Of a stretch of 64,000 bases of DNA, positions 1 to 64,000 are shown one piece after another. The stretch comes from Candidatus Latescibacterota bacterium (GTDB lineage: Bacteria; Latescibacterota; UBA2968; GCA-2709665), in contig CBDCOX010000002.1 of the NCBI GenBank assembly GCA_965219995.1, positions 4,384,001 through 4,448,000 of the forward strand. The letters run 5' to 3'. Under the pieces are notes generated by a model. It had not been told where the DNA came from. It ran no database searches and saw only the letters and a program-made list of their open reading frames with translations. How positions within the stretch are numbered: the stretch's first letter is position 1; every line of letters begins with the position of its first letter. The position numbers and the translations under genes are program-made.

Positions 1-219
1 TTCGGGCGGTACGTCGGTTACGTCCCGATCGTCAAAAAACACGCGGCCGGGTTCCGGCCGGTAGAATCCGGCGATTGTTCTCAACAGCGTGGTTTTGCCG
101 CATCCGGATGGCCCCAGCAGGAAGAAGAATTCGCCTTCTTCGATTTCCAGATTGACGCGTTCAACCGCGACGACGCTGCCGAAACGCTTTGTGACATCCA
201 TCAGACGAACACGCACCAT
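1..219 (-). CDS. ABC transporter ATP-binding protein, PotA/FbpC-like (5' part; runs off window)
   Basis: Manual translation from ATG at 219: MVRVRLMDVTKRFGSVVAVERVNLEIEEGEFFFLLGPSGCGKTTLLRTIAGF, with Walker A GPSGCGKT. Confidence 0.9.
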   Translation of the reverse strand, partial: MVRVRLMDVTKRFGSVVAVERVNLEIEEGEFFFLLGPSGCGKTTLLRTIAGFYRPEPGRVFFDDRDVTDVPPE

Positions 220-259
220 GGATCGCCCTCACGTCAAAAACGAATGACATTGGGAGGAT

Positions 260-1750
260 TTACGACGTCCGCTTTCGCGAGAAAGAAGCACCCCGCAGGA
301 CCGTTCTCGGCGAAATATCAGCGAGGTGGAGTACCATCGCGACCGCAAGGGCTAAAGGGAACAGGAGCGTCACCCAGTCCAGAAGACGCGATCGAAACGG
401 TGGGAGGGCATCGCCGTATTTGTTTCGGGCGAATTCCGTCCAGGTCGCCAGGGTCTTGTTGCGCAGTTCCGAGTCCCGCCAGCGGGCGCCCAGCCGGACG
501 CAGGCTTCCTCGCTTACAGGTACTTCAGAAAGCCCGCGAACAATCCCCGGAGTCACGCCTTCTCCGATCGCCGATTTCCACGCGTCTTGCAGTTGTTCGT
601 GAGAATCGATCACCATGGCCCCGATCAGATCGTTCAGGACGCGCCACCTTGCGGACGCCTTTTCGGAGTCATAGACGAGATCCGAAGTCCACTCGAACGG
701 GTTCAATGAAACGGCCGCTTCGTCGGTATACCGCCGGTAAAGATCGGGTAAAACCGTAAACCGGTTCAACGCTGTTTCCACGGGGCCGCCCGGAGCGCCT
801 TTCTTCAGAAACCACAGTTTCTGTCCCGCATCCGACATGACAAACTCGACGAAACTCCGAGCCGCATGCAGGTTCGGCGCACCTTTGAGGATCGCCACCC
901 CGTCGGGATTGACGATGGTCAGATTGTCGGGCATCGTGAACCCGATATTGTCCGCTCCCACCTGGCTGACCTGGGCCCAGGCATAGAAGTCGATGGACAG
1001 GCCGTAGGCTACTTCGCCGGCGGCGACATCCTTGGGCGCCTGGGCGCCGCCCGAAGCGAAGTTTCGGACATTGGCCCCCAGTGTCGTAATGACCTCCCAT
1101 CCCCGTTCCCAACCGTATGCCTGCAGGATCAACTCATATGCCATGTGTACGCTTCCACTGCTCCGCGGATCGCCCGACCCGACCCACGAAAACAATCGAG
1201 GATCCCCGAGATCTGCCCAGGTCCGCGGAAGCGGCAGACCCAGAAGCTCGAGCACCGCACGATTGTAGACAATACCGAAACCCGCCAGGGTGGCGCCGAA
1301 CCAGCGGTAATCGGGATCGTAAAGCGGCACGCCGCCGATTTTTCGAGGCAAACGATCCAATAACTCATCCGAGAGTCGATGGGCCGAGAACAAGCCCATG
1401 TCGGCAAGCTCCATAAACGGATCCATGCCGCCGCCGAAAAAGACGTCGATTCCGACGCCCGCCGGGGCGCGGCTGAACTCCGACTTGATGTATCTCAGAA
1501 TCGAACTGGTGCCGCCACCGACATCCAGCCATTCCAGGACGATCTCCCGTCCGGTCAGCGTGGTATAGTGCGACCTGAAGGCCGCCTCGAATTCGTTCTG
1601 CACGCCGTCCGGATGCGGCGAGATCAGCACGAGCCGGTCCGTCGCGGCCGTCGTGATGACGGGATTGAGGGTACAAAAGAAAATCAACAAAAAACGTCCC
1701 AATCCAAGGGACTGAGACGCATGCGACGGGCGTTTTGACAGGCGATTCAC
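260..1750 (-). CDS. ABC transporter substrate-binding protein (AfuA/Fe3+/thiamine-like) with C-terminal hydrophobic segment
   Basis: Signal peptide; DVFFGGG, GIVYNR, PRTWADL, DPRSSGS, AILKGAPN motifs; next to ABC ATPase. Confidence 0.85.
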   Translation of the reverse strand: MNRLSKRPSHASQSLGLGRFLLIFFCTLNPVITTAATDRLVLISPHPDGVQNEFEAAFRSHYTTLTGREIVLEWLDVGGGTSSILRYIKSEFSRAPAGVGIDVFFGGGMDPFMELADMGLFSAHRLSDELLDRLPRKIGGVPLYDPDYRWFGATLAGFGIVYNRAVLELLGLPLPRTWADLGDPRLFSWVGSGDPRSSGSVHMAYELILQAYGWERGWEVITTLGANVRNFASGGAQAPKDVAAGEVAYGLSIDFYAWAQVSQVGADNIGFTMPDNLTIVNPDGVAILKGAPNLHAARSFVEFVMSDAGQKLWFLKKGAPGGPVETALNRFTVLPDLYRRYTDEAAVSLNPFEWTSDLVYDSEKASARWRVLNDLIGAMVIDSHEQLQDAWKSAIGEGVTPGIVRGLSEVPVSEEACVRLGARWRDSELRNKTLATWTEFARNKYGDALPPFRSRLLDWVTLLFPLALAVAMVLHLADISPRTVLRGASFSRKRTS

Positions 1751-2937
1751 GGGCCGATATCCTCAACGCTTCCGATCTTGTTTCCGGTCGGATCGGTGAA
1801 CCAGATCCTGCCGATCCGATCGACTGTCAGCCTTCCGACGCCAGAGACCGATGACGGCAGTTCGAGAATCCGAATGCTGGAAGCCTCGGGATCGAATCGG
1901 GCGATATATTCGGACTGATCACCCGCGTACCAGATTCGGCCGTTCGTGTCCGCTGCCAGCGAGGTTGGATCGGGCCCGTCTTCGGGCAACAGGTAGCTCA
2001 CGAAATCTCCCGTCGCCAGCAGGTCCCACATGTGCAGCTGATAGGATTCCGTGGAAAACCAGATCTGCCCGCCGGCATCCAGTACGAACTGCCTTATCGT
2101 CAGGTTCTGCGCGGGTACCGCGATCTCCACGATCTCCTTCGTTTCCGGATTCATCCGGCCGAATTTCCCGGCGGCGCGTTCCACAAATACCAGCACCCCT
2201 TCACTATCTGTAAGTATCTCGTCCAGCCCCGCGGAGGGAGTGAACACGGGATACTCATCGAACCTGCTGCGATCCGGATCGAAACGGCCAATCTGGTTGC
2301 CGGATTCCTGCGTGAACCAGAGAACCCCCTTTCGGTCGAAAACGAGGCCGCTGGGTCGGCTTCCCGGCGTGGGTACGGTATACATGCGGATCTCTTGGGA
2401 AATCGGATCGAGGCGGCCGATCGCGTTTGCGACGACATCCGTGAACCAGACGATCCCGCGGCCGTCGACGACGAGCCGCGTGGGCCGCCCGCCGGGGGTC
2501 GGTAACGGATATTCAACGAATGTCCCGGTTGACGGATCGAACCGGCCGATCTGATTGGCGCCCGTCTGCGCGAACCAGACACGCCCCAGGGCATCCACAA
2601 CGATATCCTGGGGCTGGCTGCCCAGCGTCGGCACCGCATAGATGTCCACCGACCCTACAGCGACGTCTTCTTCCACATGAGAATGCATCACCGTATGCTG
2701 GGCCTTGTCGTAAAGGCGCGCGAAGATCAGAAAATCCTGAAGATCCACGGCGTTGTCGCCGTTCAGGTCGAAGCGTGTATCTTCGGTACCGAATGCCTGC
2801 GCAAGAAGGATGAAATCCCCGAAGTCGATCACATCGTTGTCGTCGAAATCGATGTCGGCCGTGGACTGGGCGAACACGGTCGAAAGAAGGATACCGACCG
2901 AGAACGTCCAGGTCCCTGTTTTCTTAAGGATATTCAT
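1747..2937 (-). CDS. Secreted Vgb/NHL-like beta-propeller protein with N-terminal dockerin-like EF-hand pair
   Basis: Repeated P..I.VD..G.VWFT....N.IGRFDP units; N-terminal DFDDNDVIDFGDF...DLNGDNAVDLQDF; start placed at MNILKK (ORF track 3069). Confidence 0.8.
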   Translation of the reverse strand: MNILKKTGTWTFSVGILLSTVFAQSTADIDFDDNDVIDFGDFILLAQAFGTEDTRFDLNGDNAVDLQDFLIFARLYDKAQHTVMHSHVEEDVAVGSVDIYAVPTLGSQPQDIVVDALGRVWFAQTGANQIGRFDPSTGTFVEYPLPTPGGRPTRLVVDGRGIVWFTDVVANAIGRLDPISQEIRMYTVPTPGSRPSGLVFDRKGVLWFTQESGNQIGRFDPDRSRFDEYPVFTPSAGLDEILTDSEGVLVFVERAAGKFGRMNPETKEIVEIAVPAQNLTIRQFVLDAGGQIWFSTESYQLHMWDLLATGDFVSYLLPEDGPDPTSLAADTNGRIWYAGDQSEYIARFDPEASSIRILELPSSVSGVGRLTVDRIGRIWFTDPTGNKIGSVEDIGP

Positions 2938-2989
2938 CTCTCGTTCGCGATTGAAAACCGCAGGATGCGTGAATGAATTGGCAGCAGAT

Positions 2990-4471
2990 TCAACCGGTTC
3001 GGTTTCCCGCGCGGGCAAGTTCGAATATGGCCCTGGCAGCTTCAAGACGCAGGCCCGGTTCCGCGTCATTCAGGTACGGCCGAAGCGTCGTCAACTGATT
3101 CAGATCACGCGAATTCGCCAATCCTCTCAACGCTGCGGCCTGAAGGATCGCTTCGTCGCTTTGCTCCAGGATCTCGCTCAGCGCCCTGGACGCCCCCACG
3201 TGCGCAATCTGTCCAAGCGATTCAACGATCGCTTCGCGGATATCCGGCGACGCCTCCTGATGAAATGCCCATAAAAGTGTATTGGCTGCCTCGGCGTCGC
3301 TGGTTTTGCCCAGCGCCTGCACAACGGCCCGGCGAACGGAAATTTCCTCTTCTCGCGAGAGCGCTTTCTTCAGGGCGGGGATCCTTCCGGCATCGCCGAT
3401 GATTCCCAGAATTTCCGCGGCGCGCTTGCGAAACGGACGGTGTGCGCTCTCCAAATCGGGTTCCAGTTCCTCTGAAAACTCAAGCCCATGACCGAGCCTC
3501 GCGAGGGACCAGGCCGCGATGAGCCGGAACGGTTGACTCTCGGGTCCGTAGAAGGCGGACCGCAGGAGGTCCACCGCCGTTGAATCCTGAACCCACCCCA
3601 GTCCCTCCGCGGCCAGCAGCCTGTCCATCGCGTCGCCCTCTTCCAGCAGCTGTTTCTTGAGATAGTCGCCAATCGTTGTCGCGGACAGGCCTCCCAGCGC
3701 CTCGAAGCAGCGAATACGCAGGGACTGTTGCCAGGCTGTCTGTTTCGCCACCGTCTCAAGGTGGCCGATCGCTTCGGCCGTGCCGTACGATTCCAGAGCC
3801 TCCACCATGACCAGTGAAGTCGAGAGCTGTTTTGTTTTCTTCAGCGTATCGGCAACGGCGGACAGACTCTGCAGATCTCCCAGCCGGGAGAGCGCCAATG
3901 CGGCGGCGGATCGTACCACCGGATCGGGATCTTCTCCAAATGCCCGACGCAGCGCAGGAACCGTCGACGAGTTCCCCAGTTGACCCAGTGAGGCGGCCGC
4001 TTTTGACCGGACCATGCTCATCTGACCGTTCCCGAGCGTTTCCGCGAGCCATGGACCCATCGTCTCCGGATTCAGACGTTCAAGCGCCGCTGCAACTTCC
4101 ACTTTCACGAGAGCGCTTTCGGTTTTTTCGAACAGGCCGGTGAGTGCCTCGACGGCACCCGGGCCATTCCGCCTGCCGAGCGTTTCGGCCGCCCGAAGCA
4201 CCACGATCTGATCAGGATGGTCGAGCAGAGTGAGAAATGCCGATTGCGTATCCGGGCTGTCCTGACCGCCAAGGACCGTTACGGCCTCCGCGACCAGGGC
4301 GCCGTCCAGACCGGCGTTGCGGACCAGGCCGAGTACCGTGTTCAGCGCGTCTTTTTCGGCCCGTGCCACTTCCTGGGGACCGACGCCGCAACCCCACGCC
4401 ACGACACAGACCAGGATGAACCACCCAACGCGGGAAACCGGCCGCTCCCGCCCGCGGTTTGACTCACGCAT
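2990..4471 (-). CDS. HEAT (PBS lyase-like) repeat protein, probable lipoprotein
   Basis: Many VR..AA..LG.LG repeats; hydrophobic N-terminus ending VAWGC; start 3 nt from upstream stop. Confidence 0.8.
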   Translation of the reverse strand: MRESNRGRERPVSRVGWFILVCVVAWGCGVGPQEVARAEKDALNTVLGLVRNAGLDGALVAEAVTVLGGQDSPDTQSAFLTLLDHPDQIVVLRAAETLGRRNGPGAVEALTGLFEKTESALVKVEVAAALERLNPETMGPWLAETLGNGQMSMVRSKAAASLGQLGNSSTVPALRRAFGEDPDPVVRSAAALALSRLGDLQSLSAVADTLKKTKQLSTSLVMVEALESYGTAEAIGHLETVAKQTAWQQSLRIRCFEALGGLSATTIGDYLKKQLLEEGDAMDRLLAAEGLGWVQDSTAVDLLRSAFYGPESQPFRLIAAWSLARLGHGLEFSEELEPDLESAHRPFRKRAAEILGIIGDAGRIPALKKALSREEEISVRRAVVQALGKTSDAEAANTLLWAFHQEASPDIREAIVESLGQIAHVGASRALSEILEQSDEAILQAAALRGLANSRDLNQLTTLRPYLNDAEPGLRLEAARAIFELARAGNRTG

Positions 4472-4473
4472 AC

Positions 4474-5859
4474 CTATTCGACTCCCACGACACAACGAAA
4501 CCCGACGTCGGACCGTCTTGCGTCGGACTCCGCCCAGGACGCGCCAGTACATTTCGCCCGCTTTTCATCGTCCAGCCACGAGCCGCCGTAGATTGCCCGA
4601 AGTTCCCTCTTGTTTCCATACCATCCGTCCACCCATTCCCATACGTTGCCGACCATGTCCCTGACGCCATAGACGTTGGGAGACCCCTTTGCAACTTCCG
4701 ATGCGCCCGCGTCCCAGGCCAGGCCCGTTCGGCCCCTGGCGGGATCATAACGCTTGCCGTAGGAATAGATATCGCCCTTCTCACCCAGACATGCCGCAAC
4801 CCATTCTTCAGACGTGGGCAGCCTCTTGCCGAGGGAACCGCAGTAAGCCCGCGCCTGTTCGTGTGTGATTCCGGTGGCGGGCATTCGAGGCCCGCCCGAA
4901 AACTCATCCGGTCTGTAACCCGGATCGAACGCCCGGAACGCTTCGACGCTGACTTCGTGCGGATCGATGAAGAAGGTCTGGAACGCGGAGGTCTCGATTT
5001 TCAGCATGCCTTCGACCTTTCTGGCAAAAGCCGCTGCCACTCGCTCCGCCTCGGCCGCACGAGCCTGTTCTTCAGCAAGTTCGACTTCCCGCGCTGTTTT
5101 TGCCTTTGCTTCGATCTTGGCCTTCCGGGCCTCCTCAGCCGCCCTGATGGCGGCTTTGCGGCGCGCGGCTTCCCTGCGAACCCGCGCCTGAATCCTGCGC
5201 CGGGCCTTCGCCTCTGCCTCTGCCAGCCGAATCCGATCGGCGTCCGTAAGAGTTCGCGCGCACCGAAATCCGTAATTCAGCGATTTCAAATCGACTTTGG
5301 CCCGTCTGGCGGAGCCGCACCGCGTCAACCTCGGACCGTCCGTCCAGGAACCGCCGTACACTTTCTGCATTCCGCTTTTCGCGCCGGCGTCGTCCACCCA
5401 CTCCCACACATTTCCCGACATATCATACAGCCCCGCTTTATTCTCTTCGTAGCTCATTACCGCCTTGGGTCCGTCGGTCCAGTTCTTCCGGCCCACCCGT
5501 GCGAGGTTGGGATCGAAGTTGTTTCCGTAGGCATAAGCCGATCCCTCGATTCCGCCGCAGGCCACGACCCACTCGTCCGATGTCGGCAGGCGTTTGCCCT
5601 GCGCCTCGCAATACGCCCTTGCCTGAGTGAACGAGATTGCCGTCGCCGGCATCTTCGCATCTTCGAAATAGGTGTACGCCGGGTGATAATCCGGATCGAA
5701 TGCCTTCATCTGCTCGACCGTCACTTCGTGCCTGGCCATATAGAATCGTTCCTGCCCGGACTGCACCAGGACCATTTCGTCTCCGGGCGGCTGAGCGGGA
5801 ACCGCCCACGGAATGAATCCAGCCGCAACCGTTATCGCGAAATGTGCTATCCACCGCAC
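4474..5859 (-). CDS. Tandem SUMF1/FGE-sulfatase-fold protein with Ala/Arg/Glu-rich helical linker
   Basis: Two copies of HEV(T/S)V...KRLPTS.EWV.AC...DM.GNVWEWV...GGSW...GFRC; start (GTG 5859) uncertain. Confidence 0.85.
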   Translation of the reverse strand: MRWIAHFAITVAAGFIPWAVPAQPPGDEMVLVQSGQERFYMARHEVTVEQMKAFDPDYHPAYTYFEDAKMPATAISFTQARAYCEAQGKRLPTSDEWVVACGGIEGSAYAYGNNFDPNLARVGRKNWTDGPKAVMSYEENKAGLYDMSGNVWEWVDDAGAKSGMQKVYGGSWTDGPRLTRCGSARRAKVDLKSLNYGFRCARTLTDADRIRLAEAEAKARRRIQARVRREAARRKAAIRAAEEARKAKIEAKAKTAREVELAEEQARAAEAERVAAAFARKVEGMLKIETSAFQTFFIDPHEVSVEAFRAFDPGYRPDEFSGGPRMPATGITHEQARAYCGSLGKRLPTSEEWVAACLGEKGDIYSYGKRYDPARGRTGLAWDAGASEVAKGSPNVYGVRDMVGNVWEWVDGWYGNKRELRAIYGGSWLDDEKRAKCTGASWAESDARRSDVGFRCVVGVE

Positions 5860-5860
5860 C

Positions 5861-6856
5861 TCAAAATTCCCCGAGCAATTCCTGGCGTTCGTCGCCTTCG
5901 CCAAGAATCAGGCTGATGTCCCATTCGTATTGGCCGTTGGCCGGCGCCACACCGCAGGCTTTCAATCCCCACGCGGTATCCAGACGATCGACCTGCGACG
6001 TGGAGGGCTCCAGCGCCGCGTGATGAAGGTTGTTCCATCCGCCTTCGTTAATCCACAAGCCCAGGTGCGAGAGCTTTTTGGCGGGAAACAGGAAACCGAT
6101 AAATTCCCCGTTCGGATAAACCAGCGCACAGCGGCCCTGCTCCAGCCGCGTGGAAAAAAGCTTCTCGGCCTCTTTCGTGCGGCTGGACCGGATCGAGGAC
6201 CGGTTATAGTCCTTGTCCAGGGTCAGATCCGTTACTTTGGGCCAGACATGCCGTGTCATTGGCGGCCCGAGGCGGTCTTCCGTACTCATGTAGGACACCA
6301 CGTCGGTTCCGGAAGGCATCAGGACGCGCGAGCGGGTCTCCACCTTGAACAGCGGGTGGAACGCATAGACGAACGGCATGTCAAACGGGCTTTCATTCTG
6401 AACCGTATAGGAAAACCGAATATACGGCTTTTCGCCGCGTGCCAGCGTTTCGAAGCGGACCTCGCGTTTGAACACATAGGGAAGCCGCACGCCTCGCACC
6501 CACATCTGCAGGCGTCCCTGTTTGACTTCATACTCCCAGGGAAGCGTCCATACCTCTCCATGATCCGGAATCGGCGTGCCTTCCCACGGAAAAGCAGGGT
6601 ACGGACAGGCTTCGACGGTGGGAAAACACTCGTCCGCGCCGTCGCGTTCGTAATTCTCGAAGCGGTCCGCGTAGGTCCGGCGTCTGTGCGGGATGCTCGT
6701 GCGTGACAGAAACTCACGCCCGGTCGCCTTATTGACAAGAGAGGTTATCTTGCCGCCCAGTTCGGGTACGACAACGAGGGAGAAGAATTCGGTGTCCAGC
6801 TTTATTCCCGAAATATCCGGCGTCAGCTCCACCTCTTCCAGCTTGAATTTTTTCAT
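5861..6856 (-). CDS. Aldose 1-epimerase / galactose mutarotase-like protein
   Basis: VVPELGGKITSL, GADECFPT, PDHGEVW, YAFHPLF, ALEPST motifs; GAAGGAG RBS. Confidence 0.8.
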   Translation of the reverse strand: MKKFKLEEVELTPDISGIKLDTEFFSLVVVPELGGKITSLVNKATGREFLSRTSIPHRRRTYADRFENYERDGADECFPTVEACPYPAFPWEGTPIPDHGEVWTLPWEYEVKQGRLQMWVRGVRLPYVFKREVRFETLARGEKPYIRFSYTVQNESPFDMPFVYAFHPLFKVETRSRVLMPSGTDVVSYMSTEDRLGPPMTRHVWPKVTDLTLDKDYNRSSIRSSRTKEAEKLFSTRLEQGRCALVYPNGEFIGFLFPAKKLSHLGLWINEGGWNNLHHAALEPSTSQVDRLDTAWGLKACGVAPANGQYEWDISLILGEGDERQELLGEF

Positions 6857-6962
6857 GCTTTTCGTATCCTCTCCTTCGCATTAAGGACCGAACGGCCGGA
6901 CGCTGTCCTCGGGGACGCCCTGGTCAGACGCGTTGCGCGGCAAACCTGTTCCACGAATTCTT

Positions 6963-7934
6963 CTACGGAGTTCGTACGGGAATTCTTTGTTGAACCAGGC
7001 GGCCGATGTGCGCAACGCCGAGCAGATCGAAATATTCCCGATCGTCGTCTCGTGGGCGAAAGGGAACGTATTCAAGCATCCGCGCCAGTACGCTGTTCTG
7101 CCTGGCGACTTCCTCCGGTATGGGGATGTTGAGACGCCTCATCACGGTTTTCATCCGTACCCTTCCTTTGCGTATCCATCCGCCGTCGTACGTGATGTCG
7201 AGCGATCCTTGCGCCGTGCGGATGATCGGAACCGGATGCTCGGCCAGCTTCAGGTCTCGCAGCGACGTCTCGTAGACTGCAATCTTGTAGGCATTCGGAC
7301 TCCCATGCTCGTCGTATCCGTCCGGATAGAGGGGTTCCTCGGCCACCATCGTCCCCAGTCTTTCGTAGAGTTCCTCGGTGCCAAGCGCAGTCGCTTCCAG
7401 ACTGTAGAGCGATTTCCTGCTCTCCACGTGGAAGATTTCCACGCGGAGATTCAGATGCATCCCCTCGAACGGCGAAGACCAGCTGAAGCCGTCGAATTCG
7501 CCGATCCTGTGGCTGCGTTTTATATAGTAGTGCGCCACACACACGGCGTCCACGTTCCGGGCACGGTCGATCACTTCTCCGAGTTGCAATCCGTTCCAGC
7601 CGCCCTGGTGTCTTACCAGGTATCCTCTGGCCTGGAGCGCGGCACGGATCGCTTCGTAAAGCCGGAGTTCGTACCTGGGCGGCATACGAAACGGGTCCCC
7701 CTGCAACTGGCGGCTGAATCCCAACACGACTCTCCCGGCGTACCGGAGCCCGAGGTCCGGATCCCGGTCCGACGCCAATACAATGAGGCCGATCCGTTTG
7801 GGCCGATAGCGCGCAAAGGCCGCCGCCGCCGAGCTCGTGCCTTCGGCGAAAGCCTCCTTCTTTACTTCTCCAGGTTCGCAGGGCGCCGCCACGATACACG
7901 ACAACCCGAACAGAATCAAGAAACGCACACACAC
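6963..7934 (-). CDS. Hypothetical exported protein
   Basis: 323-aa ORF in line with neighbours; hydrophobic N-terminus; no recognised domain. Confidence 0.6.
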   Translation of the reverse strand: MCVRFLILFGLSCIVAAPCEPGEVKKEAFAEGTSSAAAAFARYRPKRIGLIVLASDRDPDLGLRYAGRVVLGFSRQLQGDPFRMPPRYELRLYEAIRAALQARGYLVRHQGGWNGLQLGEVIDRARNVDAVCVAHYYIKRSHRIGEFDGFSWSSPFEGMHLNLRVEIFHVESRKSLYSLEATALGTEELYERLGTMVAEEPLYPDGYDEHGSPNAYKIAVYETSLRDLKLAEHPVPIIRTAQGSLDITYDGGWIRKGRVRMKTVMRRLNIPIPEEVARQNSVLARMLEYVPFRPRDDDREYFDLLGVAHIGRLVQQRIPVRTP

Positions 7935-7942
7935 CCCCGGTT

Positions 7943-9262
7943 TCAGTTGTTGCGCTTGAGTACATCCAGCAATTCGAGCGTCGCGGATTTGATCAGTCGT
8001 TCGCAGGCCGACGTTATCATCAACGTGCCGTAATATCGAAACGCGTGGTCAACTTCGTACCCGCCCTCCGGAAATGCCCCCGACGTCGGCACGTATCCGA
8101 TGCATCCGTTGCTGTACGCCAGCGTAAACGTCTTTTCGAACGGCGACGCCCGGTCCATTTCCAGCTGATAATCCACGAACATCTCGCCGGGATACGCCAC
8201 CAGCGCCGCCTCGCCGATGCGCATCGCCTGAATCTCGAACGCTTCCGGGCGGGGACGCCGGTTCCGCGCGGTGCGCAGATAATCTTCCGCCCATTGAACC
8301 TGACCACGGTACTGGCGAATCAGATAGTCGGTCGCGTCGGGGTCCTGCTCGGCCTGCCTTACCCGCGCCTTCTGCTCCTCGAGCGCACGTTCCGCCTCGT
8401 CTTCGGAGGGAATTCTCGTGGGCAGGTGGATCACCTGAGTGGCTGCATCCAGTCGATTCGACCGCAACGCTTCGGAGCCGCGGGCGGCTGCGACGGCTGC
8501 CTTACCCAGCAGTTCGCCTTGCTGCTCGGTCGTTTGCAGCGTGCCGTCCATTGGCGTACAGTTGATGTCGCCGCAACAGCCCTGCGCAAACATCGGCAGC
8601 GCGCCGTCCAATTCACGACGGATCGTCCGCGCCGCATATCCCGGGAATTCAGCGCTGAATGCCAGGCCCCGCAGGTTGACGGGGTGGGCCGCCGTCGAAT
8701 ATAGAAGCCCGAGTGCGGATCCCGACCGGCGGTCGATGCGCAGCACGTCCACCCAGGGAGCTTCGGCGCCCTCCGGGTTGCGTCCGATCGTCATCCGTCC
8801 GTTACGTACCGCGCGGCGGTTTATGGCAATCCTGACGGGCGCGCGGCCAATCCGCAGTGAAACGGCCTCCAGGCGGTCCGCCGCCATCCGGACGGCGCCC
8901 GTCACCTGCCGGCAAAGCACATCCTCGTAAGCGCTGTCCCGCAGGCCCATGCTGCGAAACGACATTACCGTGGGGCCGGAATGAGAGTGCGATCCGTTCA
9001 ACAACAGGGCCGCGCCGGGTACGCCCGCACCGCGTTCGACCAGAATCCGTATCCGCTGAACGAGGTCGGGCGCAAACGAGATGAGATCCGTCGTTACGAT
9101 CGCCAGCCGCGTCCGGCCGTCGTCGAGTACCAGCGCGCGTGCGAACAGGTCGTCGCAGACGGTTTCGGCCGGCCCCTTCCGGTGTCCGAATCCGCACAGC
9201 GACATGCCGATTGGCGGCGTAATGTTGACTTCGGCAACGCCGGCCTTCAGTTCGCCCGTCAC
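7943..9262 (-). CDS. Neutral/alkaline ceramidase-family hydrolase
   Basis: AGVAEVNITPP, LFARALVLDDG, SHSHSGP, AAHP, QGCCGDIN, YSNGCIGYVPT..F.EGGYE. Confidence 0.8.
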   Translation of the reverse strand: MTGELKAGVAEVNITPPIGMSLCGFGHRKGPAETVCDDLFARALVLDDGRTRLAIVTTDLISFAPDLVQRIRILVERGAGVPGAALLLNGSHSHSGPTVMSFRSMGLRDSAYEDVLCRQVTGAVRMAADRLEAVSLRIGRAPVRIAINRRAVRNGRMTIGRNPEGAEAPWVDVLRIDRRSGSALGLLYSTAAHPVNLRGLAFSAEFPGYAARTIRRELDGALPMFAQGCCGDINCTPMDGTLQTTEQQGELLGKAAVAAARGSEALRSNRLDAATQVIHLPTRIPSEDEAERALEEQKARVRQAEQDPDATDYLIRQYRGQVQWAEDYLRTARNRRPRPEAFEIQAMRIGEAALVAYPGEMFVDYQLEMDRASPFEKTFTLAYSNGCIGYVPTSGAFPEGGYEVDHAFRYYGTLMITSACERLIKSATLELLDVLKRNN

Positions 9263-9301
9263 GGGAACCTCCCAACCCGATCACACAGACCGCTTATCCG
9301 G

Positions 9302-10333
9302 CTAGAACTGCCCGTTCCGGGCTTCGTACCGGGTTGGCTTGCCAAGCGTCGGGCCTCCATGAATCACCCAGGCGGCCACCCATTCCATCATTTCGTCGGA
9401 CGAGGTTCGGGGCAGTCCCAGGAGATCGAACAACGCCCTCGAATCGCCCAGCAGGGCCGTCGGACGCTCTTCGCCCTCGAAAGCCGGCGTCCGCCCCATC
9501 AGCGCGCCGAACTTCAGCGCAACGTCTCGCACTCCCAGCAGATCGGGGCCGGTCAGATTGAGCACACGGGCCGGGCTCTCGCACAGCGGAAAGCTCCGCG
9601 CAAGATAGGCGTTCGCGTCGCCCTGCCAGATCTGGTTCACATATCCCATGCTCAGGTCGATCGGTTGTCCGATCCAAACCCTCTGGGCGATGTCCAGAAA
9701 CACGCCGTAGCGCAACTCCGTTGCGTAGAACAACCGGATAACGGCGAGCGGCGTTCCGTTCCGCTCCGCGTAGTATGCCGCGAGCCGCTCGCCCCCGAGG
9801 CGGGATTGAGCGTATTCCCCAATCGGGTCCAGCGGCGAAGACTCCACGGAGCCGCCCGTGTCCGGAGAGACAAACCGGTAAACGTTCCCCGAGGACACAT
9901 ACACGATCCTGGAATCCGGAAACCGCTGCATCACCTTTCCGGGTAGCAGTGCGTTCATGGCCCACGTCAGTGGCTCGTTGCCGGTTGAACCGAATTTGTG
10001 CCCCGCCAGCAGGATAATGTGGCCCGCGTCGGGAAGACTTCGCAGCGCATCGTCGTCAATCAGGTCGCAGCGTACGGTCCGTATGCCGCGGGCTTCCAGG
10101 TAGTTCCGATCAGCCGGATTGGAAAAACGCGATACCCCGATAACGCCGCTGGCGCCTGATCGGACCAGAAGCTCGCCCAGCGTCAACCCCATCTTGCCGG
10201 CAATCCCCAGGATCATTATCTCGCCGTCGATTCCGGATACGGCATCCTGCACCTCGGGAATCGGTTGCGTCATCCGATCGACCAGCGCGGTCTCGTTCTC
10301 TATGGGATCAAGGGTAAACTTCGACGTCTCCAT
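9302..10333 (-). CDS. NAD-dependent epimerase/dehydratase family protein
   Basis: GIAGKMG Rossmann motif, SSGNVY, GEYAQSRLGGE; start at METSK after GAAGGAG. Confidence 0.8.
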   Translation of the reverse strand: METSKFTLDPIENETALVDRMTQPIPEVQDAVSGIDGEIMILGIAGKMGLTLGELLVRSGASGVIGVSRFSNPADRNYLEARGIRTVRCDLIDDDALRSLPDAGHIILLAGHKFGSTGNEPLTWAMNALLPGKVMQRFPDSRIVYVSSGNVYRFVSPDTGGSVESSPLDPIGEYAQSRLGGERLAAYYAERNGTPLAVIRLFYATELRYGVFLDIAQRVWIGQPIDLSMGYVNQIWQGDANAYLARSFPLCESPARVLNLTGPDLLGVRDVALKFGALMGRTPAFEGEERPTALLGDSRALFDLLGLPRTSSDEMMEWVAAWVIHGGPTLGKPTRYEARNGQF

Positions 10334-10622
10334 CGCCGCTCCTTCAGGTGCTGGACCCCCGCGAACACCGCGTCCGTCCAATCGACCGGCCACCGGGCGC
10401 GATTATCCCATTTCGCCGCCGGTCGAAGTGAGCCGCCCAGGCCGTTTTTCGATCCGACTTCCTCTTCGTCCGCGGGCGGAAATCCATAAGAATTTATTTT
10501 AAATCAATACACTCTTCTATTAACAAAACTAACGTTTTGCACGTTAGATCATACAATATAGACCGTAAGTCCTTCTCACACAACCGAAATCTGGAGTGCG
10601 CATGCATGGGGGGGTAAAAGAG

Positions 10623-10651
10623 TTGACTTTGATTCGACAGAAACCTAGGTT
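10623..10651 (+). promoter_or_regulatory. Sigma70-like promoter for ABC exporter
   Basis: TTGACT-17 nt-TAGGTT in AT-rich divergent intergenic region. Confidence 0.5.
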
Positions 10652-10740
10652 AAGCCAGTCACACGTCCCCAAAAAGCCGGACCTCGGGTCCGGTGTGAAG
10701 AAAGGAACGCCCGTTCCCTGCGGAGGAAGGGTTTTCAGCG

Positions 10741-12504
10741 ATGGATTTCCTCGTCCAATTCTACCGCATTCTGGAAGGGAAACGCCTTCTCATCGCCCTG
10801 ACCGTCGCGTGCGGGCTTCTGTTTGCCGCCGCCAACCTTCTGCCTCCGCTGCTCATCAGAGAACTCATCCGCTGGCTGACGGAAGGCTCCGGCGGCGCCG
10901 ACCTGCTTCGGATCAGCCTGCTTCTCGTCGGGGTCTACCTTTTCAGGGGCGCAACCAGATACGGTTATGGGTTCTTTTCCCACATTGCAGCCTATCGCGT
11001 GATGCACGATCTGATGGTGAAGATCTACCGACACCTGCAGAACATGCCCCACCGGTTTTTCAACACGCAGCGGACGGGAAATCTCATCTCAAGATCGATC
11101 AACGACGTCGAAGCCCTTGAAGACTTCGTGGCTCACGGCATCCCCGAGACGGCGCTGGCCGCGATCATACCCCTTTCAATGACTGTTGTGCTGTTCACCC
11201 TGAACCCCGACCTCGCTCTCATCACCCTGATCCCCATTCCGCTGACAGCGTTTCTGGTATACCGTTACGTTTCGAAGGTACGCGCCCTCTGGAGCGCGGT
11301 GCGCGCGCATCTCGCCGACCTGATCGCGCTCGTCCAGGACAGCTTCGCCGGCATCCCGGTAATCAAGTCATTCGCGCAGGAACACCGGCGCGCCCGCCTT
11401 GTCGAAGCCCAGAGCCGGAAGTTCAGAGACAGCAGCGTCACCGCCAACCGAATCTCGCTTCTGCCCGCCGGCATCATCGAGGCCACCGGCGGAATCGGTA
11501 TCGTCCTGGTGATCTGGAGCGGCGGTGAAATGGCGCTGGAAGGCGTGATTTCCGTTGCGGACCTCTTCGTGTTCATCGTCTACATGGGGCATATTTACCA
11601 GCCATTTCTCCAACTCGCGTCGTTCAACGACATCCTGCAGAAAGCCGCGGCCAGCACCGACCGCGTCACCGAACTCCTCGCCGTTGAATCGGACATCCAT
11701 GACGCCCCCGGCGCCGTTATGCCGCAAGCCATATCCTGGGACATCCGGTTTCAAAACGTCACGTTCGGATACGATCCCGAGAATCCCGTGCTCTCCGGCG
11801 TCGATTTTCATGCGGATGCCGGTGAAATCATCGCTCTTGTAGGGCCCACGGGCGCCGGAAAGACCACCGTTGTCAATCTGATCCCGCGCTTCTACGACCC
11901 GCAAAGCGGCGGTGTCTTGATCGGCGGGCACGACGTACGCACCCTGCCACTGGCCTGCCTTCGCTCACGGATTGCGACCGTGTTTCAGGATGTCTTCCTG
12001 TTCCACGCCACCGTGCGCGAGAACCTGCTCTTCGGTCGTGCGGAGGCTACGGACCGGCAGGTTCGCGAAGCGGCGCGGGCGGCCAATGCTGAAGAGTTCA
12101 TCCTGGATCTCCCCGACGGCTACGACACACTCGTCGGGGAGCGGGGCGTCCGGTTGTCCGGCGGCCAGAAACAGCGGCTATCGATCGCCCGTGCCGTGTT
12201 GAAAGGCGCGCCGATCCTGATCCTTGACGAAGCTACTTCCTCTGTGGACGCCGAGACCGAAATCCTCATCCAGGAAGCCATCGCGCGCCTCACGCGCCAT
12301 CGCACCACATTTGTGATCGCGCACCGGTTATCGACCGTGCGAAACGCGGACAAGATTCTCGTCTGCGACGGCGGTCGAATTGTCGAGTCCGGCACCCACG
12401 AGAAGCTGATGGTTCAGGATGGCCTTTACACGCGAATGGTGCGGACTCAGGAGATTTCCCGCGGCTGGCGGATTCCCCAGGCCAGGGAAAACGCTGCCGA
12501 CTGA
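10741..12504 (+). CDS. ABC exporter, fused permease/ATPase (MsbA-like)
   Basis: TM domain plus GPTGAGKT, LSGGQKQR, ILILDEATS, IAHRLST. Confidence 0.92.
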   Translation: MDFLVQFYRILEGKRLLIALTVACGLLFAAANLLPPLLIRELIRWLTEGSGGADLLRISLLLVGVYLFRGATRYGYGFFSHIAAYRVMHDLMVKIYRHLQNMPHRFFNTQRTGNLISRSINDVEALEDFVAHGIPETALAAIIPLSMTVVLFTLNPDLALITLIPIPLTAFLVYRYVSKVRALWSAVRAHLADLIALVQDSFAGIPVIKSFAQEHRRARLVEAQSRKFRDSSVTANRISLLPAGIIEATGGIGIVLVIWSGGEMALEGVISVADLFVFIVYMGHIYQPFLQLASFNDILQKAAASTDRVTELLAVESDIHDAPGAVMPQAISWDIRFQNVTFGYDPENPVLSGVDFHADAGEIIALVGPTGAGKTTVVNLIPRFYDPQSGGVLIGGHDVRTLPLACLRSRIATVFQDVFLFHATVRENLLFGRAEATDRQVREAARAANAEEFILDLPDGYDTLVGERGVRLSGGQKQRLSIARAVLKGAPILILDEATSSVDAETEILIQEAIARLTRHRTTFVIAHRLSTVRNADKILVCDGGRIVESGTHEKLMVQDGLYTRMVRTQEISRGWRIPQARENAAD

Positions 12505-12565
12505 TCGCCTGGCGCGGAAATAAGACGCCCGTTCGGTACTCAGTCTTCAAGGAGGAAAAAGAAAT

Positions 12566-12598
12566 GAGGGGGCGACCCGACGGATCGCCCCCTCTACG
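12566..12598 (-). repeat. GTAG-type REP-like hairpin between convergent genes
   Basis: Minus strand GTAGAGGGGGCGATCCGTCGGGTCGCCCCCTC; 10-bp perfect arms. Confidence 0.55.
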
Positions 12599-12623
12599 GC
12601 TGCTGCCGGCCGTGTGTAACCGC

Positions 12624-13622
12624 TCACTTCTCCCACACCGTCACGTCCGCGAATGCCGTTCGCGCTCTGTCGCGCGCGACGCGCTGCCCGTACGTGACGG
12701 AAGCACGGAATCCGGCCTGAGAAAGCGCCGCCGCCTTCGGTTCGAACCCTGCGTCGCAATAGGCCAGGTACCGGTCCGCTTCCGGAAGGGACAACGCGTC
12801 CAACAGATCACCCGCACGGTCCCAGAAGTCGGGATGGCAATAGACGTCCACCAGACAGCTTTCGGGCCAAAGACGGTCGAAGGACCACATCGCCAGACCC
12901 GCCACGGCCGTCGTTTCACGCTGCCGCAGCACGATCACGCGCGGGGGCCTTCCGTCCGCTCTTCGCGCCGCCGCGTCTCGAATGAACGGCAGAAGCGGGC
13001 TTTCGGTGGACTGCCGACCGAAAACCCGCATGCCCGCACACCGTGTCACGCCGGGAAAATCACCCGAAAACAGGGCCGTCGACGCCGGCCAGTCCCGCCA
13101 CTCCAGCCCGGCAGCGTCCGCCTCTCCTTTCGCGAAATAATCCCTCTCGAATCCTTCCTTTGACGTCGTGTAGAATTCCATGTAGCCGCTTTGGGATTCC
13201 ATGCCTTCGAAGCCGTGCGCCCGGTAGATGTGATAAGGGGGCGAGTCGTAGCCCGTCCCGAGGTAGAGCGCCTTCCCGCCGCGCCTCCGGAAATGATCCA
13301 TCGTCACGCGCATCAGTTCCATCGCGGCCCGCTTCCGTCTGTCCTCCGGTCTCGTATACACGTGTCCGAATATGCCTGCCCCCCGGGTTTCGACCGTGGT
13401 CATATTGGCAAACGGAATCCCGTTGCGATGCAGAACGTAGAAGTACGCCTCGACGTCCAGGCGCTCCCGAAGCACCATCGTGTTTCCCCAGCGCCAGTTC
13501 TCGCCCTTGTGCTCCAGCAGCGCTTCGATTCGATCCGCCCAGTCCGGATCGGGTCCCTTCACCACGCCCGCATCCACGGGTTCGCCGGATTTCAGTCTGA
13601 TTGTGTCAATGTGCTCGTACAT
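12624..13622 (-). CDS. GNAT family acetyltransferase with C-terminal extension
   Basis: GHVYTRPEDRRKRAA acetyl-CoA motif; IYRAHGF. Confidence 0.75.
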   Translation of the reverse strand: MYEHIDTIRLKSGEPVDAGVVKGPDPDWADRIEALLEHKGENWRWGNTMVLRERLDVEAYFYVLHRNGIPFANMTTVETRGAGIFGHVYTRPEDRRKRAAMELMRVTMDHFRRRGGKALYLGTGYDSPPYHIYRAHGFEGMESQSGYMEFYTTSKEGFERDYFAKGEADAAGLEWRDWPASTALFSGDFPGVTRCAGMRVFGRQSTESPLLPFIRDAAARRADGRPPRVIVLRQRETTAVAGLAMWSFDRLWPESCLVDVYCHPDFWDRAGDLLDALSLPEADRYLAYCDAGFEPKAAALSQAGFRASVTYGQRVARDRARTAFADVTVWEK

Positions 13623-13694
13623 CTCAATCCTCGTCTCCGGATCCGGGCGACGGATTCCATGCGGCCCGCCCGCTCGCGAACCGCGGAATCCGGA

Positions 13695-15209
13695 TTATCT
13701 CGCCCATTCGGGCAACCCTGTCCACTCAATGCCCAATGCCGGCCCGCCAAGGGCATATATGGCGCCCGCGATGATCGCGACGCCCGTCAGATTCAGGATC
13801 AACCCCGCGCGGACCATATCCTTCATGCGAACCCGGTCCGTGCCGAATACGATCGCATTGGGCGGTGTGGCCACGGGCAGCATGAATGCGAAGGAGCAGG
13901 AAAGTGTGGCGGGGACCATCAACAGAAGGGGATTCACCTGTATCGCGACGCCCAGCGCCGCCAGAATGGGGAGAAACATCTCGGCCGTTGCGGTGTTGGA
14001 CGTCAACTCGGTCAGAAACGTAATCATCAGGCAAAGGACGGCCACGAGCAACATGGGATGGACCGCGCTGAGCCCTGCCAGGCGATGCCCGAACCACATG
14101 GACAAACCCGAATCCTTGAACCCCGTCGCCAGTGCGAAACCCCCTCCGAAGAGCAGCACGATATGCCACGGCAGCTTCGCCACGGTTTCCCGATCCAGGA
14201 TTTTTTCCGCGGAAGCGCTGCGGGCGGGAATGAGAAAGAGCAGCAGAGCCATTCCCATTGCGACCGTTCCGTCATTCAGAAACGCGCCGCCTGGAAACAG
14301 CCCCGACCAACCCGGGACTACCGTATCGCCGATCCGGATCTCGTTCCTGAAGAGCCAGAGGAGCGCCAGCAGCACGAAGTTCGCCAGAACGACCGCTTCC
14401 TCGTAAGAGAGCGGCCCCAGCGCTCTGTATTGATCCCGTAGAACACGCTGATCGAAAGTCCTCGCCTGCCTGCCGCCGGCGTGCAGATGACTCAACAGCA
14501 GCCACGCCAGGACCAGAAAGAACACGGAAACCGGAAATGCGAAAAGGAACCAGCCCGCGAACGAAATCTCCGGCGCACCAGGGAAGTGAATGTTCAGAAT
14601 CCGGGCGAACGAGAGATTCGGCGGCGTGCCCACCAGCGTCGCCACGCCACCGATGGATGCGCTGTACGCCACACCGAGAAACAGACCGGTTGCAAATCGC
14701 CCCTGTTGTGTTCCCTCCTCCAGCTTCAACACCACCGCCAGGACGATCGGCACCATCATCATCGTGGTTGCCGTATTGGAGATCCACATCGACAAAAAAG
14801 CCGTGGACACCATGAATCCCAGGAGAATCCGCCGCGGACGAACGCCGCACCACAGGAGCACGCGCAATGCGATCCGACGATGCAGATTCCAGCGCTGCAT
14901 GGCCAGCGCAACCATGAAACCGCCAATGAACAGCAGAATGACGTGGTTGAAATAGATCGGCGCGACCTTTTTGCCATCCATAATTCCGAACAGCGGGAAC
15001 AACACGACCGGGAGCAGCGCGGTGGCCGCCAGCGGTACCGCTTCCGTCATCCACCATACGGCCATCAGCAGGGCGACGGCGGCCGTCCTTGTCACGACCG
15101 GCCGGCCGGGATCCAGATCGAAGAACAGGAGCAGCCCGATTGCCAGAACCGGTCCCGCGATCAGGCCGATTTTCTGCATCCTCGTGCCGGAATGTCTATG
15201 CAGATCCAT
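13695..15209 (-). CDS. SLC13/DASS Na+:dicarboxylate or sulfate symporter
   Basis: WISNTATT, GTPPN, ELTSNTATA, PVATPPNAIVF motifs; start approximate. Confidence 0.9.
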   Translation of the reverse strand: MDLHRHSGTRMQKIGLIAGPVLAIGLLLFFDLDPGRPVVTRTAAVALLMAVWWMTEAVPLAATALLPVVLFPLFGIMDGKKVAPIYFNHVILLFIGGFMVALAMQRWNLHRRIALRVLLWCGVRPRRILLGFMVSTAFLSMWISNTATTMMMVPIVLAVVLKLEEGTQQGRFATGLFLGVAYSASIGGVATLVGTPPNLSFARILNIHFPGAPEISFAGWFLFAFPVSVFFLVLAWLLLSHLHAGGRQARTFDQRVLRDQYRALGPLSYEEAVVLANFVLLALLWLFRNEIRIGDTVVPGWSGLFPGGAFLNDGTVAMGMALLLFLIPARSASAEKILDRETVAKLPWHIVLLFGGGFALATGFKDSGLSMWFGHRLAGLSAVHPMLLVAVLCLMITFLTELTSNTATAEMFLPILAALGVAIQVNPLLLMVPATLSCSFAFMLPVATPPNAIVFGTDRVRMKDMVRAGLILNLTGVAIIAGAIYALGGPALGIEWTGLPEWAR

Positions 15210-15289
15210 CGTCGCGCCTCCAATGGCCGGTGTTTCGCCAACGGCACAATATATGCACGCGCCGCCACCAAAAAAGCGCAAAATGCCCA

Positions 15290-15318
15290 TTGACATCCCG
15301 CCTGCCTTGACCTACATT
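15290..15318 (+). promoter_or_regulatory. Sigma70-like promoter
   Basis: TTGACA-17 nt-TACATT, about 60 nt upstream of ATG 15380. Confidence 0.65.
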
Positions 15319-15379
15319 GCATCCCGCTCGATTTCTTATGATCGCGGCCCGTGGGGTTCAGCAAATACAGAGGCGGTGG

Positions 15380-16453
15380 ATGGAGAACGGGAAGTTCGGT
15401 TTCGGGATTATCGGCTGCGGAGTGATCGCCCCCACACATCGCCAGGCCATCGACGCCTGCGACGCGGCCGAACTCGTAGCGGTCTGCGATACCGACGAAA
15501 ATCAGGTCCGGTCGTTTCTCGCCGGCGCGGATGGCGCCGCGGCGGAGATTCGCACGTATTCAGACTATAGAGAACTGGTCCGGGACCGGAATGTGGACAT
15601 CGTCAGCGTCTGCACTCCCTCGGGGCTGCACTGGGAAGGCGTGACCGCAGCCGCAAGGGCCGGCAGGCATGTGTTGTGCGAGAAGCCGCTCGAAATCGAC
15701 GCCGGCCGCATGACCGACATGACGGCGACCTGCCGCAAAGCCGGGGTGAAGCTCGGATGCGTCTTCCAGAGCCGCACCAGTCCGGACATGATGAGGGCGC
15801 GCAAAGCCATTCAGGACGGCCTGCTGGGTCAGATGATTCTGGCTGACGCCTATCTCAAGGACTACCGGTCTCACGCCTACTACCGGAGCGCGGGCTGGAG
15901 GGGCACCTGGTCGCTGGACGGCGGCGGCGCTCTCATGAACCAGGGCGTTCACGGCGTCGACCTTCTCCTCTGGCTAACGGGAAGCCCGGTTGAATCGGTA
16001 TTCGCGCGGGCAGAGCATAAGGTGCGCGACATTGAAGTGGAAGACACGGCCGTTGCCAATCTGAAATTCAGAAACGGCGCGTTCGGCGCCCTCATCGGCA
16101 CCACGTCGTGCAACCCCGGCGAAGCCCGCCGCATCGAGTTGCACGGAGACCGAGGCACCATCACGGTAAGCGGCAGTTCGATTTCCCGCTGGGCGCACAC
16201 CCGAGAAGAAGACGGCCGCGCCGAAGACACCGAACCGCCCAAAGCAATCGAAATCGAAGGCGCGGTGGCCGATCCCGGTGACATCGGCAGCGCCGGCCAC
16301 GTCTACCTTGTGGAAGACCTTGTCCGGGCTATCCGGGAAGACCGCGACCCTTACGTTACGGGCGAATCCGCCCGCGGCGCCGTAGACCTCATCCTGGCGA
16401 TCTACGAGTCCGCACGAACGGGCAGGGAAGTCGAAGTCCGGAACGAAGGCTGA
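15380..16453 (+). CDS. Gfo/Idh/MocA oxidoreductase
   Basis: GIIGCG, HVLCEKPL, GGGALMNQGVH. Confidence 0.9.
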   Translation: MENGKFGFGIIGCGVIAPTHRQAIDACDAAELVAVCDTDENQVRSFLAGADGAAAEIRTYSDYRELVRDRNVDIVSVCTPSGLHWEGVTAAARAGRHVLCEKPLEIDAGRMTDMTATCRKAGVKLGCVFQSRTSPDMMRARKAIQDGLLGQMILADAYLKDYRSHAYYRSAGWRGTWSLDGGGALMNQGVHGVDLLLWLTGSPVESVFARAEHKVRDIEVEDTAVANLKFRNGAFGALIGTTSCNPGEARRIELHGDRGTITVSGSSISRWAHTREEDGRAEDTEPPKAIEIEGAVADPGDIGSAGHVYLVEDLVRAIREDRDPYVTGESARGAVDLILAIYESARTGREVEVRNEG

Positions 16454-16512
16454 ACCGGGCGGTCCCTGCGCGGCATGCCGCGCAACAACCCCGAAAAGGA
16501 ACGATTTCCAAT

Positions 16513-17571
16513 ATGGCCAGACAGACCAAACTCGGCTGGGGCATCATTGGCGCCGGAATGATCGCGGGTCATTTCAGGTCGGCAATCGACGCCTGTTCCA
16601 ACGCGGAACTGGTTGCGGTCTGCAACTATAACGAGGAAAAGGGAAGGAATTTCGCGTCCGAGTCCGGCGGCATCCGGTTTTACAGGCATTATCAGGATCT
16701 GGTCGAGGATCCCGATGTGCAGATCGCCGGTATCTGCACCCCGTCCGGCATGCACGCGGACAACGTGATTGCGGCCGCCCGCGCCGGCGTGCATTCCCTC
16801 TGTGAGAAACCGCTGGACGTCACGCGTGAGAAAATGGACCGGATGATCGGTGCCTGTCGCGATGCCGGCGTCAAACTCGGCTGTATTTTTCAGAGTCGAA
16901 CCAGCGATGAAGCGATAAGGGTGCGAAACGCCGTCAGGAATGGAGACCTGGGCAAGCTGGTGCTGGCCGACGCCTTGTTGAAGAATTACCGCTCACAGGA
17001 GTACTACGACAGCGCCGGATGGCGGGGAACCTGGAAACACGACGGCGGCGGCGCGCTGATGAACCAGGGGGTCCACGGCGTGGATCTCTTGTTGTGGCTG
17101 ATCGACGACGACGTGGAATCCGTCTTCGCCCGCGCCGAACACAAGGTGCGCGACATCGAGGTGGAAGATACCGCCGTTGCCACCATCAAATACAGGAGCG
17201 GCGCGTTCGGAACGCTTATCGGCACCACTTCGTGCAATCCCGGAGAGGCGACGCGGCTTGAAATTCACGGTGATTCCGGGACCATCACCATGAGCGGTAC
17301 CGAAATCACGCGCTGGGCCACCACCACCGAGGAAGACGGACGCGCGGTTGACGCGTTTCCACCAAGGCAGATCGCCGCGGCCGGCAACGTGGGCGCCGCC
17401 AGCGCCGTCGCGCCCGGCCACGGCTTTCTCGTAGATGACATCACCCGCGCCGTCCTGGAAGACCGGGAGCCCCATATCCCGGGCGAGTCGGCGCGGAAGT
17501 CGGTGGACCTGATCCTGGCCATCTACGAATCCGCACGAACCGGACGGGAGATTATCATGGACAAGTGGTAG
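16513..17571 (+). CDS. Gfo/Idh/MocA oxidoreductase (tandem paralog)
   Basis: GIIGAG, HSLCEKPL, GGGALMNQGVH; strongly similar to upstream gene. Confidence 0.9.
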   Translation: MARQTKLGWGIIGAGMIAGHFRSAIDACSNAELVAVCNYNEEKGRNFASESGGIRFYRHYQDLVEDPDVQIAGICTPSGMHADNVIAAARAGVHSLCEKPLDVTREKMDRMIGACRDAGVKLGCIFQSRTSDEAIRVRNAVRNGDLGKLVLADALLKNYRSQEYYDSAGWRGTWKHDGGGALMNQGVHGVDLLLWLIDDDVESVFARAEHKVRDIEVEDTAVATIKYRSGAFGTLIGTTSCNPGEATRLEIHGDSGTITMSGTEITRWATTTEEDGRAVDAFPPRQIAAAGNVGAASAVAPGHGFLVDDITRAVLEDREPHIPGESARKSVDLILAIYESARTGREIIMDKW

Positions 17572-17905
17572 GCACCATGAACCAGGCGTCCTGTCCCAAA
17601 GATACCGCACCCTTCTTCCAACGATTCATCCCGTCGCGCTACGTTGCCTTCACTGATCCAGTCGAAGTGCCCTCGCTCGCCTACCTTGCGCAGGCGGGCT
17701 GTCGGCGGAAAGCTAATGTCTGTCCTCATCAATCAGACGCCAATCGGCTTACGACGGGATATCCTGACCGGAGGACTCCCAGAGCAGAGCGCGCTGATCC
17801 GTCCAGCAACGTGGTTCGCTGTGCCAACGAGGGTGTGAGGTCAGAGGATTGAGTGCATCCTGTGAGTGGGTTCGCGCAGTGCATATGGCAGGCCCCGCGC
17901 CCAGC

Positions 17906-17955
17906 GGCGACTTTTGGTTCCTTTTGGTCGCTTCAAAAGGAACCCGCCGGAGGCA
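17906..17955 (+). repeat. Palindromic element with interleaved (pseudoknot-like) pairings
   Basis: GGCGAC pairs with GTCGCT, which is in the loop of GGTTCCTTTTG/CAAAAGGAACC; ends CCGCCGGAGGCA. Confidence 0.5.
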
Positions 17956-18105
17956 GGGAATTTGGGGAGATGTGGATGTTGAATCTGACCTTCGTCTTAT
18001 AGTTAAGACTGACGGTTGACAACTTAAGGTTGTTTGCTGGATTTCTCCGGCCGAATTCAGGCAGCTTATTGCCGGGACGGAACACCGCATCACGCAGACA
18101 CATCG

Positions 18106-18149
18106 AAAGGAACAGCCGGTTGCGACGCCTGCAACCGGCTGTTCCCTTT
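18106..18149. terminator. Probable bidirectional intrinsic terminator
   Basis: 15-bp perfect stem GGAACAGCCGGTTGC/GCAACCGGCTGTTCC flanked by AAA and TTT, between convergent genes. Confidence 0.7.
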
Positions 18150-18170
18150 GTTACCCGATGTCGCGCGTCT

Positions 18171-19244
18171 TCACGCGGCGCAATCTCCCACCTCCACAAC
18201 TCTTCCCGTTTCCGCGGAGGCATAGATCGCTTCCACCACCTCAACGGCGCGAAGTCCGTCCATTCCCGAAATCCCCGGACCGCTACCGTCCAGAATCGCG
18301 TCGACCGTCTCGCTCAGATAGACCCGGCCCGAAACGCCGCCGTATCCTTCTACCGCCCCGGAGGCGACTCTCAACGTCTTCCGCGGGCCATCCGGGAAAT
18401 CAGGGTGGTCGCTCACCACGAAGACTTCGTCCGCCGTACCTCCCCAGGCCGGACTCCAGGAGACCGTACCCAGGGTGCCTCGAAGGCCGATGAAGAGATC
18501 CCTGCCGGCGGGATAGGCATCCGGAACGGAATAACTGATGTCCAGCGTGGCAGTCGCGCCCCGCTTGAACCTTACGATACCGAAACTGTTGTCTTCAATG
18601 TCCAGGTGATGCTGCTGGTGGCTCACCATGCCGGTCGCCTGTCCGACTTCGTCCTGAAGGATCCATCTGAACAGATCGATCCAGTGGGTTCCCAGGTTGT
18701 GCATCGGGCCGCCCCCCGCGATCGACCGCTGATTCAGCCAGGGTGAAATGCCATCTTCCAGGTACCGCAGGGGAGAGCCCGCCGCGCATCGCCCCTCGAG
18801 CGCGACAATCTGCCCCAGAAAGCCGCGGTCTACCAGTTCCTTGATCTTTCGGGATGCCGGATGTGCGCGCCAGCAGTAGGGCGAAGTCAGCGCCACGCCC
18901 GCCGCTTCCGTGGCCGCGATCATGCGCCGGATGCCCCCGGAAGTGTCGGCCATCGGCTTCTCGACAATCACGTGCTTGCCGGCCTCCGCGGCCCGTTCCA
19001 CCGCGTCGGGGCACTCGGCGTGCGGCAGCAGGATCACCGCGAGGCCGATATCCTCCCGCGCGAGAAGCGTGTTGTAATTCCCGTACCCTTCGATCCCGGT
19101 CTGACCGCACACCCGCTTCAGGTACGCCGGATCCGCCTCCGCGACGGCCCGCACCTCCGCCCGGGCGATGGCGTCAAAATGCGGAAGATAGTCCAGGGAG
19201 TGAAGATGGTGAAATCCGATGATCCCGACCCCGAGCCTCTCCAT
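18171..19244 (-). CDS. Gfo/Idh/MocA oxidoreductase
   Basis: GVGIIGF, HVIVEKPM, GGGPMHNLGTHWID; start at MERLG. Confidence 0.88.
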   Translation of the reverse strand: MERLGVGIIGFHHLHSLDYLPHFDAIARAEVRAVAEADPAYLKRVCGQTGIEGYGNYNTLLAREDIGLAVILLPHAECPDAVERAAEAGKHVIVEKPMADTSGGIRRMIAATEAAGVALTSPYCWRAHPASRKIKELVDRGFLGQIVALEGRCAAGSPLRYLEDGISPWLNQRSIAGGGPMHNLGTHWIDLFRWILQDEVGQATGMVSHQQHHLDIEDNSFGIVRFKRGATATLDISYSVPDAYPAGRDLFIGLRGTLGTVSWSPAWGGTADEVFVVSDHPDFPDGPRKTLRVASGAVEGYGGVSGRVYLSETVDAILDGSGPGISGMDGLRAVEVVEAIYASAETGRVVEVGDCAA

Positions 19245-19308
19245 CGAATCGCATTCTCCTTTTCTGCCGGCCGCGGCTTTTCCGCTCGCGACTCCCGGCG
19301 ATAGACGT

Positions 19309-20544
19309 TCAGCCACACCAATCCACGATGGCGCGCGCGAGTACTTCGGCCCCGTCAGCCAGGCTCTGTTCGGGTATCTGCTCCTGGCTGGAGTGGGCTA
19401 CGCCCAGCGTTCCCGCGCCGATCACCACGGCGGGTACGCCAATCAGATTCGTGTAGAACCACGCATCGCACGACGCGGGCATCGCCGCCACCTCGGCGTT
19501 CTGTCCGCTGGCCAGGCAGGCCCGTTCCAGCGTGCCTACGATCGGATGATCGACGGGGACTTCGTTGCAATCGTGCCGGTACATGAACTCCATATCGAAA
19601 TGGTCCGGGAGCCAGTCGCCTCCCTCGGCCTTCAACGCCTCCTCCATCTCGCGCATCACTTCTTCTTTGGTGCGCGTGGGCAGGAATCCGAGAACGCCCT
19701 TGAACGTCGCTTTTCTCGGCGCCATTGCCGGCCAGTCCCCCGCCTCCAGCGTGCCAAACGTAATGGGCATCGGGTTGTCGTACGAATCGTAGAGCGGGTG
19801 CCCCCTGGATTCCGCCAACAATCGGCCGTGGTACCCCTCCAGAATCTCAATTGCCCGCATGGCTTCCTTCAGCGCGCTTACCGTACGCCCCGCCTGACCG
19901 CTGTGACCGGCCCGCCCGTAGACGTTTACCGTGAACCATACCGCGCCGCGGATGGAAGGAAGGATCTTCAGTTCGGACGGCTCCAGCACCAGCGCAGCAT
20001 CGGCGCGGTCGTCCCCTCGCACAAAAGCCAGCGTTCCGTTGCCGCCGCATTCCTCCTCGATTACCAGGTGACCGATCAGATCCCCCTTGAGCTCGATTCC
20101 CATCTCCTTGATCGCGGCGAGCGCCAGATAGAACATGGCGGCCTGACCCTTGCAGTCGCACGCGCCGCGGCCGAAAACGACGCCGTCTTCAACGCGCCCG
20201 TCGAACGGCCGGTCCTGGCCCGACGATGCCGGCACGACGTCCAGGTGGGTATTCACGATCAGCGACCGCCCCCCGCCGGTTCCATTCCTGACCACCCTCA
20301 GGTTCGGGCGATCCGCGTAGGTGATATCCGGAAGCCGGAACGAATAGTCGGGGTCCTCCTGAATGGCGTCCGCAACCGGTACCAGCTCGCGTTCGTCCAC
20401 CACCGCGTGCATTCGCGCGTGCAGCAGGCGCATCGCCTGTCCTTCGTCTCCGCGCACGGACGGAATGCGGATCAGATCGCACAGCAGTCCGACTGCGTCT
20501 TCCCTGTGAGTCTCTATTGCCGCTCTCAATTGCCGATGTTCCAA
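19309..20544 (-). CDS. M20 family deacylase (ArgE/DapE-like)
   Basis: NTHLDVVP, GRGACDCKG, EEECGG, AHS..E metal-binding motifs. Confidence 0.88.
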   Translation of the reverse strand: MEHRQLRAAIETHREDAVGLLCDLIRIPSVRGDEGQAMRLLHARMHAVVDERELVPVADAIQEDPDYSFRLPDITYADRPNLRVVRNGTGGGRSLIVNTHLDVVPASSGQDRPFDGRVEDGVVFGRGACDCKGQAAMFYLALAAIKEMGIELKGDLIGHLVIEEECGGNGTLAFVRGDDRADAALVLEPSELKILPSIRGAVWFTVNVYGRAGHSGQAGRTVSALKEAMRAIEILEGYHGRLLAESRGHPLYDSYDNPMPITFGTLEAGDWPAMAPRKATFKGVLGFLPTRTKEEVMREMEEALKAEGGDWLPDHFDMEFMYRHDCNEVPVDHPIVGTLERACLASGQNAEVAAMPASCDAWFYTNLIGVPAVVIGAGTLGVAHSSQEQIPEQSLADGAEVLARAIVDWCG

Positions 20545-20646
20545 GACCGCACTCCCCGGATCCGGCGCGCGCCTTCGCCCGCTCCGGATCCCCAGTTACC
20601 GGGACGGCATGACCGGTCGTCCCGTCTCCGACAGATGTCCGCCGGA

Positions 20647-21984
20647 TCACCCGGCGACTTCCTCCAGCGCACGGTCGAGGATGTCGATGCCCATCTCCGC
20701 CTCGCTTTCCGTAATCACGAGCGGCGGCGCGATCCGTACGACGTTTCCGTACAACCCGACCTTGCCCAGCAGCAGCCCGTGCGCTCCCGCCGTGAGGAGC
20801 ACGTCGGACGTCAGTTCCGGCGCGGGCGTCTTCTTTTCGGGATCCAGTACGAACTCCAGCCCGATCACGAGCCCCTGCCCGCGCACGTCGCCCAGGACCT
20901 CGTATTTCGCCATCAGTTCCCTGAGCCGCGCCATCATGCAGTCACCCACGCGTTGCGCGTTTTCCGGCAGCATCTCCTCTTCCATCACGTCCAGGACAGC
21001 GTGGGACGCAGCGCTGGCCAGCGGATTGCCGCCACAGGTGCTGGACATCTCACCCACCCCCATGCATTCGAAAATCCCGCTCTCACCGGCAAGCGCGGAC
21101 GCCGGCATTCCGCTGCCGATGCCCTTGCCCAGACAGACCATATTCGGCAGCAGGTCCTCCCACTCCAGCGCGAACAGCTTTCCGGTACGCCCGAACGACG
21201 ATTGCACCTCATCCAGAATGAAGACCATCTCCCGCTCACGCGCCCACGCTTCCAGCCCCTTCAGCCACCCGGCTGGCGGAAAAATAAAACCCGCGCCGCC
21301 TTGATAGGGCTCTGTGATGACCGCGCCAACGTCTCCCGTGGACGTGGAATCGATGATGCGGTCCAGGTTTTCCAGGCAGCGTTGCGCGCACTCCTCTTCC
21401 GTTTCGCTATTGTAGAAATCCCGATAAAAGTAGGGAAACGGCGCCAGTATTCCACCCGGTAGCTGCGGACCGAACGCGCGCTTCGTCTTCATATTTCCGG
21501 CCACGCTCATCGGTCCGTACGTGCGTCCGTGAAATCCCCCGTAGAACGAAAGCACCTCGTGCTTGCCCGTGAACCGCTTCGCGATGCGGATCGCCGCCTC
21601 CGTCGCCTCGGCTCCCGTCGTCAGCAGAAAGGTCTGATCGATGTTTTCGGGCAACAGGTCGGTCAGTCGTTTCGACAGCGTCACGCGTTCCGGCGTCGGA
21701 AACGAATAACAGTTCATCAGGCGCCCGGCCTGTTCCCGTATGCTCTCCACGTGGCGCGGGTGGGAGTGCCCCAGATTGGTGACCAGCACGCCGGAGGTGA
21801 AGTCGAGAAACCGGTTGCCGTCCACGTCCCACACCCAGACGCCCTCGCCGTGGTCCCACACCACCGGCACCTGATCGGCCATGCACGGCGGCTCGTATTC
21901 CCTCGAAACGTCGAGCAATTCGGCGGACCGGGGTCCGGGAATCTCCCGCTTCTCCAATGTGATCGCGTTCGCCGCCCGCGCCAT
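20647..21984 (-). CDS. Class III PLP aminotransferase (GabT-like)
   Basis: TGAEATE, FHGRT, LDEVQSSFGRTG, LGKGIG, T.GGNP. Confidence 0.9.
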   Translation of the reverse strand: MARAANAITLEKREIPGPRSAELLDVSREYEPPCMADQVPVVWDHGEGVWVWDVDGNRFLDFTSGVLVTNLGHSHPRHVESIREQAGRLMNCYSFPTPERVTLSKRLTDLLPENIDQTFLLTTGAEATEAAIRIAKRFTGKHEVLSFYGGFHGRTYGPMSVAGNMKTKRAFGPQLPGGILAPFPYFYRDFYNSETEEECAQRCLENLDRIIDSTSTGDVGAVITEPYQGGAGFIFPPAGWLKGLEAWAREREMVFILDEVQSSFGRTGKLFALEWEDLLPNMVCLGKGIGSGMPASALAGESGIFECMGVGEMSSTCGGNPLASAASHAVLDVMEEEMLPENAQRVGDCMMARLRELMAKYEVLGDVRGQGLVIGLEFVLDPEKKTPAPELTSDVLLTAGAHGLLLGKVGLYGNVVRIAPPLVITESEAEMGIDILDRALEEVAG

Positions 21985-22008
21985 ATCAGATCTCCCGACA
22001 GGTTGATG

Positions 22009-22998
22009 CTATGCCAGTTCCTTGTTGATCAGAAACCGCGGCGGCCGTCCTTCGATAAACCGCACAAAGTCCTCCATCACCTTCTCACGCATGCTCCAGT
22101 TCGCCTCTTCGGAATACCACGCCAGATGGGGCGCGAGGAGCGCATTCTCCAGATTGAACAGGTCCATTTCCGGATCGGGCGGTTCCTGCTCGTAGACGTC
22201 GATGGCGGCGCCCGCAATCCAGCCCTCCCTCAGCGCACGCGCGAGGGCATCCGCGTCCACCAGACCTCCCCTGGCGGTATTCACAAGATAGGTGTGGGAC
22301 TTCATCGCCCGAAGTTCCTTTTCGCCGATGAGATGGTAGGAATCTTCGTCGAGCGACGCGTGAACCGTGATCATATCCGCTTCTTTGATCACCGTGTCGA
22401 GGTCCACCACCTGCACACCCAGTTCTTTACGGCGTTCCGCGGAGAGATACGGATCGCAGACCAGGACGTTCACGTCGAACCCCGCCAGTTTCCGCAGCGT
22501 GAGGCTCCCGATGCGGCCGCACCCGACAATGCCCACGGTCTTTCCCTTGACGGAATAGACCGGATATACGTCGGTGAAGTCCCATATCCCGTTTCGGCTC
22601 GACGCTTCCAGAATTCTCCGTCCCACGTTCAGCTTCCGCCAGCCCGCCAGCATCAGCGTGATGGCGTGTTCGGCCACCTCGTCCGAACAGTAGTCCGGCT
22701 CGTAGGCGACCCGGATTCCCTTTTTCGTCGCCGCGCTCACGTCCACGTTGTCGTATCCCACGCCATGCCTCAGGATCAACCTGCACCTTTCCAGCTGATC
22801 GATCACGCTCGCAGTCATCTTTACCATATTCACCAGAATCATATCCGCGTCGACGATCGTTTCGACCAGATCCGGCTCGGACCTGAACTTCAGCTGATGA
22901 TATTCGAAGGTGACGTGTCCGTATTTGCCGAGTTCTTCCTCTTCCCATTTCAGATCGGGCTCAATATAGTCGGTGACCACAATTTTGATCGGCTCCAT
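22009..22998 (-). CDS. D-2-hydroxyacid dehydrogenase (CtBP/SerA-like)
   Basis: GVGYDNVD, GIVGCGRIG, VNTARG, DVYEQEP, PHLAWYS. Confidence 0.9.
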   Translation of the reverse strand: MEPIKIVVTDYIEPDLKWEEEELGKYGHVTFEYHQLKFRSEPDLVETIVDADMILVNMVKMTASVIDQLERCRLILRHGVGYDNVDVSAATKKGIRVAYEPDYCSDEVAEHAITLMLAGWRKLNVGRRILEASSRNGIWDFTDVYPVYSVKGKTVGIVGCGRIGSLTLRKLAGFDVNVLVCDPYLSAERRKELGVQVVDLDTVIKEADMITVHASLDEDSYHLIGEKELRAMKSHTYLVNTARGGLVDADALARALREGWIAGAAIDVYEQEPPDPEMDLFNLENALLAPHLAWYSEEANWSMREKVMEDFVRFIEGRPPRFLINKELA

Positions 22999-23027
22999 AG
23001 AACGCTCCTGAGAATAGAGATGCGGGT

Positions 23028-24071
23028 TTACCCGCCAAAAGGCAGCGCCACGGGATTGCCCGTCCTCGCCGATTCGTAGATCGCCAGGATAATCTCGATC
23101 GCACGCTTCGATTCCGGACCATCGATTTCCGGCTCGCCGCCTTCATTCAGAATACGTACCATCTCCGCTATCTGCGCCTTGTGCCCCTCCGTGCCGAACG
23201 TCCTGGAATCCGATGCCGCCCTGGCGACGTCGGTCGTGTCCGCCGCGGCCTCCTCCACGCTTTCGCCCTCCACGTCCCACCTGGTAATCTGGTCCGCTTC
23301 CACCACGACCGTACCCCGATCACCGGATAACTCCATGCGGGCGGGCAACCCGGGATACGCCGCGGAAGACGCTTCGATCACACCCAGCGCTCCGTTCTCG
23401 TATTCCAGTGTGGCAACCACGGTGTCTTCCACTTCGATATCGTGGATTAATGTGCCCATCCTGGCGTAGACGCGCTTGACCGGTCCCATGATCCACTGGA
23501 GCAGGTCCACCGTGTGGCTGCCCTGCGTCATCAGGGCCCCGCCGCCCTCCATCGCCCAGTCGCCGCGCCAATCGTCCGCATCGTAATAGGCCTGCGGCCG
23601 AAACCACTTGATATAGGCGTCGGCCAGCACCATTCTGCCGAGAGCGCCGGATTGAACAGCGGCTCGCACCCGGTTGACGGCCTCCCCGTACCGCAACTGA
23701 AATACCCCCATGAGTTTCACCCCTGCGTCTCCGGCCGCTCCAATAATGCGATCCATATTCTGAATCGACACATCCAGAGGCTTTTCCACGATCAGATGCT
23801 TTCCCGCCGCCGCCGCATCGGTGACGATCGGAATGCGGACGCCGCTGGGCGTACATATACAGACGACGTCCACTTCCGGCCGGCGAAGAACGGCTTCGTG
23901 GTCGGTAAACCAGGGGACGCCGTGGGCTTCTCCGGTGGCCCGGGCGCGCGATTCGCTGCGGCTGTACACCGCGACAAGCTCCGCTCCTTCGGTGTCCTGC
24001 ACGGCGCCAATGTGATAATCCGCCACCACGCCGCATCCAATCATTGCAAAACCGACGGTCCGATCACCCAT
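23028..24071 (-). CDS. Gfo/Idh/MocA oxidoreductase
   Basis: AMIGCG, HLIVEKPL, GGGALMTQGSH. Confidence 0.9.
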   Translation of the reverse strand: MGDRTVGFAMIGCGVVADYHIGAVQDTEGAELVAVYSRSESRARATGEAHGVPWFTDHEAVLRRPEVDVVCICTPSGVRIPIVTDAAAAGKHLIVEKPLDVSIQNMDRIIGAAGDAGVKLMGVFQLRYGEAVNRVRAAVQSGALGRMVLADAYIKWFRPQAYYDADDWRGDWAMEGGGALMTQGSHTVDLLQWIMGPVKRVYARMGTLIHDIEVEDTVVATLEYENGALGVIEASSAAYPGLPARMELSGDRGTVVVEADQITRWDVEGESVEEAAADTTDVARAASDSRTFGTEGHKAQIAEMVRILNEGGEPEIDGPESKRAIEIILAIYESARTGNPVALPFGG

Positions 24072-24298
24072 AGACGAATCCTCCCGGACGATACCTTCAA
24101 CATGCATGGAAAACCCCAAAGCGACGGCGCACGTCCGGCGGCGATGTGCCGCAGCCGGTTCTTCGGGGCTTGCCCGAAGGCCGCGTGTGGTGTATCTTTT
24201 TCGGGCCTTGCGTCCGTCAGGCCGGCGGGCCCCTTCGACTCCCCGTTTCTTGACTCCGGGTTGCGAAAGACGCGTTCACCTGCGGAGGACATGACCGG

Positions 24299-25126
24299 AT
24301 GGAATACGTGCATTCCGATCTTCTGGACGGCAAAGTCGCGTGGGTCACGGCTTCCGCGCGAGGCCTGGGACGGGCGATCGCGGAACGTCTTGCACGTTGC
24401 GGCGCTTCGATGGTTGTCCACGCAAGGTCCGACCGGACGGCCGCCGAGTTCGACGAAGCCCCGTCGACGACTCACGTGGCCCGGGAAATCGGGAGAGCGG
24501 GCAACGCAGTGATTGCCGTATTCGCGGACGTCTCGGACCCCGTACAGGTTGAGACCGCAGTTGAACGCATCGAAAGCGAACTCGGCCCCATCGACATTCT
24601 GGTGAACAATGCCGGAGGCGACATCGCGGCGGCGGGCGGAAAACCGAAGCCCAACGATACGCTGGATATTCCGCTGGAAGACGTGGAAGCCGTGTTCAAG
24701 AGGAATTTCGACACGACCCTGCATTGCTGCCGCGCCGTTGTTCCAGGCATGATTCAGCGCGGGGGCGGCAGAATCGTCAATATCGGCTCGGTGGACAGCT
24801 TTACCGGCGCGCCCGGGGGAGGTCCCGTCTACGCCACGGCCAAAGCGGCGCAGACCCACTATACCCGCTGCCTGGCCGCTCAACTCCGGGAGCACAACAT
24901 CACCGTGAACATGGTTGCGCCGGGCGACTCCCCCAGCGGTCGCTTTATCGCCACGGGTCAGGCCGACCCGGAATATCTGAGCGCAATGAACCGGCCCACG
25001 CTGATCCGATACGCGTATCCGGATGAGATCGCGCGGGCCGTGCAGTTCTTCGTGTCACCACTGGCGAGCTTCGTGAGCGGGCAGATCCTGCGCGTGGACG
25101 GAGGCGCGCAACTCTCCCCGGCGTAG
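24299..25126 (+). CDS. Short-chain dehydrogenase/reductase
   Basis: TASARGLG, LVNNAG, YATAK catalytic motif, VDGG. Confidence 0.9.
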   Translation: MEYVHSDLLDGKVAWVTASARGLGRAIAERLARCGASMVVHARSDRTAAEFDEAPSTTHVAREIGRAGNAVIAVFADVSDPVQVETAVERIESELGPIDILVNNAGGDIAAAGGKPKPNDTLDIPLEDVEAVFKRNFDTTLHCCRAVVPGMIQRGGGRIVNIGSVDSFTGAPGGGPVYATAKAAQTHYTRCLAAQLREHNITVNMVAPGDSPSGRFIATGQADPEYLSAMNRPTLIRYAYPDEIARAVQFFVSPLASFVSGQILRVDGGAQLSPA

Positions 25127-25147
25127 TCCGCCCGGCGACGACGCCCG

Positions 25148-25744
25148 TCAGCGCCTGTCCAGTTCCGCCCGGTAATCCTCCGGCGTATCGATATCCCGCA
25201 ACACCCCCCCATCCTCCACTTCGACTTCGATCGTGTCGTGCGGGTGCCCCCGCATAACGGGTTTCAGCCCGTCTTCCCCCGTTAGAGATCGGATTGCAGG
25301 GAGATAACGACCCAGATCCACCAGGGCCGGATGCCCCCGTCTGCCCTGATATACAGGAACCACGATTCCCTTATTGCCGTTCCGATACACCGTCGCAACC
25401 TTCCTGACGACGCTCTCGCGGATATGCGGTTGGTCGCCCAGGGCGATTAACGCCGCATCGGCCGATTCTTCCAGGGCTGAAAGCCCGCACATGATACTCG
25501 AAAACATCCCCTCACGGTAGTCGGGATTCGTTTGAAACAGGACGGGCCGTTCCGCCAGACTTGCACGTACGGCGTCCGCCTTGTGGCCCAGCACCACCAG
25601 GACATCATCCAGTTCGGCCTCCAGCAGCGTATCGACCACGGCCTGAAGTACCGTCTTTCCGCGGAACGGCAACAGCTGTTTGGGAGACCCCATGCGTGTA
25701 GACATCCCCGCAGCCGGCACGAGCGCGCAAATGCGTTTTGTCAT
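25148..25744 (-). CDS. MocA/YgfJ-like nucleotidyltransferase
   Basis: AAGMSTRMGSPKQLL, LGDQP, RGHP, DIDTPEDY. Confidence 0.88.
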   Translation of the reverse strand: MTKRICALVPAAGMSTRMGSPKQLLPFRGKTVLQAVVDTLLEAELDDVLVVLGHKADAVRASLAERPVLFQTNPDYREGMFSSIMCGLSALEESADAALIALGDQPHIRESVVRKVATVYRNGNKGIVVPVYQGRRGHPALVDLGRYLPAIRSLTGEDGLKPVMRGHPHDTIEVEVEDGGVLRDIDTPEDYRAELDRR

Positions 25745-25998
25745 CTGGTTATCAAGTATAATAAAAAACCGGCGCGGAGACCACAACTTCTGACCGGCTG
25801 CGGGACAGGACGGGTGCGTCCTGCAGATCCGCATTTAAAACAACTACTTACTCGTCACCCTTCCAGGCAGGCCGCCGGGAGGCCGTTCCGGACCGCAGTC
25901 CGGCGAATGAGATAACTCCGACGCGGCGCCCATTCGCGCGAGATTATTGATAAAACTAATAAAAACAAATGATTAATTCGTCCATTTCACGCTTTACC

Positions 25999-26026
25999 TT
26001 GACTTTTTTCCATTAAATAGTACATT
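25999..26026 (+). promoter_or_regulatory. Sigma70-like promoter
   Basis: TTGACT-16 nt-TACATT in AT-rich divergent region. Confidence 0.5.
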
Positions 26027-26093
26027 ACATCCCTTTGATAGGTGCAGGGGGTCGAATTTCGCACGTCCTCAGCCTCCGGATAAGGCATTTCAG

Positions 26094-26339
26094 GTGCTCT
26101 GTGAAACGTGTGAAAAGCGTCCCGCCACACGGATCTCCACCCGGATCATCAATGGCGGGAAACAGATCGCGTATCGTTGCGAAGTCTGCGACACGTTACC
26201 GGAAGCCGGGTCGCAACCTCGCCTGGAGCGCCCTTGCGTGCGTTGCGGGAAGGAAGAGGGCGTTGTCAAGTATACGCGATTCGCTGAACGATATCGAACC
26301 GTAACCTATCTTTGTGAAACCTGCGCGGCCGGGCCCTGA
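26094..26339 (+). CDS. Small zinc-binding protein with two McsA/ClpE N-terminal-like CxxC-x22-CxxC modules
   Basis: CETC-x22-CEVC and CVRC-x22-CETC; N-terminus LCETCEKRPAT..TRIING resembles McsA. Confidence 0.7.
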   Translation: MLCETCEKRPATRISTRIINGGKQIAYRCEVCDTLPEAGSQPRLERPCVRCGKEEGVVKYTRFAERYRTVTYLCETCAAGP

Positions 26340-26409
26340 TGTCCTGTCTCCGGAAGTTGTCACCATGCTTTCCCGCCTGCGCCGCGCCCTTGAGCAACCG
26401 GACAGCCGC

Positions 26410-29400
26410 ATGATGGATACCAGCACATTCCTTAATCCCCCGGCCCCCTATCGAATTCTGCCTACCTGGACCTGGAACAGCACGATCGAGGAGGGAGAGA
26501 TCGTGCGTCAGATCCGGGAGATGGGTGAAAAGGGTCTGGGTGGATTCTGCCTGTCCGCGGGGCCGGGGCTTCGCATTCCGTACCTTTCCAGAGTCTGGTT
26601 CGATCGGGTTCGCGTGGCTGTGGAAACCGCCCGCGAGGTTGGACTTCAGGTCTGGCTGCACGACGAATATCCTCACCCCCACAGCATCAGCGGCGTCCAG
26701 GTATCGTTGGGGTACCCGCAGTATCGGGCCCAACACCTTACGTTTGACGAAATCACGGTCCAGGGTGGCCAGCAGGTCGATATGGAGCTTCCATGGGGAA
26801 CCGTGCTGCGCGCGCTGGCCGTTCCGTTGAAACGCGACCGGTGCCTCTGGGAGGACGTCGCGGATATCGGCGACAATATCGGCGCGAATCAACGGCAGGA
26901 AATATTCCGCGAACACGCGGACGACGCGGTTTACCACAACAAACGGTTTCTTGCCGGCCACCTCACACACCGCCTGTTCTGGAAGGCGCCGCCGGGGCGC
27001 TGGAGAGTGCTTGTCTTCATCCAGCGGGAAAACGAAGCGGCGCAACCCCATGGAATCCACTTCGATCCGTTCAACGCGGATGCCGTCGCCTGCTTTCTCG
27101 AGACCACCCACGGAAGGTACGCCAGCGGGCTGGCGGACGATTTCGGCCGCGTGATTCAGGGCATTCTTACCACCGAGGCGTTTCCCACTCCCGGGAGATG
27201 GCCCTGGTCTCCGACATTGCCCCGGGTATTTCAGGACCGGAACCGGTACGACCTGCTTAAGTGCCTCCCGGCGCTGATGACCTATTTCGGCCCGAACACG
27301 GCCCGGATCCGGTATGATTACTTCCAGACGCTGAGCGAGATGCTCAGGGACAACTTCCACAAAGCCTTTGAGACGTGGTGCGCGAAACGGAACGTGCTGC
27401 ATGCGGCCGACGTCACCGTCTTCAGGAACGCCCACCGGCGCAACGTCCATATTCCCGGGACGTGCGGAGGCGGCGAAAAGGTAGGCGGGTTCAGAAATGG
27501 GGACGCGCACGCCGCCTCGTATCGCCGCAACCCCCGGTTCTCCGTTTCGGAGCACGACGGGGGCCGGGCGTTCAACACATGTTTCCAGGATACCGGCTGG
27601 TCGCTGACGCTCCAGGATATGAAATGGACGGTCGACCGGATGGGCGCACTCGGCGCGAATCTCTTTCACGCGCGGGGATTGTCCTACACCCTCGACGGAC
27701 TGCGCAAGCACGACAGTCCGCCCTCGATTTTCCATCAGAACCCGTACTGGAAACATTTCCGGCTTCTGGCGGATTACGCCGGCCGCCTCTCCTACGTCCT
27801 CAGCCAGGGACGCCGGAGGGCCAACCTGGCACTTCTGGATCCGGTGACGAGCCTCTGGGCGCACCTGGGCAGTCCCGGCCTCGGATGGGAATATATCGGT
27901 TACGACGAGGATGAGGCCAAGCTCACCCAGCGGCTCGCTACAGATTGGGCGTACCTGATAGAGTCCATGTGCCGGATGCAGCGCGATTTCGACTCCCTGG
28001 ATCCGGAAACCCTCGCGGCGGCGCGCGTCGCCGGAAATCGGCTGCAGATCGACGGAGCCGGCTACGACGTGCTCATCCTGCCTCCCATCACAAACCTGGA
28101 GCGAGACGCGTTTGAACGTATCAGGCAATTCATCAATGCCGGCGGCAGAGTCATCTGTCTCGGCCTGCTTCCGATCGAAGACATCCAGGAGGGGCCATCG
28201 GTTGTCGAGGCTTTCTCCCGCCTGACCGATATGGAGCCCGGTAGAATGAGGCGGGACTATATCGGCCACGAACTGGGCGTACATCTGATTCAGCGGGGAA
28301 ACCTCTACTTCATTCGCACGGGTGGTTCCGTCGAAAAAAACCGCGGCGCCCGAATGCTGGGCGATCTGCTCCACCGGATCCTTCCCGCGGACGTGATTGT
28401 CGAGACCGACAAAAAGAACGGATCTGCGATATTGGCGCAGAGACGAGAGACGGCAAACGAAGATCTGTTTTTCTTTGCCAATACCGACCGGAACGCCTTC
28501 ACGTCCCGGATCACCCTGGAGATTCCGCCCCACAGGCGAAAGGTGGAACGGTGGGATCTGGAAACAGGCAGGCGCACCCCATTGCCGGTGGAGCGCGAAG
28601 GAGATCGGGTCAGGCTCAACGTCGACTTCGAACGATTGCAGTCCCACCTGATTGTTGCGTCAGAAGACAAACCGCAGCCTCCCGGCGAATCGGAAACCCC
28701 GGCCGTTCTGCGTCCCGACGGGAGCGACCCGTGGAAAGTCGATCCCGAAGAGGACAACTGCCTTCGCCTGGACAGGTTCCAGATGCAACTCGATCCGCAG
28801 AACAAGGGGATCGAGCAGGGCTGGCACAAACCGGGCTACAGGGACAATCGCTGGACGTCCGTAACCCCCAAGCCGGTTGTCGACCAGATTGGAGACCTGT
28901 CGTCTCTCTCCGGACTGCCTTTCACGTTCAATGGCGCCGGACCGGGCAGGACCGCCGGTCCCGGTATCGAATTTCCCCTGGTCTGCTGGTTCAGAACGGC
29001 ATTCTCCGCCGACGTCGTGCCGTCCAAACTGTCCCTGGTCATGGACCGCAGCGCCATTCTGGGCAATTACCAGATCTATCTGAACGGCGTCCGACTGCCG
29101 GGCAAGGCTTTTCGTCCCACTTTCAGGTACGACCACAACAACGTCACCTGCGCGGTGGTGCGCCGCGCAACGACCGGAAGGAACGTCCTGGCCATCCGCG
29201 TGGAACTGGACGATCTCAACCAGGGCCTCGTCGACGCCTTTTATCTCTTCGGAAAATTCGGCGTGAGGCGCTGGCTCAACCACTATTTGCGAATGGTTGC
29301 CCCGGTCGACCGTGGATTCCCGGGCGAGCTGGACGAGCAGAAAATGCCATATTACGCGGGCACGGTCGTGTATACGAAGGATATGACGTTTGCCGAGCCT

Positions 29401-29652
29401 CCCGAGACCGAACAGTTCGTTTTTTCGCTCGAAGAAGAACTTAAGGACGTTTCGGATATTGTAGAGGTGGCCATCAACGGCCGCTCCCTGGGCACGAGGG
29501 CCTGGGCGCCCTACAAGTGGTCGGCCAGAACCGAATGGCTGAAGCCGGGAAAGAACCGAATCGTCGTCCGGATGACCAACACGCTTTCCCGGCTTCTCAC
29601 CGGCTGTGAATTCGAGACCCGATCCCACTCCCTGGAGCCCGTCAAACTGTAG
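26410..29652 (+). CDS. Large glycoside hydrolase, GH106 (alpha-L-rhamnosidase)-like
   Basis: FLNPP..YR..P.W.WN, GLGGF, WLHDEYP, RKHDSPPS.F.QNPYW; C-terminal EVAING..LG.RAWAPY; start may be 26365. Confidence 0.8.
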   Translation: MMDTSTFLNPPAPYRILPTWTWNSTIEEGEIVRQIREMGEKGLGGFCLSAGPGLRIPYLSRVWFDRVRVAVETAREVGLQVWLHDEYPHPHSISGVQVSLGYPQYRAQHLTFDEITVQGGQQVDMELPWGTVLRALAVPLKRDRCLWEDVADIGDNIGANQRQEIFREHADDAVYHNKRFLAGHLTHRLFWKAPPGRWRVLVFIQRENEAAQPHGIHFDPFNADAVACFLETTHGRYASGLADDFGRVIQGILTTEAFPTPGRWPWSPTLPRVFQDRNRYDLLKCLPALMTYFGPNTARIRYDYFQTLSEMLRDNFHKAFETWCAKRNVLHAADVTVFRNAHRRNVHIPGTCGGGEKVGGFRNGDAHAASYRRNPRFSVSEHDGGRAFNTCFQDTGWSLTLQDMKWTVDRMGALGANLFHARGLSYTLDGLRKHDSPPSIFHQNPYWKHFRLLADYAGRLSYVLSQGRRRANLALLDPVTSLWAHLGSPGLGWEYIGYDEDEAKLTQRLATDWAYLIESMCRMQRDFDSLDPETLAAARVAGNRLQIDGAGYDVLILPPITNLERDAFERIRQFINAGGRVICLGLLPIEDIQEGPSVVEAFSRLTDMEPGRMRRDYIGHELGVHLIQRGNLYFIRTGGSVEKNRGARMLGDLLHRILPADVIVETDKKNGSAILAQRRETANEDLFFFANTDRNAFTSRITLEIPPHRRKVERWDLETGRRTPLPVEREGDRVRLNVDFERLQSHLIVASEDKPQPPGESETPAVLRPDGSDPWKVDPEEDNCLRLDRFQMQLDPQNKGIEQGWHKPGYRDNRWTSVTPKPVVDQIGDLSSLSGLPFTFNGAGPGRTAGPGIEFPLVCWFRTAFSADVVPSKLSLVMDRSAILGNYQIYLNGVRLPGKAFRPTFRYDHNNVTCAVVRRATTGRNVLAIRVELDDLNQGLVDAFYLFGKFGVRRWLNHYLRMVAPVDRGFPGELDEQKMPYYAGTVVYTKDMTFAEPPETEQFVFSLEEELKDVSDIVEVAINGRSLGTRAWAPYKWSARTEWLKPGKNRIVVRMTNTLSRLLTGCEFETRSHSLEPVKL

Positions 29653-29711
29653 ATAACCGGGGTCGGCCGGCGCTGGCCCGCTCCCTCACCTGAGGAACCG
29701 GATGCGCCAAG

Positions 29712-29853
29712 GACCCCCGCTGCCGGCGACTTGAACTCTGTATCGGTCAAGAGAAAAAGCGGCCTCACATCGAGGTCGCTTTTTCGTACAATACGAACGG
29801 TGAGATTCATCGAACGCCTATGCGCCGCGGTCGGGAGGAGTTACAGGCGGGGG
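29712..29853. ncRNA. Candidate structured RNA (6S-like rod); strand unresolved
   Basis: Terminal CCCCCGC/GCGGGGG stem, inner GGCG/CGCC and TGAACTC/GAGATTCA pairings, central bubble, 14-bp apical stem. Confidence 0.3.
29753..29785 (+). terminator. Intrinsic terminator-like hairpin after glycosidase (or apical arm of the candidate RNA)
   Basis: GAAAAAGCGGCCTC-ACATC-GAGGTCGCTTTTTC. Confidence 0.55.
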
Positions 29854-29963
29854 CTGTTCGGTCAGCGAGTGGTCCGCTCGGTTCGTGCGTGAAGCGAGAA
29901 CGGGCCGCGTTCCAGGGGCGCCGTTCATTATCATTAGCCTTAATTCGAAAAAAGATAACCGCT

Positions 29964-30111
29964 AAATTGGCCACAAAAAGCACAAAAGGCACAAAGGGTA
30001 TCGGTGCGAAACGGCATGTGTCATAACGCCGTGATCCTGAACGAATTCCCACGTCTTTCGGCGATACGCCCAGCAACAGAATAGCTGTTTTTGTGCCTCT
30101 TGTGGCAATTT
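29964..30111. repeat. MITE-like element bounded by CACAAA-type imperfect inverted repeats
   Basis: AAATTGGCCACAAAAAGCACAAAAGGCACAAAG ... TTTTTGTGCCTCTTGTGGCAATTT. Confidence 0.55.
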
Positions 30112-30341
30112 GCCTTGCATCGAAAATTGCAGCAAGCCGACACTGTGGAGAAAACTCCCGAAACGGGCCGAAAAGGTCGTCTGGAAGGACATTTTTTCCG
30201 TCCACGTCCGGTGACCTGAAGGATCATAGAAATCAGCAGTTAAATCGCCTTTATTTGCTCGCACATATTCGAATTAACGTCCCCGAATATTGACGAATCA
30301 AGGTTAGATTTCGGCAGATGTCATTTCAAACGGAGATGAAT

Positions 30342-30605
30342 ATGAAAAAGGGATGGATCGCAGCAGGCGTGGCGGCGGCACTGCAGGGGTTTCTTCTGGT
30401 GGCGGCGGGCGTGATCTTCGCCGCCCTGTTCCTCATCAAGATCCTCTGGGCGTGGACGATTCCCGATCTGTTTCCCGGCGCGGTGGAACAGGGACTCATC
30501 GCGGGGGAGATTTCGTGGTTTGCATCGCTCAAGCTCGCACTCTTCCTTGGAATCCTTTCGGCGATCATCGGCGGACGAAGCGTGTCTACGTCGGTTTCGA
30601 GGTGA
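30342..30605 (+). CDS. Small membrane protein
   Basis: Two hydrophobic segments around WAWTIPDLFPGAVEQGLIAGEISW; GGAG RBS. Confidence 0.7.
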   Translation: MKKGWIAAGVAAALQGFLLVAAGVIFAALFLIKILWAWTIPDLFPGAVEQGLIAGEISWFASLKLALFLGILSAIIGGRSVSTSVSR

Positions 30606-30636
30606 TAGTCACGCAAAGCAGCGATCAGCCAAAGGC

Positions 30637-30805
30637 GGTGAGACGTAAGACGGGAGATGATATGAGTGCCTGAAGAACGGGTAGGCGTTAGACGGGAGAC
30701 GGGAGATATTGTTTGCCTCGTGCGGGTTGATTTCTCGCCAGAGGCATAAGATTAGAATCGATCGGGCAAGGATGTCATCTAACGTCTTGCGTCTCACGTC
30801 TCACC
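30637..30805. repeat. Inverted arrays of GNNAGA(C/T) heptamer repeats
   Basis: GTGAGAC GTAAGAC GGGAGAT; GTTAGAC GGGAGAC GGGAGAT; inverted copy at 30775-30805. Confidence 0.6.
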
Positions 30806-30891
30806 AAATTTTGGAGAGGGGGAGGAAAGCCTGGCGCACATCAAGCGATGGCAGTTTTGGAACGATCGATTAGACGTGATCGGATACTCAG

Positions 30892-31644
30892 ATGAAGTTT
30901 GACGACGGGTCTTACTACAGGGCATACGATCACAACTACCGGGTCGCGTATGAAGAAGGCCTGACGTACGCCGGCGAAGGCGGATCGCAGAAGGATCTTG
31001 AGCGCCTGCGGCGAATGCTCGGACGCATCCCCCACGATCCTCGCGATACCGGGATTCTGGACCTGGGATGCGGCGATGGCACAACAGGTATTTTTCTGGT
31101 ACGGCTAGGCTATCGGTACCTGGGCATCGACGTTTCGGAGGCTGCCATCGAACGTGCGAAGCGGCGCGGTGCCGAAGCCGGCGCGGGTGCGAGGTTCGAG
31201 GTGGCGAATGCGCTGGATCTCCATGCGTTTCCCGGTAGAGGTTTCGATATCGTCGTCGACTGCTATTGCTTGAATATGCTGGTTGTCGACGCCCACCGGA
31301 GAGCCTATCTTGAAAACGCCAGACGGGCAATGAAGTACGGGGGATTTCTTATCCTGTTCGGTGCGCGCGACGAGAATGCCTATGAGGGCCCGGTGGACTC
31401 GTTCGCCGAATTCTGCAAACGAACAGGCGCCAACACTTCCGGCGTGCCATTCCAGAAACGGAAGGGAAACGAGTGGCGGAGCGTACGTGACAAGAGGGTA
31501 TTCCTTTTGGGCCGCGCGCGCAGTCTCAAGGGGTATAAGGAGGAATTGAACGCGGCGGGTTTCGCGATCCTGCACCGAGCGGCCTATGGTCGAGAACGGC
31601 AATACGCGGGCTTCCTGATGCAAAGGGAACGGCAAGCGTTATGA
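30892..31644 (+). CDS. Class I SAM-dependent methyltransferase
   Basis: ILDLGCGDG, GIDVSEAAI, FDIVVD. Confidence 0.88.
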   Translation: MKFDDGSYYRAYDHNYRVAYEEGLTYAGEGGSQKDLERLRRMLGRIPHDPRDTGILDLGCGDGTTGIFLVRLGYRYLGIDVSEAAIERAKRRGAEAGAGARFEVANALDLHAFPGRGFDIVVDCYCLNMLVVDAHRRAYLENARRAMKYGGFLILFGARDENAYEGPVDSFAEFCKRTGANTSGVPFQKRKGNEWRSVRDKRVFLLGRARSLKGYKEELNAAGFAILHRAAYGRERQYAGFLMQRERQAL

Positions 31645-31756
31645 ATGGCAGATGGAACCAGGCGGGGCGATCCCATGAGAAATCTCGACGTCGGCTACTC
31701 TTGGTGTCACTTGTAGTAGCGCATTCAACTCTTTCTTCAAGGTACTGAGGAGTGCC

Positions 31757-32185
31757 ATGCCGGAGCGCGGCGACAGTCTTACGTGGTACCACGGCTCTCA
31801 GCAGGTGTTGGAGGAACTTCGCGTTGGGAGTTCTATCACGCGGAACCGCGGCCTGGCAAGGGCGTTTTCCCACCGGCCGTCGATTGTCACTATGCCTGAC
31901 CGGAGCGAGTCGGTTTCTCTCGAGAGTACGGTTAAGCACAACGGCGTCACGCCGGGCTATCTCTATGCTGTTTCCGAGCAGATCGACCCCCGGGATATCT
32001 ATCCGCATCCGCACCCGGCGAATGCCGATGGCTGGGAGTGGCTGACCCGAAGGGTACTGAAGCTGACATTCATCGAAGAGACCATCGTGACAGATCGTGA
32101 GCGCCTGACAGCCGAAGAAATCGCAGACCTCAGGCGCAAGCAGAAGGAACGTGGCGAGGAGACGTTCGCGGAGCGGTCAGGTTGA
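31757..32185 (+). CDS. Hypothetical protein, possible ADP-ribosyltransferase fold
   Basis: WYHGS, SIT...LARAFS, GYLY.V, WEWL motif order; GAGGAG RBS. Confidence 0.6.
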   Translation: MPERGDSLTWYHGSQQVLEELRVGSSITRNRGLARAFSHRPSIVTMPDRSESVSLESTVKHNGVTPGYLYAVSEQIDPRDIYPHPHPANADGWEWLTRRVLKLTFIEETIVTDRERLTAEEIADLRRKQKERGEETFAERSG

Positions 32186-32277
32186 AATAAAACGAAACAC
32201 GAATTCGGTGCAATTCCCTGACAGCCACGGAGTTCGTGAAGTTGGAAACTTCAAGCCAATTTGGGGTGTCATCTCCT

Positions 32278-32763
32278 ATGCCGTCTGTTTACATTGAAAC
32301 ATCTATAGTCAGTTATCTGACGGCGCGCCCGTCTCAGAGTCTGCTGGTAGCAGCCTGGCAAGACGTGACGGTCACGTGGTGGAGTTACCATCGACAGGAT
32401 TTCGATCTTTGCACGTCGGCCCTCGTCATTGAGGAAGCCAGCCGCGGCGATCAGGAAGCGGCAGGACGCAGAATAGCACATCTCGAGGGCATTCCATTGC
32501 TTCCTGTGTCGGATCAGGTTATCGAGTTTGCGCGCAGGCTCGTCCATCCGGGCCCGCTACCCGTTGAGGCAGCAGATGACGCGTTCCACGTTGCTTTATC
32601 GGCCGTGCACGCCGTCGATTATCTACTGACTTGGAACTTCAAGCACATCGACAATGCGCTGATCAAGCCGCAGTTTCGGGCAATATGCCTGAAACATGGG
32701 TATCCCAGCCCCGAAATCTGTACCCCCCAGGAGATGGTAGGAGGTCTGCCCGATGAAAGATGA
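32278..32763 (+). CDS. PIN-domain (VapC-like) toxin
   Basis: VYIETSIVSYL, S..VIEE, DAFHVA, YLLTWNFKHI, ICTPQE. Confidence 0.85.
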   Translation: MPSVYIETSIVSYLTARPSQSLLVAAWQDVTVTWWSYHRQDFDLCTSALVIEEASRGDQEAAGRRIAHLEGIPLLPVSDQVIEFARRLVHPGPLPVEAADDAFHVALSAVHAVDYLLTWNFKHIDNALIKPQFRAICLKHGYPSPEICTPQEMVGGLPDER

Positions 32764-32935
32764 AGTCATCGTCGCCTTGTGGAAGATCAAAGAGGAAATC
32801 GCACGGGAGCACGAATATGACGTGGACCGCCTGGGCGCAATGGTCCGTGAAAAAGAGCGTGAGTACGCGTACAGAGTCGTAGACCGGGCACGTTCGAAGA
32901 AATCGGATACGTGCCAGGATTCCGGCATTGCGTAA
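32753..32935 (+). CDS. Small helical protein, putative antitoxin of the PIN toxin
   Basis: 60 aa overlapping PIN stop; MKDEVIVALWKIKEEIAREHEYDVDRL; GGAGG RBS. Confidence 0.65.
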   Translation: MKDEVIVALWKIKEEIAREHEYDVDRLGAMVREKEREYAYRVVDRARSKKSDTCQDSGIA

Positions 32936-33010
32936 TACAGACGTCTCTCATCACACGATTACCATAACAACGAGGAATTGCCGCCCCGGCCACGATTCGG
33001 CGCCCTTGTT

Positions 33011-33055
33011 GACCCTTCGCCGACCCTTCGACAAGCTCAGGGAGCGGCTCAGGAT
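33011..33055 (+). repeat. Nested CCCTTCG...GCTCAGG REP-like palindrome
   Basis: GACCCTTCGCC[GACCCTTCGACAAGCTCAGGGAGCG]GCTCAGGAT. Confidence 0.5.
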
Positions 33056-33134
33056 TCCAGGTCAATGGTGTGTATTATTGTAAACTGTTGAGTGCTCCGC
33101 TTTATGACAATCCAAACCCGGAGGTAAGCGACAT

Positions 33135-33542
33135 ATGATCCCATGGAAGATCAACCTGGACGATGTGCCTGAAGAACATCAGGAATGGACGTGGAAGACC
33201 GGAAAGTACGAACGCTATCGCCGGCATGTCTCCGTCGCCCTTGGAAACACCCCGGAAACGCCGCATCCGTTCGACGTGGAGCTGACTCGTCTCCCCCCGG
33301 GCGCGCGTCCGTGCCCCGTGCATTCGCACGACCGGATGTGGGAGTTCTTCATCGTCGTATCGGGCCGCGCCGTGGTGGACCGCGAAGGGGAATCCGCCGA
33401 AGCCGTTGCCGGAGACTGCTTCATGCAGCCGGCCTGCACGCGGCACCGGATCCGGAACGCCAGCGACAAGGAAGACCTGGTTTTCTACGTGATCGCGAAC
33501 GACCCCGGCGTTCCCATCGTGAGCCGCAAATACGAGGTCTGA
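33135..33542 (+). CDS. Cupin domain protein
   Basis: PVHSH...EFFIVVSG and P..RHRIRN motifs; GGAGG RBS. Confidence 0.85.
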   Translation: MIPWKINLDDVPEEHQEWTWKTGKYERYRRHVSVALGNTPETPHPFDVELTRLPPGARPCPVHSHDRMWEFFIVVSGRAVVDREGESAEAVAGDCFMQPACTRHRIRNASDKEDLVFYVIANDPGVPIVSRKYEV

Positions 33543-33681
33543 TCGGGCCGACGTAGCGCACGGTCCTCCCGCCGCTGCCATCCGTCGCGAACGCCGCGCC
33601 CCCCGCACTGCGACGGGCCGGTCGATCGGTCCCCGTTTACTTCCTTGTCGCAGAATCCCCTCCTCCGCTCGTCTCGGGTAT

Positions 33682-34599
33682 GTGTTTGCATTCTTCGCCT
33701 GGGGATCAGAATTGGGGTTTTCCATCTCCGCCGGTGAGGTCTTCGGACTGACGTGCTCGTTCGTCTGGGCGCTGAACAGCCTGATGGTGCGCACGCAGTC
33801 TCAGGCCATCCCGCCGGCGATGATGAACGGCATCCGGTGCGCCGTCGCGTCCGTCTTCTTCTGGGCGCTGCTCCCATTCGGCCCCCCGCTGTCCAGCTAC
33901 ACCCACGTCACCGGCACGGAATGGGCGCTCCTGGTGGGCGGGCTGCTGATCGGCATGGCCATGGGCGAAACGATGTACCTGGCGGCGATCAGGGAGATCG
34001 GCGTTTCGCGCGCAATGGCGCTGTCGGGGACCTTCCCGCTGTCCACGTTCTTCTTCGAGTGGGCCCTGCTGCAGAATCCGTTCAGCCGGCGTTTCTTTCT
34101 CGGGATCTGCCTCGTGGCGCTGGGTGTGCTCTTTCTGTCGAGCCGGGCACGGCAGCCGGCCGGCGAGCGGCCCGACCGGCTGGCGCTGGGCGTGTTCCTC
34201 GCGCTGTTCGCCTGTCTGTTATGGGGGCTGAGCACGGTCATGCTCAAACCTGCGATTGCCCACATGACGTCGGTGCAGGCCAACAGCGTCCGCGTGCCGC
34301 TCACCGCCGCGGTGCTCTTCCTGGCCCGGGCATGGGCGGGCCCGGTGATGCGCATCCGGGATATCGATCGGCGTGCGCTGTTGATCGTGGCCGCCAGCGG
34401 CATCGTCGGCGTAGGCGCCGGATCCCTGTTCTACGTGATGGCGATCGACCGGATCGGACCCGCGAAGATGGCTACGCTGGCTTCCGTCTCTCCCGTCACA
34501 GGAATGTTGATGGCGGTTATCTTTCTCAAGGAAAAGCTGACGCTGCGGCTGGTGGGTGGCGTGGTGCTGTGTGTGGCGGGGGTGTGGATGGTCCTTTAA
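33682..34599 (+). CDS. DMT/EamA family transporter
   Basis: About 10 TM segments in two repeats; AVIFLKEKLT; start may be TTG 33712. Confidence 0.88.
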   Translation: MFAFFAWGSELGFSISAGEVFGLTCSFVWALNSLMVRTQSQAIPPAMMNGIRCAVASVFFWALLPFGPPLSSYTHVTGTEWALLVGGLLIGMAMGETMYLAAIREIGVSRAMALSGTFPLSTFFFEWALLQNPFSRRFFLGICLVALGVLFLSSRARQPAGERPDRLALGVFLALFACLLWGLSTVMLKPAIAHMTSVQANSVRVPLTAAVLFLARAWAGPVMRIRDIDRRALLIVAASGIVGVGAGSLFYVMAIDRIGPAKMATLASVSPVTGMLMAVIFLKEKLTLRLVGGVVLCVAGVWMVL

Positions 34600-34714
34600 G
34601 GCACGGGGAATGGCATGACCACGCACACTTGTGTGTGTGGATTGTTCCGCCGGGGATTCGTTTGCCATGACGGCATGTCTTTCTGTTTCGACTGGAACGG
34701 TGAGGAGTGGATCC

Positions 34715-35434
34715 ATGTTTCGCGAAGTGATGGACGGTCTGTTTACCCGGGAATTGCTGGACGCACACCCGGATGAATGGGGTATCGCCGATTATTGCGG
34801 CCATCCGACGGCGGTGGGGTACTCGACCACGATCACGCCGGATGTGATTCGGACGGCGATTGATCGCGGCGTAGACCTGATTGTCACCCATCACGATGCC
34901 TGGGATTTCATGTTCGAGCAGCGCGAGGAGGTAAACGCTCTGCTGCGCCAGGGCGGGTTAACCCACGTCTGGGCGCACCTCCCGCTCGACCTGGCGGAAT
35001 TCGGGACCTCCGCGATGTTGTTGTCGGAGTTGGGTTGCGCGCCTGTGGCGGTTCTGCAGCACGCCGAAGGACGGGTGGGCGAACTTCCCGAACCCGAACC
35101 TCTGAACGCGGTGCGCGAGAGACTCTACGGATTGTTATCGGAGGAACCCTGCAGGGTACAGGATGCGAATCGGTCCGTGAGGAGGGTAGCCACCGTAACG
35201 GGTGCCGGGTTTTATACGGACATTCTGAGAGACGCGCTGCAATACGATATCGACCTGTACGTCACGGGGGAGACGAATCTCTATCTGCTGGAGTACGGGA
35301 AATACCGGAAGGTGAACGTGCTCGTGTACTCGCATAACTATACGGAGTTACCCGGCGCACGGGCCTTCGCCGAAAGAATCGCCGGCGCGCTCGGGCTCGA
35401 GCTGAAGGGGCACCTTGGGGATTCTCACTGGTAA
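34715..35434 (+). CDS. Nif3-like dinuclear metal-centre protein
   Basis: DLIVTHH, HLPLD, YVTGE, SHNYTE. Confidence 0.85.
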   Translation: MFREVMDGLFTRELLDAHPDEWGIADYCGHPTAVGYSTTITPDVIRTAIDRGVDLIVTHHDAWDFMFEQREEVNALLRQGGLTHVWAHLPLDLAEFGTSAMLLSELGCAPVAVLQHAEGRVGELPEPEPLNAVRERLYGLLSEEPCRVQDANRSVRRVATVTGAGFYTDILRDALQYDIDLYVTGETNLYLLEYGKYRKVNVLVYSHNYTELPGARAFAERIAGALGLELKGHLGDSHW

Positions 35435-35499
35435 AGTGCGTGTTTCGAGCGGAGAACGGAAATCCATTTGAATAATCGGCCTGGGCCCTTGTATCTTGT

Positions 35500-35695
35500 T
35501 TCGACGGAACGTATATTTTCAGGGCAATTCGAACGCGTCGCAATCGAGATGACCAAGGTAGGAGATTTTGCGATGGCGGTCTTGCGTTCGACCATCGAGA
35601 CGCTTGACGACCTGATTGAGGTGGTACCGGAACTTGAACGATTGCTTCCGAAAATCCGACCTGGTCAGGCGGTGCGGGTCTTCCCCGCCAGGTAG
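35500..35695 (+). pseudogene. Degenerate 3' fragment of a DUF5615-like PIN toxin
   Basis: MAVLRSTIETLDDLIEVVPELERLLPKIRPGQAVRV resembles the family C-terminus; no N-terminal half; left boundary approximate. Confidence 0.4.
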
Positions 35696-35849
35696 CATCG
35701 CCGCTGCGACGAACCTTGGATTACGAAGTTACAGGGATGATCATTGCATTCCGCGTTCGGTCTCTCCGGCCTGGATGCACAGTGGATACCATGCAAGTCT
35801 ACGTTTTCGTTCGAGAATTCGATAATATGCAAAAACAAGGGGTAATCCG

Positions 35850-36044
35850 ATGAAGCTCTCGTTTGATCTAACGGAATCTCAAAACCAGAAGTTGGATGCA
35901 GCCGCAAACCGACTGGGTATCCCCCGGGAGGAACTTGCGAAGGCAGCGCTGGACGAGCTGCTCGCCAGGCCGGAAGCGGAGTTCGATGCTTCAGTAGAGT
36001 ATGTATTGAGTAAGAATGAGGAACTATATAGAAGGCTGAGTTAA
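35850..36044 (+). CDS. Antitoxin (ribbon-helix-helix-like) of Doc toxin
   Basis: 64 aa ending [14 protein letters not shown]; TAATG overlap with the toxin. Confidence 0.8.
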
Positions 36045-36430
36045 TGAGATTTCTTACTCTGGCCGAACTGATCGACCTTCACAGTCGTATTATTGACCAG
36101 ACAGGCGGAGCACCGGGGTTGCGTGACATGGGCAGATTGGAATCTGCCATCGCGCAGCCCCGAATGTCTTTCGGCGGGAGTGATCTCTATCCAACGCTGA
36201 TCGAGAAAGCCGCCGTCCTCTGTTTCGCATTGATTCGAAATCATCCCTTTATCGACGGGAATAAGAGATCGGGACACGCAGCAATGGAAGTGTTTCTTGT
36301 TCTGAACGGGCATGAAATCAAGGCGAAAGTGGATGAGCAAGAGACGATTGTCTTGGGCGTTGCTTCGGGACAAGTGTCGAGGCAGGAGCTGACCGAATGG
36401 CTGACCGATCACGTCCAGAAGATCGGATAA
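36044..36430 (+). CDS. Death-on-curing (Fic/Doc) toxin
   Basis: [20 protein letters not shown] Fic motif. Confidence 0.92.
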
Positions 36431-36469
36431 ACGGAGATTGTCCGACGTCCAGGTATCCCATTTGCGATC

Positions 36470-36958
36470 ATGAAAATGAGCCTTGCCGTCAAAACCCGGC
36501 GCGCCGTCGAGGCGGACGTCCCGGCGCTTATTGACCTGGCGCAGCGGTCCTGGCTCTCCGGAAACTGCGAGCTCGCCCCGATCGATGCGGTACGGGACTG
36601 GATGGAAGCGGACCTCGAGACGAAGCGATATCCGGAGATATGGCCGAACGTCACGGTTGCGGAGCACCGGTCACGAATCCTGGGCCTCGCGTATGCCGAC
36701 GGCCGGGAGGTCGCAGAACTGTGGGTTCACCCTTCATTTCAGCGGCGGGGCATCGGGAGCAGGTTGTTGCAGGCCTGCGAGCAGGAAATACTCCGCGCGG
36801 GTTACGACACCTCGAGACTGCAGTACTCAGTGTATAACGTGGCTGCTCCACACTTCTACCGTGCTCGCGGTTACGTGGAGGTGAGCAGGTCGCGGGGCAG
36901 ACTTCCATCCGGAGTGGAACGGGACATCATTGTCATGGAAAAAAGGCTGAACACCTGA
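36470..36958 (+). CDS. GNAT acetyltransferase
   Basis: LWVHPSFQRRGIGSRLL, N..A..FYRARGY. Confidence 0.85.
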   Translation: MKMSLAVKTRRAVEADVPALIDLAQRSWLSGNCELAPIDAVRDWMEADLETKRYPEIWPNVTVAEHRSRILGLAYADGREVAELWVHPSFQRRGIGSRLLQACEQEILRAGYDTSRLQYSVYNVAAPHFYRARGYVEVSRSRGRLPSGVERDIIVMEKRLNT

Positions 36959-37048
36959 AAAACTCACGCGCCGTCCGCGGCCGATTCACCGGCGCTGCCT
37001 CCCGGATAACGCAGCGCGATTCAGCGTCCTGGATAAAGGACCCGACCT

Positions 37049-37432
37049 ATGAAAGTCAAGGCGATCGACTTCGTGATTTCCCACGTGACGGATACGAGGG
37101 CGGCGGTGCGTTTCTATCGTGACGTGTTGGGAGTCGTGCAGGGTTTTATCAACGACGGCGGGATTACCGGGGACGGTTTGACGGACACGTGGACGGAATT
37201 CGACACCCGACCGGTGACCCTGGCGCTTGTCCGGTGGGAAGAGCAGGCGGGTCGTCCGGGGATCGCGCTCGCGGTGGAGGACGTGGACGAGGCAGTGGAG
37301 GAACTGCGCGGCAAGGGCGTCGAAATCGTGATGGAACCGGCAGACAGCGGGAGCTGCCGGATGGCCTGGATCAAGGATCCGTGGGGCAACCTGCTCTGCA
37401 TCCATCGCAGAAACGATGGCACGTGCGGATAG
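37049..37432 (+). CDS. VOC/glyoxalase family protein
   Basis: AVRFYRDVLG, AVEDVDEAVEELRGKGV, IKDPWGN. Confidence 0.88.
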   Translation: MKVKAIDFVISHVTDTRAAVRFYRDVLGVVQGFINDGGITGDGLTDTWTEFDTRPVTLALVRWEEQAGRPGIALAVEDVDEAVEELRGKGVEIVMEPADSGSCRMAWIKDPWGNLLCIHRRNDGTCG

Positions 37433-37540
37433 GCCAGACTCCGGCTCCCGTCGACCGAAGCCCCGTGTCGCAGTGGCAGACGCATCTCTTCAGGTACTTG
37501 CCGGACCGTCTTTAACCTCGTAGCGATGAGAAATCCGCCG

Positions 37541-38035
37541 ATGAAACCGATCGTCGCGCAGATGATACCGGATGACTGGAAGTCGGTACGCAGGATTTAC
37601 GAGGAAGGCATCGCCACGGGACACGCGTCGTTCGACACGGAAGTCCCGCATTGGGACGCCTGGGACACGAAACATCTGGCGGCATGCCGTCTTGTCGCCC
37701 GGGTAGACGGTGAGATTGCAGGTTGGGCAGCCCTGAGTCCGGTTTCGAGCCGGTGCGTCCATTCGGGAGTCGCGGAAGTCAGCTTGTACGTCGGATCCGG
37801 ATTCAGAGGAAGAGGGGTCGGCAAGTCCCTTATGGCGGAACTCGTCCACGCATCGGAGCGCGCCGGAATCTGGACCCTTCAGGGCGGAGCGTTCCCGGAG
37901 AACGCTGCAAGCATCGCGCTTCAAAAGGCATGTGGCTTCCGGGTGGTCGGCAGGCAGGAACGCCTGGGAAAATTGAACGGAGTCTGGAAGGACGTGCTCC
38001 TGATGGAACGACGGAGTAGAGTTGTGGGAAAATAG
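37541..38035 (+). CDS. Phosphinothricin/methionine sulfoximine acetyltransferase-like GNAT
   Basis: IY.EGI.TG.ASF, AEVSLYV...RGRGVG, FPENAASI.L...GFRVVG, WKDVLLMERRS. Confidence 0.88.
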   Translation: MKPIVAQMIPDDWKSVRRIYEEGIATGHASFDTEVPHWDAWDTKHLAACRLVARVDGEIAGWAALSPVSSRCVHSGVAEVSLYVGSGFRGRGVGKSLMAELVHASERAGIWTLQGGAFPENAASIALQKACGFRVVGRQERLGKLNGVWKDVLLMERRSRVVGK

Positions 38036-38161
38036 CTGGCTGCATTCAGGTCGAATAATTCACAGATCAACGATCTCCGCCCCCAGATTGGTCTGTCGAG
38101 ACGTAAAAGCAGCGGGTCGGAAGTTGGAGAAGACATTCCGGTCTGCCCTTGGCACACGGTG

Positions 38162-40270
38162 TCAACTGGATGATGTTTCATTTCCGAAGGCGCCGGCAAA
38201 GATCAGAAAATCGGCAAACCCGATCAGGCCGTCACCATCCAGATCGTATTGCGCATCAAAGCGTTCGTCGGATTGATTCAGTCCGAACTGTGCCGCAAAC
38301 TGCAGGAAGTCCGGGAAGCCAACCGTACCGTCGCCGTCAAAGTCGGAATCTGGGAACTGAGGAGTGACGTACGGCGACATATCCCATAGCAGAATCGTTC
38401 CGTCTCCACTTCCACTGGCCAGGACCAGCCCATCCGGTGAGAAGGAAACATCCGTAACAGCCTCGACATGTCCTGTAAGGACGCCAATCTCCTTGCGTGA
38501 GTTCACATCCCACAATCGTACCGTTGCGTCCTGAGTCCCACTTCCCAGTGTGGAACCGTCTGGTGAGAATGCCACCGAAAAAACACTGCTTTCGTGCCCG
38601 GTCAGGGTTGCTTTCTCCCGTCCGCTCGCCTCGTCCCACAAGCGAATCGTACCATCTGAAACTCCACTGGCCAGGGTGGATCCATCAGGCGAGAAAGACA
38701 CCGCGTAAAACAGATCCGTTTTGCCGCCCGAAAGGTTGCCTATTTGCTGGCGGCTTGCCACATCCCAGAATCGAATCTCCCTCCTGCCCGCACTGGCCAG
38801 GATGGACCCATCTGTCGAAAGGGTCAGCGAGAAGATCGACCCCGTATGACCTGTAAGTGTGGCTCTCTCCTGCGTACTTGCCACATCCCACAAACGGATC
38901 GTACCATCAGAACCTCCACTGGCAAGCGTGGGTCCATCGGGCGAGAAGGACAGGGAAAAGACCTCCCCGGTATGCCCGGTCAATTCAGCCACCTCTCGAC
39001 GGCCAACCACATCCCACAACCGAATCGTCCCCGTTCCATTTACCGGATTCCCACTACCTGCGGCCAGCGTTGTCCCATCTGGAGCAAAGGACACATCAAA
39101 GACGCTCCACCCCCTACGCCCTGTCAGCGTGGTCTTTTCCTGGCCACTGGCCACGTCCCACAACCGTACTGTCTCGCCGCGAATTCCGCTGGCCAAAGTG
39201 GACCCATCCGGCGAGAACGATATCGAATGTACCCAAGACGTATGTCCTGAAAGCGTTGCTTTTTCGTCGCGGCTGACCACGTCCCACAACCGGATCGTTC
39301 CGTCAGCACTTCCGGTTGCCAGGGCGAACCCATCGGGCGAATACGATACCGAATAGACCTGATCCTCATGTCCTGTCAGTGTGGCGCTTTCCTGGCCGTT
39401 GAGGATGTCCCACAATCGAATCGTTCCGTCCCTGCTCCCGCTAGCCAGGGTGGCCCCATCCGGCGAGAACGATATCGAATATACCCAGGACGCATGACCT
39501 GAAAGCGTTGCTTTTTCGTCGCGGCTGACCACGTCCCACAACCGGATCGTTCCGTCAGTACTTCCGGTTGCCAGGGTGGATCCATTCGGGGAGAACGACA
39601 CCGCAAGGATTTGCGCCTTATGTCCATTCAGTGTCGCCTTCTCCTGTCCGCTGGCTACATCCCACAGCCGAACCGATTTTTCTTCATCAAACAGATTCCC
39701 GCTTCCGCTGGCCAGTGTAGCCCCGTCCGGAGAGAACGACACCGAATTGACCCATGATGCGTGTCCTGTAAGTGTGGCTTTCGTTTGACCGCCGGCCAGG
39801 TCCCACAGCCGAATCGTATTGTCCCAGCTTCCGCTGGCCAACGTGGACCCGTCAGGGGAGAATGACACTGCAGTGACTCTTCGGGTATGCCCTATCAGGG
39901 TGTCCATTGCGTCTCCGCTGGAGACGTCCCACAACCGAATGGTATTGTCCCGACTTCCGCTGGCCAGCGTGGACCCGTCCGGAGAGAACGACACTGCAAG
40001 TACATGCCGGGTGTGCCCGGCGATCAAGGCCATTTCGGCGCCGGTCCGGGCATCGTACAGACTGATACCGATGCTGGTTGCCACCGCCAGGCGCGCGCCG
40101 TCCGGAGAATACGCGACCGCTCTGTCATTAAATCCGATTTCACCTTTGCCGAGCCGGGTGAGGGCGCCCTCAGGCAAACTGAACGGATTCTCTTCCCTTG
40201 CGAGGCTGGCGTTGACAAAAAGGAAACAAACCTGCAACAAAGTGATTCCAACTACGGATTGGGCTGTCAA
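38162..40270 (-). CDS. Secreted WD40-repeat protein (14 repeats) with C-terminal dockerin-like EF-hand pair
   Basis: 14 GH...FSPDG.TLASGS.D.TIRLWD-type units; signal peptide; C-terminal DFDGDGTVGFPDF...DLDGDGLIGFADF. Confidence 0.92.
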   Translation of the reverse strand: MTAQSVVGITLLQVCFLFVNASLAREENPFSLPEGALTRLGKGEIGFNDRAVAYSPDGARLAVATSIGISLYDARTGAEMALIAGHTRHVLAVSFSPDGSTLASGSRDNTIRLWDVSSGDAMDTLIGHTRRVTAVSFSPDGSTLASGSWDNTIRLWDLAGGQTKATLTGHASWVNSVSFSPDGATLASGSGNLFDEEKSVRLWDVASGQEKATLNGHKAQILAVSFSPNGSTLATGSTDGTIRLWDVVSRDEKATLSGHASWVYSISFSPDGATLASGSRDGTIRLWDILNGQESATLTGHEDQVYSVSYSPDGFALATGSADGTIRLWDVVSRDEKATLSGHTSWVHSISFSPDGSTLASGIRGETVRLWDVASGQEKTTLTGRRGWSVFDVSFAPDGTTLAAGSGNPVNGTGTIRLWDVVGRREVAELTGHTGEVFSLSFSPDGPTLASGGSDGTIRLWDVASTQERATLTGHTGSIFSLTLSTDGSILASAGRREIRFWDVASRQQIGNLSGGKTDLFYAVSFSPDGSTLASGVSDGTIRLWDEASGREKATLTGHESSVFSVAFSPDGSTLGSGTQDATVRLWDVNSRKEIGVLTGHVEAVTDVSFSPDGLVLASGSGDGTILLWDMSPYVTPQFPDSDFDGDGTVGFPDFLQFAAQFGLNQSDERFDAQYDLDGDGLIGFADFLIFAGAFGNETSSS

Positions 40271-40322
40271 ATGAGATTCTCCTCAAGTCAGACTCGCCGG
40301 TAGCTACTCACAGGCGTCCTGA

Positions 40323-41084
40323 TCATCCTGCTTCGTCATTGGATTTGTGTACGGCGACGAACTTGTCGATCTGGCGGAAGATTCTGTGCAGGGTCGCAAC
40401 GTCGCGGCGGTCCATGGACAGGCGGCCGAAGAGGCGCCGGATGGACCGCGGGAAGGCCTTGGGCATGTAGTCGGCAGGAAAGCCGAGTTTGTCCAGGCCG
40501 GACGCGATGTGGGCGTAGAGGGACTCCATCTCTTCGAAGGACGGGTGATCCAGTTCCGGTTCTTCGTGCGGCTCCGCGGCCGCGCGGAAGAGTTCATAGC
40601 CGAAGATGAGCACGGCCTGGGAGAGATTCAGGGAGGGGTACCTGTGGGCCGTGGGGATATTGGCGATGATGCTGCACAGCCGCATTTCATCGTTGGTCAG
40701 GCCGTTTTCCTCCCGGCCGAAGACGAGGGCGGCTTCGTTGTCTCCCGGCAGGGAAACCAGCTTCTCCGCCGCGTGCCGGGGCCCGTACATGACGTCGAAG
40801 TGCTCCCGTTTCCTGTGGGTCGTGCCGACGGAGAGCACCGTGCCGGAGAGGGCTTCTTCGAGCGATTCACAGACGGTGGCGCCATAGAGTACGTCGCCCG
40901 AACCGTGCGCCATCTTTCGGGCGTCTCCGCACGTGTGGTCGGGCGGGTCCACGAGGTAGAGCCTCGAGAGTCCCATGTTCTTCATGGCGCGCGCCACCGA
41001 GCCGACGTTGCCGGGCTCCTTGGCGCCCGTCAGGACAACGCGAACGCGGTCGAGCGCTTCCGGTGCTGTCGATTGTTGCCGCAT
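40323..41084 (-). CDS. trmJ: TrmJ/LasT family SPOUT RNA methyltransferase
   Basis: PGNVGSVARAMKNMG, LVFGREENGLTN, YPSLNLSQAV. Confidence 0.85.
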   Translation of the reverse strand: MRQQSTAPEALDRVRVVLTGAKEPGNVGSVARAMKNMGLSRLYLVDPPDHTCGDARKMAHGSGDVLYGATVCESLEEALSGTVLSVGTTHRKREHFDVMYGPRHAAEKLVSLPGDNEAALVFGREENGLTNDEMRLCSIIANIPTAHRYPSLNLSQAVLIFGYELFRAAAEPHEEPELDHPSFEEMESLYAHIASGLDKLGFPADYMPKAFPRSIRRLFGRLSMDRRDVATLHRIFRQIDKFVAVHKSNDEAG

Positions 41085-41187
41085 CTGCTGCTCCTAGACT
41101 TATTTCGCAGCCGGCGCGCGTTCCCTGAAGGCGCGCTGTGAAAGCCGGTTCCCGCGCCTCCGTCGCGGCATCGGGCCCGCCGGTCGG

Positions 41188-42402
41188 CTACTGACTCAAC
41201 AGGCGTTTCCATCCCCGTGGGACGGCATTGGTTTCCAGCAGCATCAGCACGGCCTGCCGCTGCGCGGTCTCCAGGCTGTCGTCCCGGGCCTTCCAATAGG
41301 CGTCTCCGCGGCGGGTGGCGTTCGGACGCATCGAAAAAGCGTCCCGGGTGAAGACGGAATCGTGTAGCGCGGGGTTCAGCGTGTAGCCGCCAATGCGGGT
41401 GGTCTGTTCGGCCACGGCGCCTGTGCCGGTGGTAATGCGCACGGTTTGCAGAACCGGCAGCCAGTAACGGTCGTAATACAGCGCGTTTTGCTGATAAGTG
41501 CGCAGTTCCTCGACGCCGAGCGGTTTTCGCCCCCTCTTGTTCAACCGCAGGTCGTAGCCCACCAGCGAGAAGTCGTCTGCGGAGATCCAGATCGCCCCTT
41601 CAAGTCCGGGGTTTCTCTTCTTACTCGGCTCGACGCGAATCCTGTGCACAGCCACGTCGCCCATCTGTACGGTTCCGACCAGACGATAGCGGTAATTCTC
41701 CCGGGCGTCGGAGGCCAGCGGAAGCGGACCCACGTCGAAATCGCGGCCATTGAGGCGGCCGCTGCGGATATTGACGATCACGCCGGGATGCATGCCGAAC
41801 TGCTGCGCAGGCGCCTGTCGCGATCGGTACGCCGTGATGACCTGGACGATCTCTCCCGGACTCCGATAGTACCCCAAACCATCGAACTCGATGCGAGCGA
41901 GGACACTTGAACCGGCGCCGGCGGCGGCGTACAAGGTCTGAGTACCCCGCAACGTGAAACGATGCGTTTGGAGATCCGCGTAGCGCGTATGGAAGACGTT
42001 CTCGCGGGGTTCCCGGCCTGCTTCGTCGAGGAGCGCCTTGAGGGACGGTCGCGGAAGGTCGACGTGTGACTTGAGGGGAATGGGAGACGGGGAGAGCAGG
42101 ATGTCCAGCGGGCTCTCCGGAGCCGCAACCGAGTCAATCTCCCGCAGTGCGGTCCGATAGCCCACCAGGGAGACCCTGAGGCGGACCGGGCCCGCGGGCA
42201 GGCGAGAGACCGCGAATCGGCCATGCAGGTCCGTATGGTCCCCCCGCTTGAGTTCCGGCAGGACAACCGTGGCGTACGGAAGCGGCGCGCGCGTCGCACT
42301 GTCTCTCACGGTGCCGGTCAGGGTCGCCGGGTGCGTGGGCGCCTGAAGGAAGTGCAGCGCGATCAAGCCGGCGATGACGTTAGAAAAAAGCCGCGCGGAC
42401 AT
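41188..42402 (-). CDS. Exported protein with carboxypeptidase-regulatory-like domain
   Basis: Signal peptide; LTGTVRDSAT..PLPYATV...TD..GRF....VSLVGY; G.IWI...DF.L. Confidence 0.7.
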   Translation of the reverse strand: MSARLFSNVIAGLIALHFLQAPTHPATLTGTVRDSATRAPLPYATVVLPELKRGDHTDLHGRFAVSRLPAGPVRLRVSLVGYRTALREIDSVAAPESPLDILLSPSPIPLKSHVDLPRPSLKALLDEAGREPRENVFHTRYADLQTHRFTLRGTQTLYAAAGAGSSVLARIEFDGLGYYRSPGEIVQVITAYRSRQAPAQQFGMHPGVIVNIRSGRLNGRDFDVGPLPLASDARENYRYRLVGTVQMGDVAVHRIRVEPSKKRNPGLEGAIWISADDFSLVGYDLRLNKRGRKPLGVEELRTYQQNALYYDRYWLPVLQTVRITTGTGAVAEQTTRIGGYTLNPALHDSVFTRDAFSMRPNATRRGDAYWKARDDSLETAQRQAVLMLLETNAVPRGWKRLLSQ

Positions 42403-43543
42403 CAGCCAGTGCCTGGATGAGACGGTTGATATCTTCCTCTCCGTGGTCGGCCATGAGCGTGAGGCGAAGACGGCTCTCGCCTTCGGGTACCGTCGGAGGC
42501 CGGATGCCGCTGAGGTAGATCCCTTCCTCGAAGAGATGGTCCGAAATCGCCATCGTACGCGTCGCGTCGCCGATCAGTACGGGGATGATCTGGGATCGGG
42601 AGTCCATGAGATCGAAATCGAGGGCTTTCAGTGCGTCATGGACGGTTCGGACGTTTCGCCAGAGCCGGTTTCGCAGGTGGGGACTGGTTTCGATGAGTCC
42701 CAGGGCGACAGAGGCGGCCGCGCATGCGTCGGGCGGCAGCGCCGAGGTGTAGATGAAGGCCGGGGCCCGATTGATCAGCAGGTCGATGAGTTCCGCGTTT
42801 CCGGCGACGAATCCGCCGTAGGCGCCGAGGGCCTTGCTGCCGGAGGTCGTGAGAACGTCGATGCCCCGGTCGATGCCGAAATGGTCGTGAATACCGCGAC
42901 CGGAAGCGCCCAGGACGCCGGTACCATGGGCGTCGTCAACCATCAGGATGGCCCTGTGCCGGTTCGCGGCGTCCACCAGGTCGGTGAGAGGGGCAAGGTC
43001 GCCGTCCATGCTGAACAACCCGTCGGTGACGATCAGCCGGCGCCGGTAATCGATCCGGGTCCGGAGCAGTTCGTCAAGATGGTCGACGTCCCGGTGTCGA
43101 TAGACGAAGGTATCCGCGCGGGAGAGCCGGCAGGCGTCTATGATGCTCCGATGGTTCAGTCTGTCGCTGAAAACCGCATCGTCCTCGCCCGCGAGTGCGC
43201 TCACCGCTCCCAGGTTCGCCATGTAGCCGGTGGGAAAGCAGAGGGCCGATTCGGTTCCCAGGAAACGGGCCACCCGGTCTTCCAGCGTCCGATGCGGTTC
43301 CATGTTTCCGGAAATCAGGCGGGAGGCCGCCGCGCTCAGCCCGTACGTGCGCAGGGCGGCGTCGGCTTCTTCTTTCAGGGCAGGGTGGTTTGCAAGCCCC
43401 AGATAGTTATTGGAGCAGAAGAGGAGACGTTCCTTGCCGTCGATGCGGACCCTGGGACCCTGCGCTCCTTCCACCAGATGAAGGCTGCGGTAAAGCCCGC
43501 GTGATTTCAGAATGTTCAACTCTGTGTCTAGATGAGGAAGCAC
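42380..43543 (-). CDS. bioF: 8-amino-7-oxononanoate synthase (alpha-oxoamine synthase family)
   Basis: FCSNNYLGLA, FPTGYMAN, FSMDGD, VDDAHG, SKALG, IRPPTVP..RLR; start uncertain (43543 or 43564). Confidence 0.8.
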   Translation of the reverse strand: MLPHLDTELNILKSRGLYRSLHLVEGAQGPRVRIDGKERLLFCSNNYLGLANHPALKEEADAALRTYGLSAAASRLISGNMEPHRTLEDRVARFLGTESALCFPTGYMANLGAVSALAGEDDAVFSDRLNHRSIIDACRLSRADTFVYRHRDVDHLDELLRTRIDYRRRLIVTDGLFSMDGDLAPLTDLVDAANRHRAILMVDDAHGTGVLGASGRGIHDHFGIDRGIDVLTTSGSKALGAYGGFVAGNAELIDLLINRAPAFIYTSALPPDACAAASVALGLIETSPHLRNRLWRNVRTVHDALKALDFDLMDSRSQIIPVLIGDATRTMAISDHLFEEGIYLSGIRPPTVPEGESRLRLTLMADHGEEDINRLIQALADVRAAFF

Positions 43544-43593
43544 TGGAAGGGCACCGATGCGCAAGGCAGTTCAGGGATACGAAACTCGGACGG

Positions 43594-43677
43594 AAATTAT
43601 GGAAATCCCCCGGGATTGTCAAGCGGGTGGCGGGAAATGGTACGGGTTTGACAAAAGGGCTCGTTCACTTGTATATT
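43594..43677. promoter_or_regulatory. Back-to-back sigma70-like promoters for bioF and lnt-tatC
   Basis: Plus: TTGACA(43648)-18-TATATT; minus: TTGACA(43622)-17-TAATTT. Confidence 0.55.
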
Positions 43678-43822
43678 CCAGACTGTTCATCCGGGCGGGG
43701 ATCAACCGGACCGGTTGGCGGGACTCGCTGCTTGCGGCCAACCGGTTTTTCTGTCCCGTAACCCGCAACATGACAACGCGGCCGCCCGGAAAGCGGCGGA
43801 AGGGCTCGGAGGGACCGGAATC

Positions 43823-46144
43823 ATGGCGGAGGCACGGCAGGGCGCAGACTGGAAATGGATGGCGCTGTTTCCCGCGGTTTCGGGCCTTGTGCTCGGCGCG
43901 GCATTTCCGCCTCTGCCTCTGGGTTTTCTGTCTTATGTCGCGCTGATCCCGCTGCTGCTTGCGGCTGAGCGGCTGCACGGCAGGGCGGCATTCGGCGCCG
44001 GTTTCATTCAGGGGATCTTCTTCTACGGTGTCACGCTATACTGGATCGGAACGATCACGCCGCCCGGCATGGCCGGAGCGGTTTTTTATATGTCCCTGTT
44101 CCGCGGCCTGTTCACGTGGGGGTTCGCCCGTGTCGTTGCGCGATATGGCGGTGCGGGGTTGTGGAGCGCGCCTTTCCTCTGGGTGGGGTTGGAATATTTC
44201 AACTCTCTGGGCGACATGGGGTTTCCATGGGTCGTGCTGGGAAGTTCGCAAACGGCCTGGCTGTGGCTGATCCAATATGCCGAAGTGACGGGGGTGTACG
44301 GGGTTTCGTTCTGGATCGTGGTGGTCAACCTGAGCGTCCTGATGCTCTGGAGGAACCGGGTGCGGCGCAGGATATGGGTTGCGGTCCTGGCGGCCCTTTT
44401 TGCGGGCCCGGCGGCAAACGGGTATCTGGCGTTGAAGGAGGTTCCGGAGGAACATGCCGTGACCGTGGGCGTGGTCCAGCCGGATATGCCGCCGGTGGCC
44501 AAGGAATACCGGGGATTCGATTACAATTTCGGCAAGCTGAAGCCGATGACCGTGGAAGCCGCGGGGCAGGGAGCAAAGCTAGTGGTGTGGCCCGAGACGG
44601 CGGTGGGCTATCTGAAAGGGGAATTGTACCGGCACCATCGCGAGCGGGTGCAGGCAATGGTGGACTCGCTCGGCATCCATCTCTATACGGGAGCATACAG
44701 ACTGGAAGCCGGCGACCCTGTAAAGGTCTTCAACTCCTCGTTTCTGTTCGCGCCGCGCAGGGGGATCACGGGACACTACGACAAGACTCGCCTCGTACCG
44801 TTCGGCGAACGCGCGCCGTTCCCCGAATTGCTGCCCTTTCTGCGAAAGATCAGGTTCACGGGCGGCGGTTTCGTGGGGGGCAACTGGGATTCCGGTGTGA
44901 CCCGGACGGTCTTCGAAGGTCCCGAAGGCCGCTTCTCCGCGCTGATCTGTTACGATTCGGTCTTTCCCGGATTTGCACGGTCCTTCGTGGACCTGGGCGC
45001 CGAGTTTCTGGTGATCATTACCAATGACGGCTGGTTCGGCAGGACTTCCGGACCCTTTCAGCATGCCGAGGCGGCTGTGTTTCGCGCCATCGAGAACCGG
45101 CGCGACGTGGTGCGCTGCGCGAATACGGGCGTTTCCACGTTTATCGACGCCTATGGACGGAAATCGGGGACGACCGGGATCTTCCATCCGGCGGTCGTGA
45201 CGCAAGGGGTGACGCCCCGAACCGCAAAGACGTTCTATACGAGATACGGAGACCTGTTCGGCCAGCTTTGCCTGGTGTTGGGCGTGATTCTGGTGTTGGT
45301 GTCCTTTCGCGGTCATGCGATGGATGCATCCCATTCCATACTGCCACCGGACGCCGAAACACCCGCCGGACGCGCCCCCAAACCGAATTCAGGCGCCGAC
45401 GACAGCGCAATGCCCTTTCTGGATCATCTGGAGGAACTCCGCTGGCGCCTGTTAAAGGGACTGGCGGCCCTCACGGTCGGCGCCGTGATCTGCGGGATAT
45501 TCTCGGACAATATCCTTGGGTGGCTCGTGCTGCCTGTCCGGGAAGCGACCCCTGTCATGAAGCTGTTGGGCGTGACGCCGGTCGATCCGCCGGTCAAGCT
45601 GATCTATTTGAAACCGATGGGGATGTTTCTCGTCAAACTTCAAATCGCCCTTGTCGGCGGGGCGATCCTGGCGCTGCCGGTTCTCCTGTATCAACTGTGG
45701 ATCTTCGTTGCGCCGGGTCTGTTGACAACAGAGCGGCGGTACGTATCTTTTATTGTATTCTCATCGTCGATCTGTTTTGTCCTCGGTGGCGCCATCGCTT
45801 ACGTGAGCGTGGTGCCGCTGTCGTTTCGTTTCCTTATTCTGATCGGCGAAGGGACCGGGGTCGACCCCCAGTTTGATATCGGCTTCTACATCGGTTTCGT
45901 GCTGAGGCTGCTGGTTGCCTTCGGGGTTGTCTTCGAGCTTCCGGTAGCGGCGTTCTTCCTGAGCCGGATCGGTCTGCTGACCGCGGACCGGATGCGTTGG
46001 GGAAGGAGGTACGCGGTTGTGATCGGTTTTGTGCTGGCCGCGCTGCTGACGCCGCCGGACCCGATCTCCCAGCTGATGATGGCGCTCCCGCTGGTACTGC
46101 TTTACGAATTCAGCATCTGGGTGGCGCGTGTTGCCGGCAGATGA
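43823..46144 (+). CDS. lnt-tatC: Fusion of apolipoprotein N-acyltransferase (Lnt) and twin-arginine translocase subunit TatC
   Basis: Lnt triad motifs VWPETA, YDK.RLVPFGE, LICYD, plus TNDGWFG and ANTGVS; in frame with TatC MPFLDHLEELR, W.FVAPGL, FELPV, LTPPDPISQ; GGAGG RBS. Confidence 0.9.
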   Translation: MAEARQGADWKWMALFPAVSGLVLGAAFPPLPLGFLSYVALIPLLLAAERLHGRAAFGAGFIQGIFFYGVTLYWIGTITPPGMAGAVFYMSLFRGLFTWGFARVVARYGGAGLWSAPFLWVGLEYFNSLGDMGFPWVVLGSSQTAWLWLIQYAEVTGVYGVSFWIVVVNLSVLMLWRNRVRRRIWVAVLAALFAGPAANGYLALKEVPEEHAVTVGVVQPDMPPVAKEYRGFDYNFGKLKPMTVEAAGQGAKLVVWPETAVGYLKGELYRHHRERVQAMVDSLGIHLYTGAYRLEAGDPVKVFNSSFLFAPRRGITGHYDKTRLVPFGERAPFPELLPFLRKIRFTGGGFVGGNWDSGVTRTVFEGPEGRFSALICYDSVFPGFARSFVDLGAEFLVIITNDGWFGRTSGPFQHAEAAVFRAIENRRDVVRCANTGVSTFIDAYGRKSGTTGIFHPAVVTQGVTPRTAKTFYTRYGDLFGQLCLVLGVILVLVSFRGHAMDASHSILPPDAETPAGRAPKPNSGADDSAMPFLDHLEELRWRLLKGLAALTVGAVICGIFSDNILGWLVLPVREATPVMKLLGVTPVDPPVKLIYLKPMGMFLVKLQIALVGGAILALPVLLYQLWIFVAPGLLTTERRYVSFIVFSSSICFVLGGAIAYVSVVPLSFRFLILIGEGTGVDPQFDIGFYIGFVLRLLVAFGVVFELPVAAFFLSRIGLLTADRMRWGRRYAVVIGFVLAALLTPPDPISQLMMALPLVLLYEFSIWVARVAGR

Positions 46145-46233
46145 GCCGGGGCTGCGATGCAGGCGTTCCCCTACGCGCCCGGTGCCCGATCTGCGTCCGC
46201 GAGGCGATGTAGACTAACGAGGATTTGTCTTTA

Positions 46234-47211
46234 ATGAGTATTCCGGTTGCAGTTGGCGTTCTCATCGTGTGCTTTGCGGTACTTTCCAAATGCGCGTCGT
46301 GGTTTGTGGACGGAGCGGTAGGGATTGCAGAACACCTGAATGTGCCCAAAATGCTGATCGGCATCGTGCTCGTGAGCCTGGCGACGACCTCACCGGAACT
46401 CGCCGTGTCGGTGCTGGCCGCATTCGAAGGGCACCCGGAGATGGCGTTGGGCAACGCCATCGGGTCGGTCATCGTGGACGACGGCGTCGCGCTGGCGCTG
46501 GGCGTACTCGTTGCGGGCACGCCGATTCTCATCAATCCGTACCTGCTGCGGACAACGGGAATATTTCTGATTGTGGTGGATCTGGCCGCCTATGCGATGG
46601 CGTTCGACGGAACGCTGGACCGGATCGAAGGCGGCGTACTGCTCCTCCTGTTCGTCGCCTACACGGTCTTTACGTACGTCACGCGACGTCGATCAACATC
46701 GGCGGAAGGGAATCGGATCGAGGAACTGAAGGAGATCGAGGAATCCATAGAAGGACGGGGTCCGGGCATGCTGGCGCTCTGGTTCTGCGTGGGGCTGGTC
46801 GGGGTATTGATTTCCAGCCATTTTATCGTGGGATCCGCCGTGGTCATCGCCAAGGCATTGGCCGTGAGCGAAGCCGTGATCGCGCTTACGGTGATCGCCA
46901 TCGGCACGTCGTTGCCGGAGATCGCTACAGGCGTGACGGCCGCCCGGAGAGGGCACGGCGAGATTGTCGTCGGCAATATTCTTGGCGCCGACATTCTGAA
47001 TATCTGCTGGATCGCCGGCGCGTCCGCGGTGGTCAATCCGCTCGTGGTGACGCCCAAAGTGATCCATTTTTCGTTTCCCGCCATGCTGGCGATCGTATTC
47101 GCGATGCTCTTCATGATGCGCACAGGCCACCGGTTGACGCGAGTCGAGGGATTCGTGCTGCTGGCGGTATACGGTGCGTATCTGGCGTTAACTGGAATAT
47201 TGTTCTTCTAG
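46234..47211 (+). CDS. Ca2+/Na+ antiporter (YrbG/CaCA family)
   Basis: Alpha repeats ATTSPEL...GNAIGS and GTSLPEI...GNILGA. Confidence 0.9.
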   Translation: MSIPVAVGVLIVCFAVLSKCASWFVDGAVGIAEHLNVPKMLIGIVLVSLATTSPELAVSVLAAFEGHPEMALGNAIGSVIVDDGVALALGVLVAGTPILINPYLLRTTGIFLIVVDLAAYAMAFDGTLDRIEGGVLLLLFVAYTVFTYVTRRRSTSAEGNRIEELKEIEESIEGRGPGMLALWFCVGLVGVLISSHFIVGSAVVIAKALAVSEAVIALTVIAIGTSLPEIATGVTAARRGHGEIVVGNILGADILNICWIAGASAVVNPLVVTPKVIHFSFPAMLAIVFAMLFMMRTGHRLTRVEGFVLLAVYGAYLALTGILFF

Positions 47212-47220
47212 AGGATAACG

Positions 47221-48255
47221 ATGAGCGGGATATTCGTGACCGGAGGCGCCGGATTCATCGGCTCGAACTTCGTTCGGTACTGGCTGTCCAGATATCCGGA
47301 TGACAGCGTTGTAAACTACGATCTGCTCACGTATGCCGGGAATCCGGACAACCTGACCGACGTGACGGAAACATATCCCGGAAGGTACGAATTCGTTCAG
47401 GGCGATATCGGCAACTATGAGCTGACGCGGAGTCTTCTGGAACGGCACCGGCCGGACTGTGTCGTCAACTTCGCCGCGGAGTCGCACAACAGCCGCGCTG
47501 TTGTGAATCCCGACGTCTTTTTCGAGACCAACGTGCTGGGAACGCAGCGACTGCTGCAGGCCGCGCACGACGCCGGCGTGCCCAGGGTTCACCACATTTC
47601 CACCTGTGAGGTCTACGGGGACCTGCCGCTCGATTCGGAGGAGAGCTTTTCGGAAACCGACCCGTATCAGCCGCGTACGCCTTACAACGCATCCAAAGCG
47701 GCCGCCGACCTGGTAGTCCGGGCGTACCATCTGACGTTCGGACTGCAGGTTACGATCTCCAACTGCGCGAACAACTACGGACCCCGCCAGTTTCCCGAAA
47801 AGGTGGTCCCTCTGTTTGTCACCCAGCTCCTCAACGGAAAGAAGATGACGCTCTACAAGAGCAGCAGGAACAAACGGGAGTGGCTCCATGTAGACGACCA
47901 CTGCCGGGCGATCGACCTGATCCTGAAGCATGGGAAGATCGGGGAGACGTACAACGTCGGCAGCGGCGTTGAGGTGGACGTCGAGACGATTGCAGACACC
48001 ATTCTGGACGTGCTCGGGCTCGACGGATCGTACAAGGTCTACGTCCCGGACCGCCCCGGACACGACCGCAGGTATCTACTGGATTCGAGCAAGCTGCGTA
48101 CGGAACTCGATTGGGCCCCCAAAATTCCCTTTGAGCATGGGTTCAGGGAAACGGTACTCTGGTACACCGATAATCGCGCCTGGTGGGAACCTCTCCTGAA
48201 ACGTCTCGACGTGGACGAGGAAGCCTGGACGCAGGCTTCAACCCGCCGGTCCTGA
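47221..48255 (+). CDS. rfbB: dTDP-glucose 4,6-dehydratase
   Basis: TGGAGFIGSNF, LTYAGN, FAAESH, YNASKA, DRPGHDRRY. Confidence 0.93.
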   Translation: MSGIFVTGGAGFIGSNFVRYWLSRYPDDSVVNYDLLTYAGNPDNLTDVTETYPGRYEFVQGDIGNYELTRSLLERHRPDCVVNFAAESHNSRAVVNPDVFFETNVLGTQRLLQAAHDAGVPRVHHISTCEVYGDLPLDSEESFSETDPYQPRTPYNASKAAADLVVRAYHLTFGLQVTISNCANNYGPRQFPEKVVPLFVTQLLNGKKMTLYKSSRNKREWLHVDDHCRAIDLILKHGKIGETYNVGSGVEVDVETIADTILDVLGLDGSYKVYVPDRPGHDRRYLLDSSKLRTELDWAPKIPFEHGFRETVLWYTDNRAWWEPLLKRLDVDEEAWTQASTRRS

Positions 48256-48294
48256 GGCGAGGCACGTGTCCGCATCTCCTTGAAAGGACGTTGA

Positions 48295-48867
48295 ATGCCG
48301 TTCCGGTTTCAAAGGCTGGGCATACCCGGACTCGTTCTCGTCGAGCCCCGCGTTTTTGAAGACAGTCGCGGCTTTCTGATGGAGTCCTACAAGAGGTCGG
48401 ATTTCGAAGCGGATGGAATCTTCGCCGAGTTTGTGCAGGATATCCATTCCCACTCGGTCAGGGGCGTCCTGAGGGGAATGCACTATCAGCTGCGCCCCGC
48501 GGCGCAGGCCAAGCTGGTGAGGGTTGTAAAGGGCGAGGTGTTCGACGCGGCGGTGGATATCCGCAGGAATGCCCCCACCTTCGGACAGTGGGAAGGGGTG
48601 GTGCTGTCTGACGAAAACCACAGGATGTTCTACGTTCCGGAGGGATTTGCGCACGGGTTCTGCGTGCTGAGCGACGAGGCCGAGTTCGTCTACAAGGTCA
48701 CCGCGGAGTTCGCGCCGGACCTCGACCGGGGCATCCTGTGGAACGATCCGGCCGTCGGCATCGACTGGCCGGTTTCCAATCCGGTCCTGTCCGCGAAGGA
48801 CCTCGAACTGCCCCTGCTGGCCGACGCCGAAAATAACTTCGTCTACGACCCGGGCGCGGTTGGCTGA
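48295..48867 (+). CDS. rfbC: dTDP-4-dehydrorhamnose 3,5-epimerase
   Basis: F.DSRGF, GVLRGMHYQ, VPEGFAHGF, WNDP.VGIDWP. Confidence 0.95.
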   Translation: MPFRFQRLGIPGLVLVEPRVFEDSRGFLMESYKRSDFEADGIFAEFVQDIHSHSVRGVLRGMHYQLRPAAQAKLVRVVKGEVFDAAVDIRRNAPTFGQWEGVVLSDENHRMFYVPEGFAHGFCVLSDEAEFVYKVTAEFAPDLDRGILWNDPAVGIDWPVSNPVLSAKDLELPLLADAENNFVYDPGAVG

Positions 48868-48948
48868 GATTCAAGGGGACTCGACGTCATTCGGTAAGGC
48901 GACACGGTTATGGACGTTGTGCCGGGGATCGTCGGATCCGGGCAGGTC

Positions 48949-49587
48949 CTATCCAAGCGGGCCGCCGCCGAAGAGGTCTTCTCCTTCTTCGGCGGTTTCT
49001 TCTTTGTTGGAGATGCCCCAGATCAGTCCGTGAGGATCCAGTTCGTTCAGAGGGGGGCTGTCGTAGTCCGGCTGGAGTTCGCTTCCGCAGATGGGACAGC
49101 AGGCATACGACGGATGATACAGGACGCCGTTGTTGCAGGCCTTGCAGGATTTCACCATCGTATCCAGCTTGTCGCCGCAGCGTACGCAGTGCTGAAAGTA
49201 GCCGTCGTAGGGCGTGCTCTCCCCGCACCGGGAGCAGGTCACCACGTCGTGCATGCCCAGTTTGTCGGCCGGCGGCTGCTCGAGCGAGATCGCCTGCCGA
49301 TCCGGCACGGAGACGTATTCGGCCTTGAACGTCTGAAATTTTTCGCGGATCTGGCTGGTCTGTACGCCCAGGTATTTTTCCGAAATCGTGATCGTGAAGA
49401 CCAGGTCGGGCGAAATGCCCAGGAAGTGGATGAGGTCTCTGGTATTCCAGTCCCGCTGTTCGACGATCGTGGCCTTGTGGGTTTCGCACAGGCTGAGGAA
49501 GTCCTGTATTTTTTTTCGGTTCTCCCGCCGCCGGCTGTTGTCTTCCCGTTCAAACTCGTACAGGGTGCCGAAGTCGATGCGGATCAT
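48949..49587 (-). CDS. Hypothetical protein with C-terminal double zinc ribbon
   Basis: CSRC, CVRC, CKAC, CPIC; ATGA overlap with uvrA stop. Confidence 0.75.
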   Translation of the reverse strand: MIRIDFGTLYEFEREDNSRRRENRKKIQDFLSLCETHKATIVEQRDWNTRDLIHFLGISPDLVFTITISEKYLGVQTSQIREKFQTFKAEYVSVPDRQAISLEQPPADKLGMHDVVTCSRCGESTPYDGYFQHCVRCGDKLDTMVKSCKACNNGVLYHPSYACCPICGSELQPDYDSPPLNELDPHGLIWGISNKEETAEEGEDLFGGGPLG

Positions 49588-52355
49588 GGTTCGATCACCT
49601 TATTGAGAAAGCGGCCGGTGTGGGAGGCCGGCGCGGCGGCAACGCGTTCCGGGGGCCCCTCCGCGACGACCCGACCGCCGGAATCTCCGCCGCCGGGACC
49701 GAGATCGACAATCCAGTCCGCCCGTTTCACAACGTCCAGGTTGTGTTCGATCACGATGACGGTGTTGCCCTTGTCCACCAGCCGGTCCAGAACCGCGATG
49801 AGCGTCCGGATGTCCTCGAAGTGCAGTCCGGTCGTCGGCTCGTCCAGAATATACATGGTTTTTCCGGTTGCCACACGGGAAAGTTCGGCGGCCAGTTTGA
49901 TGCGCTGCGCTTCGCCTCCGGAGAGGGCCCTCGCCGGCTGGCCCAGCCGGATATAGCCCAGGCCGACGTCCGAGAGGGTTTTCAGTTTCCGCCGTGCGCC
50001 GGGTATATCCCGAAAGAACGTGAGCGCCTTCTCGGCGGTCATTTTCAGGACGTCCGCGATCGAACAGCCCTTGTACCGGATTTCCAGGGTCTCCCTGTTG
50101 TAACGGCTTCCCCCGCAGGCATCGCAGGTCACATAGACATCGGGGAGGAAGTCCATTGCAATCCGTTGCTGGCCGTCGCCCTGGCAGGGCTCGCAACGTC
50201 CGCCCTTCAGATTGAAGCTGAATCGACCTGGCGTATATCCGCGAACCCTGGATTCGGGAAGTTGCGCGAAGAGCTCTCGAATGTCCGTAAAGAGGTCGGT
50301 GTAGGTGGCAGGGTTTGATCGGGGCGTCCGACCGATTGGCGCCTGGTCGATCGGGATGATCTTGTCGATCTGAGACAGTCCCTCGATGGCGTCGTGTCCA
50401 AGCGGTACGGACGCGGCGTTGTGCAGTCTGTTCGCCAGCGCAGGATAGAGCGTCCCGTTGATCAGGGTGCTCTTTCCGGACCCGGACACACCGGTAACGC
50501 AGACAAGGACTCCCAGCGGAATCGTGACGTCAACGCCCTTGAGATTGTGTCCTCGCGCTCCCTTCAATACGATCCGGCCGGTGGGTTGTCTATTGTCGGG
50601 GGGCCGGGGGATGGATTTCCGCCCGGAAAGGTACGCGCCCGTGAGGCATTCCCGGGCGGCCATGATCTCCTCAGCGCTACCCTGTGCGATCAGTTCGCCG
50701 CCCAACTCGCCCGCTCCGGGCCCGAGGTCGATCAGATGGTCGGCGGCCATCATCGTCTCCCTGTCGTGTTCCACCACCAGAACGGTATTGCCGAGGTCGC
50801 GGAGCGTTTCCAGAGTATGGATGAGCTTGCGGTTGTCCCCGGGGTGCAAGCCGACACTGGGTTCGTCAAGGACGTAGAGCACTCCCGAAAGGCGCGTGCC
50901 GATCTGCGTGGCCATGCGAATCCGCTGCGTCTCGCCGCCGGAGAGGGAGGCCACGCTGCGTTCCAGCGTGAGATAACCCACACCCACGTCCCTCAGGAAG
51001 ACGAGCCGGTTGCGGATTTCATCCAGAATCGTGTCGACGACCTCCCGGGGTCCCAGCCTCCCCCTCAGGCGTTCCAAGAAACCGATGGCCCGATCGATAC
51101 CCATCGCCGAAACCTGCCCGATGTTGCAGCCGTCAATGGTGACCGCCAGGGCCTCCTTTCGCAACCTCGCGCCGGAACAGTCCGAACAGACAACGGTATG
51201 GACGTACGGTTCAGGGCCGGACCCGGCTTCATCCGACGCGGCATCCGCAACCCGCCGGTTGAGGGACGGGATCACGCCGTCGAATCCGAGGGATTCGTCG
51301 CCCCACAAGATGGCCTCCCTCGCTTCGGTCGAAAGGGAACCGAATGGCGCGGCGACGTCGAAACCGTACCGGTCCGCGAGGCGCCTGAGCAGATCGAGCT
51401 TCGCGCGGCCCCTGGGGACGCCCCATGGCGCGATGGCGCCCTCGGCAATGGAGCGGCCCGCGTCCGGAACGACGCCGTCAGGATCTACATCCGTCCTCTC
51501 GCCCAGGCCGTTGCAGGCGGGACAGGCGCCGTGCGGACTGTTGAACGAGAACAGACGGGGCGTCGGTTCTTCAAGCGTGACGTCGCAGTTTCTGCATATC
51601 AACTGCGTGGAATAGCTCTGCTCACGGCCTTCGAGCACGTCCAGGACGACGATACCGCCGGACAGGGCCAGCGCGGTTTCGAGCGAGTCGGCCAGCCGGC
51701 GTTCGATTCCCGGGCGTACGACAAGGCGGTCGATAACGGCGTCGACGGTGTGCGGTTCCGTCGGATCCAGGCGAATTTCTTCTTCCAGGGCCCGATCCCG
51801 GCCGTCGATCCGAACGCGCACGTATCCATCGCGCCGGAGGCGTTCCAGTTCCCGGTCCAGACGACCTTTCCGGTTTCGTATCCATGGCGCCAGAATTCGA
51901 AGGCGGGTTCCCGCGGGCATCGCAAGCACCTCGTCGACGATTTCGCCGACGGTCTGGCAGGCGATCGGGTTACCGCAGTTCGGGCAATGCGGCAGGCCGG
52001 CCCGTGCGAAGAGGACCCTGAGATGGTCGTGGATTTCCGTGAGGGTGCCAACCGTCGACCTGGAAGTTCCCGCGGTCCGACGCTGTTGAATCGCCACGGC
52101 GGGGGAGAGGCCGTCAATGCTGTCGACGTCGGGTCTCTCCATCACCTCCAGGAAACGACGCGCGTGGGTGGACATCGCCTCCACGTACCTGCGCTGTCCT
52201 TCAGCATAGATGGTGTCGAAGGCCAGCGAGGATTTTCCCGATCCGGACGGCCCCGTGATGACCACAAACCGGTTTCTGGGGATGTCGAGATCGAGGCCCC
52301 GGAGGTTGTGCTGGCGGGCGCCGCGTATTCGGATGGCGTCGTTTGCAGGTGGCAT
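49584..52355 (-). CDS. uvrA: Excinuclease ABC subunit A
   Basis: GARQHNL, GPSGSGKSSLAFDT, EGQRRYVE, zinc fingers, second ATPase GVSGSGKS, LSGGEAQR, LDEPTTGLH. Confidence 0.95.
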   Translation of the reverse strand: MPPANDAIRIRGARQHNLRGLDLDIPRNRFVVITGPSGSGKSSLAFDTIYAEGQRRYVEAMSTHARRFLEVMERPDVDSIDGLSPAVAIQQRRTAGTSRSTVGTLTEIHDHLRVLFARAGLPHCPNCGNPIACQTVGEIVDEVLAMPAGTRLRILAPWIRNRKGRLDRELERLRRDGYVRVRIDGRDRALEEEIRLDPTEPHTVDAVIDRLVVRPGIERRLADSLETALALSGGIVVLDVLEGREQSYSTQLICRNCDVTLEEPTPRLFSFNSPHGACPACNGLGERTDVDPDGVVPDAGRSIAEGAIAPWGVPRGRAKLDLLRRLADRYGFDVAAPFGSLSTEAREAILWGDESLGFDGVIPSLNRRVADAASDEAGSGPEPYVHTVVCSDCSGARLRKEALAVTIDGCNIGQVSAMGIDRAIGFLERLRGRLGPREVVDTILDEIRNRLVFLRDVGVGYLTLERSVASLSGGETQRIRMATQIGTRLSGVLYVLDEPSVGLHPGDNRKLIHTLETLRDLGNTVLVVEHDRETMMAADHLIDLGPGAGELGGELIAQGSAEEIMAARECLTGAYLSGRKSIPRPPDNRQPTGRIVLKGARGHNLKGVDVTIPLGVLVCVTGVSGSGKSTLINGTLYPALANRLHNAASVPLGHDAIEGLSQIDKIIPIDQAPIGRTPRSNPATYTDLFTDIRELFAQLPESRVRGYTPGRFSFNLKGGRCEPCQGDGQQRIAMDFLPDVYVTCDACGGSRYNRETLEIRYKGCSIADVLKMTAEKALTFFRDIPGARRKLKTLSDVGLGYIRLGQPARALSGGEAQRIKLAAELSRVATGKTMYILDEPTTGLHFEDIRTLIAVLDRLVDKGNTVIVIEHNLDVVKRADWIVDLGPGGGDSGGRVVAEGPPERVAAAPASHTGRFLNKVIEP

Positions 52356-52372
52356 GCGGGACCGGCGAGGCG

Positions 52373-52399
52373 AAACCCCGATCGGGCGACCGGGGCTTT
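52373..52399 (-). terminator. Terminator-like hairpin directly after the tRNA-like gene
   Basis: Minus strand AAGCCCCGGTC-GCCC-GATCGGGGTTT; two G.U pairs form only on this strand; short U-tract. Confidence 0.45.
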
Positions 52400-52402
52400 G
52401 GA

Positions 52403-52469
52403 TGGTGCGGCAGGGAGGACTCGAACCGCCAGCCGTCCGGTTCGAAGCCGGATGCTGAACCACTGCCGC
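52403..52469 (-). tRNA. tRNA-Arg(UCG)-like gene lacking the D-loop (67 nt; pseudo-tRNA or non-canonical RNA)
   Basis: GCGGCAG-TGGTTCAGCA-TCCGG-CTTCGAA-CCGGA-CGGCT-GGCGG-TTCGAGT-CCTCC-CTGCCGC-A-CCA. Confidence 0.8.
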
Positions 52470-52483
52470 GAAGGCGTTGGACA

Positions 52484-52511
52484 AATATACCTTCCGCCGG
52501 TGCCGTTGCAA
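52484..52511 (-). promoter_or_regulatory. Sigma70-like promoter upstream of tRNA-like gene and uvrA
   Basis: Minus strand TTGCAA-16 nt-TATATT, ending 14 nt before tRNA position 1. Confidence 0.6.
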
Positions 52512-52615
52512 GCCCAAAAATCGCCACTTGACAATGGCGGACGAAATGGGAAAATTAAGGACTTGCCACAGCTGCGGTGAAATCCGAAAGCGGGCGTTGG
52601 TTCAGGAGGAAATCT

Positions 52616-53905
52616 GTGAACAACCGTTCGGCGGCGTTATTCGAAGCGGCGCAGCGGGTGATTCCGGGCGGCGTGAACAGCCCGGCGCGGGCGTTCGGCC
52701 CGGTGGGGGGCCGGCCGCTGTTCATCACGCGAGGAAGCGGGTCCAGGGTTTTCGATGCGGACGGGCGGGCGTATATCGACTACGTCTGTTCGTGGGGGCC
52801 GCTGGTTCTGGGCCATGCGCCGCCAGTCGTGGTCGAGGCGCTGAAACGGACCTGCGAGCAGGGTACGAGTTTCGGGGCGCCCACTGAAACAGAAGTCGAA
52901 ATGGCAGGGCTGGTCATCGAACTCGTGCCGGGTGTGGAAATGGTGCGGATGGTGAATTCGGGCACCGAGGCCACGATGTCGGCCGTGCGCCTGGCCAGGG
53001 GGTTTACGGGCCGCGAAAAGGTGATCAAGTTCGAGGGATGCTGGCACGGGCATGCCGACAGCTTTCTGATTCAGGCGGGGTCGTCGGCGCTCACCACGGG
53101 CGTACCCAGCAGCCCCGGCGTGACCGCGGGCACGGCGGCGGGTACCCTCACCGCACCCTACAACGACTTTGAGGCCGTTAAGCGGATCGTGGCGGAGAAC
53201 CCGGACGAGATCGCGGCGGTCATCGTGGAGCCGGTGGCCGGCAATATGGGCGTGATTCCGCCCGCGGACGGATTCCTGGAAGGATTGCGGGAACTCACCG
53301 CGGATTCGGGGATTGTGCTCATATTCGACGAAGTGATCACCGGATTCAGGGTTCATCCGGGAGGCGCCCAGGCCTTATACGGGGTCACGCCCGATCTGAC
53401 CACGCTCGGCAAGATTATCGGAGGCGGGCTTCCGGTGGGCGCATTCGGCGGCAGGCGGGAGATCATGTCGCATATTTCGCCACTCGGAAAAGGGGTATCG
53501 CAGGCCGGGACCCTTTCCGGAAATCCCCTTGCGATGACAGCGGGTTACGAGACGCTCATGCAGCTCCGGGAACCCGGCGCGTATGAATCGCTGGAGGGCA
53601 AAGCAGCCGCCCTGGAGGCCGGCTTCCGGGAAAACCTGAGGTCGCTCGGATTGCCGTTTCGCCTGAACCGGGTCGGGTCCATGATGACCATGTTCTTCAC
53701 GGACCGTCCCGTGACGCGATACGAGGCCGCCGTCGCGTGCGACCAGGAGGCTTTCGCGCGTTACTTCCGGCTGATGCTGGAACAGGGCGTCTATCTGGCG
53801 CCCTCGCAGTTCGAAGCGACCTTTGTCTCGCTGGCGCACACCGAAGCGGATATCGAGCGAACGATTGAAGCGCAGCATACGGCATTGAAGTCATGCGCAG
53901 CCTGA
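52616..53905 (+). CDS. hemL: Glutamate-1-semialdehyde 2,1-aminomutase
   Basis: [46 protein letters not shown]; AGGAGG RBS before GTG. Confidence 0.95.
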
Positions 53906-54357
53906 GCGTAATCCTCCTATTGTCGCTCGGCCTGCCGGGATGCGGCGGCGAAAGCGATCACTTTGCGCGGCTCCGTTCCGGTACGCCGCGAGAGCGCGAG
54001 GATGCGGCGGCGTATCTGGGCGCCCACCGCATTCCCGGATCGGCTCCGTGGTTGCGACAGGCGCTGAGGGATACGGTTCCGGAGGTGCGTGCCAAGGCGA
54101 TCTGGGCGCTGGGGATGCTGGGCGCCGGCGAGGCGCTTCCCGATCTGGTGCCGTTCCTTACGGCCGACAGCCGCCGGTTGCGACAGCAGGCCGCCGTCGC
54201 AATTATGCATATTGAACAGCCCGAGGCGATCGCCGTTCTGGAGATGGCGATGCGCACGGAAAGGGACCCGTGGGTCAGAAGCGATCTGGCAAGGGCGATA
54301 ACGCACCTCAAGCAGTTTGTGGGTGAATCAGAACTTGCGGAAGGAACGTTTCGGTAA
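53893..54357 (+). CDS. Small HEAT-repeat lipoprotein
   Basis: Lipobox-like GLPGC; [16 protein letters not shown] repeats; overlaps hemL end. Confidence 0.75.
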
Positions 54358-54411
54358 GCGTGTTCGGCCCTGCCAAATAAACGGGACAGGACATTCGGGG
54401 GCATTTCACTT

Positions 54412-56583
54412 ATGAATCGATGGTTTGAGACTCGCATTTTCGCGGCCTGCCTGATCGGCGTCCTGCCGATGGGTCGGTCAACGACCGCCGCCGCCGATTG
54501 GACGCACTGGCGCGGGCCGATGCAGACTGGCGCTTCACTGGAAAACGGTCTGATTTCAAGATGGTCTCCGGAAGGAGAAAACCTGGTCTGGCGGTCGGCG
54601 TTCATCGGCCGGTCCACACCGGTCATACTGAACGGGCGGGTGTACGTGATCGGACGTACCGGGGACGGCGTTACCAGGCAGGAACACGTCGCCTGTTTCG
54701 ACGCGGAGAACGGACGGCTGGTTTGGGAGCGCAAGTTCAATGTGTGGCACTCCACAATCACGTTCAACCGTCTGGGCTGGGCGAATCTGGGCGCCGACGG
54801 GGAAACCGGATACGTGTACGCACACCTGGTGAACGGTCTGCTGCTGTGTTTCAACGGTGACGGGAGGATTCTCTGGACCCGGTCGCTGACAGAGGAGTTC
54901 AACAGGTTCTCCGGCTACGGAGGCAGGCTGCACACGCCCGTTATCGACGGAGACCTGGTGGTTATCAGCATGGGCAACAGGGGCTGGGCGGACCGCCCGC
55001 CCTCCCACCGGTACATGGCGTTCGACAAGCGGACTGGAGAGACCGTTTGGATGGCGCGGCCGGGCGGGGGCGGGCAGGCCGATCTGACCGTGTATTCCAC
55101 CCCGGTGTCGGCGACCGTCGACGGCCGGCGGGTGCTGATCGCGGGCAATGGAAACGGTGGCATCTTCGCATTCAAGGCCGGCACGGGCGAGGTCCTGTGG
55201 GGCTTCCCGTTGAGCAGGCGGGGCATCAACACCTCTCCGGTTGCGGCTGACAATCGCGTGTACGCGACCCACAGCGAAGAGAACGTGGACAATACCACGA
55301 TGGGTCGGGTGGTATGCCTGGACGCGAGAACCGGGAAAGAGATCTGGCGCCAGGACGGAATCGCGGCGGGGTATGCTTCTCCGGCCCTTCACGCCGGGCG
55401 CCTGTACGTTATCGACAATTCGGCGAACGTGCACTGCCTGGACGCAGAGAGCGGGCGAAAATACTGGGAGCATAATATCGGCACGGTGGGCAAGGGCTCA
55501 CCCACCTGGGCGGACGGTAAATTGTACGTGACGGAAGTCAACGGCGGATTCCGGATTCTCGAGGTGGACGATGCGGGCGCGCAGTTGCTGGATGAGAAGA
55601 CGATTGCGATGCCCGGCGGCAGACCCGCGGAAATCTACGGATCGGTCGTCGTCGCATATGGCCGGATTTACTTCGCAACCGAAGCCGGACTCTTCTGCCT
55701 GGGGGACCGGGATTCGACCGTCACGCCCGCCTCAGCGCCCTTTGACGGTCATGCTCGCGCACCGTCGGGCGCCAAACCCGCCTCGCTGCTGGTCTTTCCG
55801 GCCGAGAAAACGCTGGCCTGGGACGAATCGCTCCCATTGAGCGTCCGGGCGTATGACGAACGGGGCCGGATGATCGGAAGCGTAGACGCGGAATGGTCCT
55901 TCGAAGGGCTGGACGGACGCGTCGACAACGGTCGGTTCACACCGGAAGAACGCGGACAGGCCGGGTGGGTGGTCGCCACTTCAGACGGGTTGACCGCGCG
56001 GGCGTGGGTCCGCGTGGTACCCAGACCACCCTGGACGGAAGACTTCGAGGGGTTTCCGGAGGGCAGGAATCCACGCCACTGGGTGTGGGGCGGGAGGGGG
56101 TTCCGGGTCGAGGAAAAGGATGGAAACAAGGTGCTGGTGAAGCCGCCCGCGGCGCGCGGGCTGGACCGTTCCAATCTCTACATCGGACCGCCCGGTATGA
56201 AAGGATATACCGTCCAGGCCGATCTGATGGGCGGCACGCGCCGGCGCTGGCGTCCGGACATGGGCCTTATCGCGCACCGATACATCCTGGACCTGCAGAG
56301 TGCCTATCAGCGCCTGGAGGTCCGGTCGTGGTCCTCGGATCTGAGGATGGTCCGGCGCGTGCCCTTCGAATGGGCCCCCGACGTGTGGTATACCATGAAG
56401 ATGAGGGTGGATATCGAGGGCGATCGGGCCGTCGTCCGGGGTAAGGTCTGGAAGCGGGGCGACGCGGAACCCGATGCCTGGACGATCGAGGCGGAGGATC
56501 CGCTTCCCATCCGGGAAGGCAGCCCGGGGCTCTACGGATATTCGCCGGCGAACATTTATTATGACAATGTACGCGTGTATTGA
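54412..56583 (+). CDS. PQQ-binding-like (BamB-like) beta-propeller protein with C-terminal extra domains
   Basis: Signal peptide; DW.HWRGP; repeated STPV...CLDA.TG..IW blades. Confidence 0.85.
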   Translation: MNRWFETRIFAACLIGVLPMGRSTTAAADWTHWRGPMQTGASLENGLISRWSPEGENLVWRSAFIGRSTPVILNGRVYVIGRTGDGVTRQEHVACFDAENGRLVWERKFNVWHSTITFNRLGWANLGADGETGYVYAHLVNGLLLCFNGDGRILWTRSLTEEFNRFSGYGGRLHTPVIDGDLVVISMGNRGWADRPPSHRYMAFDKRTGETVWMARPGGGGQADLTVYSTPVSATVDGRRVLIAGNGNGGIFAFKAGTGEVLWGFPLSRRGINTSPVAADNRVYATHSEENVDNTTMGRVVCLDARTGKEIWRQDGIAAGYASPALHAGRLYVIDNSANVHCLDAESGRKYWEHNIGTVGKGSPTWADGKLYVTEVNGGFRILEVDDAGAQLLDEKTIAMPGGRPAEIYGSVVVAYGRIYFATEAGLFCLGDRDSTVTPASAPFDGHARAPSGAKPASLLVFPAEKTLAWDESLPLSVRAYDERGRMIGSVDAEWSFEGLDGRVDNGRFTPEERGQAGWVVATSDGLTARAWVRVVPRPPWTEDFEGFPEGRNPRHWVWGGRGFRVEEKDGNKVLVKPPAARGLDRSNLYIGPPGMKGYTVQADLMGGTRRRWRPDMGLIAHRYILDLQSAYQRLEVRSWSSDLRMVRRVPFEWAPDVWYTMKMRVDIEGDRAVVRGKVWKRGDAEPDAWTIEAEDPLPIREGSPGLYGYSPANIYYDNVRVY

Positions 56584-56691
56584 GGTGACCGGAAATCCGG
56601 AAACGGCGCGTTTCAAATTCGGCCGGGTACCGTCATTGACCGTCGAAAGAACGCGCCGTTAAAGCGTGGGCGCAATCAGAGAAAGGTACAG

Positions 56692-58119
56692 ATGAAAACA
56701 ATGTGGATTATGAAGTTCGCGGTGATTCTCGCCTGGACGGCGGCGGGCGCGGGCGCGGAGGAGACCTCGATGTGGGGATTCACGCCCTCGCGAAACCTCG
56801 TATCGGACGAAACGAACCTGCCAACCCATTGGAATACGGCCACCGGCGAGAACATCAGGTGGAAGGCCGCCCTCGGCTCCCAGTCCTACGCAGGACCGGT
56901 ACTGCTGGGCGGCAAGGTATTCATGGGGACGAACAACCACGCCGAACGGAATCCGGAAATCAAGGGCGACCGCGGCGTGGTGATGGCGTTCCGGGAATCG
57001 GACGGAGAATTCCTGTGGCAGTCCGCCCATCCGAAGCTGCCCGCCGGACGGGTGAACGACTGGCCGCTGCAGGGAGTCTGTTCCACGCCATTCATTCAGG
57101 GCGATCGCCTGTTCTACGTTTCCAACCAGGGCCGCGTGGTCTGCGCGGATACGGAGGGTTTCCTGGATTCGGAAAACGACGGGGCGTACCAGGGCGAAGA
57201 CGTGACCGGCGCCACCGGAGTGGATATCGTCTGGGAATACGATATGATGAACGAGCTGGACGTGTTCCCCCACAATCTGGCCACGTGTTCGCCCGTGGGA
57301 GCGGACGGCATGCTGTTCGTCATTACCAGCAACGGCGTGGATGAAGGCCACGTGGCGATCCCGTCGCCGTTTGCGCCCAGCTTCATTGCCCTCAGCCTGA
57401 AAACCGGGGAACTCGTCTGGGAAAAGGCCTATCCCGGCACGAATATCCTGCATGGGCAGTGGGCCAATCCGGCCTACGGAACGATCAGCGGCATACCCCA
57501 GGTTATCCTGCCGGGCGGGGACGGCTGGGTCTACGCCGTGGCGCCGAAGACGGGCGAACTGGTCTGGAAGTTCGATTGCAATCCGAAGGACTCGGTATGG
57601 GAGCTTGGCGGACGGGGTACCCGCAATGCCATCATAGCCACACCGGTGATTTATGACGACAAGGTGTTTATCGGCGTGGGACAGGACCCGGAACACGGGG
57701 AAGGCGTGGGGCATCTCTGGGCGATTGACGCGACCGGAACGGGCGACGTTACGGACACCCACGCGGTCTGGCATCTGGGAGGCGAGGCGTTCAACCGGAC
57801 GATGTCGACGGTCGCCATCCACGACGGGCTGCTGTACGCGGCGGACCTGAGCGGATTCGTCTATTGTCTGGATCTGGAGACAGGAAAGCCGCACTGGACC
57901 TACGATGCCTACGCCGCCATCTGGGGATCGCCGTTCGTGGCCGACGGAAAGGTCTATATCGGCGACGAAGACGGCGACGTGATGATCTTCAAGGCATCCT
58001 CGAAGCTCGAGAAGATCAACGAAATCAACATGGGCAGCGCGGTATATACAACACCCGTGGCGAAAGACGGGGTGTTGTACATCGGGACCCGCAACACGTT
58101 GTACGCAATCGGGAAATAA
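56692..58119 (+). CDS. PQQ-binding-like beta-propeller protein
   Basis: Signal peptide; MWG.TPSRN, ENIRWKA.LGSQSY; repeated LD..TG..W blades. Confidence 0.85.
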   Translation: MKTMWIMKFAVILAWTAAGAGAEETSMWGFTPSRNLVSDETNLPTHWNTATGENIRWKAALGSQSYAGPVLLGGKVFMGTNNHAERNPEIKGDRGVVMAFRESDGEFLWQSAHPKLPAGRVNDWPLQGVCSTPFIQGDRLFYVSNQGRVVCADTEGFLDSENDGAYQGEDVTGATGVDIVWEYDMMNELDVFPHNLATCSPVGADGMLFVITSNGVDEGHVAIPSPFAPSFIALSLKTGELVWEKAYPGTNILHGQWANPAYGTISGIPQVILPGGDGWVYAVAPKTGELVWKFDCNPKDSVWELGGRGTRNAIIATPVIYDDKVFIGVGQDPEHGEGVGHLWAIDATGTGDVTDTHAVWHLGGEAFNRTMSTVAIHDGLLYAADLSGFVYCLDLETGKPHWTYDAYAAIWGSPFVADGKVYIGDEDGDVMIFKASSKLEKINEINMGSAVYTTPVAKDGVLYIGTRNTLYAIGK

Positions 58120-58187
58120 GCGGAACGCAACGGCCGGGCGACCCGTCAGCCGAATTCAGGCAACCCGTTTCCGGAACAGGACAGAAG

Positions 58188-58922
58188 ATGCTGCTGGAGA
58201 GTAAGGTGGTTCTTGTGACCGGGGGGGCCTCGGGCATCGGACGCGCGGCGTGCTTGTGCTGTGCGCGGGCAGGCGCCCGCGTCGGGGTGGCGGACTGTGA
58301 TCGGGAAGGCGTTGCGGCAACGGTTCGTGAAATCGGCGGTTCAGCCGGCGGTGCCCGGGGTTTCCACGTCGACGTTCGCGAGGAAGCCGGGGTCCGGACG
58401 ATGGTGGATGACATGGTCCGTACGTTCGGTCGGATCGACGGCCTGATTCATTCCGCGGGGATACTGGACGGCGCGCTGGTGCCCGTCGATCTGTTCGAAG
58501 CGGAGACATGGGACCGGGTGGTCGACGTCAACATGAAGGGCAGTTTTCTGCTGTGCAAACACGCGACGCCGGTCATCGAGCGGTCCGGCGGCGGCGTGCT
58601 CGTGCTGGTTTCTTCCGGCGCCGGGGTGCGGGGAGGCAGTTCGTCGGCGGCGTACGGATCGAGCAAAGGCGGCGTGCACGGGCTCTCTCTGGTGCTTGCG
58701 CCGCAACTGGCGCCGAGGGGAATCCGGGTACACGCGTTGTGTCCCGGGAGCCTCGACACGCCCTTGAAGATCGTCGCGCTGAGAAAACAGGCTGAAACGG
58801 AAGGGCGATCACTGGAGGCGTTGAGAGCGGGACTGGGCGATCCCGAAGGCGTGGGCAAAGTGCTGGCGTTTCTGGTTTCCGACGATGCGGACTACGTGAG
58901 GGGGACCGTCCATACGCGATGA
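58188..58922 (+). CDS. Short-chain dehydrogenase/reductase
   Basis: TGGASGIG, YGSSK; start at MLLESK (ORF track 57864). Confidence 0.9.
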   Translation: MLLESKVVLVTGGASGIGRAACLCCARAGARVGVADCDREGVAATVREIGGSAGGARGFHVDVREEAGVRTMVDDMVRTFGRIDGLIHSAGILDGALVPVDLFEAETWDRVVDVNMKGSFLLCKHATPVIERSGGGVLVLVSSGAGVRGGSSSAAYGSSKGGVHGLSLVLAPQLAPRGIRVHALCPGSLDTPLKIVALRKQAETEGRSLEALRAGLGDPEGVGKVLAFLVSDDADYVRGTVHTR

Positions 58923-59040
58923 GATGGATCGGACGTCCGTTCAGCCCGCCCGGTCGTCGAGACCGGCCGCGAGCGAGCGGGCAATCGGGTCCCTGCGCTC
59001 CCGGCGAGCGAATCGAAAATACGGGAAAGGGAGGCAACGA

Positions 59041-60324
59041 ATGCAGCGCACGATGAAAATCGCGCTGATCGGCGCGGGGATGTTCGGCGGCGACGTACAT
59101 GCCAGGGCATTCGCCGATCTGCAAAGGATGGGAATCAGTGGAAATCTGGGACGGGTCGGGCTGGACCGGTGGGCGCGGGACCTGGCCGGCATACAGTTCG
59201 ATCTGGTGGCCGTGGCCACGCGGTCCCGGGCATCGGCCGAGCGGGCGCGTGAGAACTTCAGGGCATCCACGGGGCGTGAGCCGGGAGCCTATTGGGGTGA
59301 AAAGCCCTGGGAAGACGTGCTGCGCGATTTTCCGGACCTTGACGTTATGGCGGTGGTCACACCGGACCATCTGCATACCGAAGTGACGCTGGCCGCGCTG
59401 CGGAACGGGACGCACGCGGTGATGGAAAAGCCGATGTGCCTGTCGATCGAGGAGGCGGACGAGATCATCGAGCTGGCCGACGCAAAGGGGCTGGTGGTCT
59501 GCGTGGATATGCACAAGCGGTACGATCCCGACCATCTGCGGGTCCAGTACGACATCTCCACGAGGATTGGAGAGCCGCTCTACGGTCAGGCCGGGCTCGA
59601 AGAGCCGCTGGAAGTGTCCACCAGCACGTTCAAGTGGGCGGAACAGAGCGATCCGTTCAGTTACGTCGGTCCTCACTGGACGGACCTGATCTATAATTAT
59701 TACAGGAGCAAACCGGTCGCGCTTTCCGCTGTCGGTCAGAAGAAACGGCTTGTTCGCGAAGGCATCGACGCCTACGACGCGGTTCAGGTGCGGGTTGAAT
59801 TCGAAAACGGAATGAGCATCTATTTCCACAATAACTGGATCACGCCCGACGATTTCGAGGGCCCCGTGAATCAGGGCCATGAAATCGTGGGAACCGACGG
59901 CAAGGTGGAGTCGGACCAGCAGTACCGGGGCTTCCGATTCTGGTACAACGGGGGCGGCAGCCGCACGGTGAACAACCACATGACGCGGGACGTCAGCCGG
60001 CCGGACGGCTCGGAGGCGTATATCGGCTACGGCGTGGACAGCATCACGGTGGGACTGGTCGCCGCCTGCCGCATCAAATTCCTTGGGGAGACGCGGGAGG
60101 ACGTGGACGGGATCTATCCGACCGCGGCGGACGGCCGGATAACGGTCGCGATCGTCGACGCGGCCAGGCGGGTGCGGGACCTGAATTTCAAGTATCTGCA
60201 GGAAGGCAAGGGGACTCCGGTGACGGCCCGATTCGGGGACGACGGCATCACCATAATCGATCCTTACCGGATTGACGAGGGACCGGAAGCGGTCTTTCAG
60301 CGCATTTACAAAAAGCCTGTATAA
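59041..60324 (+). CDS. Gfo/Idh/MocA oxidoreductase (long form)
   Basis: ALIGAGMFG, TPDHLH, MEKPM, HKRYDP; GGAGG RBS. Confidence 0.85.
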   Translation: MQRTMKIALIGAGMFGGDVHARAFADLQRMGISGNLGRVGLDRWARDLAGIQFDLVAVATRSRASAERARENFRASTGREPGAYWGEKPWEDVLRDFPDLDVMAVVTPDHLHTEVTLAALRNGTHAVMEKPMCLSIEEADEIIELADAKGLVVCVDMHKRYDPDHLRVQYDISTRIGEPLYGQAGLEEPLEVSTSTFKWAEQSDPFSYVGPHWTDLIYNYYRSKPVALSAVGQKKRLVREGIDAYDAVQVRVEFENGMSIYFHNNWITPDDFEGPVNQGHEIVGTDGKVESDQQYRGFRFWYNGGGSRTVNNHMTRDVSRPDGSEAYIGYGVDSITVGLVAACRIKFLGETREDVDGIYPTAADGRITVAIVDAARRVRDLNFKYLQEGKGTPVTARFGDDGITIIDPYRIDEGPEAVFQRIYKKPV

Positions 60325-60416
60325 CGGCGGACCGCAGCGGGCCGTGAGAGACGCCGCGCGCCCGGGCGCCCGCGGCGATCGCGGCTCGTCGTTTTTTTAA
60401 TTTCCAGGAGGATTCG

Positions 60417-61787
60417 ATGGGCAGGGAGTTCGATATCACGCCCCGGGACGTTCCCCGCGTGGACACGAAATACAGGCGAATCGTCTCCAGATTGCCGCAT
60501 CCGGATTCGATTCCCGTGCTCGAGGCCTTGCGCACTTTTGAGCCGACTTCCATGCGGGGACAGCCGCCGGTCGTATGGGACCGCGCCGAGGACGTCTGTG
60601 TCTACGACAGGTACGGGAACAGGTGGCTGGATTGGAGTTCCGGGGTGCTGGTGACCAACGCGGGCCATGGGATGCCGGAGGTGCGGAAGGCGATTCTGGA
60701 CCAGGTCAACAACGGACTTCTGCACAGTTACGTGTTCCCGAACGCCGCGAGGGCGAAGCTCGCGGAATTCCTGGTTCGACTGGCGCCAGAAGGGTTGGAC
60801 AAGGTGTTTCTGTTGACAACGGGGTCGGAGGCCACCGAAAATGCGATCAAGCTGGCCCGGACCTGGGGAATCAGCCAGGGCGGGAGCCGCAAGATCGGGA
60901 TCGTGGGTTTTGAGCGGGGATTTCACGGGCGCACGATGGGGGCGCAGCAGGCCGGCGGCATGCCCGGGCAGAAGGACTGGATCGTCAATGAGGATCCCGC
61001 CATCGTGCAGGTCGCCTTTCCGGACGGATACTGGACCGGGAATACCGATTTCGACCATTTCTGCGCGTCCCTGAAGAATAGCGGGATGAATGCCGGCGAC
61101 GTCGCGGCGGTGATCGTGGAGACCTACCAGGGCGTGGGGCCGGATTTCCTTCCTGTCGAATACGCAAGAGCCCTGGCCGAATGGTGCGGGGCGCACGGGA
61201 TCCTGCTGATCTTCGACGAGGTCCAGGCGGGGTTCGGGCGTACCGGAACCATGTGGGGGTTCGAGCACTACGGCATCACGCCGGACCTGATCACGTTCGG
61301 GAAGGGCGTGAGCAGTTCCCTGCCGCTGTCGGGCGTGATCGGCCGGACGGAGGTGATGGACCAGTACCCTCCCGGATCCATGACCAGCACGCATACCGGC
61401 AATCCGGTCTGCGCGGCGGCGGCGCTGGCCAGCCTCAAGAAAATCGTGAAGGACGACCTGGCGGGCAATGCCGCCCGGCTGGAGGCGGTCATGATGGACG
61501 GTTTGCGAAAAATCCAGGCGCGTCATCCGCGCGTGATCGGGAACTGCACGGGCAAGGGGCTGGTGGCGGGACTGCAGATGGTCAAACCGGGTCTGAAAGA
61601 GCCCGACCCGGACCTTGCCTTCGACGTGGTCGAACGCTGTTTTCACAAGGGGTTGCTGTTCTTCGCGCCCGTGGGGTCCTGGGGCCAGACGGTCAAGGTC
61701 TCGCCGCCGCTGACCATTACGGCGGACGCCGTGGTCGAAGGGTTGGCGGTGCTGGCTGAGTCGGTGGACGAGGCCGTGGGAAATTGA
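60417..61787 (+). CDS. Class III PLP aminotransferase
   Basis: TGSEATE, FHGRT, FDEVQAGFGRTG, FGKG, THTGNP; AGGAGG RBS. Confidence 0.9.
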   Translation: MGREFDITPRDVPRVDTKYRRIVSRLPHPDSIPVLEALRTFEPTSMRGQPPVVWDRAEDVCVYDRYGNRWLDWSSGVLVTNAGHGMPEVRKAILDQVNNGLLHSYVFPNAARAKLAEFLVRLAPEGLDKVFLLTTGSEATENAIKLARTWGISQGGSRKIGIVGFERGFHGRTMGAQQAGGMPGQKDWIVNEDPAIVQVAFPDGYWTGNTDFDHFCASLKNSGMNAGDVAAVIVETYQGVGPDFLPVEYARALAEWCGAHGILLIFDEVQAGFGRTGTMWGFEHYGITPDLITFGKGVSSSLPLSGVIGRTEVMDQYPPGSMTSTHTGNPVCAAAALASLKKIVKDDLAGNAARLEAVMMDGLRKIQARHPRVIGNCTGKGLVAGLQMVKPGLKEPDPDLAFDVVERCFHKGLLFFAPVGSWGQTVKVSPPLTITADAVVEGLAVLAESVDEAVGN

Positions 61788-61901
61788 GCGGCGAAGGGGA
61801 TTCTCGAAAGCTGTTGGGCGATACAGGGTGCATGGTTCGCGAGTCATCCATCTCCATCCCAACAATGGCCCGTCGAGACCCTTTGCGGAAAACGATCTGA
61901 A

Positions 61902-61927
61902 GGTGGGGCGGACATTCCTGTCTGCCC
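61902..61927 (+). repeat. GTGG-type REP-like hairpin
   Basis: GGTG-GGGCGGACA-TTCC-TGTCTGCCC. Confidence 0.55.
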
Positions 61928-62012
61928 TTTCAATTGTCCCCCTGGCGGTGCGTAGACAGAAGCAAGACAGATCGGGATCGTCGCTGACTTCTGTCTGTAC
62001 GGAGGAACGACT

Positions 62013-63200
62013 ATGGATTTGTACGAGAAGTACAGGCTGACTCGCGTCATCAACGCGTGCGGCAAAATGACCCATCTGGCGGGAGCGATCGTACTGCCCG
62101 ACGTGGTGGAAGAGGTGACGCAGGCAATGGGCTGCTTCTACGATTTGGACGAGCTCCAGGACCGCGCGGGGGAGGTGATTGCACGCGCCACGGGCGCCCA
62201 GTGGGGGTGCGTTACGGCGTGCACGGCCGCGGGCATATCGCTGGGGGTGGCGGCGGCGATGACCGGAAACGACCTGGGCCGGGTCTGGCAACTTCCGGAC
62301 ACGACCGGAATGGCCGACGAGGTTATCATTCAGAAGGGACACGCGGTGAACTTCGGCGCGCCCGTGACGCAGATGATCCGGCTGGCCGGCGCCGCTGCAG
62401 TGGAGGTGGGGACGGTGCACCGTTCGACCGAGGAGCAACTCAGGCACGCCTTTGGAGACCGGACCGCGGCCGTGGTATTCGTGGTGTCGCACCACACTGT
62501 CCGGTACGGCGCCCTGCCCCTGACTCGCGTGGTCGAAATCGCACACGAACACGGCGTTCCGGTAATCGTCGACGGCGCGGCGCAATCGTTTGTCATCAAA
62601 GAAATCCTGGGCGCCGGGGCCGACCTGGTCGTCTGCAGCGGTCACAAGTATCTCTCGGGCACCACGGCAGGCGTGGTCTGCGGCCGTGAGGACCTGGTGC
62701 GGGCGGTGAACCTGCAGAACCGGGGGATCGGAAGGCCGATGAAGGTGGGCAAGGAGGGAATCGTCGGCGCGATGGCGGCGCTGGAGCACCGGATGCGCCT
62801 GGACGTGGCGGGCTGGGAGGCGGAGCAGAACCGGAAAATGGACCGGGTGATGTCGCGCCTGGACGGCATCGACGGCATCGGTCTCAGCGTGGATCCGGAT
62901 CCCAACGGGAATCCGTTCAGCCGCGCGCGTGTGTCGGTGGACGCGGACAGAACCGGATTGAGCGCTGCCGTGATCAACCTCGCGATGATGGAGGGGGATC
63001 CGTCCATCCGGCTTCGCGCGCACCATACCGACGAAGGTTATTTCACCGTGGATGCGATGGAGATGACGGACGAGGAGGTGGAATTAACGTGCGACCGGCT
63101 GGTGGGGCTGCTCTCGGCGCCGCCCGCCGAAAAAGCGACGTTGATGGAGAGATTCGGGGACGAGGCCGCGGTGCCCGCGCAGTGGTCGTGGCTGCGCTGA
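62013..63200 (+). CDS. SelA-like PLP-dependent enzyme (DgaE-like ammonia-lyase family)
   Basis: VINACGKMT, EVIIQKGH, IVDGAA, SGHKYL, IGRPMKVGKE. Confidence 0.85.
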   Translation: MDLYEKYRLTRVINACGKMTHLAGAIVLPDVVEEVTQAMGCFYDLDELQDRAGEVIARATGAQWGCVTACTAAGISLGVAAAMTGNDLGRVWQLPDTTGMADEVIIQKGHAVNFGAPVTQMIRLAGAAAVEVGTVHRSTEEQLRHAFGDRTAAVVFVVSHHTVRYGALPLTRVVEIAHEHGVPVIVDGAAQSFVIKEILGAGADLVVCSGHKYLSGTTAGVVCGREDLVRAVNLQNRGIGRPMKVGKEGIVGAMAALEHRMRLDVAGWEAEQNRKMDRVMSRLDGIDGIGLSVDPDPNGNPFSRARVSVDADRTGLSAAVINLAMMEGDPSIRLRAHHTDEGYFTVDAMEMTDEEVELTCDRLVGLLSAPPAEKATLMERFGDEAAVPAQWSWLR

Positions 63201-63288
63201 TCTCCCGGATTGGCGCTGCGCGTCCGCTCGGATCATCCACCCGCGCATCTCCGGCAGGCGCTGAGACGTGCGGTCCATCTCCGGCGCA

Positions 63289-63933
63289 TTACAGTTTTTC
63301 GACCTTCAGATTCCGGAATTTCGCGCCCGTGCGCTGCACCTCAAGCCAGATCGACACCGGAAACTTCGGATTGAAGGGGTGGCTCAACCGAACGGTTCCA
63401 CCCTCGACCGTGAAGTGCGAGCCGTCAACCGTGCAGACCACGTCGTACCATCTGCCCGCCTCGACCTGAAAATCCGCGTCGGACTCGACATTCCAGGGCC
63501 CGTAGATTCCGGATTCGTCGAAGACTTTGCGACCGCTGTCGATCTGTATGGAATGGGGCCTGTCGTCGTCCATCGCCACGAGCATATTGTCGCCGGCGGC
63601 GTCCACGAACCCCACGATCTTGCCGTCGCTCCGTGACCGCTCGAGGAATGACACCTGGTACCGGAGTCGAAACGGTCTGTCCACGACCCTCTCGGAGATC
63701 AGGTATTGAATCCGGTTGGAAGTGGGGCATACGATCGCGCCGTCCTGAACGGTCCACTGGTCCGATAGAGGCCACCACCCCTCGAGCGATTTCCCGTCGA
63801 AGAGATCCGCGCTGCCGCCCCCCACTGTTCGCCATCGATCCAATTCGACGTCGCCGCGTGACAGCAGAAGAGCGAGCAGGACAACATTGGCCAGCAGGCT
63901 GGCGGCGGTCAGGACTTTCAGTTTCATGAGCAT
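63289..63933 (-). CDS. Membrane-anchored protein with DUF1080/concanavalin-like domain
   Basis: N-terminal TM; LFDGKSLEGW, WTVQDGAI, I.LEV...AKFRNLKV. Confidence 0.65.
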   Translation of the reverse strand: MLMKLKVLTAASLLANVVLLALLLSRGDVELDRWRTVGGGSADLFDGKSLEGWWPLSDQWTVQDGAIVCPTSNRIQYLISERVVDRPFRLRYQVSFLERSRSDGKIVGFVDAAGDNMLVAMDDDRPHSIQIDSGRKVFDESGIYGPWNVESDADFQVEAGRWYDVVCTVDGSHFTVEGGTVRLSHPFNPKFPVSIWLEVQRTGAKFRNLKVEKL

Positions 63934-64000
63934 CCCTCAATTTCCCCCTTTGCAAACCCGTCAGTTGCCCAGGTGGGGCCCGCCGCCGAACATCCGGGCG

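Follow-up and report, generated by a model that had tools for sequence, protein, structure and literature searches.

A natural Lnt-TatC fusion in Candidatus Latescibacterota: a predicted bifunctional inner-membrane protein descended from an adjacent gene pair

Lnt and TatC are both well-studied proteins of envelope biogenesis, but to our knowledge they have never been functionally linked. Lnt takes an acyl chain from a phospholipid, leaving a lysolipid, and published structures place both ends of the enzyme in the cytoplasm. In Mycobacterium tuberculosis, Lnt is fused to Ppm1, a partner that is not a translocase subunit. TatC, for its part, works with an N-terminal membrane fusion partner both in the haloarchaeal tandem TatC fusion (TatCt) and in engineered TatB-TatC and TatC-TatC fusions of E. 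coli; these join Tat components to one another, whereas the partner in the locus described here is an enzyme from another pathway. In its solved form, the Tat core is a trimer, (TatBC)3, in which the N-terminal end of TatC TMH1 touches both the signal peptide and the amphipathic helix of TatB, and transport is placed at the periphery of the trimer (PMC13323110).

We analyzed a stretch of 64,000 nucleotides (C2:4384001-4448000, hereafter the window) from a Candidatus Latescibacterota genome, in which one gene encodes both proteins. At the level of the gene, its features are:

43823-46144, + strand: fused lnt-tatC ORF, 773 codons plus stop (ORF list, domain profiles, homologues)
43808-43813, + strand: Shine-Dalgarno-like GGAGGG, 9 nt 5' of ATG 43823 (printed upstream sequence; the 16S 3' tail has CCTCC)
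43648-43677, + strand: promoter-like site TTGACA-18-TATATT upstream of the fused gene, 11/12 match (consensus match only)

The frame runs on the + strand of the window from 43715 (TTG) or 43823 (ATG) to 46144 without an internal stop. We take 773 residues as the best reading because all 24 aligned homologues share the ATG 43823 start, which has GGAGGG 9 nt before it; the 16S 3' tail of this genome contains the matching CCTCC. Promoter-like consensus sites numbered two, against 0.9 expected, and none fell within 45000-45410. Neither internal methionine codon in the window (ATG 45320 or ATG 45410) is preceded by a 4-mer Shine-Dalgarno in the -18 to -5 interval; across this genome, such a 4-mer is present at 1639 of 3855 predicted starts and at 501 of 3855 control positions. 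Across 44600-46200, contigs from four independent public runs show zero indels, and two of these contigs bridge the junction itself, one from an RNA library (45008-45559) and one of DNA (45225-45558). Three metatranscriptome runs contain 5-14% of the sampled words; contigs from such RNA libraries, which may include DNA, are uninformative on transcript ends, strand and level. The fused lnt-tatC frame is genuine, not an assembly error.

The encoded protein divides into two membrane modules and a linker:

43880-44332, + strand: membrane domain LNT_N, aa 20-170 (PF20154 at 1e-30; modelled as helices by AlphaFold2)
44465-45160, + strand: periplasmic CN_hydrolase (nitrilase-like) domain, aa 215-446 (PF00795, 1e-27; fold match to Lnt)
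44594-44596, 44783-44785 and 44948-44950, + strand: catalytic E258, K321 and C376 (alignment of fused homologues)
45254-45301, + strand: last Lnt transmembrane helix, aa 478-493, returning the chain to the cytoplasm (AlphaFold2 helix H478-493; alignment with the C-terminal region of solved Lnt chains)
45311-45409, + strand: linker, aa 497-529, disordered and cytoplasmic, with much Pro, Ala, Asp and Glu (sequence, AlphaFold2 model)
45410-46141, + strand: complete TatC module, aa 530-773, beginning with the invariant MPFLDHLEELRW (Pfam, NCBIfam, structure alignment)

Domain profiles and structure alignment identify residues 1-496 as a complete Lnt. Both Pfam domains (PF20154 and PF00795) exceed their cut-offs, and the NCBIfam lnt equivalog TIGR00546 reaches 319.5 bits where the cut-off is 132.9, covering positions 2-394 of 395 of the profile. 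The catalytic triad E258, K321 and C376, which we take to correspond to E. coli E267, K335 and C387, is unchanged in 110 of 110 aligned fused homologues. Solved Lnt enzymes of E. coli and P. aeruginosa (PDB 5n6h, 5vrg, 8b0k, 5n6m) share LNT_N and CN_hydrolase, the triad and the fold with the fused protein: residues 20-504 align to 25-518 of 522 (E 2e-32), and Foldseek gives TM-scores (target) of 0.82-0.84 over 20 solved Lnt entries for the AlphaFold2 model (pLDDT 83.9). Identity to these enzymes is only 23-26%, and unlike them the fused protein bears a 277-residue C-terminal extension made up of linker and TatC. The last Lnt helix is followed by basic residues.

The C-terminal third is an equally complete TatC. 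PF00902 matches residues 534-756 over positions 1-208 of 208 (E 1.9e-66), the tatC equivalog TIGR00945, at 199.2 bits, clears its cut-off of 132.7, and residues 530-772 can be aligned with 1-231 of the 249 residues of Aquifex aeolicus TatC (4b4a/4hts; E 3e-38), whose six-helix glove-like fold is matched by Foldseek with TM-scores (target) of 0.90 (4b4a) and 0.88 (4hts); further comparators are the cryo-EM TatBC/TatAC entries of E. coli and Nitratifractor (9dzz, 9e01, 9e02, 9e07). M530, E537, R540, P571, E637, D746 and Q750 are unchanged in all 110 fused homologues, and all but the first presumably correspond to E15, R17, P48, E103, D211 and Q215 of E. coli TatC, which belong to the signal-peptide site and the polar cluster. 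The TatC half is better conserved than the Lnt half in each comparison (95 vs 87%, about 59 vs 57%, and about 49 vs 38%). The usual TatC is a free-standing polypeptide of about 250 residues with a free N-terminus in the solved structures, whereas here it forms the C-terminal third of a 773-residue ORF and its N-terminus is tethered to an eight-helix enzyme. As judged from the profiles and alignments, this is a departure in architecture that leaves TatC family membership unaffected.

Between the two modules lie 33 residues (GHAMDASHSILPPDAETPAGRAPKPNSGADDSA), and AlphaFold2 pLDDT falls below 50 across 499-530. Among the 110 homologues the linker spans 20-81 residues (median 38) and is composed of 16% P, 14% E, 13% D and 13% A. 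It is otherwise variable, yet sub-clades keep short motifs ([ST]ILP; EGTVPAI; WLDEPxAPDxDxP), a hint that it may be more than a passive tether. A complex prediction between Lnt (1-500) and TatC (526-773) using 110-row alignments scored 0.00 against a mark of 0.32, with the controls unfolded, a result that speaks neither for nor against an interaction.

In this 98.6%-complete genome (estimated contamination 7.6%), the fused gene is the only TatC and the only Lnt above cut-off; every lipoprotein and every Tat substrate must therefore depend on it. Lgt, LspA and TatA are encoded by one gene each. Lgt and LspA (C2:2934593 and C2:1682955) are unlinked to the fused tatC, and the sole TatA_B_E match, a 74-residue protein at C2:1226789, lies 3.2 Mb from the window; no second TatA-family gene of TatB type was found in the genome (one match among 29 candidates). 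Candidate substrates were counted by a crude regular-expression census on home-made gene calls (3856 ORFs, this genome alone). It returned 130 lipobox signal peptides, a count that leaves out a handful of Cys-boxes whose -3 residue is A or T, and 44 Tat-like ones under a relaxed motif whose list contains clear false positives such as the first helices of RND-type transporters. Three signal peptides are common to both sets. Under a strict Tat motif the search predicts five Tat-type signal peptides, one of which also carries a lipobox.

The same architecture is widespread among relatives. CN_hydrolase and TatC occur together in 116 of the best 120 database clusters, 112 of which also contain LNT_N, at identities from 94% down to 39%. 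The fused frame is uninterrupted in 19 of 19 sampled genomes of the same family (in one, G133, it is cut by the contig end) and likewise in 30 of 30 genomes of the sister family in its order, giving 49 of 49 sampled genomes for the order, many of them single-contig chromosomes. The sister families f3 and f4 are mixed: of 64 genomes with a TatC match, 22 are fused, 33 have split but adjacent genes, 5 have the genes apart and 4 were unclassed. Beyond these groups the association disappears, with lnt and tatC adjacent in 0 of 28 genomes of other classes in which both genes could be placed, and Lnt within 3 kb upstream of TatC at 0 of 53 loci outside the linked class (L052 and 52 loci whose labels name other phyla).

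These results agree with most of what a first-pass annotation of this stretch had reported. It had described a single 773-residue ORF with a complete Lnt, a 33-residue linker and a complete TatC from 45410, which the ORF, Pfam and NCBIfam bear out; an intact Glu-Lys-Cys triad, now found invariant; no stop and no Shine-Dalgarno before Met 45320 or 45410, which holds; compatible cytoplasmic ends of Lnt and TatC, in agreement with the alignment to solved chains; and no adjacent tatA or tatB, the only match being megabases away. The follow-up that it suggested points the same way: the domain pair recurs throughout the best database clusters, public-run contigs span 45280-45420 without an indel, and the genome has no second lnt above cut-off and no second tatC. 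Its further inference, that Tat export and lipoprotein maturation are coupled, is not supported, as set out below.

The split relatives indicate where the fusion came from. In split-adjacent pairs of the same class (for example L025, L028, L031, L033 and L035), the same genes stand in the same order with the same acidic stretch before MPFLDHLEELRW, at identities to the fused protein of 38-47% (Lnt) and 44-53% (TatC), but unlike the fused gene they make two polypeptides. The lnt stop and tatC start overlap as ATGA in L031, L033 and L035 and by 20 nt in L028, and in L025 tatC starts 4 nt after the in-frame TGA of lnt. In these relatives tatC begins at an upstream Met, and TatC therefore carries an N-terminal extension, an acidic stretch of 22-31 residues before the conserved motif that is the equivalent of the linker. 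A tree built from 65 loci (a 'quick' method with LG+G4 and SH-aLRT support only, 7 duplicates removed) has fused clades nested inside split ones, and four changes between fused and split are required, a count that could be three because two long-branch joins are flagged, one of them involving the fused L138; the tree excludes 10 of 75 distinct loci missed by the motif patterns (L034, L089, L090, L092, L102, L105, L111, L112, L130 and L142). The fusion arose from a pair of neighbouring, overlapping lnt and tatC genes, ancestral to the class and probably coupled in translation; it formed by loss of a stop codon or frame boundary, and the linker is what used to be the N-terminal extension of TatC. 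On these counts we regard the architecture, conservation, single-copy status and evolutionary origin of the fusion as shown.

We consider it probable, with moderate confidence, that the product is a bifunctional inner-membrane protein whose modules work autonomously, inherited from the coupled gene pair, and not a dedicated pipeline for Tat lipoproteins. The Lnt half, with its membrane domain, periplasmic nitrilase-like domain and E-K-C triad, would end in the cytoplasm; the flexible acidic linker of 33 residues would follow, and then TatC, the receptor for twin-arginine signal peptides, beginning in the cytoplasm. Lnt would N-acylate every lipoprotein once Lgt and LspA have acted, a role in modifying diacylated apolipoproteins that fits the predicted context of a single Lgt, a single LspA and about 130 lipobox signal peptides, while TatC, paired with the single distant TatA, would act as a TatAC translocase of minimal composition. 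The gain from the covalent link would be obligatory 1:1 co-synthesis, co-insertion and co-localization. Both modules look functional by their equivalog scores, invariant residues, fold matches, single copies and the presence of Tat-type signal peptides, and we infer that both are active in the fused state and that neither module mechanistically requires the other. Other natural Lnt fusions also count against a dedicated pipeline: Lnt-SNase (P0190), PAP2-Lnt (P0196) and Lnt-LEA_2 (P0166) likewise carry extra domains at the cytoplasmic ends of Lnt, with unrelated partners that are not translocase subunits. Against autonomous modules, the class-wide linkage and the repeated fusions (at least four) may reflect selection for a functional interaction and not mutational ease, and three tethered Lnt modules at the Tat periphery could help or hinder transport, their tolerance being unexplained. 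A sole-copy fusion kept across an order offers a ready test of whether TatC still works when its signal-binding end carries a large tethered enzyme, and it also probes the joint spatial organization of lipoprotein N-acylation and Tat export.

The strongest competitor, though an unlikely one, is the functional coupling that the first-pass annotation had inferred, in which folded lipoproteins exported by Tat would be N-acylated on the spot by the tethered Lnt, with the two steps channelled. Tat-type signal peptides with a lipobox do exist (for example ...TRRDFIGSTLVGAGATLLSGC and ...DRRKFLKTAGAVGAAGMLVGC), the lnt-tatC linkage is kept class-wide with fusion repeated, and linker motifs are conserved within sub-clades. 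However, the sole Lnt and sole TatC of the genome cannot be reserved for such substrates, and in the crude census the two sets have just three signal peptides in common, out of 130 with a lipobox and 44 of Tat-like type (one of five under the strict motif). Moreover, Lnt acts last, after Lgt and LspA, on a protein that has already left its signal peptide, and with it TatC, behind, and the genes for those two earlier enzymes are unlinked to tatC here; close relatives do the same job with separate adjacent genes and no covalent link. A weaker coupling through co-localization is conceivable. A module on a tether of 20-81 residues would sit at the periphery of the TatC trimer, the presumed site of transport (PMC13323110). 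From a trimeric Tat core with peripheral transport follows an equally doubtful version, in which the covalent link is functional: three Lnt modules would ring the Tat exit site, where they could N-acylate departing Tat lipoproteins; more boldly, the lipid chemistry of Lnt could contribute to shaping the thinned membrane of TatA assembly. If true, the class-wide linkage and repeated fusions would be a Rosetta-stone signal of an unrecognized Lnt-Tat interaction, one that other bacteria, in which the two proteins are separate, may share.

It is also conceivable, but improbable, that the fusion exists at the gene level only and that TatC is made also or mainly as a separate protein, by initiation at Met530 (ATG 45410) or by proteolysis of the linker, which is disordered and therefore protease-exposed. 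All 110 fused proteins keep Met530 even though it closes a hypervariable linker, but its standing as a start codon is weakened: the same Met occurs in every TatC motif of the fetched loci, split or standalone (a set biased by the fetch pattern MPFLDHLE), and is internal there, preceded by an earlier Met and a coding-looking extension. No SD-like 4-mer precedes 45410 and no promoter-like site lies in 45000-45410, and with no stop codon in between, ribosomes on lnt must run on into tatC. We also considered a Shine-Dalgarno hidden in the codons of the E/D/G-rich residues before Met530 and rejected it as a general feature, as by our own reading only L013 of 19 fused loci shows a clear and suitably spaced GGAG. 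Finally, a sequencing or assembly error that joined two genes is refuted, even though a single stop or frame shift separates split from fused relatives and the genome carries some estimated contamination, by the same uninterrupted frame in all 49 sampled genomes of the order, the architecture in 116 of the best 120 database clusters, and the indel-free junction in four independent runs.

A full-text literature search, with supplementary tables outside its reach, found no description of an Lnt-TatC fusion, in line with the first-pass annotation, which had known of none; in the accessible part of a 2013 TatC survey (PMC3827258) the words 'fused' and 'fusion' occur zero times. Public databases nonetheless hold the fused protein abundantly, and its ESM Atlas cluster has 53 members. 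The entries go by 'apolipoprotein N-acyltransferase' or 'hypothetical protein', and since hundreds of those named only for the acyltransferase hide the sole TatC of their genomes, automated surveys would score TatC as absent from these lineages or miss the architecture.

The Lnt and TatC modules occupy a single stop-free + strand frame that, in the ORF listing of the window, opens at 43715 (TTG) or 43823 (ATG) and runs to the stop at 46142-46144. ATG 43823 is the better start, because 24 of 24 homologues in alignment A1 begin at its position and GGAGGG stands 9 nt 5' of it. A Pfam search of the 773-aa product found the following domains:

LNT_N, aa 20-170, + strand
CN_hydrolase, aa 215-446, + strand
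TatC, full-length, aa 534-756, + strand (profile 1-208 of 208, E 1.9e-66)

Both NCBIfam equivalogs scored above their curated cut-offs (lnt, 319.5 versus 132.9 bits; tatC, 199.2 versus 132.7 bits), and the modules are joined by a 33-residue linker rich in Pro, Ala, and Asp. The ORF, Pfam, NCBIfam, linker, and Shine-Dalgarno (SD) analyses bear out every detail of the fused ORF described by the first-pass annotation, including the lack of an SD before ATG 45320 or 45410. This genome does use SD sites: a 4-mer occurs at 1639 of 3855 predicted starts versus 501 of 3855 control positions, and the 16S tail contains CCTCC.

Among the best 120 clusters from a search of 5.8 billion proteins (94% to 39% identity), 112 contained LNT_N, CN_hydrolase, and TatC, four CN_hydrolase and TatC, and four Lnt alone; several of the fused proteins are encoded on contigs of 4-8 Mb. 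In a sample of 151 genomes from the phylum, the TatC match sits in a frame uninterrupted by stops, 769-841 aa long for 18 of the 19 own-family genomes and 713-821 aa long for all 30 genomes of the sister family within the same order. In the nineteenth own-family genome (G133) a contig end cuts the gene, with residues 261-773 present in one frame. Contigs from four public sequencing runs carried no insertions or deletions across 44600-46200, and the junction is spanned by both an RNA-library contig (45008-45559) and a DNA contig (45225-45558). Clusters, sampled genomes, and independent-run contigs together exclude an assembly artefact as the source of the fusion. Runs with near-identical sequence (X5-X20) are labelled as sponge, coral, and marine metagenomes.

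The fusion is already in databases but apparently undescribed in the literature. A full-text literature search found no description of it, and the words 'fused' and 'fusion' are absent from the accessible portion of a 2013 TatC survey that included one Gemmatimonadetes genome (PMC3827258). Source records name the fused proteins 'apolipoprotein N-acyltransferase' or 'hypothetical protein', and an ESM Atlas cluster of 53 members shares their architecture. That architecture seems restricted to this lineage, because only two fused representatives occurred among the best 150 of 1.84 billion proteins at 50% clustering. Record titles use Latescibacterota and Gemmatimonadota inconsistently, even within one genus (e.g. 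L010-L012); by the coded taxonomy of the genome collection, the organisms with these records form one class.

Lnt lies immediately 5' of TatC in all 26 loci of one group fetched from species genomes (L010-L035; 19 fused, 7 split), and is absent within 3 kb of TatC in all 53 of another (L036-L088), labelled Calditrichota, KSB1, Marinimicrobia, Zixibacteria, and other phyla, with L052 alone labelled Latescibacterota. At split junctions the lnt stop is overlapped by the tatC start (ATGA; L031, L033, L035), the genes overlap by 20 nt (L028), an in-frame TGA precedes the tatC ATG by 4 nt (L025), or ~1.9 kb is inserted between them (L034). This last insert (4540-6420 of L034, a closed genome, G147:C1), a possible insertion sequence, contains a long opposite-strand open frame; tatC there retains a 60-residue upstream frame. 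The genome sample showed this distribution:

Arrangement of lnt and tatC in sampled genomes
Own family, 19 genomes: fused 19 (one cut by contig end), split-adjacent 0, apart 0
Sister family, same order, 30 genomes: fused 30, split-adjacent 0, apart 0
Other families of the class (f3 and f4), 64 with a TatC match: fused 22, split-adjacent 33, apart 5 (G079, G088, G095, G147, G099), uncalled 4
Other classes of the phylum, 28 with both genes placed: fused 0, split-adjacent 0, apart 28

In four of the split-adjacent genomes (genus g16) an in-frame stop is all that separates lnt from tatC, and the other classes have the two on separate contigs or, in G009, 2.4 Mb apart. A maximum-likelihood tree ('quick' method) of 65 distinct loci (40 fused, 25 split; 10 of 75 unplaced) needs four fused/split state changes, all forced by starred branches, versus an average of 20.1 for label shuffles; fused L138 is part of a join between long branches that was flagged, so the count could be three. 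Because fused clades nest within split ones and lnt and tatC are unlinked in the outgroup classes, the most economical history runs from unlinked genes through adjacent and overlapping ones to fusion at least four times (possibly three).

All split forms carry an acidic stretch of 22-31 residues ahead of a conserved MPFLDHLEELRW, so the fusion linker is the former N-terminal extension of TatC. Invariant Met530 would be an internal TatC residue of the lineage, not a kept start codon. Linkers of fused proteins span 20-81 residues (median 38) and are hypervariable around short conserved motifs that differ between sub-clades: the own family has [ST]ILP (window 45311-45409, compared across P0001-P0056), the sister family EGTVPAI/EGTVASI and L(P)DxGKP, and a third group DDWLDEPxAPDxDxP. 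In a distant fused clade (L021, L029, P0069, P0093, P0099, P0105) an acidic, His-containing unit (~E-A-D-H-D-x) varies in copy number, which looks like repeat expansion and contraction. Upstream of split TatC in L090 (G045), the frame reaches 215 residues through a Pro/Ala/Gly-rich low-complexity stretch and may be an unusually long N-terminal extension. Other-class TatC matches also lie in frames much longer than usual, of 406-464 aa in family f10 (G006, G012, G022, G027, G032, G036, G038, G040, G044, G046, G048) and of 522-562 aa (G017, G042) or 553-653 aa (G029, G031); these frames may reflect extensions or further fusions, or may simply happen to be open upstream of the gene.

Both modules appear intact. 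An AlphaFold2 model, with an alignment of 110 fused sequences as input, had a mean pLDDT of 83.9 and fell below 50 at residues 1-5 and 499-530 alone. Residues 20-504 align to 25-518 of 522 of a solved Lnt, with TM-scores to target of 0.82-0.84 against E. coli and P. aeruginosa Lnt; residues 530-772 align to 1-231 of 249 of a solved TatC, with 0.90 against Aquifex TatC. E258, K321, and C376 in Lnt are invariant in all 110 sequences, as are M530, E537, R540, P571, E637, D746, and Q750 in TatC, which would correspond to the signal-binding and polar-cluster residues of E. coli TatC. At every distance, conservation is higher in the TatC half than in the Lnt half. Across the 110 proteins, the first periplasmic loop of TatC (aa 571-598, 45533-45616) is as short as 15 and as long as 86 residues, with a ~60-residue insertion in the distant clade; unrelated periplasmic inserts in TatC of other bacteria are mentioned in a recent cryo-EM report (PMC13323110). 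Because the fused gene is the sole TatC match and sole Lnt above cut-off in its genome (98.6% complete, 2 contigs), both functions have to come from it. Other pathway genes of this genome lie elsewhere on the window's contig (C2):

Lgt, C2:2934593, single copy, away from the fused gene
LspA, C2:1682955, single copy, away from the fused gene
TatA, C2:1226789, single copy, away from the fused gene

The open frame around the LspA (Peptidase_A8) match (C2:1682955-1683359, - strand) has 298 aa, roughly double the length typical of signal peptidase II.

We lean towards a bifunctional protein whose two modules act independently and whose tether would ensure 1:1 co-synthesis, co-insertion, and proximity of Lnt and TatC. 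The first-pass annotation had instead proposed a unit coupling Tat export to Tat-lipoprotein maturation, a proposal that, read as a dedicated device, fares poorly. Since it encodes the genome's sole Lnt and sole TatC, the fused gene has to provide for every substrate of the two pathways, and these barely overlap in a crude census of the genome by home-made gene calls (3856 ORFs) and regular expressions:

Lipobox signal peptides: 130, of which 3 also Tat-like
Tat-like signal peptides, relaxed motif: 44 (list with false positives), of which 3 also lipobox
Tat-like signal peptides, strict motif: 5, of which 1 also lipobox

Even allowing for these false positives and a few more candidates with non-canonical Cys-boxes, Tat lipoproteins remain a small minority of either set. 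Moreover, in the established order of the pathway Lnt acts after Lgt and LspA, once the substrate has shed the signal peptide bound by TatC, and neither gene is linked to tatC here.

Functional coupling of Lnt and Tat through the fusion is rather unlikely, although class-wide lnt-tatC linkage with repeated fusion is a classical Rosetta-stone signature and the variable linker nonetheless holds its sub-clade motifs. The Tat core, as described in part of its recent structure report, is a (TatBC)3 trimer in which the N-terminal end of TatC TMH1 touches both the signal peptide and the amphipathic helix of TatB, with transport inferred at the periphery; the membrane around the core is strongly thinned (PMC13323110). 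Three Lnt modules tethered to TatC N-termini would ring that periphery, which could mean an acylation aid at the exit site, a lipid effect, or mere tolerance. Also against a dedicated device, the split form suffices for close relatives, and Lnt is also joined to unrelated partners in other natural fusions:

Lnt-SNase, P0190, 688 aa
PAP2-Lnt, P0196, 735 aa
Lnt-LEA_2, P0166, 622 aa

Two further Lnt proteins of 826-842 aa (P0168, P0169) have C-terminal 350 residues without a Pfam match. Production of a separate TatC, by internal initiation or by proteolysis in the disordered linker, is quite unlikely: ribosomes must read from lnt into tatC without a stop, and SD and promoter-like scans of the window gave no positive sign of separate translation, with no SD ahead of 45410 and no promoter-like site in 45000-45410.

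None of the fused gene's neighbours is Tat- or lipoprotein-related; they include a gene with CarboxypepD_reg-like domains and part of DUF5686 (41188-42402, - strand), a SpoU methylase, a class I/II aminotransferase (BioF-like), a Na/Ca exchanger, and dTDP-sugar enzymes.

Follow-up and report, generated by a model that had tools for sequence, protein, structure and literature searches.

The tRNA-Arg(UCG)-like sequence that precedes uvrA in this 64,000-nt stretch of DNA (the window, taken at its full length) is probably a non-decoding pseudogene that has been kept as part of the uvrA transcription unit. The arrangement typical of the wider order is an intact tRNA-Arg(UCG) directly upstream of uvrA, with its own promoter in front and a hairpin behind. 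Within the genus of the window's genome, a 10-nt deletion has taken the D-loop together with the D-stem's 3' strand, putatively through the insertion and imprecise loss of a miniature inverted-repeat transposable element (MITE), since the left edge of the deletion coincides with the TCA next to such an element in one relative. In the scenario we favor, loss of the tRNA would have been tolerated, since tRNA-Arg(ICG) can read CGA. Thereafter, selection has continued to act on the promoter, the CCA region, and the hairpin downstream, and the tRNA body has drifted. If uvrA is transcribed from the tRNA promoter through a weak hairpin, as we propose, then this read-through is why the relic survives at the front of the uvrA transcript, where it would persist as the first 70 nt of the leader and not as a tRNA.

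The relic lies on the minus strand (52403..52469) and comprises 64 nt plus an encoded CCA; it was recognized by its Rfam tRNA score, by counts of paired stem positions, and by orthology to intact genes. Its acceptor stem is fully paired (7/7; 52469-52463 with 52413-52407), as is the anticodon stem (5/5), which carries the loop CTTCGAA with the anticodon TCG (UCG, Arg) at 52445-52443. A variable region of 5 nt follows, then a T arm with the loop TTCGAGT and a stem in which four of five positions pair and one is a C:T mismatch, and finally A73 (52406) and the CCA (52405-52403). The D-arm of ~20 nt is replaced by a 10-nt connector, TGGTTCAGCA (52462-52453); the stem and the loop with G18, G19, and A20 are absent, leaving 10 nt compared to 20 in the intact orthologues. 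A preliminary description of the locus, made from the sequence alone, had listed these stems and loops, the connector, A73, and CCA, and all of them were found, on the minus strand. The Rfam tRNA model (RF00005) covers 52406-52469(-) at full length (model positions 1-71) with 44.8 bits (E = 2.6e-06 for the whole window), above the gathering score of 29, and its alignment leaves 1 nt for a D loop that has 9 in the model. This is the lowest score among the 47 Rfam tRNA matches of the genome. ARAGORN, named beforehand as a check, made no call at the relic in either the window or the whole genome. In the predicted fold of the window genome's copy, the anticodon region pairs with the T arm and the three-stem form does not appear, and the fold is barely more stable than those of shuffled sequences (z-score, only -1.96). 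The locus should not be annotated as tRNA-Arg(UCG), despite passing the Rfam cut-off.

That the missing D-arm might be an assembly or sequencing artifact is a reading we regard as having next to no probability. A separately assembled contig of 22,396 nt from run X1, which is probably the source sample, covers positions 51500-53500 at a depth of 62 with 0 differences and 0 gaps. A contig from run X5, which carries a different organism label, spans 52369-52567 with 3 differences and 0 gaps, so that the sequence of a second organism is of equal length there. The D-arm deletion also recurs in 11 other assemblies of the genus, and nothing in favor of an artifact was found in these comparisons. The concern raised in the preliminary description that the deletion could be an assembly error was thus answered by an independent assembly at a depth of 62.

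Comparison with relatives places the lesion within a single genus. The gene order hemL, tRNA, uvrA occurs in both families of the order, and outside the genus ARAGORN called a tRNA-Arg(tcg) of 74 to 77 nt at 25 of 25 loci, namely, in 18 of the 19 genomes that make up the second family and in each of the 7 genomes that represent other genera of the same family; the D-arm is intact in every one. A comparison of the same locus in relatives had been proposed in the preliminary description. Genome G036, of the second family and 82% complete, had no match at the locus. Within the genus, the locus is present in all 15 genomes, in three states: 12 copies, including that of the window's genome, have lost the D-arm, two are intact (G012 and G013, in both of which ARAGORN calls tRNA-Arg(tcg)), and one (G008) is interrupted by a MITE. 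The same ~10 nt are absent from all 12 deleted copies, and only one of these, in G001, is accepted by ARAGORN, as a 68-nt tRNA-Arg. The label "recent pseudogene" given earlier thus holds for "pseudogene" and needs qualification for "recent," since the deletion is common to 12 of 15 species and is not private to a strain. A scan of metagenome contigs for further alleles, with a 20-nt query from the conserved promoter, returned only one locus (L112), which was rejected as a chance match because its context is unrelated and it contains no match to a tRNA. The tRNA of the second family lacks an encoded CCA.

The history of the deletion is not one simple loss, because on the uvrA tree the deleted copy of G003 is sister to the intact copy of G012 with support of 100/100, and the D-arm states require at least two changes. 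The derived bases shared among deleted copies are AT-to-GC changes, a favored direction here (17 distinct changes from 24 AT sites, compared to 19 from 43 GC sites). With the 15 genomes compared, recombination, repeated deletion at the MITE target, and a single old deletion after which the lineages decayed separately are all possible.

A mobile element offers a plausible origin for the common breakpoint. In G008, a MITE of 163 nt (L051:2166-2328) sits in the D loop of the tRNA and folds as a single long hairpin. It belongs to a family of 161 to 188 nt whose inverted ends are flanked by a target duplication of 3 nt (TNA); of 14 full-length copies examined, 6 have a perfect duplication. Matches to the family number 13 to 43 per genome in the five genomes searched, with 15 in the window's genome (among them G000:C2:1038931-1039091 and 424249-424410) and none at the relic locus of that genome. 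The G008 element directly follows a TCA, and the same TCA borders the deletion on its left in the other genomes; the 8 bases that come next resemble the left end of the MITE at 7 of 8 positions in G010 and at 6 of 8 in G007. Judging from the common breakpoint and these two 8-mers, the deletion may have arisen by insertion of a MITE and its subsequent imprecise loss.

Loss of the tRNA is unlikely to have left CGA unread. The tRNA-Arg set of the window's genome comprises ACG, CCG, UCU, and CCU, with no other tRNA-Arg UCG found in that genome. tRNA-Arg(ICG) is the ACG tRNA modified by TadA, and under established wobble rules I34 reads CGA. A TadA match (161 bits; cut-off, 150) is present together with the ACG tRNA, in keeping with the earlier suggestion that CGA can be read by tRNA-Arg(ICG), and loss of the UCG tRNA would be tolerated for that reason. 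tRNA-Arg(ACG) was found in 40 of the 41 genomes searched, including genomes with an intact UCG tRNA, and the uvrA genes of the deleted genomes contain 6 to 12 CGA codons per 860 codons. G001 gave no tRNA-Arg(ACG) match, and the 1.6-kb flank shared by G010 is missing there as well. The idea that the G001 relic decodes in place of the ACG tRNA was rejected, and the absence is read as an assembly gap (95% complete; 20 contigs).

The flanks of the relic have fared differently from its body. A promoter-like site on the minus strand (52484..52511), found by a consensus scan, consists of a -35 box TTGCAA (52511-52506), a 16-nt spacer, and a -10 box TATATT (52489-52484); the scan returned 2 sites compared to 0.1 expected in shuffled sequence. 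We counted parsimony changes per site on the uvrA tree across the 12 deleted genomes, in which fourfold sites of uvrA have 1.53 changes per site. The -10 box has 0.00 (0 changes at 7 sites, where the fourfold rate predicts 10.7). Between the two hexamers, the spacer varies freely, at 1.69, and the 5' leader (52470..52483, minus strand) is neutral-like at 2.08 (27 changes in the 13 sites counted, 52482-52470). Since the -10 box is unchanged in genomes in which the tRNA is dead, the promoter is under strong selection. No other promoter-like site was found by the consensus scan on the minus strand between hemL and uvrA, where promoters of other types are possible. With a constrained promoter and no second promoter-like site ahead of uvrA, the proposal that the locus is kept as a transcription unit in front of that gene gains support.

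On the other side of the relic, a hairpin (52376..52395, minus strand) with an 8-bp G+C-rich stem, a 4-nt loop, and AAAG/TTTC flanks forms in the predicted fold and evolves at 0.45 changes per site (9 changes at 20 sites; 30.5 expected). The two flanking elements reported earlier, a promoter-like sequence before the tRNA-like sequence and a hairpin after it, thus correspond to TTGCAA-16-TATATT and to 52395..52376. The terminator scan did not list the hairpin because only TTT follows, and we read it, from its predicted structure, as a weak terminator or a leader hairpin that separates the relic from uvrA. Hairpins, some with long T runs, occupy the same place in genomes outside the genus. An alternative hairpin, in which the 3' arm would pair with a repeated copy of the 5' arm closer to the ATG, was dropped, as inspection by eye showed its pairing to be broken in G009, G006, and G002. 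The uvrA gene (49584..52355, minus strand) matches the NCBIfam UvrA equivalog NF001503 with 1333 bits (cut-off, 1147), and its ATG at 52355, 20 nt past the hairpin stem, is aligned in 15 of 15 genomes of the genus. No Shine-Dalgarno-like run was found before this ATG (52355-52375).

The divergent neighbor hemL (52616..53905, plus strand; NCBIfam TIGR00713, 617 bits; cut-off, 527) has a promoter-like site of its own by consensus scan (TTGACA-16-GAAAAT; 52528..52555, plus strand). An AGGAGG (52604-52609) lies 7 nt before its GTG start. The two divergent promoters, of the tRNA and of hemL, have between them an 18-nt palindrome with 7-bp arms (52522-52539) that overlaps the -35 box of hemL. This possible operator hardly varies among the 15 genomes of the genus.

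Among five relatives inspected outside the genus, three (G017, G015, and G028) have the tRNA, hairpin, and ATG with no obvious room for a promoter; in the other two (G020 and G021), the spacer is longer and contains a TTGACA-like site. In G028 (L018), a strong terminator-like hairpin with a long T run follows the tRNA ~14 nt before the uvrA ATG, a layout which suggests that the packing of tRNA, hairpin, and uvrA is old and even tighter in the second family. In a close relative, two contigs assembled from RNA libraries extend from within uvrA across the hairpin to the relic (52243-52441 and 52310-52441); these are metatranscriptome contigs at a depth of 3 to 4, with possible DNA carry-over, and contigs cannot prove a single transcript. 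The RNA runs were available as contigs only, from which starts, ends, strand, and level cannot be read, and the lack of cover over 52505-52571 in the contigs of runs X19 and X20 is uninformative.

If the relic were a working D-armless tRNA-Arg(UCG) that decodes CGA, as in some mitochondria, its body should be conserved as that of other tRNAs is, and we consider this very improbable. The copy in the window's genome does have perfect acceptor and anticodon stems, UCG, A73, and CCA, its Rfam score lies above the cut-off, and ARAGORN accepts the G001 copy. However, the D loop is gone together with A20, which is a major identity element for ArgRS, the predicted fold favors pairing of the anticodon region with the T arm, and the function is redundant with ICG. 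Across the 12 deleted copies, the anticodon stem is fully paired in 7 and the T stem in 8, and all stems are intact in only three (G003, G001, and G006). UCG is kept in 10 copies; it is changed to ACG in G010 and to UUG in G009. Each deleted copy has 3 to 11 substitutions compared to the intact G013 allele, and copies differ from one another at up to 14 of 67 positions (21%), whereas the control tRNA-Arg(ACG) is 99 to 100% identical in 13 of 14 relatives of the genus. Between close pairs of genomes, the relic has diverged as much as the fourfold sites of uvrA: G000 (the window's genome) and G010 differ at 13 of 67 positions, with a fourfold divergence of 0.15, and G005 and G002 at 12 of 66, with one of 0.13. 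The intact pair G012 and G013 differs at 1 of 77 at a divergence of 0.27. The preliminary description had proposed that a shared deletion with compensatory stem changes would support function. The deletion is indeed shared, by 12 of 15 genomes of the genus; covariation in the stems is absent. In the alignment, 90.7% of cells are paired, compared to 90.4% with shuffled 3' partners, and 214 of 500 shuffles reached the observed pairing. Since pairing is no better than in shuffles, it is inherited and not maintained.

It is more conceivable, and in our judgment still unlikely, that the relic has been retained as a tRNA-like processing module, in which a minihelix of acceptor stem and T arm with its CCA is cut by RNase P and/or the 3' tRNA-processing enzyme. 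Cutting the long transcript would define or stabilize the 5' end of a hairpin-led uvrA mRNA, and the D and anticodon parts would be dispensable and free to drift. For substrate recognition, the acceptor/T-arm helix and CCA are the main requirements of bacterial RNase P. The substitution rates are consistent with such a role: the acceptor stem (0.57 changes per site), T loop (0.43), and T stem (0.90) are slower than the anticodon stem (1.20) and the connector, the fastest-changing part at 2.10 (21 changes at 10 sites). Taken together, the acceptor/T-arm half with CCA has 23 changes at 35 sites compared to 53.4 expected at the fourfold rate (P = 2e-06), or 0.66 per site, 43% of the fourfold rate, and the D/anticodon half has 42 changes at 32 sites (1.31 per site) compared to 48.9 expected. 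The contrast between the halves (binomial P = 0.009) loses significance when the connector, which is hard to align, is excluded (0.66 compared to 0.95; P = 0.22). Neither CCA nor the three bases after it vary among the 15 genomes of the genus, and 9 of the 12 deleted copies have a fully paired acceptor stem; on the other hand, this stem has 3 mismatches in G004 and one each in G014 and G011, the T loop, unchanged in 9 copies, is altered in three, and the lack of covariation weighs against this role too. A slow top half is also explicable by deletions younger than the tree or by recombination. The earlier idea of a repurposed RNA acting as decoy, processing signal, or regulator is therefore kept alive in its processing-signal form by the slow acceptor/T-arm half and CCA, and its decoy form has no support. 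A fuller version, in which this "half tRNA" is still cut and releases a hairpin-capped uvrA mRNA from a strong tRNA promoter, is a little more doubtful again. If true, it would explain why the top half, CCA, and hairpin are conserved while the rest drifts, and it would be a bacterial counterpart of processing signals of the mascRNA type.

The same data bear on the reading of a non-decoding pseudogene within the uvrA unit, which we continue to prefer. Relaxed constraint after the lesion is apparent only in part from these rates, since the acceptor/T-arm half with CCA is not neutral. Possible reasons are a processing signal that still imposes constraint, short recombination tracts, repeated deletion at the MITE target, or deletions more recent than the tree. 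Some distant copies are nearly identical: the relics of G003 and G006 differ at 3 of 67 positions despite a fourfold divergence of 0.41, which needs constraint, late or repeated deletion, or recombination. The sisterhood of G003 and G012 also counts against this reading, as does the dependence of co-transcription on low-depth metatranscriptome contigs from a relative.

Like other bacterial tRNA pseudogenes and remnants, the relic derives from a working tRNA, has lost an essential part in the presence of a redundant isoacceptor, and has drifted in sequence. It differs from them in its internal D-arm deletion, where remnants are usually 3' fragments at integration sites, in retaining a promoter, a full acceptor stem, CCA, and a downstream hairpin, and in a lesion common to 12 of 15 species of a genus. 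D-armless tRNAs are known from mitochondria (e.g., tRNA-Ser(AGY) of animals and the tRNAs of nematodes), in which a connector of ~10 nt likewise stands in place of the D-arm between acceptor and anticodon stems. The mitochondrial tRNAs are functional and conserved, and their partner proteins have adapted to them, whereas the relic decays without covariation and with changed anticodons in a bacterium with a full set of ordinary tRNAs. The conserved connector, stems, and anticodon of the mitochondrial type are not seen here, as the connector changes fastest and the anticodon is changed in 2 of 12 copies. In the titles and abstract openings that we searched, nothing was found on D-armless bacterial tRNAs or on tRNA-uvrA units, and all matches for D-armless tRNAs concerned mitogenomes. 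Under the processing alternative, the closest parallel is mascRNA/MEN-beta (RF01684), a tRNA-like fold without a normal D-arm that serves as a cutting signal for RNases P and Z. That family is eukaryotic, the processing of the relic is only proposed, and the relic is not a member (16.4 bits; gathering score, 42.5).

For a pseudogene in a transcription unit, an instructive comparison is the mixed tRNA-protein operon thrU-tyrU-glyT-thrT-tufB of E. coli. In both cases, a tRNA promoter stands upstream of a protein gene, with no separate promoter between them in the operon and none apparent by consensus scan at the uvrA locus, and the tRNA would be cut out of the transcript. The uvrA locus differs in that the tRNA is dead in the genus, a hairpin lies between, and co-transcription is inferred. 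As for insertion of MITEs into tRNA genes, G008 provides a direct likeness, with its tRNA interrupted at the D loop by a 163-nt element; the window's genome has no MITE there, and the link between MITE and deletion is drawn from breakpoints.

The locus illustrates the death of a redundant tRNA gene in a free-living bacterium by a hit to its D-arm, possibly dealt by a small mobile element. Its persistence across the genus would follow from its promoter and 3' flank belonging to the expression unit of an essential repair gene, and the order of tRNA promoter, hairpin, and uvrA across a bacterial order would make a testable case of read-through from a tRNA unit supplying a repair gene. A practical point for annotation is that a locus can pass the Rfam cut-off and still not be countable as tRNA-Arg(UCG). 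Elsewhere in the window's genome, three calls made by ARAGORN are absent from the 47 Rfam tRNA matches: a 79-nt Leu(cag) at G000:C2:298817-298895, a call of undetermined type ("???") at 603983-604068, and a 76-nt Ser(cga) at 3411283-3411358, which may be further tRNA relics or false calls.
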